A stretch of DNA of 59,958 nucleotides, the filler included, from Sluysia triapertura (taxonomy: Eukaryota): the NCBI GenBank assembly GCA_046118255.1. It is 5 parts of 5 records of this genome, joined end to end, with 100 filler letters (N's around TTAATTAATTAA, not from the genome) between each part and the next. Parts side by side here need not be neighbours in the genome. Positions count along the whole stretch, not along the records: positions 37,743 to 49,012 come from JBJNIA010186580.1; 4 more parts are not named here. One strand, written 5' to 3'. The position numbers were made by a program, and so were the translations under genes. Below the pieces are notes generated by a model, which worked only from the letters and a program-made list of their open reading frames with translations, did no database searches and had not been told where the DNA came from. Each line of letters opens with the position of its first letter. Within the stretch, counting starts at the first letter, position 1. This document shows positions 1-59,958 of the stretch, in pieces.

Positions 1-1689
1 CTTAATTATTTACATTGCACTATCATTAGTGATTGATTTTTAATATTTACTTTTAAAGAATAATATCCTAAATATTTTTATATAACGATAATAGTAGTAA
101 TCATTACTATTTGTATCATTATCTAATAAATCTGTAATTATTCATCTATTTGTAATTAAGTTTTTCATTTAATTATTGATATTTGAGACTTTAAAGTTTA
201 AATAACATTAAATTTAATAATAAATGAATTTCCATTTGAAAATTTGTAACTTTAACTTTAACTTGAATTATGTGAAAGTAAATTTAATTTTTATTTAATG
301 TGGAAGTATTAAATTAAATTTATTTACTTGAAAATTAATTAATAAAGTTTATTTATAAAAATAAACCCAAATTAAAGTTTGGTTATAATAATTGGTCAAT
401 TGAGAATATTTAAATAATTAATAATTTTAAATTATAATTTGTTGCAGTATTTGAATATATACAAACCTCGATTAACGAAGATTTTGTTGTAGTTTTTGAT
501 ATAGTTAGTGAATATGGATTAAGTTTTTTAAAAAGTATTGATATATTTTGAAAATTTGCTTTTATCAAGTACGTTTCTTATATAATGAATATATCATATT
601 TTACATATTTTTGGGAAAATCTTCAAATGGATAAGTAAGCAATAAAATCAGTGGAAACAGAAGAATTGAATAATAAATACCACAGATGCAAAAATTATTC
701 TAGACTCCAAAACTTTTTAAGGAAATTAAAATGCTAATATTATTTAAAACATCGCTTCACAATGTAGAATTCTTGGAAGACTTCGTTATATTGGAAGTAG
801 ATAGTAATGTCCTCACCAAGTTGGTCTGGTGCGCTTAATTTGAATTAGTAATGATTGTTCTGATTGGGGAATGTTTTATTGGTTAGAGTGAATATTATAA
901 CAAATTCGGATTTGGTGATAATTAATTGGAAAAAGATTTTTTTCACTTTTGGATTTACATGATGTTTATTATATTTGCACATGAATTGAAATTGGGGTAC
1001 CTGTTCGAGGTTTTATTTTAAGTTGTCAAAGTCGATTGTAATAATGAAAATGAGTCGCGTGTTATTACAGCATCTCTTATGATCTGCTAACAATTAATCT
1101 GACAACCAACCGTACCTATTTAATATATACAAGAATGTGATCTTCAACGTTATGTATTACATATCCATGATGGTTCTATGATTGCAATGGCTATACTTGC
1201 CAAGTTCTAATGATTATCGTAATTTACATGTTCTAATCTATAACATTGATGATTACATTGTTTACGAAATGTATGACCGTTCGTAAGTAGCATTCATCGA
1301 GGTCACACAAACCTATTTATATCATTCGAATCTCCATTGCTGAATAATCTGATAAAGATATTGTTGCCAACCGTTAATAAATATTACTAAATAATAATAA
1401 TAGAAAAAAATCACTATCACAAAACCTATACATTTATGACTACGATTACATTTTAAGAATAATAGACAATTGTTTTCACATCTTTAATATACAAACACAA
1501 ATCTTAAAAGTCTGTAAAAGCTACTAATATTAAAAACTTAAACGGCAAAAGAGAAACAAATAAAATCGTTAATTAAAAGTCGTCATCGAAAACATAAAAA
1601 GATAAAATTCGTCATCAGAATCATCATCATTCTCATTATTCCACCCATCGTTGTTGGAAAGTGCAATTCTCCTTGATTTCAATGTATAT

Positions 1690-2065
1690 AAGTGATGGTT
1701 TTCGGAGCCAATTCTGATTTGATCTGCAAAACAAATGGTACAATTTTCAAAATATTCTTTATGTTATTGATGTTGCTTGAATTATAATCAATATATTTTT
1801 TAAAAATACAAGTATGATTAAATTTAACTACTCTACGAATTTTACAAACAGTTGGCCATATTTTTATATACATTCATAGGATATAATCAAATTTAGATTC
1901 ATAAGTTAATAATAATATTTTTAACTTTCAAATTTGGTGTACATTTATAGTCAAGAGCTAAAGATGCACGGTTTGGAGCAATTAAGTTAACTTCGAATGT
2001 ATAGCCTGTCTTAGGTAAATGTTTAAGTAATTTATTTACATCATAAATCCACTCGAATTAACTAA
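1690..2065 (-). pseudogene. Protein-primed DNA polymerase B fragment (Polinton)
   Basis: FEWIYD...KTGYTFEVNLIAP and VCKIRRVVKFNHTCIFKKYIDYN resemble the pPolB motifs 'FxW...GYILEVDLEYP' and 'VTKIHRVLKFxQSxWLKxYIDFN'. Confidence 0.75.
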
Positions 2066-2069
2066 TGAA

Positions 2070-2290
2070 TTTGGATAATAAAAGCCAAATGGATCAATAC
2101 ATCAACATATTCTGGATTCAGATAAATTGCAAGTCAGTGTTCATCATCTAAATTACTTGTATATATATTTACAATATAACCAATTTCATTCACATATGAT
2201 GAAATTTTGTCCAGTGAGTATAAACCTTTAAACTCATTTTCAAGTAGAGCAGTACTAATTTGATTAATTTTTAAAGAACTAATTAAATTA
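2070..2290 (-). pseudogene. Adenain-like cysteine protease, N-terminal half (Polinton PRO)
   Basis: EFKGLYSLDKI...YIVNIYTSNLDDEH*LAIYLNPEYVDV/DPFG matches 'FxGVYxxD...IVNTDxSxxxGxHWVAIY...FDSFG'. The W is now a stop and there is one frameshift. Confidence 0.75.
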
Positions 2291-2299
2291 AAATAAATA

Positions 2300-2988
2300 T
2301 AAAAACATACTTCATTTACAATATCATTAAACGGTTATTATTTATTTGTATTTCTTTATATAATACATCATAAATTAAAACAATTTAAGGCTTATCTCTA
2401 ATTTCTTTGTGGTAATTATTTTTCATCTAAATCAAAATCAGGTGCAAGAACAAAAGTAATAATGGATATTCTAGTTTGAAATGAGCCTTTCGTATTCCAC
2501 TGTTTATATTTTTATTTAGATATCTTGATTTTTTAATAATTGATTGTACAAAAGATTTAACGAATGTTTATATATTATCAAAATTCACCATATACGTTTC
2601 TCGATAGTCTGTATTTCGACTTAGACTAATTGGCATTACTATGTGCAAAACTTACATCTTTTTTAATAGTTCTGTATCAGTAGTTTGAAATGTAGTTCGC
2701 TAATCATGAATCACCAAAAATTTGTTTTGGGTATACTATACATTACAAATTTTGTTTGACCTATTGGATAAATTGCATTTGATTTTTGTAGATCTAATTG
2801 ATGTTTATATTTTTTAATATAATTTTGCATAAATCAAAACAACTTTATAACTACCAGTACCTGCATCAGATACAAGGTAAAGCTTGATTTATTTGTTTGC
2901 AATATGAAGTAAGCTTTACACCGAGAATCAAATATTTAGTTTGAGTGAAAAAATCCAGTAACGAATCATACATTGCAAACTTTTGGCA
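2300..2988 (-). pseudogene. Polinton major capsid protein remnant (internally deleted)
   Basis: LYLVSDAGTGSYKVVLIYAKL, HQLDLQKSNAIYPIGQTKFVMYSIP and ITFVLAPDFDLDEK resemble the C-terminal half of Polinton MCP. Confidence 0.65.
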
Positions 2989-3165
2989 TCATTGTATTTT
3001 TCGTAAATGAATAGTTAAACTTGTTTTATTTTTGTACGAAAAATAAATTAGTTGTCCTGAATCATCACGAATATTAATTTCTACATTGCTTTGAGATGAT
3101 GATAATAAATCGGATTTTTTATAGTTACAGTAACTGTATTATTGTAGGAGATTAATGTTTTTTAT
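2989..3165 (-). pseudogene. Polinton minor capsid (penton), C-terminal part
   Basis: VTIKNPIYY/..SNVEINIRDDSGQLIYFSYKNKTSLTIHLRKIQ* matches the penton C-terminus 'PxYxP...IEIxIRDxxGxxIxF...VTLHFRK'. Confidence 0.75.
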
Positions 3166-3387
3166 GTTATGATTAAAATTGATATTTAATTTATATTTAT
3201 TTTTATGAATTATATGATTATGTTTTATTAAAATCTTTTGATTCGAAGTTTTTAATTTTAATTCTAAACTTATTGTCATATTTTCTCTAGACAAAGATTG
3301 AAAATAACAACAAAATTTTATTTAGGAAAAATTTTAATTTTGATACTTCACTCCCATGTACGATTCCTTTTCTTGTCGTTTCACTGT

Positions 3388-4970
3388 CTATAAAAAATGA
3401 TAGTAAAAATAATAGGTAACACTAAAGATATCAAAGTTAAAACAATTTACCTTGATATTGTAATCCATTAAAATATTGCGCGACGAAGTTATGGAGACAA
3501 CTGTAATACTCTTTAGTAATTCTGTTATTCTTTGTGAGTGTCTATTATAAGTTGCTTCATCTTCTTTGCTGGTCATCAATTCGTGAATAGAATGAGTGTA
3601 GCAACATAATATTCCATGCATTAAGCAAATCCTTTTGTTGTCAGAAGAAGCTGGACACAGAGCAGCTACATGAGCATTATAATTAAGTCTAGAGTCATCA
3701 CGCTTATAATGATTAAGTGAACAAAAATAATCATTACTATTGTTGTTCACTCCACAAACCTTAGACTTATCTTCATTACGTTTATAAATGTTATTATTAT
3801 CATTAAAAATTAATTTATACATTAATTTATCAATACAATTAATTTATAATCATAAAATTCGTAAAGACACATATTGTTTTTATAAAAATTAAAAATATCA
3901 ACTTTGTACTGTTTAAGTATATGGATATTATCTTCGTAACAGTAAAACGTATCATCATGTTCTTTATTGTTATTAACTTGATCATCAACATCTTTCCTCT
4001 TCTTCGTTTGCGTAACACCATCTCAAACACTGTTATCTTTGTTCTCATTAGGGTTATCATTGTTAGCTTTATAATATTCGACTTCGACATTATTGACTTC
4101 GCAACTGTCATCTTCGAGATTGTTATTTTGGAAATCGTCGTCTCTACTATTGTTAATGGCGTTATGCTGATCTTCAAAATTATATACTTGAAAGTTTTCG
4201 AAGTTATCATCATTAATTTTATTCTGATCATCTTTAACTTTAATAACTGGAACATTATCATCTTTACTGTGTCAATCAGGTTATACTTATCTTTATAATT
4301 GTATATTTGATAGCTTTCATCTTTAATGTTATCAGCATCTTCAGTACTGTTGGTTTGAACATCGTCGTCTTTATTATTGTTATTTTCGTTATCATTATCT
4401 TCATCATTATTAATTTTTACTGTTTATTTATCATACATTTCAGTTAAATCAGTTTTCATAGTTGCAGTGTAATCGCTGTGTTTTGCAAAACAAGGAATTA
4501 TTTCATGATTATGACTATCATGTAAGGTATACTCTTTAGTTTCTTATTCTTGAGGAGCTCTATTTATCACAGTAGTTTGTGAAATTGATTTAGTAATTTT
4601 CTCACGTTTTATTAATTGAATAGGAATATTTTCTTCTACTTCCTTTATGTCATCAACATCTAATTTTAATTGATTATTTTTATCATACGGAGAATTGATA
4701 TTTATATTCCTTATGGGTATATTGGCCTCATATTCATCCATACAATTAGTGGATTGATATTTTTCATAATTTAAAGAACTAATTTTCATCATAATAGATC
4801 AATTTCTAAGCAACTATTCAATTTTAATCACGACTGAATTATTCGTTTGTAAGATTTTTAAAAATTTTTATTGAACTGCACCATATAATTTTCACTGCCA
4901 AATTTTTGTTAGTAATCTATTTTTAAAATCATTTGTTTTGTACAATAAAAATAAAAATTTGTGAAATAGA
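3388..4970 (-). pseudogene. Unidentified disrupted host-like coding sequence (acidic D/E/N low-complexity region, then Cys-rich segment and hydrophobic tail)
   Basis: ORFs 4544-4792 and 3388-3822 flank a frameshifted acidic repeat. Family not recognised. Confidence 0.35.
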
Positions 4971-4980
4971 GTATTCCATG

Positions 4981-5150
4981 ATTGGCCATCCAACCAGAGG
5001 CGTTATAAATGAAACAATAGTGATACACATTGTGGTTGGATAGCCAATATAAATGCATAAAAGAGATGCAGAATGATTGATGTGTGAACCACTATCAGTG
5101 GTGACATTAACTGTAATTGTAAATCAATGTAGTCACCACTTGTAGTGGTA
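4981..5150. repeat. Two adjacent inverted-repeat hairpins
   Basis: ATTGGCCATCCAACCA (4981-4996) pairs with TGGTTGGATAGCCAAT (5033-5048). ACCACTATCAGTGGTGAC (~5088) pairs with GTCACCACTTGTAGTGGT (~5132-5149). Confidence 0.7.
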
Positions 5151-5289
5151 GCTACCGAAAATTTAACGATTATAATTAAAAATAATAATAATAATTAATA
5201 ATAGTGATAATAATAATAACAGCAAAATTGTTATTATTATTATTATTACCTCAAAAATGCATACTCTTTATTCTGTGACTTAAGCATGA

Positions 5290-6000
5290 TCTTTCTCGTA
5301 CTTATTTTATTTTTCTGAACATATTAAAGTTATAGAAGCAAGTGAATCTTACAGAATTATGAATTTGTGATGTTAAGGCTTAAAGATGTAAGATGATGCG
5401 TAAGGCTTTTTAATATACATCTTAAATGCTGTTTTCCAGTTTTACGTAGATTTTGAATAATTAAGCCTAATGTTCTAAATGAAATAATGTTTCTAGCTGA
5501 AAATGTTAATAGATCATGACTTATTAATATGTTAAAAAGGTGTAGTTTGGTAAATGTAAAGAAAATAACTTTTAGTATGTTCAAAAGGTGGTTGTATGAT
5601 GTTGAAATGTGATTTAAATTGAATTGTTTATGTAGCTATATCTTTATGTGTTGTTGGGAACCAAATGATGCAGATCATGAATTTAGAATGTTTTGATTGT
5701 TTTGAAGATGTTTGTTGGTTCATATCGAATGTGATTTTGATTGAATTGTTGAGAATTGGAGAATAAAATATTTTGAATGAATTTTTATTGTAATTTGATG
5801 GTATTGAATGTCACCGTAGTTTGTATGTTATAAGGTTGTAGATTATGGAAGTAAACGTTGCGTTGAGTAAAACTTATGCAAAAGGGATAACTATGAGAAT
5901 GCTAAAATGTTTAAAAGTATGGTTTTATGTAGAATGTGTTGATTTTGTTTATTATTGTTGTTTTATGTTGATTTGTAGATTTTGAGAATAAATATTAAGT
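5290..6000 (-). mobile_element. Highly decayed LINE reverse-transcriptase fragment (tentative)
   Basis: Strong G/T strand skew, with a weak echo of RT motifs (QFGF, LDxxKAFD, SHDLL, KQ) in the expected order. Confidence 0.3.
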
Positions 6001-6069
6001 TAGCAAAAGTTAATGTAATTTTTATAAACTCGTTAAGGAAATAGGTTGGCCACCACATGTATCATGATT

Positions 6070-6890
6070 TTCATGTTCTTTTGTACTGGCTAACCAAATT
6101 GATCTCAATAATGGTACGTTTTTGTTTCCAACATAAATCGGTTAAATTAAATTCAAGTAAATGTACATGTAATTTACAGTTTCATTCAGTAACGGAGAAT
6201 TATCAACGATTCCTTTATCAAATCTAATAAAACTAAATCTTAAACATGCTGATAACTTTTCACGTAAAATAACTGCATCACGATCATCTTTAGATACAAA
6301 ACCATTTTTTATTTTCTAACTCCACTTTTTGAATGATTATTTCATTGTATTGACAAAATCTGTAACTTTTTTACAAAAGCAGTATTTTTTCTAATGATAT
6401 TTATATTGACTAACATCTGATTCAATTTCAAATTCAGCTGAATATTAAGAATGTTTTATCGATTATAAAATAACCAGCAATTGATAGGTATTCTTGTTTT
6501 GAAAATCCAAAATCGATATTAAATTTCTAATGGACAATAATTTCATTTTTATTTTTATTTTGTTGTCAATCTAATGATGCTTAAGCAAATAATAATCCAT
6601 GACTTTTAGTATTATTTTATTATTTTCCATAAATGTATTAATCATAGATTCGTAGAAATATTGCATTTATCAATAAGTTTATTTTTCTCATAAAAAAACA
6701 AATTAATTTTTTCCACATTAATATGTTCCTTTCTAATTGAAAATTTCAGTAATTTCTACTACTGAAACTTACCAAGCAATTCCATTGGATTTTGATAATC
6801 CACAATGAACAAAGTAGCATTATTGTCGGGTTAAGTGAGTGGACAACTATTGATTAGTAATTTTAAATTAAAACTTTCAGTATTCGCTTA
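6070..6890 (-). pseudogene. Polinton minor capsid (penton), N-terminal/central part
   Basis: SFNLKLLINSCPLT*PDNNATLFIVDYQNPMELLGKFQ matches the 'FxLTLPSNS...PxN...F...' start. VNYMYIYLNLI*PIYVGNKNVPLLRSI matches 'YVYCDIIEPQxVGDxxxPLLR'. Confidence 0.75.
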
Positions 6891-6916
6891 TGATAATAAA
6901 TAAATTACGTTGACAT

Positions 6917-7790
6917 TTATGCCACTAATTGAGATTCAAGTATCCATTCGAATTTCTCATAAACCTTTTCTGGCTTTTCCTTTACCTTTATTTTCTAAAA
7001 TTGATTAGTTCAATAAATTATCAGTATTCCCGATAAAAGATGCAATTCTTCATAGTAAAATTTTCCTTGCACCATCATCATCTTTTATTACATACATTAC
7101 AGGATTTTATCTTTCATGAATTTGAAACAACTCTTCACTCAATTATTATTAAGGTTTTTATGAACGAATTGTTGAAGTTTTATATTCTTACATAATAACT
7201 AACATTATATTTGGGTGTATTTTTTGTTTGTTTCAAATTATGTTTTGCCAACATTTCCATAAAGTTAGTTGAATTAATATCGTCCATAAAGTCCTCGGTA
7301 TTTACTGCGATTATATGCATCAGTTATAGTAGGTAATACATTAATCTATTTTTATTACCTTGTTTTGTAAAATATTTTTCAATTTTTATCTTATAGTACA
7401 ATTAAATTATGCCTTGTACTGACTAAACATTGAATAATGATTAATTCTAGTACTTCTTCGATACCTAAATCAGTTTGAAAATTTATAGGTTTATCGTTTT
7501 TAATTAATGTCGATACTGCTTCACTCACACCTTTACTACTCTTTTATTTAACTAGTACTGCTACTGCAAATCCTGAAACACATCAACACTATTTAAAATA
7601 TATTGGTAACCATTATTAATTTTTGAATATGGAATCATTTCCAATAAATCATTTCCAATAAATAATTATTCATTTGGTCCTCCTGTTTTATGTTTAAGTG
7701 TTGGAAATTTTCGTCTCAGTGCTTTGCTAAATGAGTATACAAACTGATTTATCAACCATTTTCTTGTCTCCGTATTTGTCTTTGTCTTTG
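6917..7790 (-). pseudogene. Polinton retroviral-like (rve) integrase with C-terminal chromo-like end
   Basis: Motifs in order: RKWLINQFVYSFSKALRRKFP; SGFAVAVLVK*KSSKGVSEA..KPINFQTDLGIE; INHYSMFSQYKA; KYFTKQGNK..VLPTITDAYN; PKYNVSYYVRI; SEELFQI; PVMYVIKDDDG..GKFYYEEL. Confidence 0.85.
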
Positions 7791-8639
7791 TCTTTTTTCT
7801 AGTTTTTCTACTCTTGTGTAAGAAACTGGTTCTTTTGGATCGAACTATACATACATTGACTTTGTCCTCGTCGCTTCTTTTTGATTTTCCATTACAACAA
7901 TCTGATTTTATACTGAAATTTAGATAAGATAAATTAGATAAAACCACAATTATTAATATTTAAATATTTTGTTTATTCCAGTCCATGACTTATTAAGCCA
8001 TAGCAAAGTATGCTACAAGTATTGCACCAATAAAACCACTATGTTTTCGAATGATTATTAACTTTTAAACTTATTACTTTGTAGTAATTTTCATACAAAA
8101 TGATTTTTTCCACTACCGCTTGATACGTTACTTTAATATTTAAATTCATTTTTAAAATTAACTTACAATAACATGTTTGTAATAAGTCTAAGAAACGCAT
8201 ATATAAAATAAATTTATTAATTAATTATTTAATTGTCTAGTAATTCTTTGAGAAACTTCTCCATTTTTTTGTATACCAAATGTTCATACCAAAAAATTAA
8301 TTGAGGAGCATTGTATGTAGATATTCTATGTATGATTAAATAAAAATTAATACAATCTTTTAATACTAATTCGGCTTTCACTAATAGACAAGATATATGG
8401 TATGGTAATCAAGTTCCTATTAAAAATGTCTTTGAATATTACAAATATGTGATATATTTTCGAAATCTAATACATTCAAAAATACATTTCCGTCCGAAAC
8501 TTTTGAACATTACAGAATGTTGAAAACTCTAACAGTTCTCATTGTGATTATGGCCATTTTCCACAGTTTAGTGAGGAATCTAATAAATAATTAATTATTT
8601 ATTACTTATTTGAATTACTTATTTTATTTTACTTAAATT

Positions 8640-11200
8640 ATGCAAGTCTTTGTATTTCTCAAATAGAAGTCCTACCTTTTCAATCTATATTTTTTCGACT
8701 TATTGCATTTCGTTTATTTCCATGTTCTCATGACAATGTTTTTGTGGTTTTTGGTTTTTTAGGTAACGGCTTTCGTGATACTGGTATTGTCTTACATAGT
8801 GCAGGTTTAGTTATATGTGATGTAGTTTTTTTGTAACTAATGGTGTTGATAGATTTGAGCTTAATGAACCTAAGTTCGCTTCTACAATAATTACGTCATT
8901 TTCTGCTTTTCTTGGAGTATGAAAATTATCTCACTACTCTCAAGTATTATGTATGGGACTTACTTTTTAATTATGGTTTTATAAGAAAATGAATATTTTG
9001 AAGTTTATTTTACTAATGGAGTACGAGGAATTAAACTATTAGCATAAGTTTAATAATTGTGCCACTTCGTTGATTTATTTTTACAACTTTTGTGATTACC
9101 TATTTTTGTATTTTTAAAACTTTTATGATTATCTGCACTTAAAATTTTTGTACTGTCCTACATTTGCGTTATCCTAATATAGGTTTATATTGTTAGAGTT
9201 GACAATACAAAGATTTTTATTATACAGAATTTTGTCTTCTATGAAAATTATACTAATGTTTTTGTTTGATTTTAGTAATTCGAATCTTACATTATAAAAG
9301 AACTTCAATTTTAAAACTTTAATAAGAAATAATACAAACATAGAATTATATATATTTATGAAAAATCTAGAATTTATATAAATGCTATATTGATTGTAGG
9401 GCATACCTCATTTCGTATACACAATCATGTCTTCATCGGCTTGTGGGATCCTGAAATAAAAAATCTCAAGATTAGTCAAAATTTGAATATGGAAATTGTT
9501 AATTACATTAATGTTTTTGTCTTCGACTTCATCATGAAACTGTATTTCACCCTGAACATCATGATGCGTAGTAATGGATGTAGACATGTTGTTTGAATTG
9601 CCAAAACGTAGTGATTCAATTAGCTTCTGTATACGTTGATGATGATAATCATATAATGATGTATCAGCTTTGACACGACTTATTTGATAAACTTTGTGAT
9701 AATAATTGTATGTTGAACCTGATTTGAAGCATAATCCTGTATCACTTGATTGAAATTGGCATTGTAAAATTCTCTTGGGATAACTGATTACTTGCATTGG
9801 ATTGGAACTATTAATTGGCATGGTTTTTAATGAATCGCTTGCGATCATATTATCATATTGATTTGAAATAATTGGAACATTGGAATTTGATGCTGAGGAT
9901 TAGTTTCTGTATCAGTAAGCTCTACGTCTAAGACAGATTCTTCAATTGCTTAAACAGATCCTTCTTCATAAGCATCTTGCCAAATGTTATCTGCAATCTC
10001 AGTTACTTTTGATGTAGAATCAATATTTGAAATATCGCTTTGATTGTTAAATATCGAGTTTCTCGTTTCAGAATCAGCTACGAAATATTCAACTTCATTT
10101 GTTTTCTGTGAATTTGTGTTGTTTTCAATAAGTTGTGTTGTTTCTTTTGATTTAACATCTTTCGTTTGGTTATCAACTAAAGACTTTTATTTGATTTCTT
10201 AGAATCATAATATTCAGTATTATTTGCTGTTTTTGATATACTTTTAGTGGAGCTTCGGCCTTTTGTAATAGTATTACTGGATGTCGAAGTATTTGAAATT
10301 AATGCAGAATTTGAAGGATCTAATTTCCAGTGTTTGTACTGGCATATTGTTAAATCTCTTAAATGAGCCTGATAGATTCTCCAAATGCGCTTACCGAATG
10401 GTGTTTTACGACCACCAGGTTCTTTTAACCATTTTTTACAATAGTGCTATTCGTAACTTCAATTGAATTTGATTGTTGAGGATTAATATTTATGGCTCTT
10501 GTGATAAAATTGTTAAAAGGGATAACTAGATTATTCAATTCGACGACATTTGGTTTATTGATATTGACAATATTTACAAGTTCATCATCGACAATCCAAT
10601 TAAGAGGTTCTTGTTCAATTGATTCAAATAATTCTCGGGGATTCTCCGACTTAAAATTTTCACCATCATTTAATTCTTTCAGGTTGTTTATAAAATCACT
10701 GTATGACATCTTTGGATACATCTAGCTATGTATTTAATATGATCAGACCACAAACTAAAGTGTGACAAGTATCTTCATTATATACAAACGGATTGCAAAC
10801 CGCATACCGTTTTGAAAAGTAGTACATAATACGTTCTCGTTCTAGCGTTTGGCCAACAAGTGTGAATTTGCTCAGGAATTGCCGTAGTGCTTTATCAAGT
10901 CGAAAATTTGTAAAATTCTACTCCAACAATCTGACTAAAATCATTTCTTTTAGACAAATGCTTTGCAATGTCTGTTTTTCTGAATCCATTACAATCGTAT
11001 AAACGTTTTGCTAAACGCTTTGCTGCTTCGCGATCAACAGGTTTTTTAGTTTGATGATATATTTTAGTTACAGGAGTTTCGTCTTGCTTAATATCTAATC
11101 ATGAAGTCCTATTTGAGGTTTCATGATCATCTTCATAATCTTCTGAAAAGCTTCGTTCCATATCATTAATACGACATTTCGATTATGATTTTCTTCTTCA
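8640..11200 (-). pseudogene. EFA6/PSD-family Arf6 GEF pseudogene (Sec7 + PH)
   Basis: Sec7: REAAKRLAKRLYDCNGFRKTDIAKHLSKRNDFSQIVG; LDKALRQFLSKFTLVGQTLERERIMYYFSKRY; EDTCHTLVCGLIILNT; KMSYSDFINNLKELNDGENF..EQEPLNW. PH start: GGRKTPFGKRIWRIYQAHLRDL. Small deletions, frameshifts and stops; no introns seen in the Sec7-PH stretch. The 3' boundary is uncertain. Confidence 0.85.
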
Positions 11201-11299
11201 AGACAACATAATTTAAGATTTAACGAATTAATGTAACGATTCATTTAAAATTTGAACTTGATAAATTAAAGAATCCAAATATTTTTATTTTTTTGAAAC

Positions 11300-11479
11300 T
11301 TTAGACTTCATGTTTTCTAGACCTAGCCGAGATGGCTTTTCTAAGAAATTTTATATTAAAGTTGGATGCAAAATCAAGAACTATTTTGATTTGAATGGTA
11401 ATGTATATGTAGGTTTTCAAAGTTGTAAAGTTATGAGTCATCATCATATTATTCAATGTTATCACTGCCAAGCTTTTGG
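11300..11479 (+). mobile_element. Non-LTR retrotransposon ORF1 (gag-like) fragment with CCHC knuckle start
   Basis: LNGNVYVGFQSCKVMSHHHIIQCYHCQAFG, truncated by the gap. Confidence 0.7.
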
Positions 11480-11579
11480 NNNNNNNNNNNNNNNNNNNNN
11501 NNNNNNNNNNNNNNNNNNNNNNNTTAATTAATTAANNNNNNNNNNNNNNNNNNNNNNNNNNNNNNNNNNNNNNNNNNNN
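11480..11579. other. Artificial contig spacer
   Basis: N44-TTAATTAATTAA-N44 (six-frame stop linker). Confidence 0.97.

Positions 11580-11649
<70 letters not shown>
11580..11649. repeat. (AAT)n microsatellite
   Basis: Perfect trinucleotide run at the contig end. Confidence 0.95.
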
Positions 11650-11650
<1 letters not shown>

Positions 11651-12629
11651 GATTTATGCAGTGATTCATATCTGAACTCCGGAAGCTTTAATAATAAACT
11701 AATTATTCTGAAATTACAAGGCTTTCTCGAACCTACCTTCAAATCTAGATAATTCGGACCAAAACTACATTAAATAAATCAAAAAGAATAAATAAAATTA
11801 AAACAAGAACAGTGCAAGAAGTGAGTAAAAAAGTATTGTACAGGCTAATTCAACGTTGAAAAATAACATGAAGTTTATTATTATTATTAAATAAATTATT
11901 TAATATCTTAATAATTATAAATTAAAATTAGAAACTACAAATACCTTAATATTAAAATATTAAAATGTAAAAATATTCAACACAAATACAATGTATGAAT
12001 TTTCAAGACTTAATTAGATTACGAATCAAACGGTAATGTATGAAAAACGAAAAAACCTACAATTTCATTAAAATGGAAATGAATAGATACGCACAATACA
12101 AAATAAAAGAATTTGAATGTATATGTCAATTACATGGCCGAACAAATAATGTAACAGTATTTTTAATATACAAATGATAGTACATAGAATAAAATTTGTT
12201 AAGTAGAGAAAAAATTAGCCACAAATAATAAAGAATAGGGAAAATGATCCATGAAATAAATTTTATAGGATATAAATAAAAAAATTAATTGTCAAGACAA
12301 AACTTATATGAAAACAGTATATAAGATAAACCATAAAATAAATTCTAACACAATAATCAAAAAAAATTATAATCAAGAGTCAAATATTTCTTTTAATAAC
12401 TACATTAAATTATATATAGGAATTTTTTTACTACTGATTATTACTCGACTATCTCATTTAATTACACTTATCATCGGAACTTTTATAAAGTTAATAATTT
12501 TTTATAGTTGCTCTTTGGATTTTGCATAGTTATGATATTCTATTGGAGAATTTCTTGTTCCATTATTTAACATTATTAAATTTCAGGGTTTGGAGATTAC
12601 TATTGAACCGACTGGATTTTATTTTATCA

Positions 12630-12719
12630 TTTTTATTGAACATTACACCACTAAGAACTTCGCAATTTTCATTAGTTCCATCAAGAATCTTTTCAATTCG
12701 AGCAAATCGCTTAATATCT
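12630..12719 (-). pseudogene. Orphan CCT3 (TCP-1 gamma)-like exon fragment
   Basis: After a TTTTAAG acceptor: DIKRFARIEKILDGTNENCEVLSGVMFNKN, compared with CCT3 DIKRYAKVEKIPGGxxEDSxVLxGVMxNKD. Similarity stops abruptly. Confidence 0.7.
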
Positions 12720-14275
12720 TAAAATAAATAAATAACTTATTAATTTTAAGTAGCTAATAATTAAGCGAAATATAAGTTCAAAAATATTTCTATTGCTTTA
12801 TCATACATAATTACATTATGAACTTCTGGTTTTGTGCTGTAGTTAGATAAAAGTGTTAATTTGTCTTTTCACTAATCGCCTTCAATACCGAATCTAAATT
12901 TTCCTTACGATTATTATTCAGTCCAATACAACAGCGTCGAAAATATAACAGTTCAATGTAATTAAAAATTATATCTTTGATTTCATTTAAAAGTTTATAC
13001 GTAATGAAAACCTGTTTTGTGTATGATCTTTTCTAAATTTTCTTAATATAATATTTTTAATGATTTGTCATTAATTAATTCCGTCAGTTTTAATTAGTAA
13101 AATATTTAATTTAACTCTAAATGGTTTGGTATTCATTTGATTAGTTCAATTCAACTAAAAGTTTAATATAAAATTAAATGATTCAAACTTAAATTCAGTT
13201 AAATGTAAAGCTGACTTTACATTTATAGTGTATCTAAACCAAAATGAAAAACAAGTACAGATCATTTTTATATGTACAAAAGTGTAGTGGTTTCTTAATA
13301 CTTAACCTAAGGCTAAATATAATTGAGCAGGGACCAGTTACAGTAAACGTTTTATGTCGTAAAGAAGGCTTAAGCAAATCTGAATGAAAATAATTATTTC
13401 CCTTAACTTAAGTTAGATCGTTTGTTAACTCTTAATTCAATGTAATCAACCCGACTTTTGATAATTTTATAGTTTTCAAGGCTTGTTAATAATATGTTTG
13501 TAACTTATCAATGAATTTAATGCTAATGAAAATAAGAACAATTTTGAAAACTTAATATATATTCAATTATACGAAAAATTCACATTCCGTAGAGAAAATG
13601 CTTCAATAGTTTAAAATTAAAGTCCGAATAGAACCTTTAAATTATTATTATGAATTTAATTGTAGATTATTTCCCATCGGAGTTAAAAAAATCACGTTTA
13701 AAAATGATTTTATTATTTTTACTTTTACTACTCCTTAACAAAAGCAACTTACTACATTCATGAATTGAAATAGATGATGTCCTGCATTTAATTTCAACAA
13801 GAAATCAATAAAACGGAACCTACTAATTTAAAATGGTGTCGACGACTGAGTTGAAATTGTACTAAAATTGTAATTGCTTTGTGATTAAGTACAGCTATTT
13901 ATTTAAGTCAACTAGAACATTCTAGAAATCTAGTCTATTTTTAGTAAGGAATTTCTTTTTAGAAAATAAGTTTTCTTTTTAATTTAATTAAATTTCTTTT
14001 TTGAGAAATTAGGTTAAATTTATATTGTATGTTGCTTTTTTATAGTTGCTTTTGTATTTTTTAAAGAGTTGTGGTGACAACGTAACAAAAGGAAGTCATG
14101 TGATTGTAGCGTTGAACTCACCATAATTATAAAATTAGTTATGAAATTATTATTTAAGAAATTAGTTATTTATATAATCAGTGAATTTATACGTAAAAAT
14201 TTAGACTATAACATATCATCAGAAACAGAATTTCTGCGAATGTATAGTTTTGAGGTGCATCTTAAAGAAAATATA

Positions 14276-14395
14276 CTGTGGATCCGCGTATAACGCAATC
14301 TATAATTAAACTATCAAACTATTTTTATTGTTCTATGTTCGCTTTGTATTCTTATAACGCGATAGTTACGCACCGCGTTATGTGGGGATCCACTA
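14276..14395. mobile_element. Tigger/pogo-type MITE (~120 bp)
   Basis: Imperfect TIRs CTGTGGATCCGCGTATAACGC and GCGTTATGTGGGGATCCACT, with TA on the left flank. Confidence 0.6.
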
Positions 14396-15002
14396 GATGT
14401 ATTAGTCTCGCATTTTATTTCTATCAGAATCGACCAATTTTCAAGTTTTCTTTTTAGAATTTAAAATTTTTTTAATTATTTTTTATTTTATAATTTAAAA
14501 TAAAATAAACAAGTAAAACCAAACCTTCAGGAATAGTTGCCATTTGAAATGCTTTTACTATTTGAAAACATCTTTGTATTCGAGTGGGCCTTAATCGAAT
14601 CTAAATGAAATGAAATCATTAATATTTTTTCGAATTTAAATTCAATAATGCAATACTATATTATCGATTCGAATTTAAATGATTAATGGAAATGATTCTT
14701 CATCATTACAATTTACAAAACAATTTGAATTTAATGAAAAACAAATCTATTATGAACAATTTTATACTGTTACCGAAGAATTTGAGCATTTTATAAAGAA
14801 TAGGAAAATTGAAAATGATTATTTTTTAATTTTATTATGTTTTATGTTATCAAATAGAGATAATCACAAAATTATCATAATAAGCAGACTATATTGCATA
14901 AATTTATACAATCCCAACTACATTTTCATTTTCATTATATATTTCAGAAACATTTTACGAATGCGTATAGTTGAATCGTAATATAAAATAATAATCATAA
15001 AT

Positions 15003-15006
<4 letters not shown>

Positions 15007-15054
<48 letters not shown>
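15007..15054. repeat. (AAT)n microsatellite
   Basis: Trinucleotide run. Confidence 0.9.
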
Positions 15055-15055
<1 letters not shown>

Positions 15056-15739
15056 CGTTTTATTATCAGGATTGATATATAAATCTTTAAAGCCTAGTAT
15101 TGATTTTGATATTTTTGAATTCAAGCTCCAATAATAGTCTAAGAAAACTAACTAATAATATAGGTAAGAAGAAAAATAATATAAAAGAATGGTGGATGTA
15201 TGGATAAATAACACTATTTGGAATAACTCATAAAATAACATGAAAAATATATGCTATTACAAAACTAAAGAATTGAAATCTTTATAATATTATCTTGAAA
15301 CTAAATTTTTATATAGTGTAATATTACATCTTAGAATAGTCACTTTTAGTAAATTATTTTCGGCAAGAATGAGAAATATCAAAATCAGCTTAATTTATTG
15401 CCTATATCTATAAAAACTAAGCTATAAAAATTAACCATTAACAGTCAAATTAAATATATTAAAATGTCATTAATTGTTTCTCAAAAAGTTGTGCTGCAAA
15501 TTTGTTTTATTTTATTATTTGTGCATTAAAAATATTTAAATCAATTTATTTGAGAACATCTTCCTAAACTTATAAATATAAATTTATTAATGATTCCAGT
15601 AAAATGGAAATTGTTTTAAGATTTAGTTAAAAATACAAAAAAGGAATCCAACAAAGAACATACAATTTTTCATATCAATAATTCCTTTTCTACCTTATTA
15701 CTTTAAGATCCTTTGCACATTAATAGTTTACATTTGAAT

Positions 15740-16340
15740 GAAGTTGAATACAGATGCGTGATACAACGACAGAAAGGATAAAAATATTCAAAGAATTAAG
15801 CAATAGACTAAAGAGTTTAAGAATCGATGCCTTTCAGACCGATTAAAATTGCTGATATATGCAACAGAATTATCCAAACTTATCGAAAAGAATAATCGAA
15901 TATCGATAAAAGATTTATCAATAGAGATCAATATTGTCGCTGGATCTGTTCATAAGTTACTTGTCACTTAAGTTAAAATAGTATATATTTTTTTGATAAT
16001 GCCCCAATATAATCTGCAATAAATACTAAAAAATTGATCGAATAATTAAAACTAACTGAATTAAAACATCCACTATACAGACTTGACTTGAATTGGTTGT
16101 TCAAGCACTTAAAGAAGTTCTTGAGAAAGCAGAAATTTAAAACTTATTCAGAATTAATACGTATTGTCAAGAATTATTTCGAACAACAGAAAGACATCTA
16201 TTCTAGAGATATGAAAGATCTTGTAACCCGGCGTGGAACAAAAAAGGTGCGTATAAATGCTTTGCTAAATATATGTGAAAGCTTGTGTCGGTATTCATTT
16301 TCTTTCACTTAGGTTCACTATTTAATGAACGTACCACAAG
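15740..16340 (+). mobile_element. Mariner transposon remnant (internally deleted)
   Basis: HTH KLIEKNNRISIKDLSIEINIVAGSVHKLL; FDNAP..TELKHPLYRLDL (HPPYSPDL); WLFKHLKKFLRKQKF..DLVTR; TIR-like CACTATTTAATGAACGTACC at the end. Confidence 0.8.
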
Positions 16341-19300
16341 CACAAATCTCTTTGTAATAAAATGTAACATTTCGAAGTTCTCGTCTTCAGTGTAATAGAA
16401 TGTGAAATCTGGTACGAAATCTCGTATAATATAATTTCACAGAATCAAAATTAGCCATTTGACGTTTTTAAGTTTTACTTTCATTTCTATAATTGGAAAA
16501 TATTTGTCCTTTTAGTAGTCTTTATAAACATGCCAAAGATAACAAAAATTAAATTAAGATTTTATTAAAACAGAAAGATAATTCAATTAAATTCTAATCG
16601 GCTATTTATTCATTTACAATATCAAAATTATAAAATGTGATTGAAAAAAGCTGCATTTTAGTTATATGACAAAAAAAATATTCAACTAGCAAATATAATA
16701 TAATTCTTGAAAAGATGATATTTAAAATTGTACGACAACCGCTTTGATATTAAAGGAAACTTTCAAAATATAGAAAAGTATAATCTTGAAAAATATTCAG
16801 ATATAGTGTATCAACTCTCGGAAAAATTCAAAATATCGGCACACTTATCGGAAGTTATAGTAAGCGTTATAACAGGCTATCCATAAACACAAAGGTATTA
16901 AAAAAATTGAAGATTTTATGTATATTACCACAGCGCACACAAAATAAAACAAAATTACATTTCTTGAAGTTAAGATTTATTTATTTTCATTTAAAAATAT
17001 ATGATGGTTTTTAATACTTCACGTGATATTAAAACTGCAATCTTTCTTGGTCCGTAATTATTGTAACAATTTTGTAACTTAGAATTTAAATTAATGAAAC
17101 AATCAAATTGCTATATAAAACCATTTCATTTTGTCAAGTCCTTACTATTAAATAATATATAAATTTGTAAGGTATTTCAGTGTCAGACTTCGTAATTAGT
17201 GGTTACATGAGATATTAATGTAGTTGTTTTTAAATTATTTCCATGGAAAAGAGTAAGCAAAAACAGAAATGCTTTCCCAAGAATTCCTAATAAGAATCTA
17301 AAATCTATTCTTAATAGGTAATTATATAAATTGTAAAAACTTGTGTATTTGTTTAATTTAAACATATTAATAAACAAGTGTTCAAAACCTGAGCGGATAA
17401 TCTACAAATATGACATGAACAATTTAATTCTTTTGACTGTTATTAGTTAATATTATACAACATTGATAAATATAATATCATTTTCAATTTAAGCTATTTT
17501 ATATAATGTAACATGCTGTTTAACAATATACATTCAGAGTTGATAACTAAATACAGTTTACTCTGATAAATTAACCTTCTGATTATTGTAAACAATTTGA
17601 ATGTCTACATGACCAAGATTTGTCATGTTGAATGGAGTTGTTAGAGAATATTGTAGAGAATAAGAATCTGCCATCAATTATATTGTATTTTGTTAAAAAT
17701 GAATATTCAAAATGAAACTAAGCTTTTCGGTTATAATTTCGTTATATAAATTAGACTTCTAACACTAAATACTTATTAATATACTACAACTCATGAAAAA
17801 CATAATTTTATTAAAATTTCGTATTAATTTTATTTAGTATTAAATGCAGATATCCTCATTTAGTGCGTTTTTTCATTATAATTGCACTTATTCCTTATCT
17901 TATGATTATCTTCGAATTTTAAATTTTTATTGAAAACGAAATATACGCTTTGGTAATTTTTCAGCATTTATTAAATGATTTAAAGATTTTAAGGCGTTTT
18001 CTTAATAGTCCGAAGTAAATTAGACCATCTATAAAACAGATTCTCTATGAGTTAAGTAAATTGCGATTTTTATGTTGTTCATGTATCATTCGATTAGCGT
18101 GATTTTGATTTATGCATATTAAATAAGGAATAATTGTATAACCAAGTTTTTATAATTGTTTTTGCTTAAGGCATATTTCTAAAAAAATAATAATACAAAT
18201 ATTAAGAAAGAATTTAGAATTTTCATCCTTCTGATAACTCTTAATTAAATTAATTTAAATTTAGTTTGTTAAATTAATGCATCCACATAAAATATACGTT
18301 TAAGCAATGAATATTTGATCGATTACTAGTTTAGAAAACAATTATTTGAAAAATATGACAAAGTGATAATTAATTTTAATAATTAATTTATTTTTTAATT
18401 TCTTATAACATTCAGAATTTTTATTTATTATTTTTATTTTTCAATTATTAATAAAATTTCACTACTTTCAAAGTCTAAATGCATTTGAAAGAGTTTATGT
18501 TGGTTTTTCAGTGACTGTCTTCGATAAAACGATTTAGCATATTGTTATTGTTACCTATCATTTTATTCAAGTAGCCTTTCTTTCAATCAGCATTTGCTTT
18601 GACTGAGCTGGAGATTTTATTTATATTAGTCTCATTGCTGGACAGTCTTTTTAGAATTTTTACGACCATTACTTTTTAGAATTCCTTGTTCCTCATTTAT
18701 CAAATGTATTCCATCGCGTTTCTTTAAAAGTATATAATGGTATCTGCCGATGTCTTAAAATCTTTGCCTCTTAGCAAATAATAAGCATTCTTTCATCTAA
18801 GGATTTCTTTAAATATTTATTTTTGAATCTTATTTTTTCTAAGCAAATCTATTTTCTTTTGTTTCATATTATTATCGTGATAAATAATCTGTTAATTTCA
18901 TTTATTGATTAATCTGAAAGCCAATCTCGATGAAGACTACAATATCACATTATTATAGAATTTTATTGCATAAGTAAACTCAAGCATCATATTAGATTTC
19001 TTACAAGAACTATATACCAATAGGTCAAGTTACTTTCTTCATCAATCGCAGCAATAGCTTCTTCAATATTTTATTATATTGCTAATTTTTTTCTAATTTG
19101 TTGTATTTTTATATTATATTTATTATATTTGCTAATTAATTATTTATTATATAATATTATACTAATATTATATATTTTTTGCAAATTCATTATATTGCTA
19201 ATTTCTCCTAGTTCAAAATTATTATTTTCATTATCAGTTCAAGCACATATTTTTCCATTTTATAATTTTATAAAAAAATTGATTATTTTATGTAAAAAGA

Positions 19301-19777
19301 ATACCTTTTAATCAAATACAGTTTATAAAATTTACTTGAAAATCATCAAAAATAATAACTAAATTAATAAAATAACTTAGAAATTCATATAAATTTCAAT
19401 ATTCAGAAAATCTTAAATAAAAATTGATTAAAAATTGCATTAATATTAATTAAATGATGAAACTTTAATTAATTAATGACATGCATTCTTTTCTGATTAA
19501 ACATATTTTAAATGAAATTATAAAAAATATGCACAAATTTTATTTACTGCATATTAAATTCATTAAGTATTTAACATATTTTATTCACTTCCTATTAATT
19601 AAATTTAATGGAATTTAAATAAAAAGCTTCTTTAAGAATTAATTAACTAAGAAAACATACCTTTACTTGACCACTTTGATAAAGTACTCATTCGAAATCC
19701 TGACGGCAAATTTCCACAATAACGCAAAATATCTTCAATTTCTCTCTGTTATAATTTATTATCATTATTGTTATAAC

Positions 19778-19778
<1 letters not shown>

Positions 19779-19842
<64 letters not shown>
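19779..19842. repeat. (ATT)n microsatellite
   Basis: Trinucleotide run. Confidence 0.95.
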
Positions 19843-19843
<1 letters not shown>

Positions 19844-22800
19844 GCCATTAAAAACACTTACTTCTGAATCAGTAAATTATTCTACTTTTACTGATAAAAT
19901 TTTATTAAACATCTCAAATAAATAATATTAATGTAAATAAAAAAAACAAGTAGAACAATTACATTTATGAATTTTTATTTTATTATTATTTATTATTTTA
20001 TATTTTATTATTGCTATTCATTTAATGTGCGCCTAAATTACAATATTTTTTGACAAAATTTACGACATAATTTTAATGTAATAAAGCTGCAATAATATTG
20101 CATTAATATTTATTAAAATTTGATGATTGATGTTTATTTATTTTATTTAATCTGTCTTAGAGAATTAAACAACTAAAACTTGATTAATATTTGGTCAGAG
20201 TTTTAGTCCATCTATGATTTTAGGATGGAAGTGAAAATTTTATTAAACACAATAAAAACGACAAAATATACGAGTTATAAATTATATGTCCACTGTTGCG
20301 AAGAAATGTTTAGTTTAAAATTAATTGATATTTTGTATGTAGTAAAATAAAACGGTGTACAATGGTCCATCAACGAATGAAATGTTTAATCGTTATTTTA
20401 CTTCCTTAAACATATAATATTTATAAATCTCTATCCAAATAACAACTTATAACTTTAACTGAATAATCATGAACAATAACTGGAACGCAATCCTCCAAAT
20501 AACTAAAATAGTATTCCGATTCTCCAAATACTACACTCAAACTTGTATACAGTAACTGTGTTACTGCCCTATATACTGATTTTTTCTTTTTTAAACGTAT
20601 GGCCTGGTTATAGTAATTTCCATAATATTAAATTACACATATACTATATTAGCACATCCTTATGGTCGACATCGCTTTACAGGTTAGTTTAGCTATGTTT
20701 TTGTTTTGTAGGTGTTCACTTATATAAAACAACACTATAGCTTATGCTATATTTGTTAATTTTCTACATTCTTCATATAACCGTATCATATTACGGTTAA
20801 TGCTATAATCGTTTTCTACGTTCATATCGTGTAATTTGATACCGTATAATATTTTTGTCACGAGATATTTATTTTTTTTATTATTATTTTTCCTTTAATT
20901 TATCTTTCAATAAAAAATCTTATCTGCATCACAGAGGTAGTAACAATGTCTTATTTTAAGACGATTTCACCGTACATTCATGTTTTGGTTTGATAATCAT
21001 GGAAGATCAAAAATTACTAAGCAACGAATATGTGTAGTGATTGTTTCTGTTATTGAAACGATAATAAATATTGAAACAGTACATACATGCATTTGCCATT
21101 TTAATAAAAGAATTTTAATTTTTGTATATGCAATAAATGAGAGTAAGTACAATATATTCTTTTTTATTGTGATAGCTCGAATAACTTTGCCAAACTCGGC
21201 CTTAGCGTTTTACGATGTCTTGGAAACTTATCCAGCCTCATTCTTAAAACGTATATTCACGCAGCAACACAAAGATTCCTATAAATAATCACTTAACATT
21301 GTATTTTGATAAATAACGATTATATAAGTTTACTATAGGCATTAGTCGAAAATATTTAACTAAATCTTTCAGTTTGGGTAATGAACAAATTTGAAAATTT
21401 TATACATAAAATAAGACGACTTTTATTTTTGTTATAATTGTGAAATAAATTTGAAACGTACAAATAAATGTAAAATTTTATGATTGTGAACGTTATAAAT
21501 ATAAAAACTCAAATAATTGGGAAATAACCAGTAATTTAATAGATGTGAAGAAAATAACACTCGTAAATTACAAATAAAAGTTTATTAAAACAGTAACTAA
21601 CAAAATTTATGACAACAATGAAAAGGAAAATACAATTAAATAGAGTTTTAAAATGAAGTCTTAAGGAATCACATTCCACGTAAACTTACGATAGAAAAAT
21701 GTATAGTGATTTGCATCACACAAATCACTAAAACATGAAACGCTTCAACAACGCATCAAAAGACCAAGATTGTTGCTGTTGTCGTGACAATATAATTTTT
21801 AAAAACGATTCAATTTTCAATTCTCAAAAATTGATCTCACTGTACACTTATACTCTACTGCAGGAAAACTTTGACAAACCCTGATTTAAAAAAGTGTTTT
21901 AAACCAGATAAAACCAGAATAATGTATCAAAAGAAATGCTGAATAGGTTACATTGCATAATTTAAAATTTAAATAAATTCTTTTTAAATTGCCTGTTATA
22001 AATCACATAATAATTAGACACACACTTTTTAAAATTTTTTTATTGTGCTTATGTGTACTTACGGATAAGATCGTTTGTTGTTGTTTTGGGGTGAATATCC
22101 TTGTCAAAACGTTCTGAAATTTATTCAACAATTGTCTAAAACTAGCATGATTCAATAAAGAAACAGTGCAGTTTAATTAGCATATGGTTTCATAATACCA
22201 AACCCAGTAATGCATAGGTTAATTTTAATTAAATACTATTCACACTTTAACTAACAGTAAAGCAAGGAATTTTCAACTTATTTTCTTAAAGAGAAAACAG
22301 CTTTTATCGAAGCATTAGTAAAATACAAATAATTAACATTATTAACAATCTTCGGATTTATTAAATATACACAATTGCAGTAAACTGTGGCGTTGCATAA
22401 TCCTTTGCTTTACTTTAATATAATTCGCTTCCTGAATTTCTATATGTTTAACTGGGACGTTTGTCTTATTTATTTGACTAAACCAATATATTATTTTCAT
22501 CAAGTATCTGGTATTTTAATGGATTCTTGAAATAATGAAGATTTTACATACTCTTTATCATCCTTTTGCAAAATAAGTCTTCAAACGTTTTACAATGTTT
22601 ACAAGCTAGAAAGAATATTCAGTAAATCAGAATTCTTTAGAATTCATTGCAATAATCATTATGTATACTATATTGACTTGTATATCGAATAATAATAATA
22701 AATTTAATATTTCAATCCTTTACTAACTCTAGAGTTACCACATTACTATGCATATAAATGTAACATAATATTTATTAAATTCTAGTTTAATGTAAATTTC

Positions 22801-24430
22801 ATTTAAAATAAAAATTACTTAAAGTAAAATTAAAATCATTTTCATTAAGATTATAATGCTTTTCATCAATTTAAAATGAGATTTGATAGAGTTAGTATAA
22901 ATTCAAAATTTAAAAACAAATAACAATTAGTCTTAGAGTAAAATAAAATAAATAATCATTTTAAAGTAAGATTCTGTAAAAACAATATAACATCAAACTT
23001 TAAGAACATAAAGATTATTCGAACAAAAGTGTTAAAATTATATTGAAGTGAGATTGAATAAAACTACTATGCAATTAAAAATTAATAACATTATTCTCGA
23101 TAAAATTCACCTAAATTAAAGATTGAGATAATAATGTTATACTAAATTTAAGAGCATTATAATCGGAAAAAACTATATTAAAATATGATTGATATATAAT
23201 CAGTATAGAATTAAAGTTTAATAAAACTATTAAAATTATCCAAATATAGAAGGTTAATAATTTTAGAATTATTATTATTATTTTACTAGAAATTATTATT
23301 GAGAGAAATAGCATACTATTAATATCGCTATGTATTTATTGTATAAATTTATTTGAATTACTACTATTATAGAAATTGTATAAAATTGAATTATTTGGAT
23401 AAACTCATTTATTATCGAAACTTGAATATAATTAAATTTAAATATATAGTATTCTGGTATATATAAAAAACTAAAACATAAAAAAACAAGTAAAAAAACT
23501 GCAACTTAATATACCAATATTGATAAAGAAAACAACAAGAAGTTCAGACGAAAAAACATATGAAGTACTATCGACGATTTATAAAAGGGCTCCGATTATA
23601 CAAATATTGGTAAGGGTAAGGAATTATTAACTTTTTTATTATTTGGATAATTTAATATTTACATAAATTAAATAAAGTTTTTGTGTAGTATACATTTATA
23701 AAATCCATGTTAAAAAATTTTTATATATTATTTATAACTAGACTGTTAATTTGTTCGTGCATATTATTGTTAAAGTAAAATTTTGTTTATCAAATAAATC
23801 AATTTTTTTCATTCTATTTGAGTCAGTTAGAGTAGAACCCCTAAAAAAGTTCAATTCTATTTAACTGTTATTGATTTGAATCGATAGTCATCATTATTTA
23901 AATTAAAGCGTTTCCATTCTCTGTCATCGGAACGAGTATTATCCGAACTCAGACTTCTGACGATAAAGATTTTTAATCGTTACTCAAATTGACTTAAAGA
24001 TATTGAGGAATACTAACATTTTAGAGAAATTGTAACGAAAGTCTAATTGTGTAATTTATTGTAAGTGTATATTAATTTATTGACACATAAAGTATCCAGA
24101 GAGACATTTGATTATTCAATATATTGAATTTTATCGAATTAAGTTTTTTGTGAATAAATCATAAATCTAACATAAAGCTAAGCTGCCGTAACTTTTTCTT
24201 AGCAACTATTAGATTAGATTGAAAATCCATGGCATGCTAACTTTATATTACCTATGATTTCATTTCATCAGAAAGTACATTCGACACATACCATTATATA
24301 ACACCTATTACACCTCGCAAAACCTTTCATATATCTCCATTGTTTAAACTTTAACATAACATTTCATACCTAAACCATTCTGCCATAATTATTGTTGTCA
24401 TTATCATCCACAAAATCGATTATTTGTATT

Positions 24431-24431
24431 A

Positions 24432-24501
<70 letters not shown>
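24431..24501. repeat. (ATT)n microsatellite
   Basis: Trinucleotide run at the contig end. Confidence 0.95.
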
Positions 24502-24601
24502 NNNNNNNNNNNNNNNNNNNNNNNNNNNNNNNNNNNNNNNNNNNNTTAATTAATTAANNNNNNNNNNNNNNNNNNNNNNNNNNNNNNNNNNNNNNNNNNN
24601 N
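24502..24601. other. Artificial contig spacer
   Basis: N44-TTAATTAATTAA-N44. Confidence 0.97.
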
Positions 24602-24879
24602 AATCACATTAAAATCTTTGATAAGGTTCACTTTCATTGAACCTAATTAAAATACATATTTTATAAAAGGTTTGTATACTCAAACCTGAGTAAACTTACT
24701 ATTTATTTGTTTTTTAAAATCATAAAATCTTCTAAAATTATAAAAATCTATTGTCCCTAAATTATTCATTATATTAAATTGATTTTTATTTTATAATCAT
24801 TTGAATTCAGTAATCGTTTTAAGCCCAGTTAACACTAATAACAAATTTTTGATTTAACATTTAAAATATAGCATTTAAT

Positions 24880-25020
24880 TGAAGAAAAAGAATTCCTTTT
24901 AACCTCCATTTTATTTAAGTCAAATCCAACGGTTGGCCATTTGGTTTGTAAGCCCAATACGTTGGTGAACTCACCATTTATCTAGGTAGCTTTATTCTCT
25001 ATATATCTTTACACATTTCT
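24880..25020 (+). repeat. Fragment of the LTR-like family also at 42946-43528 and 51719-52256
   Basis: Shares the AAATCCAACG...CGTTGGTGAACTCAC core and downstream CTTTATTCT..CACATTTCT. Confidence 0.65.
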
Positions 25021-25771
25021 TGCAGAAATATACATAAGGCACATCAATCAATTAAACAAATGAAATTCTTTTAAATTTATCATATTATTATGTTAGTGTG
25101 CAGATTAATGATTAAATGGAATGAGCAAACAATGCAAATTGTATCTTAAGATTCAACAATTCTGAAATAAATATTATTAAAAATAAAATTTGAAAACTAA
25201 ATAAGAAAATAATTAAATTTTTTTCAATATTTCTGATGAAGCTACTGTGTTTCTCCGAAAATAAGACAATAAGGGCTTATATTGATTTTCATTCCAAAAT
25301 ATGATACTAGCGCTTCATTTTTTGGGTGGTGTTCTATTTTCATCTATAGAAAAACATGTTCGTACAAAAAGGACATGAACAAACCAATATACTTTTACTA
25401 ATGAATAATATATTTTATGTTTAATTTAACTGATTTTCATTATTTTAAGTCATTCTCATAGATATTGCTTTGATAATTGCTAATAAATTCTTACTTGGAC
25501 GATCACAAAATCTTAATTGACAATCATGAACTCGTCAAAAAGTGAACCAGATGCTTTGAGAATGAAAGTATCTCTCAGAACGTATTGTAATTTAAAGATT
25601 ATTGTGCTTTAAATATAGAAATAAATGCTAAAGAATGAAATCAGCGCCGTCTCAAGCCATTTATTTACTTTATCCTAATTGGCAATCAACCAGGCCTTAC
25701 TTTAGGAGTAGATCTTAAATTAAAATCATCCTGAAACATCACACTAGGCCTAATTTTCGAGGATAAAATAT

Positions 25772-25913
25772 TAGTGGCGGAACAAAGGGAATTCATGTAG
25801 GGACAGATGCACCGGGGCGCGAAATTGCTTCTAGAAAAATAGAAAAAGAAACAAATGTATAGTGCTTTTTAACCATCTGAGGGCGCCTGGAACAATACAT
25901 CGGTCTGCCACTG
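25772..25913. mobile_element. hAT-type MITE (~142 bp)
   Basis: TIRs TAGTGGCGGA and TCTGCCACTG; 8-bp flanks TAAAATAT and TATAATAT (7/8 match, consistent with a TSD). Confidence 0.75.
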
Positions 25914-26065
25914 TATAATATTTAAATATTATATTACATAAATATTATTATATGAAATTATTTCTCATACTGATTTTATGACAAACAGTATATACATTTT
26001 TCAAAAATGAAATGTTTATTATAAATCTTTTTTTAAAATTGGATCTTTATACATCAATTACTTAC

Positions 26066-26373
26066 TTCATATGTTGTAAAATACAAATTCCTCGATCATC
26101 ACATTGTTTGAGACATATTTTTCTACCCAATGAATCACATTTATAATTTTCAGTAGACTTACAATACGTTTTGCAATAAGAACCATAAAAATGAATATTA
26201 CAAGTAATATTCAAATATAAAGTAACACTATAATAAATACTATTATTAAAATACATATAATTAGTAAAATAATTAATTTTATACTTTATTTCTAAAAAAC
26301 TAAGTCCTTTTTCAAAACTCATGGACCAATTAGTGCTAAATATTACTCTTATATTTGTATATTTCATTTTCAT
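26066..26373 (-). pseudogene. Delta/Serrate-like DSL-domain exon(s); gene probably disrupted
   Basis: NITCNIHFYGSYCKTYCKSTENYKCDSLGRKIC fits the DSL consensus (C-x3-YYG-x2-C-x3-C...Y-x-C-x3-G-x3-C). It ends at a GTAAGT donor. A possible 45-nt GT..TACTAAT..AG intron lies at 26240-26284. Confidence 0.7.
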
Positions 26374-26699
26374 TTATTTTGAATTCATAAAAAAGCAACT
26401 AATTCGTCATTGTTTACTGAGACATTTTCATTGCTAAAATGAGGTTTTATTTAAAAATGTTTTAAACGATATTGTGTTCACATATACTGCAAAGTAAGTA
26501 ATCAGAAACGCTTAACTCATTCAGTAGCCGCTGACGTAATAATGTATTTTGTGTTGCCATCAAACAGTCGATTAAGAAATTTTAGTGGCCAGTTATGAGT
26601 TAAAATAAATCATTCATTTTGACTTTTTCTTAAATATTTCATAATATTCAAAGTAATTTGACATTCTCTGGTAACTGGTTTTATATTTTTGAAACATAA

Positions 26700-26945
26700 A
26701 CAGTATACAACCTATCACCTAGCTTATTATCACTGTAGATTCTGTATAGATAATTATGTCTCAATGAAATATTCATCGTGGTTCCAATTTTCGTATTATT
26801 TCTAAAAGATATTCAGCACTTCCGTAATATAAGCATTGTAAATTATTGTCATGATTTTGAATTCTATTCTTACTTTTATTAGCAACCAATGTAATCAATG
26901 AGATCATCTTCCCACTTGGAAAATTAGTGTTGCTGCTTGATTAAT
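26700..26945 (-). mobile_element. L2/CR1-group LINE ORF2 3' fragment
   Basis: Near-copy of 30330-30545; LHWLL...RIEFKIMTIIY. Confidence 0.7.
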
Positions 26946-27189
26946 TATTAATTATTAACAATAAACTTAATACAAATATTACATTTTATGATATATTTTA
27001 TAGTTTATTTTATTATATTATTTTATTATTATATTATTTTTTATTTTTTATTCACCTCTGCGTAGTGAACACCATATTTTTTGAAAATAATGGAATTAGT
27101 GCTTCAAGAATATGTATAAATAAACTCAAAAAACATTTTGTTTTAATATTAAATTTTATTAAAATTTACTTCACATTTATCAACTTTTA

Positions 27190-27560
27190 AATGAAACTGC
27201 GGAAAGTTATCAAATTCAAAAAATCAAATGAAGGGCTTTTATACTCTCAAAGAGATCTGGCAGAGAAATTTAACATGCCTATTGGAGTTATAAAGAAAAT
27301 TCCTAAAATAAAGTGGATATTGGAAATAAAAATGAGTTTATAATAACTTGTCCACTTTAAAAATTGATGACAGCTTAGTGTGTGAGAGTGGTTTGTTAAG
27401 ACAAGACACAAAACTTCGTTATGGCAGTACGAATTGCAAGTAAAATCGGAAAGGATACTTTTAAAGCTTCAAATGGATGTTTCAAAAGCAGACATAATAT
27501 CAGCTCAAAAGTTATTTCAGAAGAAGAAGTCTTAGTGGATCAAACATATTAGTATTAAAT
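27190..27560 (+). mobile_element. Tigger/pogo CENP-B HTH fragment
   Basis: SQRDLAEKFNMPIGVIKKI; EWFVKTR; FKASNG..RHNISSKVISEE. Confidence 0.7.
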
Positions 27561-27699
27561 TTCAAAAATAAATAATATAGCATATTTTTAATTTATGAAT
27601 AAATCGTCATTAGATTGTTCGCTATGCAGAGGTCTTACTGTAGTAAAAAGTATTTATTTTATTAACAAACAATTAAATAAACGAAATAAAATGATTCTA

Positions 27700-28160
27700 A
27701 GTGAAAAATGAAAATTCTTCTAAAGAACTATTTCGAAGAAGAACAGAACGATTTCCATTTTAGAGGACTGAAAGATCGTCGTGACCAAATTATTAAACTA
27801 AAACAGGAAAAATATGATTTTCTTTGGCTTGGAAACTCTTCAGACATGAATCTCGTAGAAAATCTGTGGAATATTGTCAAAAGGAAAGTTGCTTATTGAA
27901 ACCCTGATAAAAGTATGGCATCACGATGACGAGATCAAATACTTGTAACCCAAGCTCATCCGTGGCATGCTTTTAAAGATCAGGAAATTATTGAATAACA
28001 AAGGAAGGCAAGCAAAGGACAGATAGAAGAGTTTGTACATATTTGATTTGTAGTTAATTGTGTTATCATTCTACATGAATAAAATTTCTATATGTTTTGA
28101 ATCTCATTATTTATATCTATTATTTTACTTTCACCAGAATTTTTTGGAAAAAGTAGTCTA
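27700..28160 (+). mobile_element. Tc1 transposase C-terminal remnant
   Basis: WLGNSSDMNLVENLWNIVKRKV (WPxNSPDLNPIENLW); VWHH; KGRQAK. Confidence 0.8.
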
Positions 28161-28179
28161 ATAAAAATCTTCTGTACTC

Positions 28180-28400
28180 TAATAAAATATATATAATGTT
28201 AAGGAAAATGTACCTAAATGTAGAATCACAAATAATTTAAAATAAATAAAGTATATAATTTACTTTCTTGTTGTATAATCTAAGGAATTTGTGGAAATAA
28301 AAGTCCTATGTTCAAATGGAAATGGATTGTCCGACGGTATTTTTATGGTAAAATCGAATATTTCTCCTTTTTGATTTAAATATTCAAAATATAATTTAAA
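28180..28400 (-). pseudogene. Possible upstream (MNNL/C2) exons of the DSL gene
   Basis: An exon, a ~50-nt GT..AG intron, then GTFSLTL, as in Delta 'WP|GTFSLII'. A stop and the Tc1 remnant follow. Confidence 0.3.
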
Positions 28401-28639
28401 TCGTAATAAATTCTGAATTTATTAATTTAAAAATAAATAATCATGATGAATTAATATTGTTCATATTAAATTTATTCAGTTTAAGCTAGTTAAAGCAAGA
28501 AAATTCTTATTAAATTCATATTTTATTTCTTTTTTACTATTTAGTATGCAATACAAATATTTTCAAATGTTCATATTTAAAAATAATATCAACATCCATT
28601 AACATAACAATAACAAAGATTTCCAGAAAAATTATAATT

Positions 28640-29815
28640 TTTATTTCTTTGACACCTAATAAAGTCTGTTATTTTTAATTGCCTAGATGCTTTTTCTTCT
28701 TGAATTTCATCAGTCAGATCCCATATTTTGTTCGTCTTATCAGGAATATTAGCTTGAAAGTGTTTTTCCAGTTGTTTTTTGCATACTCATAGACTTCGTA
28801 TCTGTCATTACTGCATCTTCTACTGCTTCAACAGAATTATCATTTGTTTCCTCTTCTTCAGAACTTTCTTTTTCATACTTCTCTACTTGATCAAATAAGA
28901 GATGTTCATCAAATTTTGGATTAATCTCAAACATGGAAAATCATCACATTCAGCATTCACTTCTTTAATATACGCTTTTTCGAAAGACTTGGTAAGACAA
29001 TTAAAGATAGTCGTTGGTTTTACACTATTCCATTCTTTCGAAATCCAAACCACTGCTTGATACAAATCAACCATATATTTTGTGTAACATTATTATCTAA
29101 ATTAAAATTCATTGACATGCTCAAAAATGTTTTATATTAGTCTTTGAAACTTTTTATAATACCTTGGTCAAGAGGCTGAATAGGAGATGACGTATTTAGT
29201 GGGAAAAAGAATAATTCGATGTTGCTCAATTCGAAGTCTTTTGAGTGAATATGTGCGTTGTCTAACAATAATAAAATTTTCCGCTGCTCTGTTATACTGT
29301 TCAAATATTTTAACTTATCTTGAAATTTGTTAACATCACCCACGACTTTGTATTCCAAAGGTAGTTTTTCTATGTACAACTCTTTAAAACAACGGAGTTT
29401 CTCCGATCTGCCTATCACTAAAGGCTTTAACTTTTCTCCTAACATATTTACTCCCAAGAGTAGAGTAATTCGATTTTTAGAAAACTTACAAATTGCCTTA
29501 TCCACTTCAGAAATTGAATATGTTCGTTTAATGAACATTTCCAGAATAGTCAAGTTTCGTCACAATTATAAACATTTCTATCTTCATATTCTTATAACTT
29601 TGGCATAGACAATTCTTAAAATTAAGAATATACCTTTCATCCATGGTTTTTGATTCCCCAATAATTCTTTTGACGATATCATATGCCTGGAAAGAAAAGA
29701 ATTAAGCCAACAGTTTGATGCTTTAAAATCATGATTTCCTAAGTGCTATGCTAATTCTAATTTCTTCTGCTGTAATCCATCACCAATGATACTGATATTT
29801 CTTGTTCTCTGAATC
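28640..29815 (-). mobile_element. Tigger/pogo (DDE_1) transposase pseudogene
   Basis: FKASNCWL; KNRITLLLGVNMLGEKLKPLVIGRS; RKILLLLDNAHIH; FFPLNTSSPIQPLDQGIIKSFK; WNSVKPTTIFNC. Confidence 0.9.
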
Positions 29816-30299
29816 TGGACTGCATCAACTTGAAATCCACTACGTAAATATAGTGTATTTTGTGGTATTTGTATGTAAAAGTTATTTAAACCACGTATAT
29901 TTAAGTTAGCTCACACATTCGATTATATACATTAAAAAATTGAAATAATGTATTCAATGATTAATGTAACTCATAATAATTTTATAATAAAATTACTATT
30001 TTAAATAAACTAAAAATATAAAATTAATAAAAAACGATACAAATTAAATTCGATGCAGAAAAATAATAAAATCAAGACTAACTTCATCTGACGAACTGAC
30101 AAACGTACCATTCCTAAATGAATGCTTTTGTTCAATATTTTTTATTTGATGTTTCGATTTGCATACATTGTTACTGTAATAACAATAATAATGATAAATA
30201 TAATAATGATAATAATAATGATAAAAATAATAATAACAATGATAATGACAATAAAAATGACAAATATACCTTTATTACATAATAATAAATTTACATGTA

Positions 30300-30545
30300 C
30301 CCTTAGTTCCACACGTAATATATTCTTCAATATTTTCTGTCGATATTCATCTTGGTTTCCAAATTTTTATTATTTCTAAGAGATATTCAGGACTTCCGTA
30401 ATGTAAGTATTTGTAAATTATTGTCATGATTTTGAATTCTATTCTTGCTTTTATTGGCAACCAATGTAATTCTATAAAGTAACGTGTTATATGAGATCAT
30501 CTTCTTACTTGGAAAAGCATTCTTGCTGATTGATTCATTATTAAC
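30300..30545 (-). mobile_element. L2/CR1-group LINE ORF2 3' end followed by an (ATT)-rich tail
   Basis: SARMLF..ELHWLPIKARIEFKIMTIIYK..GSPEYL. Confidence 0.8.
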
Positions 30546-30599
30546 TGAGATCATTATATACTTTTTTTAGATTGTATCTATGTTCGAATTTTACTGTTA

Positions 30600-32300
30600 G
30601 GTTTGCTGAGCTGAGCTTGTGGTAACATGGACGGTGTCTGGTTGAATTTGGTACTCTACTTTATTTTGAAGATAGTTGCAATAACCATGAGCACGTGTTT
30701 GGGGAACCAGATTCATCCAAAAGAAACTCACTTTCGATTTAGTGGCGACATTTGTAGGAGTTTCGGTTGGTTGTGATTGGTCGTGTGGTTGTAAAATTCG
30801 TAATTAGAGCAAATAATATGTTTTATTTTTATAGTAGTAGTACTGTTGTTTTGAGATATGGGTTTGATAAATTACCTCCATTTGTTATTTGGTTAAACTT
30901 GCGTGGGTCTATTGTTGACTTTGTTTTAATTGTTTTTAAACTGACTAAGGTTTGTTGGGTGTTTCCGTGTTGAATTTCCTTGAATGGTTTTTGCTGGTGA
31001 CAGTTATTGCTTTGTAATGATGATTTATTTGATTATTCTCTTTTTGTTTGATTTGCTTCGGGTAATCAAATATTGCCGTGATGATTGGTTTGGTTGTTAT
31101 TATTTTTATTGGTTGGTTGTTTCTTGCTGATTTGAATTGGATTTGTTATTTCTGACTAGTGATTTGTGTTGAAGGTTTATTTTTGTACTATCTGACATTG
31201 ATTTCCCTGTTGGGCTTTATCCTGGGAAATTTATCCTGGGCGTGTGTTTTAGTAGGGGCGGACATATATACTTACTTAATGCCCAAATAAAATGTGGCCT
31301 ATTTTTAGGGTACTTATTGTTTCACTCATATTTAGCGTATATTTAGCGCTCTTTGGTAAAGAAGGGAGAGATCGTATGATTCCACACCCACAATAATATT
31401 ATCACTTCTATACGAAGGTGTGGTCCAAGTGTATAGTTTATTATTTGTGACGCATTAATCTGAGGCGATAGAGCATATTGGAGATTCGTACATATTTTTA
31501 TTGATAGCACAAATGACGCCTATTTTGTTTTGCAAACTACGCTGTTTTTCTCAGTCGGTTGGTTCGATTTTTTGAACTCGTAAATTATTTTTATCAGATT
31601 TCGCATTATTTTTGTTTTGCGTGTTCCATTTTATTGTTTGTTGTAACTTTGTGCGACAGATACTCAATGCACCCTGTTGGTGTGAAGTGCCCAAATAATG
31701 TGTTTTCTTTTGTGTAGAAATTTTTGGAAATGAAAGTCTGAGTTCTGACATTATGCGACGAGAAGTGCTATCGTCGTTCAGTTGGTGAAGTGATTGTTTG
31801 AATTCATGGATGTTTATTTGCTAAGTTAGTATTGATTTTATGAGTAGGACCTTTTCCGTTTCGAGAACTTCAGTCTGTTGGTCTATACTTTTCATTTGTC
31901 GTTCAAAATATGAATCGTTATATTTGTCTTTTGTGGCATTGCTCTATTGGGAAATTGAGCTGTTATTGATGTTTATCTTGTTACTTATAATTTGCTATGT
32001 TTTTATATGGATCAATTGATTTAAGTTTACTGTTTCGACGTTTTTGTGTTTTCTTGCGCCAATTATTGTTAAAGAATTCTGATGTGTATTGTTAATTTTA
32101 TTTTTCTTGAGTCGGAATTATGAATGTTACTGATGGCGAACAAGCATGTTATTGTAAGTTTGAAATGAATCAATTGGTGATAAAGAGCTGGTCTATGCAT
32201 GTTTCATGGGAAATGTGTCAAATGATTCGTAAAATGTCAGATGTGCGGAGGAACAATAGATTTCGGAGAATCTATCTTTGTTTGTTTTTGTTTTTACATT
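30600..32300 (-). mobile_element. Decayed LINE ORF1-like region (tentative)
   Basis: Strong G/T skew, Q/N/T-rich frames, and STLKIGHILFGH*VSIYVRPY resembling the ORF1 'IKIGY...VRPY' motif. Confidence 0.35.
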
Positions 32301-34539
32301 ATTTTTATTAAGATAATGTTTACTCAACGCCGAATAAAGGGCGGGCAAGCCAGGCGACTGTACGGGCGCTGATATAAAAATAAAATATTTTTTATACATT
32401 CATTATGTTTTCAGATTTTATAAATTAAAATCTATTTCGGTGATGGCTGGTCTCAGTACTAATTTTCTTATGAGTACTTTACTATAACTTTGAAATTTCT
32501 CGCGACTCCCTTTTAAAGAACACTGATAGAAAGAAAAACATTATTTGAAATATGATGTGTTTCGAATAGAACAGCACAATATTTTTCATCATGGTCCGGT
32601 CGCAGTAAACGTCTATGTCGTAAAGAGGACGTTCCTGTAACTATATAAACTAATATTTTATCTAAATAACAATACTCCTCAATGCCCAATTAACAAATTA
32701 ACTATGTATTTAATTGTCCCAAAAATTTATTAATATTCAATAAAATGAAACTGAGAATATCCACTTTTATTTTCCAACAATGAATAAATAAATGTGTTAA
32801 TAACGAGAATTAAATATAAAATTGTATGTGATAAAAAGGACAATAATTAATAATATTTTGATTAATTCGGTGTATGTACGTTGATGAGATATAAACATTA
32901 CGAGTTATGTCTTAAGCCACCACATTCCTGTTTCCCTTTTCCAACAATATTAATGAAGCGTGAGTAACCACTAGAAAGATTTCTTTTGATTTTTCTTCTA
33001 ATTCGAGTTTCTGTAAAATTCTTGAAACTGCTAATCCTTTTATTAAATACAATACAAACAAACACTGATTGAATAATTTGATTAAACTTTTGATTGATTT
33101 ATTCATAGTTATCTGGGACCTTGGAGTTTGAATATCATAATTAATTATTATAGAGATTAACTTACATATGTTTTAAATACGATGATAACGTTACTATGTT
33201 TCTATTGTACTAAATTACCATGTGAATAAGGAACAATAATATACGAGGTAAAAATGGTTTAATGTGAAATTTATTTTAATAAATCGATTTCGAAGTATCC
33301 ATAAACTATAAAAATGAAGTAGGATTTTAATTAATCAAATAATTAAAAATTACAAAATTATGAATTTAAATATATCGTTAATCTGTTTGACTCGAAGTTG
33401 CGTCCTCAATATGAGACAATATCTTTATATTAGGATTAACCTGGAAGTTCAATAAAAATATCAAAGTCTTAAATTCGGGACTTCTATTAATTTAATAAAG
33501 GTATTTATTTAACCCCAACAGAAGTTATGTTCCTTAATTCAAATCAATAACAAAAACTCAATGTTATAATAATTACCAAATCAAATATGATTCGCTATAG
33601 TAAATCTCTGCTTTGACAATAAAATGACTGATTAAAATTAAAAGAATATCAACAACTTTTATAACACTAATTTGTCCAAGAAAAGGCCAGTGGTGACGTA
33701 ACAAAAGTAAAATTTGAAAAATAATATTAATATAATATTTAATTATTTAAATTATTTATATACTAAATATAATGTTTATATACTGTCAAGCAATTCTCTT
33801 CTATTATAACTCAGTGATAAAATAAATTGGGCAGGGAGTCTCCCAAAAATCAAATTGAGTGTATTTAGCTGAATTGAAAAATAATATTTGAATATTTGAA
33901 ATTCCTTAAGACAACATGGATACAAAACATGTTAACAAAACTGAATAAAAATATGCACCCGAAAAAGTATACAATAATAACAAAAAATTTACAAAAATCC
34001 TGCACTTTACAACATTTGTCCTTTAACTGACTGTGTGATTGTGCAGTTGTGCAGTAAAATTTTTAAGTTTTTCAATTTATACTCTCTCATAATCCAATCA
34101 ATTCTAAGTCTCACAATCACACATTTTCTCACACCGGCAAACCGACAATAACTACTTCGATAATTACATGGTACAGTCTGTCAAACTTTATTAAATACAA
34201 AACACAGAGAATTTGATTTATTATCAATCATCATTTTCTTTTACTCTACTCAATATACTTTTACTTAAATTACTCTCACATTAAAATAACAATTAACAAT
34301 ATTGTTAATATGCATAAAAATATGAATTTAATTTCACTTTTTAAAATTTAATTGATTTTCGATTTTTCACACCCAATTTTCTAATGAAAAATGTCTAAGG
34401 TTCTTATTCTCAAACAAACCATTCTATACACATTTCAAACTCACTTCTACATTCTCCTTTTTCATAGCAATCATCTCATATTCAATTCATTATATTTGCA
34501 TAATTCTAAGTATAAAAATTCAACATTTCATAATTAAGA

Positions 34540-35260
34540 ATTATATAAAATTTGACTTTGCTCAATATTAAGGTTTTTCTTGCATGAACTCATTCAAACC
34601 ATACCTTTATCAAAAGGTCTTTTTAAAACAAGTACATACATAGTTTCGAATTTAACATAGAATTAAGCATTCAAAAAATTATTCACAAAACGTACTTTTT
34701 CTTAATTAAGTTATTTAAGATTTTAATTAATTAATCTATTTTTACACTTAATCTTATTTTGTTTAAAGGTTTTATTAAGGTTCTAAATTTATTTAGTAAT
34801 TAATAAGGCATTCATGAGGCTATAGATATTTTCACCTTCATCTCTCTTATTCCTTTTTTTACTTCATGTTAATTATTACCATACTAGATTATTCTTAATA
34901 CCAATAACAATGATTTTATTTTTCAAATATTTTAAAGATTTTAAACACTTTATAAGATTATTCGAAGTTCTCAGATGCTTATCAAGGTTTCAAGAATACT
35001 TAAAGATTCTTGAAGTCTCAGATGATCTCAAAGTTCAAATGTGTTCCAATGCCTATAAAGGTTTATTAGTGTATCTCAAACTTTCACATAGGTCTTTAGG
35101 ACGCCAAGGTCTTCTTTAGTTGTTAACTTTATCATAGATGTTTTTGTTTCCATGATTCTTGTTCCAGCAAAGTTTATAATGTTCAATCCATCAATTTATA
35201 TTAGTTATTCTTTTATTGTATAGTTCTATGTGCTTCTCACGCATCCTCTGATCCACACTT
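34540..35260. repeat. Dispersed repeat (possibly decayed DNA transposon) with further copies at 59160-59889
   Basis: 34540-34770 aligns directly with 59160-59395. 34700-35250 aligns inverted with 59420-59889. Confidence 0.8.
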
Positions 35261-36157
35261 TGTTACAAATCAAATAACTGTTAATTAACTAACTCAATTT
35301 ATGTAGCAATATTAATGAAAAATTAAATAAATATATAAACCAAAACTAATTAATGTTCCCGAAATTAAATCAATTTAATCAATTTAAAACGAAGTAATAA
35401 CGAACTAGCTGGAGTGCTTTATTAAAATAAATTCGAATTTAACGAACAGTTTTCCGGTGAATAACTGTAGACGAAATATATTACTTGGTTCACGATTCCA
35501 ATACTTCTGATGTCTAAGTAGAAGCGAAATCAGCTAGCATTTTTAATCGCATTTATCTCTGTAATCTATAATTAACAAGTAACACACACAATCGACACTC
35601 ACTCATCAAACTAATTTAGATTACATCCGACGAGTTCTTCGCAATATTCTTATTACTTTGCATTGCACAATTAACATTTTGTAACATTATATTTCCTCAT
35701 ACAACCATCACTTCAACTTTTTTATGATTTTCTCTCATTTAACAACTTGTAACAGGTATAACTCATTTTCACTGCATTAGCGTTACGTTCTTTGATCAAA
35801 TATGTGTTAGATTCGGATTAGTTTATCTTCAAGGATTTATTTCCACAAGATTCTTCTTTATCCAACTATTCTGTGATACACACTCCCTAAGTTAACACCT
35901 CTAAATTAATTAAAGTAATATTTTAATTCGTTATCACTGTTAATTTAAATCGCTAGACTTCATTTTTCTATAAACAATATGCCGCAATGTATCGATTTTC
36001 CCAAACATCACTTTAGCCCAAAATTATTTAACAAAACTTATTTTAATTAATTAGATAATTAACAAATGCACTTTTATCAATCATTATTTTAATATTTTCG
36101 TAGCCTCATTATCATCTCCTGTCATACACGAAATATCCATTTATCAGTTTTATTACA

Positions 36158-36179
36158 ATTATTATTATTATTATTATTA

Positions 36180-36235
<56 letters not shown>

Positions 36236-36272
36236 GTTGTTGTTACTATTTTTATTATCATTATTATTATTG
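36158..36272. repeat. (ATT)n microsatellite, imperfect
   Basis: Trinucleotide run. Confidence 0.9.
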
Positions 36273-37642
36273 TAAATAAAGATTGTAAATGATTTAAAAA
36301 TAAAAGCATTCTAAATAAAATTATCTTACATCAGTTACATACAAAAACGCATGATGTATCTACAAGGGTCATTTTTTAATATTCTTATAATAATCTTATT
36401 CACGAAATAACTACTATTTCTAGTGCTTCCTGTGCTGAATTTGCTTGCAACAATGACATTAAATTTGGAGTAAATGAAGAAAGTAGTGAAAATTTCGTTG
36501 AAGAAGTCTCAAAGACTTGGAAACATAAAATCTTGAAGAGATGAAAGGCAGAACAGAAGTGTTATCAAAGGGAAACATACCGACCCATAATATTAATAAA
36601 AGGGAGAGGAAAAGTTAATGAGAAAGAGAAAATTTACCTTGAATTTTAGAATGTGCAGCAGACATATTTGGACCGAACACCTCGGAAAATGTAAATGAGG
36701 AAACACAATCTTACATAAACCGATAAAAAGTGGAAAATAAATGAATATGAATAATTAATTAAAGGTAATATGGCCAAACCAATATTGTAGTTGATCATTA
36801 AATAATATGTACGAGTGATTGAAAGACATTTTAAATAATAATCATTTATTTATTTGACTTACAATTTGTTCGACTTATTCCAATGGAAATTCTATTTATG
36901 AAATCATAAAACTAATAAATCATTAATAAATAATAAAATTTTGAAAATACATAAATTATTGATTGATATTTAAAATAAATTTTTGAATAAATGAATAAAT
37001 AAATAAATTCATAATTTATCTCATCTTAAAGTAGTCTATTTTCGAGAATATTGATGCTAATAAAGTATAAATTAAATCATTGCGGCCACATTGCATTTTC
37101 AAATAAATAACTATCGAACAAGAAACAACACGATTAATCTGGTTTAGTAAAACAATTATAATGCTTAAGATTTTGTATTTAATTCTGAATTAAATTAATT
37201 CTGCATTATGAAATTAATAATAAATTAATAAATTAATTAATCTTTTAATGCATCTTATACGAAAACAAATTAAAAAACAAACAAACAATTAAGTGAATAT
37301 AAGAAAATGTATTTCAAAATTGTGTGGATGGTGTAAATATTGTCTCCATATTATTTTATTTGATGTAAAAATGAAATAATATTAACAATGATTCTTATTT
37401 TGCTTTCCATCCACACATCACACATCCATCAAATTAATGTCGACAAAAATATCGATACAAATTGGAGGAAAATTAATGTTTTCACTGTCACACCGATGAT
37501 GAGATTGAGAAATATATAGTGGGAGACAAAGGCATAAGTGAAATATTCGAGAAAGTTGGTCTAAATAATTAAAATATATTCGGCTACTGTGTTGAAATAT
37601 GAAGTGAAATAAATATTTATTAAAAATTATTATTATTATTAC

Positions 37643-37742
37643 NNNNNNNNNNNNNNNNNNNNNNNNNNNNNNNNNNNNNNNNNNNNTTAATTAATTAANN
37701 NNNNNNNNNNNNNNNNNNNNNNNNNNNNNNNNNNNNNNNNNN
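37643..37742. other. Artificial contig spacer
   Basis: N44-TTAATTAATTAA-N44. Confidence 0.97.
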
Positions 37743-40700
37743 ATTACTTCGTAAGGTCCTTTAAATGGTTTATGTAATTTTGGAGAATATCCTGGTTTCG
37801 CTATTGGATAATCTACTAATACTTTGTCTCCTATTTTAAAGCTATGTTCATTTGTCTTTTTATCATAGTTATCTTTATAGGTTTCTTGAGTATAGCGTAT
37901 TTGTAATCCAGCGCGTTTCCATGCGTCTTGTAAATTTTCTCTCATAATGGTTACATATTATGGGGTTTCCATATATTGTGATGAAGGTGGAACCCAATCT
38001 AAATCTACTGGCATGTTTTAATACCTGCCATACATTAAATAGAATGGTGTAAAATTAGTAGCAGGATGTACCGAACTTCTATATGCAAATAAACATGGTG
38101 ATATATATAAATCCCAATCCTTCTGCCTTTCATTTACATATGATTGTAACATATTTATTAATGTTCTATTAAACCTTTCTACTAATCCATCTGTCTGTGG
38201 ATGGTATGGTGATGCATATATTTTTAAAATGTTAAATATTTTTGCAACTGACTTTATTACTTCACTAATAACATTGGTTCCTTGGTCAGTTAATGACTTT
38301 CTTGGAGTTCCGCATCTATATATTACTTTCTCTACTAATATCTGAGCTACTGTTTCAGCCTTTTGATTTAGTATTGGATATGCTTCTGGCCATTTCGTTA
38401 AATAATCAGCGAATGCTATTATATACTTATTTCCATTTGTTGTTTCTGGCAATGGTCCCATTAGATCCATTGCAGTGAATTTCATTGGAGAGAGTGGTAT
38501 AGGAATAAGTCTTAATGGTACTTTTGTTTTCACTCCAGTATTATTTCTTCTACAAGATATAGCACAATTCTTACACAATTTTTTAATTTCTTCTTCCATA
38601 CTATCCCAATAATATTTATTTTTTATTCTTGATAGTGTTTTAATTGTTGACAAATGCCCGCCTAAGTGACAATCATGGTACTGTATTAATAATGGCGTTA
38701 TTGAAGATTTCGGTACGATTGTTTTCCATTCATCTTTTGAATATACCATCTGTTATTGAAAGCTTGGTCTTCACTTAACAATCCTTTTGCTATTGCTTCG
38801 AATGCATATGGCATTTCTTCATCTTCTCTTTATTATTTCTTTTGGTTCTTCAGCTTTTCCCGAAATTGGCATTATTTGTATAAAATTGACATTTCCCTGA
38901 TCATCTGTATTTGTTAGTCTAGACATACAATCGGCACCATTGTTCATTGACCCTGGTTTGTATATTATTTGTAAATCAAATTCTGCTAATTTTGTAAACC
39001 ATCTATTTAATCTACTTATATCATCTCTGCGGTTGTATAGGTATGTTAGTGGCTCATGATCCGTAATAGATAGTGTCTAAATAGTTTACATGCGCTTACT
39101 TTCGTTAAACATTCTTTTTCAATTGAAGAATAATTAATTCAGCTTTATTTAGTCTCCTACTTCATAAGCTATAAAACCTTCTAAATTTTCTTTATTTATC
39201 TGCCCCAGAATTGCTCATATTGCAAAGTTGCTAGCATCTGTTGTTAGTGTAAATGGTTTGCTCATATCTGGGAACATTAATATTGGTGCGGTTGTTAATC
39301 TTTTCTTTAATTCGATAAATGCCTTTGATTGTTCTTCAGTCCATTTAAATATCACATTCTTTTGTGTTAACATTCTTAATGGTCTAGCTATTTTCGCAAA
39401 TCTTCTATAATATTTTGCATTACATTATCTGGTGGTTATGTACCTTTGTGTGACATTACATGACCTAGAAATTCAATCTGTTCTTCTGCCCATACACATT
39501 TAGTCGGTTTAATCTTTAATCTTGCTACTTCTGGTCTTTTTAGTGTGTGTTTTCAATATCTTTTGAAAATATTATTATATCACCAATGTAAACCATAACA
39601 TTCTTACAACCGGACAATAGGAAGTTCATACATCTTTGGAATGTTGCCGGTGCACCTGTTAATCCAAACGACATTTTTTCGCACTCATATAATTCGTCTC
39701 CACATGAAAATGCTGTTTTATGTTTATCCTTTTCAGCTACTTTAATTTGCCAATAACCACTCTGCAGATCTAATGTGGTACAATATTTAGCGTTTCCTAA
39801 TTTATCTAACATTTTATCAATTCTTGGTAATGGAAATACATCTTTTCTTGTAATTTTGTTTAATTCTCTGAAGTCAATACAAAATTTCATGGTTCCATCT
39901 TTTTCTTGACTAATAGTACTGGTGATGAAAATGGATAAAACCTTGGTCTGATAACTCTAACCTTTTTCATTGTATCTATTTGATCTTTCATCTCCTGTTG
40001 AATGCATAATGGAATTCTGTAAGGTTCCTTTCTAATTACTTTATCTTCTATTAATGGGATTTCATGTTTTATTATAACTGAATCTCCAGTATCATATTTA
40101 TTTCTTGCAATTGCCCAAAGATATCTATAGATAAATTTATATAATGTTTCTTTTTGTTGTTTAGTTAAATTCTTGTTCTTTATTTGTATCTCTTCATAAT
40201 CTTCTTCATCTTCAATGTTTCTTTGTAGTCTTATATTCCTACTTCTTGGTTTATCATCTGACACCATATTTATTTGTGTTTGAAATTTATAATTAACTAT
40301 TTCTCCTAGTGTTGTACCTGCATATAGCCATTTATTTTCATTAATATAGTTTATTATTCTTATTGATATATTTCCATCATTAATCCTACTTATTGAATCA
40401 GCATTTCCTATATTTAATTTCTCTTGATTATTTTTCGAAGCTATAAACATTATTGGACCATTTTTTAAACTGTTTGTTTTTCCTGGTATTATGCATTCGG
40501 TTCTTTTTAATAACCAACGTGGTTCTTCTAATACAACATCATCTTCATCAATTGGTCTATCTGTATAAGTATCCATTAATTTTGCTTTACTAAAATCCAA
40601 TGAGACTCCTTTTAATTGTGATAGTACATCCATACCTAATATCATGTCTTCTGGACATTTTCTCATTACTCTGCATTTTATTTCAATCTTGTTTTGGCCA

Positions 40701-40933
40701 ATTTCACATAATATTTTTAGTACTCCTAAAATTTCAATTTTATCTCCAGTTATTCCTGTTAAATATGAATGTTGTTTGGCTAAATTATTTAATTCTTCAG
40801 TAGTTAATAATGATTCGCGTATTAATGAAGCAACTGCTCCTATATCAACTAAGGCAGGTAACATTCTCCCATTAACTCTCATGCCTACCACGTGTCTTCT
40901 TGCACTGTTATAATTATTATTAGCACAAATCAT
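37743..40933 (-). mobile_element. pol: Ty3/Gypsy pol pseudogene (protease-RT-RNase H-integrase)
   Basis: PR: ALVDIGAVASLI..DMILGMD. RT: FCIDFRELN, FPLPRID, LDLQSGYWQI, KTAF, FGLTGAPATFQR, YIGD (degenerate YxDD). RH: FTLTTDASN, TDHEPL. IN: HDCHLGGH..C..C, MDLMGPLP, TDQG, PYHPQTDGLVERFNRTL, C-terminal KGPY. Frameshifts and stops present. Confidence 0.95.
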
Positions 40934-42700
40934 ATAAACTACATGCCTTTGAGGGTATAATACTTGTTTTTCTTCGTTGACTGGTTCGATATATATTGTT
41001 TGTAACGTGATTTCTTCAGTTTGTTTTTTCTCTTTCTTTAAAGCATTTAATTGAGCATGGGCGTGATGGTGTAGCAGAAACTTAGCTAAAAATGGAAAGC
41101 AACCGATTATTAACTTCCATGTAAAACCTGATATTTTATAAATACCTACAAGTGAAAATATTCGAGAGATTATAAGTGTGAGATTATTACATGTATACCT
41201 ATTAAACCCGAGAAAGCTTGACCTATAATTAAGACATTTCCCAAAATTTGTTTTAGAGTATTGTGTGCTGTTTTCTTAAAATGGTCTGGTCCTAATAATA
41301 ACTCAAAATTTATTTTACCATCTTTTTCTACTATTGCTTTATCAACTACATCTGTAAATACTTTAGATCTTTTAATAGGAAATAGGATTTCATGCCAAGC
41401 TGCCTGAATGTCTTCATTTGAAGAGATTCCAAATCTTTGAATGTTTTTTGCAGCTGAAAATTTTAATTTTGTTTTTAATTCTGTTAAACCTATAATTTCT
41501 GGTGTTTTGACTTGACTTCTATGTGGTAAAAATATCCAAAGATTATCATCGATTTTGTATTCCGGAGCCATTACATTTGAGCAGTGTAGCGTTTTCGGTT
41601 TGAGTTTATTAGTTTGCATAATAATTCTCGTGACTAATTCTAAATAAGTGTTTTGGTTTTTGTAGATTACATGTAATTCATTGGTACATTCGCTTTCTTG
41701 CCTTATTTGTACTTCTAGTTTTCTACATTATGTATATAAAACTTCACCCATTAACCTACCAAATACTCCTTCTTCTAATGGGAGTAATGGTGCTACTAAG
41801 TCTGGGTTAGTTATTGCTACAGCTAATATTTCTTTATTTAATTGGCAATCCCTCGCTATCATACCTTAATAAACTTTTTCTAATGACATTAGTCCTAAAT
41901 GATAATAAAAATCAATTTTTTTATTAAAATATGTATTTAATTGTAAATTCTTTGTGTCTATTCCTTTCTTGGCTTGTAGTATTGTCTTTTCTGATAAGTA
42001 TATGTATTGATAATTTGTTTCGGTGATCTCTTGTCCGCATCTAATCACTAATTTCTTTGAAACAAATATTAATCCATCTTCTTCTTTATTTGCCATTAAA
42101 ATTGTTGGAGTTTCGATTTCGTGAAGTCTTTTCCTTTAACGTGTATCTAAATTATCCTTATAAATTTGTTTTTTATTTATTTCTTCCACAGCTAATTCAT
42201 CGTCATTTTGGTACATGAATTAAACTTAATTTGTTTTAGAAATATTAGAGGGCATTGATATTTTTCCAATTCATATATTAGTATAGATTCAACAGTGTAA
42301 AAACTTGTTTGATCACTCCTACAAAAAGGTAAAGACATCATGGTACCTTTTTCCAAATTAAAACTTTCGTTAAAAGACTTTAGACTTACTACATAGGTTT
42401 CTTGAGCTACAACATTGTGATAAATCTTTCCTTCATATTATATTGATCCTCTTTACATTACCAGCTGTTCTGACATTATAAATTATTTTTTCATTGTTTT
42501 TAATTCTTAATTTATCTCCTTTATTCAAACTTATATATCCAGTTTCGAATGTATCTCGACAATTATTCGGTGATATATTAAAAGTTTTTAATATATTCGA
42601 TATATCAATAATTGAAGAATGACGGTGGTGTCCACAATACCAATTAACCACAGATCCTTTGACTAAGCATTCTCTAATTTTACGTTTACAAAAATACACT
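40934..42700 (-). pseudogene. env: Env-like class III fusion glycoprotein (chuvirus G / herpes gB-like)
   Basis: ECLV..WYCGHHRHSS..NCRDTFETG..TAGNV; IRCGQEITETN..NLQLNTYFNKK; RDCQLN..AITNP..GRLMGEVLYT*C..ECTNELHVIYKN..VTRII..CSNVMAPEY..W; GISSNEDI..EILFP; then membrane-proximal and TM segments. The Cys/motif order matches chuvirus-type glycoproteins as recalled, not searched. Confidence 0.75.
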
Positions 42701-42945
42701 GAAATGAAATGTTTAAAGTTTAGTTAATGAGGGTGATAACAAGCACCATTTATGAAAAACAGAAATGAATAAACATCTGATAAATACTGTGAATAAAGAT
42801 TTATTTAAGGAATTGTTTTTGTAATCAATACATGATTTTGAATTACATATAAAAGATTAATTTTGTTGTATATTTCTATAGCAACTTAACTACCAAGTCT
42901 CTGGTTGCTAGAAATAAAGATTGTTGAATGATTGGTCTTCTAAAA

Positions 42946-43528
42946 TGTAATTACGACCAACTCATATAATTGTAAAACTCAGCTTAGTTAATAACAATAA
43001 TAGAAATGTGAGAAATAAGTAAAGAATAAAGTTAATAGAATAAAAGTTGATTTAAGATATCGTGAGTTCACCAACCTACTGGACTTACCAGCGAGGGCCA
43101 GCCGTTGGATTTTGCGTAAAGGAAAAGTAACTAAAGTCTCGAAAGTTTAACAGTATCTAAATTCTCTAACGGTATATTTTAAACGTCTGGAGGTTTTCCT
43201 TACTGTGTCTTTTAATTGTCTAGAAGTTTTATCCATTTAATTTTATAGATATTTTACATAAATCCTATAATAAGGATTCTTTAAAAAAACAATTTATAAT
43301 AATTCCTCTACTGCTTACTTTAATATTAAAAGACAATGTTAACCTTATAAAGAATTTATTAATTACTAATTTAGAAAAATACAAGTTTACAGTAATGTAT
43401 AATAATAATACAATAATTTACAGGAATTATCTTTTGTAATTCCGAATAGTAGAATTTTATAAATGATTTTTCAGTGATCTATTACAAGATCACAAATTTT
43501 ATTAAAAGAATTTACGTAATATTTTACA
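42946..43528 (-). repeat. LTR-like repeat (TG...CA, ~580 bp)
   Basis: The minus strand starts TGTAAAATATTACGTAAA..GATCTTGTAATAGATC and ends GTAATTACA. Homologous to 51719-52256. No TSD or PBS found. Confidence 0.6.
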
Positions 43529-44157
43529 GTGATATTTGTAAAACAAAATATCGTATCTTAAATAAAATAAACTAACGTTTACATAAAAGATTTTTATCTA
43601 GTCGATTTATGAAAGTGCTGTCCAAAATTCTTGTTCCACTAATTTACCGAGAACGAATTAAAATTTATAATTGAGTGAAAATAAAATATTGTGAAATATG
43701 TATATGTGATTGTTATACATATACACTTTCATACATCAAGGTTATGTAAATAAAGTTATTTTAAACAAAATTAAAAATCAATGAAAATAAATATTAAAAA
43801 TAAATGAAATTAAAGAATTAATAATTAAAATCATGATAAATAAAATAGACTTATAAAAAATTACTCCATTAATAAAATAATTTCACAATTATAATAAAAT
43901 AAAATTCCGATTATAAAATTAAAATCAATGTTAAATAAAATTAAATAAATGTTCATTATTTGATCAATGTTTAAATGTTTTGACCTTTTGACCTTCGACT
44001 CGACATTTACATATGAAATTACTTTATAATTTTTTAATTAACAAAAAACGACAATGACAAAAGCTAAAACTATTATTAAATACAGATATCTAAAGTTTGA
44101 AATTTGATAGAATTTAACTTTCCTCTGAATATACCTCGTAATCCTAAAATATATGAA

Positions 44158-44950
44158 TCATAAATATATAATTGATTTTAAATAAAAACAAATTAAATTA
44201 TAACTTGGCATTACATTAAGATTCTGCAAACTCTTGAAGTGTACTGTCGATGAGCCAATGTCCGACAACAGGACGCTAACTAAAGAGATTGTTTCAAAAA
44301 TATCGTGATTGTAGGTACAGTTTCCGCCACATCTGGAACACTTTCCGCTTTGTGCTTTTGCATATAAACACAAGCCGAATTTATAATATCTAGATCGATG
44401 AAGATAAATTTGGGATTAACTATTTGATAACTCATTGTCAACATAATGATGTTTTGAGTTAACAACATTTGAACTGAATTTACACATGTCTTTTGTTACT
44501 GGGTCAATTTTACTTGTGATAAAAACTGAATCTACGTCGACAAGGAAGTGTAAACTACTATATTTTATTATTAATAAAATTTTCAACGAAATATGATGCA
44601 AGATTTGATGTTTAATTAACATAATTTCAATATTGGTTACTTTATGCATAAATAGTTTTATAACTTTATTGAAATTCACCTTTGTGGAATTAACTGTTAA
44701 GTATCCACTACCTGGAACCATATGAAATATACTTGCGTCTAACATAAGTGTTGATACAAATTGTTCTAACATTGTAGCATGTATATGAAGATCGTTGATG
44801 GTTACTCCAAAACCAATAAATTGTGGCGAATGTCGATAATGATTACTTGTGCATAAAGTATTTTCGCTTAATTGATGTCATTACTTCATCAGCTTTACCA
44901 GATTTGATACACTTTGAATCTTTTGAATAATTGACCAATTGATGCATATT
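44158..44950 (-). pseudogene. Unidentified disrupted host-like coding sequence
   Basis: About 260 codons of protein-like composition with one in-frame stop (44416) and a frameshift. Family not recognised. Confidence 0.35.
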
Positions 44951-46339
44951 AGAAAGAACCATAAAAATATGTTAAATATAATTGATATTTTATACGGAGA
45001 ATAAATTTATTAGTTTTTTAACTTTTACTTTAGATCTATATAAAATCGCAAAATAAAATTTTATAGTTGACACAATAATTTTCAAGTTATACTTTAATTT
45101 AAACTGAACTCTTATTATTTTTGCTACCAATAATTATAACAAGACTATGAAATGAAATCAATGCACTAATCTCTAATTAATAAAATTGTAGCTAGTTACG
45201 TTTCAACAGTATTATCAATTATAGTGGTAAGCATCATGTATAACTAACTTAAACAAATTGTAAATGCTGACTGAACATTATTGGATGTCCACATATGAAT
45301 GATTAAGGAAGAAAAGAAATCCAATAAGGACAGATTTAATGTAGGAAAGTAAACGTCATCAGTGTTGATTTACAAAAGCAGATATATAAAATTAAATTAA
45401 AAGCTGTCAATTGATGACAGGTTGTAGTGGTCAATAATAGAATTTAATAGTACGAAAACAACAACAATGGCTATCAAGATGCCAATAAAATGGTTACTAC
45501 GCTAATAATAGTTATGATAATGATGAAATAGTTAATTTTTATAATAACAAGAATTATCAAAAAGATAAAAACATAAATTTCTTTTGATTTTACCACACGA
45601 TATTCCTATTTATTTAAATATCATTTCTCAACATAAAATAAATAAAATTGCCTAAATAATATTCCTTTATCTATGTTATCTTATATTTTTCTAAATAAAT
45701 TTTGCAACACAAATTTTGAATATTGCTACTTTTGAAAAGAATTTATCGAGTAATTGCTAAGGTGTGAATTACAGAAAAAGCTGATAAGAAAATGTTTGGA
45801 GGTGTTATTTTGATTACAATGTCTTAATTTAATATCTTGCTAAAGATGATCACAAAACTAATTAATACAATTTCTCGCATAAAAAATTTAACTGGGAGCC
45901 CCTAATAATATGTATATTGTCCAACAATAGAATTGCGGTTTGCATCAGTTATCTGTACAATGTAGATGTTAGCTGTAATAGCTGCCACTGTTACTTATCT
46001 CTTACAATTCTTGTTATTTGGGAATGGTGAATTCAAATTCACTTATACACTAAATTTACTATCAACCATGTTAAAATTAATTAATTTTAATTTATTTTTG
46101 TATAATTGTATTTTTATTGATTAAATTAAATTTCGAATTTAATTTGCATTCATGAATTAAATTTCAATTTCCCTATGTATATATAATTGGCAAAAAGTTT
46201 GTAAATTTAAAAAAGACGCACAGAAACACTACTTTTTCATAAATATCTATATTAATTAATTAATTAATTTAATTTCTAAAATAAAACATCAGACGTTTAT
46301 AAATTTAAGTCTTTATATTTATACGTCTTTTTATTTACA

Positions 46340-46650
46340 AAAATTAAACTTTTGCTTCAAAAATATTTTCCTCGGTTTTTTGTAACTGCAGCACAGATTT
46401 TGGACATGCGATTAGTTAATTTTTGTAAAGTTTCAGGCTAGATTTTCCTCCAAGCGGATTCCAATATGTTCCAGGGCACGTTTTGCAGGTTGGTCCTTTC
46501 CTCACATTTTTATCGAGCTTATCTCAACTTGATATGCTTAAGATCTGGAAATTGAGGTGGCTATCAGTGCTGTTCTAATTAATAATTTTTGCACATTTTG
46601 TGCTTAGGATCATTATTTTGCATAAACTTTTTGTATATGAAGGTTCAATT
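46340..46650 (-). mobile_element. Tc1 transposase C-terminal remnant
   Basis: FMQNNDPKH; PPQFPDLKHI; WNILESAWRKI*PETLQKLTNRMSKICAAVTKNRGKYF. Confidence 0.8.
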
Positions 46651-47834
46651 CAACGCGGGAAGTGCAATTAAATAACGACTCTATTATTGATGAAAATGAT
46701 TATTATGGAATGTCTGGAAGAGATATACATATTTAATTGATTTTTAATTTTCGAAAAACTGAAAGTATTAAATAGTATCGGCATTTTTGTAATTTCTGTA
46801 AATCGTCTCACTGATATTATTTGGCAATATGCATTATAAATATTAACAAAAAATTATTATAATTCGATTATTCAAAAAATTTATTTTACTACTATCTGAA
46901 GTACAGTTAAAGTTGTATAAGAATGTATATTAAATAACTTCGAAAATATGTCGTTCCACGTATAATCAGTTATCTCTTAGTAACTAGTCAATTTCCCGTT
47001 CAAGTTTTCCTTTTTAGATACCACTTGCACTAAAATATAGTAACAAATGATTTATACATTATTCGTTACAAAACTTAATTTAATCATATTTTTAACATAA
47101 TTAGATATAATAGCGTTGTTAACTTTCACAGCTTTTAAGAATTCGTTAACATTAATTACTTTGAAATCATGCATTTCCAAATTCGAATGTAATATTATAT
47201 AGCGTTATGACAACCATGACAACCTTGAAATAAAATCCTAGATACATTTATTATGTACATATTAAAAATTTTAAGAGGAGCGAGTAACACTCAAGTTACA
47301 AAGTCATCATATATACATTTAGGGCATTTTATAAATTAAACAATGACTTCCATACACCTTATTTTCACTTAGTAATTTCTGAGTGTATTTTGCTTTAGAA
47401 ACATCCTCGATAAATAATTATTTAATTTATAATATGATAGACTTAACTTAAGGATCAAGCCAACTTTATTAGAACCACCGCAAACATACGTCTAAAACCA
47501 TCACCAAACCTAATTTTATTACACATGAATTATTTCCTGATTACACTGATTATAATAATATACAATATTTAATAATTAATAATAATTTATATGCGCCTAC
47601 TGCATTGAATGTGTTACTGGATACTTACAATTGCTCATTTTAATATTCTTGTGCCAAATTTGAATTTGTATTTTTTCTAATTGTGTTTAAATATACTGAA
47701 TAAATTACAATATTGGAGAAAGTCTCAAGTTTTTGCTATCGATTTATGTATGGGCTACATTAAAATGGAGTTGATTTACTCCACATTTGATCACACACAG
47801 TTATTCATATTTAATAAGTTTATAATTATATTAG

Positions 47835-48046
47835 GTACATCGCCTGTTATTATGCTCATTGGGTTCAGATGCACATACAAATCAACCAGTTAATAAGGAC
47901 GAACTTCTAAATGCATCTTCATTAGTTGAACAGTGTGAAGTTATGAATCATCAGCATTATCAATCACAGATGGTTCAAAGAGCAAGTGTGGAACTGTTTC
48001 AAGCTATATTTTTTAAAAATCGCTTGGATAAGCAGGAAGAAAAGAG
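47835..48046 (+). pseudogene. Orphan DIS3/DIS3L (RNB domain C-terminus) exon
   Basis: AG|VHRLLLCSLG..ELLNASSLVEQCEVMN..SQMVQRASVELFQAIFFK..|GT, compared with DIS3L VHRLL..LEELCRHIN..QSTELFQCMYFK. The preceding TSPIRRY exon was not found. Confidence 0.7.
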
Positions 48047-48299
48047 GTATTTGAAAATTAATATTACATTCATATTACTGATGTTTTATTATAAATGAAT
48101 TAACTTACCTATGAAATTGTTTCAAATTCTAGGTTTTAAAGGCTTAAAACTTATAATAGGTTTCCTGTAGAATTTATTGAACAAATAAACCAGTTGAGTT
48201 TTATGTTAAATTAGTTAATTGGAAGGTCTACGTTAATATCTGTATACTTAAGATTACAAGATTTTCTATTTTAAAGTTATTAGACCTCAAAAATTTTAA

Positions 48300-48540
48300 A
48301 TGGTGAACTCCCATTATCCGGATGATTCGAGACCAACGTATAGTCGTCTCTAGTGCGGTAAAAGTTTCTGAATAACCTTGTAAACTTTATACTCATGTTC
48401 ATCACATATCAGTGTCTCTTCAACATTTATAATTACTAACACATTCAACAATTTCATCATTTAGCACTTGAAACCCAGAATCAAACATCTAGTAAAATAT
48501 CCTGGAACTCCTTTATCAAGCCAACTAAATTTTAATCTGC
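48300..48540 (-). mobile_element. Tigger transposase C-terminal remnant
   Basis: DSGFQVLNDEIVECVS ... ETFTALETTIRW. Confidence 0.5.
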
Positions 48541-49012
48541 ATCTTTAATATCAAATATCGCATTACCGTTATTAAAGTTATTACTCTCACTATAATTATT
48601 TGTTCTGCTTGGTCTCTTCTACTCATAAAGTTGTTCTGATTATTTGACATCTAAGTTATGGTCGTTCATATTTGATAATCCTCTTGTATTTCCTCTTCCT
48701 GGGTTATAATAATTATTTCTTGGATTGAAATTCATATTTCTGTATTTTTATCCTCGAAAATTATTTGTATTTTTTGTTCGGATTTTATCAAAAAACTTAA
48801 TTGAACAATTATAAAATACTTTAGACGGGTTCGCCTATAATCTAAGTTCGCGGAAAACTTAGTTATAGGATTTAATATGTCAGTGCTACGAAAGAGTCCT
48901 TAGTCTTAATGCTATATGTCTTTTCTCAATTATTTTATGAAATATTTATTCTATATGAATTGTTCTTAGAACTATCTACTAATAGAGGGTCTCTTATTTA
49001 TACTTTTATTTC

Positions 49013-49112
49013 NNNNNNNNNNNNNNNNNNNNNNNNNNNNNNNNNNNNNNNNNNNNTTAATTAATTAANNNNNNNNNNNNNNNNNNNNNNNNNNNNNNNN
49101 NNNNNNNNNNNN
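49013..49112. other. Artificial contig spacer
   Basis: N44-TTAATTAATTAA-N44. Confidence 0.97.
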
Positions 49113-49370
49113 TTTCTTCCTTCTTGTTGTTCATCTTCATATTCATTTTCATCATAATCCTTTTGGTTTCTATAATTACAATTAACATGTCCTTTCCTAT
49201 TATCATTAAACCTTACTTTTCTATTTGGGCTTTGATTTTGTCCCCTTGCTTTATTAAGATCTTGAGTGAAAACATTTTGCCTTAATCTTCTACAATCTCT
49301 TGCATAATGTCCTTTTCTATTACAATTGTCACAGATTAATTCTCCATCTATATTAGTTTGAGTCTTATTA
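49113..49370 (-). mobile_element. gag: LTR-retrotransposon gag C-terminal fragment (CCHC zinc knuckle)
   Basis: GELICDNCNRKGHYARDCRRLR. An R/G/N-rich gag-like decayed frame also lies at 48550-49010 across the gap. Confidence 0.7.
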
Positions 49371-50034
49371 ATTTTTTAACGTAATTTTATTTATTTTTAT
49401 TTTTATACAATTGTTTATAATTCAATGTATCGGGATCATAACCAAATGCTGATATTGATATGTTAATGTATTTTTGGTTTATAATTTGAAAAATTTGACA
49501 AGTGATTTGAAGCAGCATTTGATTCACCACATAATCACTTCAACAACACTATATGTCCTAGGTGCATTGTTATTATGATTTTCTTTATGCCTGTGTATCG
49601 AATTCTGGAATGTGTATCATCAATTCTATCTTTATTTATTGAGTCCATTTGTAGATTTGTTACTGATTAGTTTTTCTCATTTAATTCGTTTTTCTTCAGT
49701 TTTAGAATCATTATCTTGCTCTTCTGATATATTAAAATTGCTTAATTCGTAACGATTCTGTTACGGAATCCAAAGCAGCAGTTAATTCAGGTTCTTGAGT
49801 ACTATTCAATGAATCATTTAAATGAGACAAAGAAAAAGAAACTGCATTTTCAACTTCTTTGGTTTGTGATTTATCAGATTTAGCTGCATCTCGATAAACC
49901 AGCTTTTTTGTGTGCAATTGTTATGTCTGTTTCAATTTCATTTTTTACATTAAGTGAATTAGGATGTTTTAACATTGTCAAGTAATCTCGCTTATTCTTC
50001 CACTAATAAAATCCATGATTTTCATATGAATATG

Positions 50035-50195
50035 TTACCATTCTTTAGTGTCATTAGCAGATGCAGCAGTATAATTGTTATTGCTGGAATGGGCATTATT
50101 AGTATTGTGATTATTGTTGACAGAACCGTTGTTAAGAGCAACACCGTATTCTGATTGCTGTGAAGTTGTATTATGATTAAATTTTGATTGGTTTC

Positions 50196-50232
<37 letters not shown>

Positions 50233-50998
50233 TCATAAACCACTACTGTTACTCTTGTAATTATTTGTTATTGGTTTACAAGAAGATGGATCTAAAATTC
50301 GATCATCTTGGACACAGTATGAACCTTTGTCGTGACGACAGCAGCGATAAATGAAACATGTGATAAGAGTTAATAATAATCAGCCAACCAATGAAAATCC
50401 GACAATAAGCCAGATATTGATTGAGGCAGTTGTGGTGTTGGTAGAAGTGGGTTTATTGAGATTGTGATAAGGGGAAAACGGTGATGCGGGGGGAACTAAG
50501 GCGTTCAAATTTGAAGATGATTTAACATCTTTTTCGTTTTTGGTAACACAATTTTCTGATTGTTTGTTTAAGTAACCTGGAGTAGATACTGGGAATGAAG
50601 GTGTAATAACAAGTTTCACAATCCCATCAGATGTAAATTTTTTAAATAGATAATACTGATGAGGTGATATAGTAGAAGAGTAACGAGGATTGACTACAAA
50701 TATTAGTTGGGTTTTTGAGGTATTTTGTGTCGATCACGATTAATTTGTTCTTCAGAAAATAAATATTCGTGAGGCTGTATTTTAAAATTGGGCAAGAAAT
50801 TAAGTTCTATATAAACTCGGATCGATTTAAATGACGAATTCCTGGATAACTGATATTGTCGACTATACCGGCTAGTGGGATAGTCCTGATAATTACCCAG
50901 AAAATCCAGTATTTGTGTAATTGGTGTATCCAACATTGTAATTTCTTGATCCAACATATATTTGCTTTTGTTTATTAAAATAAGTTGCAACACGACCC
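50035..50998 (-). pseudogene. Neurexin 3' exon pseudogene (end of last LamG/LNS domain, TM, 4.1-binding motif, PDZ tail)
   Basis: CAG|GRVATYFNKQKQIYVGS..GFSG*LSGL (cf. GRQLTIFNSQ..FQGQLSGL); TM IWLIVGFSLVG*LLLTLITCFIY; RHDKGSYCVQD (cf. RDEGSYxVDE); ANDTKEW* (cf. KEWYV). Several stops. Confidence 0.8.
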
Positions 50999-51718
50999 TG
51001 TCCGTATTGCGTGGTCGACACAACTTTTTAGATACACGTATGCATAAATATATACAAACTCGGAGAAACAAAAGAATATAAGAAGTAAGGTTGATAATAA
51101 GATTAAAAGAAATAATAATGATAAGAATAAGGTAATTATATGTTTTAAAATAATGGTATTCATGATGTTAACATGTTGGTATTATGTGATAATCGTGTCA
51201 ATTATATTATACGACAATAATCCTAATAGTTATTATATATTTTTGTTAAATGAACTTTGCGATTGTAAACGTTTTGAATGAACTTTAATTGGAATTTAAT
51301 TTTTAATAATTCCAATATTTGAATTTTATAACTTACGTGATTATTTTTAATTTTGCATATTTGAATTGGAACATTTATATTGCTTATATTTGAATTTTAT
51401 TTTTGGAAATGTTCGAAGATTTTTATTGAAGTAAGAAATTATATATTATATTAATTAATTAAATTAAACTAACGTAATAAATAAATTTTGATGTTTTGTT
51501 TTAATAAATTAAATTTTAATGTTTTGTTTTAATCTGAAGGTCAGATAAAAACAATTATAAATAGACTTGAATTATGTAAAATAATTCAAAATTTTTTAAC
51601 ATAATTTTGATATTCGAGGTCTACGGTTTCGGAATCAGTTTACTGTTTAACTCCAAATAAACTCCTTTTCAGGTTACGTTAGTTTAATTATTATAAGTTA
51701 CGATATTAATAATATCAA

Positions 51719-52256
51719 TGTAAAATCATACGTAAAATATTTTTATTAAATATTTGGATCTTATAACAGATCCCTCGCAAAATCATTTGCTAACTTATTT
51801 GACTTTTAATTTTTAACCCTTACTGATTTAAAAATACGTAAATTGATATTATTGTAATATACGTTTTATTATTAATTATTTCATAATAAATTATTAAAAG
51901 CGAGATTTATTGTTCAATTTATATAGCTGTAATTATAAAATCAGTAGATGAAAGTGCTTTCAATAATTGGAATTTAAATCCAATTACGTAAAATCTTTTT
52001 AAAATTCCATTTCAAGGAATTTACGTAAAATAACTCAACTAATATCATTAAATTTTGATAATAAAGATATAAATTTGCATCAACTGCAAAGTCCTTTTAA
52101 GCATTTCTTTTAGCATTACTTAAGAATCTTTTACTCACAAAACCAACGCTTGGCCCTAATCGGTAAACCCAGTACGTTGGTGAACTCACGTTAAACTTTT
52201 GCTTTATCCTACTTTAAAATTAATCACATTTTAATGCGACTGGAATTATAATAACA
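51719..52256 (+). repeat. LTR-like repeat, diverged copy of 42946-43528
   Basis: TGTAAAATCATACGTAAA..GATCTTATAACAGATC..CCAACG..CGTTGGTGAACTCACG..TAACA. Confidence 0.6.
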
Positions 52257-52473
52257 GTAGATATAGTTAATGATAATTATTTTTGTTTTTTGAATGAGTC
52301 TAGTAGTTTGTTTAATGTTCTATGTATTTATGAAATGTGCTTTTTGTGATAGAGTGTGATGAATTTTATACGATTTCCCTACATCAACTATCATATCTAG
52401 TCATATACAAGAATTAGAGAAACGTCGAAAACCTGAAGAATCTGAAATTATAAAATAATTATGTACAAACATA

Positions 52474-53722
52474 ATGAGTGACAATTCATCTTCCAGATCA
52501 GTCAATGGGTCATTGTATTCATCATCAGAAGACATCACCATATCAGAAACAAATATATATATTCATTGGTTTCCGGGTTTTATTCGTTCAGTGGCAGAAG
52601 CCAATCGGAATTTATCAAATGTATGACCCACTCAAATGAATATGGTAACAATAGAAAAAATAACCATGGTAATAATAATCAAAGATCTATATCTTCACCT
52701 CATCAGTTAATGTTTACGTCACAACAGTTTACGGAAACCAGCGATCATCAGCAATCGTTTTATCAAGGTCATTTATCATCATATCAAGCCAGAGATATTG
52801 AATCAATGCCACTACCCTTGCCATATTATTTACCGTCTATTCGTGATGAAGATACAGCTTATTTGGCTGCAATTGAACGTGTGAATAGATAATTTTGTCT
52901 GCTTCAACATCCGGTAGTAACATTTCTTATAACAATTTACCGAATTTTCATCAACTTTCATTATGCAGTCATAATTATCCTCAAATTTATATCGGTCAGA
53001 ATTCGAATAAATCAAATTGGAATATACAACAACGAACAAATAAACAATTCAATGATAGTACTAATTTTGGTCAATACTTAATTATGTAAAATTTTATGTA
53101 AATGTTTATTCAACATGAATAATAAATAATAATGCATCGTAAAAGACCATTATCCAAAGGTAGAATAAATTTAAAAGATTCGAATGAAAACCATATTAAT
53201 TTGTCACATTCGTCGTCCTCATTATCATGTGAAAGTCGTAGCAGTAAATATCGTAAAAGATCGTCGATGCTAAATAACCATGCTGTACCTAAAATTATTA
53301 CATCATATGATGATGTAGATTATTAAGTCGCAGAAGATGTTGAAATATGTATTTGAGAACATTCAAAGAAAAAGTCAAAAATGCGTATTCCAAATAATAA
53401 AAATAAATCAACTGCAAATTTATCATACCATCACAATATCCACAATTATTCATCAGAAATGGATATACCCAGCTGTAATTGTGGTACAAATTTTAATAAA
53501 CATTTGATTACACGTAATCGATGTAATAAGATGATAAGTGATTGCATTAAAGAATGTAAATCATTTAACGTTTCTAAAAGAAAATATAAGTAAGCAAGAT
53601 GTGTGAATAAAGGCATTCAGGCTGAAGTATGTTATACTGATTCTGAAAATGATGATTCTAGCTCTGACTCAAAAGAAAATACTTGTACTACAGATAATAA
53701 TCATCGATCATCTAAAAAATGA
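52474..53722 (+). pseudogene. Unidentified S/N/Q-rich disrupted coding sequence
   Basis: Chain of plus-strand ORFs (52566-52892, 52895-53089, 53132-53326, 53381-53593) broken by stops and frameshifts. One complex block reads LPSIRDEDTAYLAAIERVNR. Confidence 0.4.
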
Positions 53723-56700
53723 AAGGTTGCGTAAATAATACATCTTTAGATCATGAATATTCAGATGATAAAAACAATGTATGCACAATACTTTAAAAAT
53801 TCTCATGCAAATTGTGTTAGTTATTTTATCAAAAAATTTTCAATTTAATTGATTTTTTAAAAAATGAAATGTTCAAATGTCTCAATTTTTTACTAGCTTA
53901 ATAAAATTTGGTAGGCTATTACTTCATGTGGAAACTTTTTTATTTATTATACAAACATGATCTGTACCACCATACAAATTATTTGAATTAGATCTAGAAG
54001 CTATTTATATGTATTTTATTCGAAATTTCTTTTTAATGTCTAGTTTGCAGAATACTATGTTTTTATTTTCGATGCTGATTTTTGATATAATATCAACAGT
54101 TAAAGTTAGTGTAGAATTCTAGCATTATTTCAATACATTCTTGAATTATATATTATAAAAATTATTATTTCTTTGATTCGAGTTAAATTATGCATAATTT
54201 TGTCTCTTGATTTATAGTGAATGAAATTAATGACGATGATTTAAAAACCTCTACCATATATGATGTATATGGCACTTAAAATATCTGGATCAGTGCAATT
54301 CTTTATATGTGCACTGGTCTACCATAGTATTTAGAACTGTCTACTCACTGAAGGTGACAGTCTTGGTTTTCTTCATGGTAACAGTAGACAATCTGTCAGT
54401 CAATCAGGCAATACCAAACTTTTACAACATTATATTAGTGGTTATATTTATATTTATAACATTTTTCTCGTTTCTTAATATATCGTTTGTAAATCTTGTT
54501 GATTTATTTTTAAAATTATCGTTTTAAAAGGCCTTAAGCCTATTTTGTTCATAGATATTACGTTTTTTTTCGAATTGTTTTTCATTAATTAAAAATTTTA
54601 ACGTTTTTAATAAAATTTTAAACATAGAAAACAAAAAGCCTCCCACAGTAATAATACTTAAATATTTCCGGATACTTTTATTCTAACTTAATAACGATTA
54701 AATATCATAAAATAATTTGGGCAGGGATCAAATTAACAAATTTAAGCCAAAAAGTTAAAATTAAAATTAAGATAATAATTAAATATATAATTTAAAATAT
54801 TTCAAAGTAATTCGGACAGGGAGCCTCCTAGAAAAATAAATCAATAGCTTAAAAATTATTATTTCCGCGAAAATTAGCTAAAAATTTCCCAAACGATTAT
54901 TTTTAATAATTAAAATAATAAAAATAAATAAAACTGTTACCATAATCATGGATTTTCCTTTTAATAATAATTTGTTAGATTATTGTAGGATTGTGTTGTA
55001 AAATTTTTAAATTTTCATTTTGTAGTTTCTCATCATCCAATCACTCTTATGAAACGTTGTAATTATGTATGTGTTTGTTTTAGAAAAATATTTTGGTGAG
55101 GATATTGTTGTCTTTATTTAAAATTATTATCAATAACTCTTTAACAATATTGAATTAGAATAAAATCTCGATATATTTTAATAATCACAAATAGTTATTC
55201 TTTAATCACAGTAGGAAGCGAAGTTTAATCTTATTAGTTTATTTTGCTACTTATGGCTGAATATTTAACAAAAATGGTACCGTCTATGGTTAATTGCTGA
55301 GAATATTGAAAATCGGAAAGTAAAAGTAATAACATTGTGTAATTACTTACTCTGTTGAATCGGCTACAATTTTAATAAAGTTCAAAGGTAACTTCCGTCC
55401 AATTTCCGTTGATTTCCAATTTATCATCTCTTAGCAATTAGTCACAGATAATTGATTTGTGACGAGCAAAAATCAAAATTTAACATAATTATCAAAATAA
55501 TGTTTACTGTTTAAATAATATATCAACTTAAATTAAACATAAAATTAATTAAATACAAATTTATTTTCCACAATAATTTTTAATATTTTATCCGTGCACG
55601 ACGTGTCGATTTCAATGACCTGTTTGATTTGGTATCTTAGTGGGCATTAATTTGACATATGTTATGATTATGCTTGAACATTGCAACATATATAAATTTA
55701 GCTTTATATTATAAAAAATTAATAAAAATAAACAATTTTAATGATTTATGTAATGATTTATGAAACAGAATGTTTGATTTTAAAACTCAAGAATGATTGG
55801 ATAACGAAAAAATATAAAAAAGAATACTTAAAAATTTTAAAACATAATATTTAATACATATTTTTATAACGCAATCACTAAAATTCTTATTTGAAGATCG
55901 ATGCTATTTGGCAACATTATATATTCTTGTTATTTTAATAATTTTTTATTATTAAATTAAATTATTAAATATTTTTGGGTGATCCTCCATCAATATTTTT
56001 TGTTTCTTAGACATTATTTTTGTAAAATTTATTGGGACATCCCCTTTTAGATATTATTTTTAATAATTTTTGGAATCCTCTTTTAATTTTGATCTTAACG
56101 TTATCGATAGAAATATTAATTTAAGTAATTGTACGGAATACCTTTTGATTTAATATTGATAATTTAATTATTTCTTTTTGGTAAATCCTTTGTCTTTAAT
56201 GTTTTCATCTATTTATTTATTGAATATTAATATTAGATAGAATTCATATATCTTTAGAAAGATTGCATCTATTTGGCGTATTATTTTTTAATTTTAGTTG
56301 AATCACCATTAATTATTAGAGTGTTACTTCAGATCATTACTGCTATGTTCATTCAATTTGATCTGTAGTCCAATATTGTTGGTCTTAATATTTAATTTTT
56401 AATTGTGATTAAGTGATTATTGTGTCGAAATGTGTATTTGTTATATTATTCTGGTAAGTGGTAATTACATAAAAATTATAATTGAAATTAATTTTTATTT
56501 TGAATTTTAACTGAGAAATAGTTTTAAATTTAAAACATTATTTTTAGTAAATAATTTTACAATAATAAAAATTATCTTTACGAGTTCCCCTGTAATCATG
56601 CGATTAATATCCTTACAGAAGACAAGGTTACGGGTTTTGGGCAGATAATTCATAAGCAGATAAGCTATAAGTAGATAATTAACAATGTTTAGTAAAGTTT

Positions 56701-56760
56701 ACACCATCATATAATAACTATTCAATAAAAATAATATAAATATGTAATGAAGTAATAAAT

Positions 56761-57621
56761 TTATTGTATGGGAAAATAATTTTGTTTCTGATTTAATGGT
56801 TGTAGAATCTCATAAAAATTTCTGTCTTCTAGCACTTGTTCTTGCACCACATTCGGTGGATATTGATAGTAAATCTGATGTTCTGATGGTTTGTGAATAT
56901 AATTAATTTGATTTTGATGCGTCAGCGATTCTGGAACGTATTCTTGTTGAATAGTGCATTTATTTGATTGGTAGTTGGGTACACAGTTGTAGTATGGATG
57001 ATTGTACACATTTTGTCGAGAACAAGCAATATCTTGAGGATAATAGCAATTATAATATGAATTGGGAATCTGGAAGTATTGATTGGGATAAAATAACTGC
57101 TGATTTGATATCATTTCTGAAGAAATTTCAGGAAACATCGGTGCTTTGTTTTCTTTGTTGTTTGTTAAAAGGTCATAACAAATCGTATCTGACAAATCGT
57201 AACTAGAATCGGATTGGTAGGATTTCTTTATAATTTTATTGGGATCCCTGAATTTCCTTTGACGTCTTAAATAACCACCCTGTTCAAACATTTCTTTTGA
57301 ATCTTTATGAAGGCTCCAATAATCTCCACGACTTCCAGCTGGTTTTTCGGGTAAATTCAAATCTGATCCAAATATGTATGGCAAACTTCGTTGTCTAATT
57401 CGAACGAAACAATCGTTAAAAGATAGAGAATGCCGAATTGAATTTTGCCACTTCTTATCTTTCAGTTTATAATACGGATATTTCTTTCTAATGCATTCGT
57501 AAATATCTGAAAGCCGACACATTCTCGAAGGGGATTCATTAATTGCATTTGCAATCATAGCTACAAAACTTAAATTCGGTTTATCTAAATTCTCATTTTT
57601 ATTAATAGTTTTATTTGTCAT
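56761..57621 (-). CDS. Forkhead-box transcription factor, FoxA-like, intronless, 286 aa
   Basis: KPNLSFVAMIANAINESPSRMCRLSDIYECI..KWQNSIRHSLSFNDCFVR..GDYWSLHKDSKEMFEQGGYLRRQRKF. RHSLSFNDCF and YLRRQ are FoxA-type signatures. The ORF is uninterrupted with a Q/Y/P/N-rich C-terminus. Confidence 0.93.
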   Translation of the reverse strand: MTNKTINKNENLDKPNLSFVAMIANAINESPSRMCRLSDIYECIRKKYPYYKLKDKKWQNSIRHSLSFNDCFVRIRQRSLPYIFGSDLNLPEKPAGSRGDYWSLHKDSKEMFEQGGYLRRQRKFRDPNKIIKKSYQSDSSYDLSDTICYDLLTNNKENKAPMFPEISSEMISNQQLFYPNQYFQIPNSYYNCYYPQDIACSRQNVYNHPYYNCVPNYQSNKCTIQQEYVPESLTHQNQINYIHKPSEHQIYYQYPPNVVQEQVLEDRNFYEILQPLNQKQNYFPIQ

Positions 57622-57670
57622 GTTAAAGTTTGCTTTACTTAAGTAAATGTTAATTGCAACTTATGACAGG

Positions 57671-57688
57671 CTATTTATATTTGTTTAC
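57671..57688 (-). promoter_or_regulatory. Candidate TATA box and adjacent forkhead site upstream of the Fox gene
   Basis: Minus-strand TATAAATAG (57679-57671) about 50 bp before the ATG, and GTAAACA (plus-strand TGTTTAC, 57682-57688). The AT-rich background lowers significance. Confidence 0.4.
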
Positions 57689-59159
57689 ATTTTAGTTAGG
57701 CAATGTTATAATTATTATGCAACTAAGTTTTTATTGGTCATTAAGTTCAAAATGTACAGAACTTTGGTAGCAATTTAAACTTCGAAAGGATATTATAAGG
57801 GTTCTGTTCGATTTCTACTTAATATATTTCTAGTTACTATATTTTTATTAATTGTGTATAAGTTTCTAATAAGGGTCTAGGTCATTGCAAGTGCACTAAT
57901 GGGATGGTAACTAGACAAGTTTATTGGTTGCATAACTGATAAATCTGATAATTTATTTGAGTTCGTAATAATATTCAGTAGCTGGGATTATACTTTAATA
58001 AGTAGATAAGATAATTTTAATTTTCAAATTTTGATATAGATACATGTTAATTCTTTTTTATTTTCACTGAAATAATTATACAGGAAATGAGCTAAATTTA
58101 AATTTCTATTGTTTTGTAATTTATAAAAATAAATTAAGTGAATGCTTTGTTCATTATTCTCATTAATGTTCATTGAAATGTTTATTTAAGCCTCACTTTG
58201 GAAAAGTTATTGTACATTATGGTACAATTATGGTATTATTTCAAATGTGCATTATGTATGTTGGTTGGATTAATTTACTGATTAAAAATATAGTTATTCT
58301 TATATTGTGATATTTGTAATATCGAATTATTTTTTATATTTCCAATTCATTTAAGATTATCTTAGCGTTGTACGAGTTACGTCATTAATAAATCTAATTA
58401 ATTTGAAAACTTAGTAATAGTTTAATTGGATAATTAATTTAATATAAATTTCACTTAAGGAAGCAACAGTTATTAAAGTGTCAGACATTTTCAAATATGT
58501 ATAAAAACAGAAATATTCAAAATAGTTAAAATACGAAATTTTGATTATCATTCTATGAATAATGCTTTCATTATGGAATTAAAATTTTCAATTTTTAATT
58601 GAATTTTGTTACTTTTCGAATGATTAATAATCGTACATTTTTTCGTAAATCAATATGACGTAATTGAGGTTAGTTACTAAAGATATCTTTTTATCCACGT
58701 ACTATCTCACATACCAACTTAAGATATCGCATTAGTAAAACTAGATAACATTAACATTGATTGCGTTATAGGTGCTACGTCTTTTAATTCAGATTAATAA
58801 CAATAACTCAATAATAATGTTAATTTAGTCTGAAATCTTGATGAATTTAATAGTCACAAAATCAAATACAACCAGTTTTTATTTTAACAATAATACAAAC
58901 TAATTTATTACTTTTTTAGTAATTTTTTATCACTTTTAACCTATTTTAATTTAACACTAAAATTTATAACTTAATAAAATCAAAATAACAATGACATAAT
59001 TAAAGTAAATAGCTCTGCTTACTTTTGAAAATTATCAACACTAGTCAAATATTTGAAACTAGCCAAAAGAATTATTGATTCACAATGTATGAATTAAATA
59101 AATAATAGTTAACAGAGATGGATTAATAATTGTAATCAAAGATGACGCGTTTCACAATT

Positions 59160-59889
59160 AAGAATTAATTAAAATTTGACTTTTCTCACTATTAAGGCTA
59201 TTCATGCATGAACTCAGACAAGCCATATCTTCATCGAAAGATCTTTTTTTAAAAATACATACACAGTTTCAATTTTGAAATAACATTCCACATTGAAACT
59301 TTATTCACAAAAATGTGCTCTTTCTTAATTAAGTTAATTAAGATTTTAATTAATTAATCCATTTTTAGATGAAATCTTATTTTGTGTTTACAGGTTTTGT
59401 TGGGATTGCCCAACGATGAATTAGAGAGATGAGTGAGAAGGAAAAACTGATACAAAAGTGATGGATTGAACATTACAAACATTATTAAAATAAAAAATCA
59501 TGTTAAAATCAAGCTAAAAAATATCTTGGGGTTCCAAACACCTTATGAAAGTTTAAGATTTAAATGTAATGGAATACCTTTGAACTTGTGAGTTTTGAGA
59601 TCATCTGAGACTTCATTAACCTTTAAGCATACTTGAAACATCTAAGATCACCGAGTAATCTTTAAAGTGTTTTAAATCTTTAAAAACGTTGAGAAATGAA
59701 ATCATTTTTATTTGTATTAAGAATAAATATAGTATGGTAATAATTAACATGATGAAATAGAAAAAGAAATCAGAGAGGCGAAGGTGAAAACTTCTAGAGG
59801 CTCCTGAATGCCTTATAAACTACTAAACATACAATAAGATTAAGTCTAAAAATAGATTAATTAATTAAAATCTTAATTAACTTAATTAA
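59160..59889. repeat. Two oppositely oriented partial copies of the 34.5-35.3 kb repeat
   Basis: TTAATTAAGTTAATTAAGATTTTAATTAATTAAT at ~59325 is inverted at ~59855-59889. Confidence 0.75.
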
Positions 59890-59958
59890 CCCTTTCAGCC
59901 CCGGGACCGCCATATGGCGTCAATGGCGATTTTTTCTCTTACACAACTGCTATGCAAG
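59890..59958 (+). mobile_element. piggyBac-type element terminus (runs off the window)
   Basis: TTAA (59886-59889) is followed by CCCTTTCAGCCC, with an abrupt switch to GC-rich sequence that interrupts another repeat. Confidence 0.65.

Follow-up and report, generated by a model that had tools for sequence, protein, structure and literature searches.

The DNA analysed here (the window) is a stretch of 59,958 nucleotides from Sluysia triapertura (GCA_046118255.1), which is AT-rich (20-31% G+C) and contains four scaffold gaps. On its minus strand, from 42693 to 37745, a chuvirus/gB-type envelope glycoprotein (Env; PF24664) is followed by protease (PR), reverse transcriptase (RT), RNase H (RH) and integrase (IN), the same order that had been read from the sequence alone (Table 1). 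In this copy, env lies 5' of pol on the same strand and contiguous with it (<2 kb apart). The locus is a dead, decayed copy of a Ty3/Gypsy element with Env before pol. Aligned in blocks to the relative P0003, it shows 6 frame changes and 15 stops. Its catalytic motifs read DIG in the protease and YIGD in the RT, as stated in the sequence-only reading, which had called the copy dead. The assembly is a draft, with scaffold gaps on both sides of the element.

Table 1. Positions of the element, a Gag-like remnant and the adjoining DNA within the window
Feature	Position	Strand	Support or remark
Scaffold gap	37643..37742	.	3' end of the element (any post-integrase domain, 3' LTR) not assembled
Integrase: H2C2, core and GPY-type C-terminal part, truncated by scaffold gap	37745..38752	-	PF17921, PF00665; translation
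RT connection and RNase H, with stops	38957..39418	-	PF17919 E 3e-17; PF17917; tblastn
RT core, frameshifted at both ends, motif YIGD	39421..39908	-	PF00078 E 9e-22; best PDB match Ty3 RT, E 2.7e-32
Single-domain aspartic protease with motif DIG (Asp codon at 40846)	40607..40897	-	PF13975, PF00077
LYP motif, 38 residues N-terminal to the catalytic Asp	40952..40960	-	late-domain-like
Second hydrophobic stretch and cytoplasmic tail of Env	40961..41182	-	shares open frame with protease; tail of P0130 E 6e-18; P0005 collinear E 5e-27
Env ectodomain core, membrane-proximal region and main transmembrane helix	41173..42204	-	PF24664 positions 244-562, E 1.9e-44, X at stops
Env ectodomain, second piece, different frame	42220..42437	-	tblastn 29-38% to relatives; iE 3e-8
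Env ectodomain, first recognisable piece	42451..42693	-	PF24664 positions 71-148, E 1.2e-7; profile of relatives' Env N-half, iE 7.9e-17
Repeated DNA immediately 5' of env	42700..43315	.	summed contig depth 2e4-1e5, against 361-2,927 beyond 43316
Gag-like CCHC knuckle remnant, beside another gap	49121..49375	-	PF00098 E 1.4e-4; tblastn to P0009 E 3e-5

The order PR-RT-RH-IN is that of Ty3/Gypsy elements (Metaviridae), and the protease matches PF13975 with an E of 3.7e-7. Behind Ty3 RT, the next PDB entries matched by the window RT stand at 2e-17 and 2e-9; we take these to be of caulimovirus type and foamy type, respectively. The RT matches that carry a name are of Gypsy/297 type, and the remaining ones are unnamed. 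Among the Pfam matches of the window and of its relatives there is no protease family of BEL/Pao type, which we take to be Peptidase_A17. Judged by domain order and sequence matches, the pol of this element is Gypsy-type, not BEL/Pao, in agreement with the sequence-only reading.

The envelope glycoprotein and the flanking DNA

The recognisable part of the glycoprotein begins about 70 profile positions into Env. The signal peptide and the first ~45 residues could not be recognised 5' of 42693 in profile and frameshift-tolerant searches. The main block (41173-42204) has three internal stops, its frame terminates at the stop at 41170-41172, and it is 39-43% identical to the closest relatives by tblastn. 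Within it, 41173-41727 matches PF24664 in Pfam with an E of 6e-29, and the main transmembrane (TM) helix has a hydropathy peak of 1.86. Cysteines are well kept, with 10 of the 12 aligned ones of the relative P0008 retained in the window Env.

The fold was taken from P0008, which is 40% identical to the window Env in the main block and whose structure model has a pLDDT of 79.5. This model matches HSV gB in the PDB at E 4e-14, with TM-scores of only about 0.32, and the glycoproteins of chu-like viruses at E 8e-42. A sequence search of the PDB with the glycoprotein gave gB in 29 of 30 rows, and it is not evidence on its own because no gB row falls under E 0.12. With PF24664 matched across 42693-41173 of the window and the fold supplied by P0008, the window glycoprotein is a class III Env of HSV/gB type, and the class III likeness that had been proposed for the ORF upstream of pol is upheld.

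Env and pol are alike in summed contig depth, which is 2e4-3e5 over 37750-43315 and 361-2,927 beyond (run X1); run X1 may be the source sample, and such depth is not a copy number. On this summed depth, the element belongs to a much repeated family. Between 42700 and 43315, neither a gag, nor a signal peptide, nor a Pfam match was found. We considered whether 42700-43300 might be a decayed signal peptide and Env N-terminus, and rejected this, as there was no profile match and the frameshift-tolerant score was 17.4 against a background mean of 17.2, a value equalled or exceeded by 33 of 88 control tiles. A likeness of the same segment to a SUMO protease, seen by eye, had no Pfam support. No gag adjoining env was found in this copy. 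The CCHC remnant at 49121-49375 resembles the Gag of fused relatives, and is found 6.4 kb upstream of env, with a gap and other DNA in between. The window holds no LTR pair or LTR-like repeat, the 3' end of the element falling in a gap, and no tRNA gene.

The junction between the Env tail and the protease

A stop-free minus-strand frame of 462 aa runs from 41275 to 39887 and contains both the junction sequence and the aspartic protease, so the single open frame through to 39887 that had been reported is present. The related claim, that the glycoprotein is in frame with pol, stands for one part of the protein and not for the other. In this copy, the part of Env that shares a frame with pol is limited to its second hydrophobic stretch and its tail, because the frame that carries the ectodomain and main TM helix stops at 41170-41172. 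A frame break near 41175 parts the ectodomain and main TM helix from the last ~75 glycoprotein residues. The whole Env-Pol fusion is seen in relatives; in the window copy, the break falls within the TM region.

Several observations bear on the nature of the residues that lead into the protease. P0130 aligns with the 79 residues that open the pol frame (41176-40940) at 46% identity over 67 aa, with an E of 6e-18 in a set of 132 proteins, and the tail and protease of the window are collinear with P0005 (E 5e-27). A run of 93 open codons out of frame would have a probability of about 1e-5 at the local off-frame stop density. The distance from the TM helix to the catalytic Asp is about 109 aa in the window and 108-368 aa in relatives, and that from the YP motif to the Asp is 38 residues, against 31-57 in 9 of 10 relatives. 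By its sequence similarity, the leader of the pol frame is a true Env tail.

Relatives and published elements

Relatives were collected by a HMMER scan with a 185-aa piece of the window Env, which gave 126 matches; neither the junction nor the Env piece had a match at E 0.001 in word-indexed homolog searches. Of the 20 best Env matches, 11 carry a protease downstream of Env within one ORF, and the same is true of 14 of the 126 overall. The protease was confirmed by Pfam in 12 of these 14, and in the other two through a profile built from the same relatives' proteases. The other nine of the top 20 comprise six fragments that stop short of the TM helix and three proteins that end 38-83 aa beyond it. 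Weaker matches are mostly stand-alone glycoproteins of ~650 aa without a protease, or fragments.

Env, PR and RT occur in one ORF in six relatives (P0001, P0003, P0012, P0112, P0127 and P0130), and this ORF reaches the integrase in all of them except P0012, where it ends in RNase H. In P0003, a single ORF of 2627 aa encodes a CCHC knuckle, a signal-like segment, Env, TM, PR, RT, RH and IN. A signal-like segment is also found ahead of Env in relatives, and in 4 of 12 relatives examined a CCHC knuckle stands ahead of the signal and Env. At the TM position, a single strong hydrophobic segment is seen in each of the 14 fused relatives, and only one of them has a second segment that reaches 1.6. 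The order of the relatives is thus env-pol, kept in single ORFs, and not the pol-env order that would have made the window junction an oddity.

By tblastn, the whole span from Env to IN in the window is collinear with fused relatives. An RT tree built by a quick method (128 rows, 125 columns, no row left out, without a BEL/Pao reference) places the window RT in a group of 13 rows that includes 5 of the 6 fused relatives and has an SH-aLRT of 94, just under starred support; the RT of P0112 falls outside this group. Taken together, the collinearity and the RT grouping indicate that Env and pol travel together, and a one-off recombination is therefore unlikely. Both the RT phylogeny and the fold comparison had been suggested with the sequence-only reading, and both agree with it.

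It had been left open whether this arrangement was already described. The GAG-ENV-POL order has in fact been published (PMC13524379, citing Sacco et al. 2022), and the locus is a further, decayed example of an already published element class. According to the passages of that paper used here, errantiviruses of Nematoda, Bryozoa and Platyhelminthes have only the gB-type Env and the order GAG-ENV-POL (Chary and Hayashi, eLife 2026, PMC13524379); these are GAG-ENV-POL 'ancient errantiviruses' with an HSV/gB-type ENV. Its supplementary file 1 includes nine flatworm elements, six of them from Schmidtea mediterranea, at 1-215 copies (PMC13524379). The same passages credit the flipped env/pol order of nematode elements, which the window element shares, to Sacco et al. 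2022 (J Gen Virol, doi 10.1099/jgv.0.001739), on non-canonical nematode endogenous retroviruses. They also state that GAG-ENV-POL elements are not monophyletic, and the window element therefore need not share a clade with the nematode endogenous retroviruses (PMC13524379). In the literature searched, where subscription papers are thinly covered, PMC13524379 is the sole match for a gag-env-pol retrotransposon layout.

As far as those passages describe them, the GAG-ENV-POL errantiviruses have in common with the window element a Ty3/gypsy pol, a gB-type Env, env before pol and a multicopy state, whereas the window copy is decayed and without adjoining gag or LTRs (PMC13524379). The gypsy-type errantiviruses of Drosophila also combine a Ty3/Gypsy pol with an envelope gene but, as the same source has it, they are gag-pol-env and carry an F-type Env (PMC13524379). 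BEL/Pao elements carrying chuvirus-type glycoproteins are known (Dezordi et al. 2020, as cited in PMC13524379); in contrast to these, the window element has a Gypsy-type pol whose RT is nearest to Ty3 in the PDB. With the chuvirus-type glycoproteins (PF24664, Monjiviricetes_fusion) the window Env shares family and fold, and a YP-bearing tail is found in stand-alone matches as well. The nematode endogenous retroviruses of Sacco et al. 2022 reportedly have one continuous gag-env-pro-pol ORF. In the window, continuity is kept from tail to PR and the copy is otherwise broken, whereas in the relative P0003 the whole ORF is continuous.

A possible assembly route

The locus itself is a single decayed member of a class already in print, and what could be of interest is the assembly route of such elements. 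The transmission route of invertebrate endogenous retroviruses has been called elusive, the words 'fused' and 'polyprotein' are absent from the main text of the same paper, and the passages of it used here do not discuss processing or tail motifs (PMC13524379). We consider it probable, at roughly two chances in three, that the window holds a dead, 5'-interrupted Ty3/Gypsy endogenous retrovirus in which the tail of a gB-type Env runs in frame into PR, and that intact members make a single Gag-signal-Env-TM-PR-RT-RH-IN polyprotein, with Pol tethered to the membrane and then cut free.

In such a polyprotein, an internal signal before Env would direct Env to the ER lumen, and cleavage by signal peptidase would free Gag, which would stay in the cytosol. 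The TM helix would then bring the chain back to the cytosol, where Pol would at first be tethered by the Env tail to the inner face of the membrane. Clustering of Env could concentrate and activate PR, which might release Pol by a cut immediately after the YP motif of the tail; from the sequence, we infer that Pol is released by its own protease. The YP motif would be likely to recruit ESCRT (ALIX-type) for budding. Since Env stands between Gag and Pol in one chain, Pol could not be packaged as a Gag-Pol fusion. A membrane-tethered Pol and a tail motif would provide testable predictions on particle formation in invertebrate endogenous retroviruses.

Three other explanations have to be weighed against a membrane-tethered polyprotein. 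The single ORF may be real while most Pol is translated from a start of its own or from a spliced Gag-Pol message, in either case skipping env, with tethering playing a minor part. Retroelements make far more Gag than Pol, and the 1:1:1 output of Gag, Env and Pol expected from one chain would be unusual among them. However, the frame from tail to PR is open in 14 relatives despite widely varying linker lengths, which suggests that it is used by read-through, and we regard the env-skipping route as rather unlikely.

Less probable still is that Env in the family of the window element ends just after LYP, with pol in another frame and reached by ribosomal frameshifting, so that the open junction would be an accident of decay. 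A one-base length difference near 40955, carried by three contigs with a depth of 122 of the 263.5 there (run X1; 12 of 49 rows listed), or about half of the local contig depth, could be read in this way. The same holds for the stand-alone glycoproteins, which end shortly past the YP motif, and for P0008, P0016 and P0017, which terminate within 83 aa of the TM helix. Against this, the frame runs on into pol in the relatives nearest by Env and by RT, the YP motif of the window stands at a usual distance from the catalytic Asp, and the end of P0008 departs from the conserved tail, as expected of a break. That the junction is a one-off recombination of two elements or a misassembly is highly improbable, for although the draft assembly has gaps on both sides and none of the contigs listed spans the whole stretch, the same relatives are both collinear from Env through IN and nearest by RT, and the summed depths of Env and pol are similar in run X1.

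Returning to the membrane-tethered polyprotein, a wider and more tentative proposal is that GAG-ENV-POL errantiviruses load Pol by a route other than Gag-Pol fusion, through the cytosolic tail of a class III fusogen, with the late-domain-like YP motif of stand-alone ancestors kept at the joint to Pol, and that Env, not Gag, drives budding and enzyme loading; on the sequence patterns available, this is possible, though doubtful. In the literature searched, in which subscription papers are thinly represented, we found neither a late-domain, ALIX or ESCRT role for the tails of chuvirus or retrotransposon envelopes, nor a model of assembly in which an Env tail with a late domain tethers Pol. Among late-domain classes, YPxL binds ALIX and P[ST]AP binds TSG101. 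The LYP of the window tail, which reads LYPQ and lacks the canonical leucine, presumably resembles an ESCRT late domain, and the Env tail may drive budding.

The motif [LIMVH]YP occurs in 10 of the 14 Env-PR linkers (shuffle mean 0.93, maximum 5 in 5000) and any YP in 12 of them (shuffle mean 3.4, maximum 9), and among 50 stand-alone glycoproteins [LIMVH]YP is present in 23 within the C-terminal 70 residues (shuffle mean 2.1, maximum 8). These shuffle statistics overstate the case, because the choice of pattern followed inspection of the sequences and because the proteins are not independent of one another. This distribution of the motif suggests that pol was joined directly behind the ancestral end of Env. 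The other motif, P[ST]AP, is found in 8 of the 50 stand-alone Env tails (shuffle mean 0.24).

Domain content of the fused relatives

In many of the relatives in which Env is followed by a protease within one ORF, 2-4 protease domains lie in tandem after Env (P0001, P0002, P0007, P0009, P0019 and P0127, all protein matches to the Env piece of the window), whereas the window copy has a single protease. P0127 also carries ankyrin and C2H2 matches. The Gag-Env-Pol polyprotein P0003 is labelled by NCBI as 'hypothetical protein [Flavobacteriaceae bacterium]', and is probably animal DNA inside a bacterial MAG.

The two ends of the element

The ORFs of P0001, P0003, P0112, P0127 and P0130 extend beyond integrase, with another signal-like segment and a TM-anchored domain. 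In the window, the counterpart of this part would fall in the scaffold gap at 37643-37742. At the opposite end, Env homology starts immediately after a stretch on the minus strand (42698-42832). The final bases of this stretch, TTTCAG, resemble a splice acceptor, and a 6-nt direct repeat flanks it. This stretch may be intron-like or a short inserted piece, or its features may have arisen by chance in AT-rich DNA.

Other coding remnants and genes

Among the remaining coding features of the window, the neighbouring PCMT and CCCH-finger frames are probably a repeated pseudogene or cargo, because their summed contig depth is about 400-600 (run X1, which may be the source sample). The neurexin/syndecan-like segment is likely to be a host pseudogene or a misread exon.

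Coding remnants and genes outside the Gypsy element
Feature	Position	Strand	Match
DDE_1 (pogo/Tigger-type) transposase remnant	29140-29559	-	E 5.9e-20
Two neighbouring broken frames, PCMT and UNK-like CCCH finger	44161-44877	-	weak; E 3.5e-5 (PCMT), E 1e-5 (CCCH finger)
Neurexin/syndecan-like TM segment and tail, internal stops	50000-50733	-	PF01034, E 0.018
Forkhead transcription factor ORF, single-exon	56764-57660	-	E 6.6e-27
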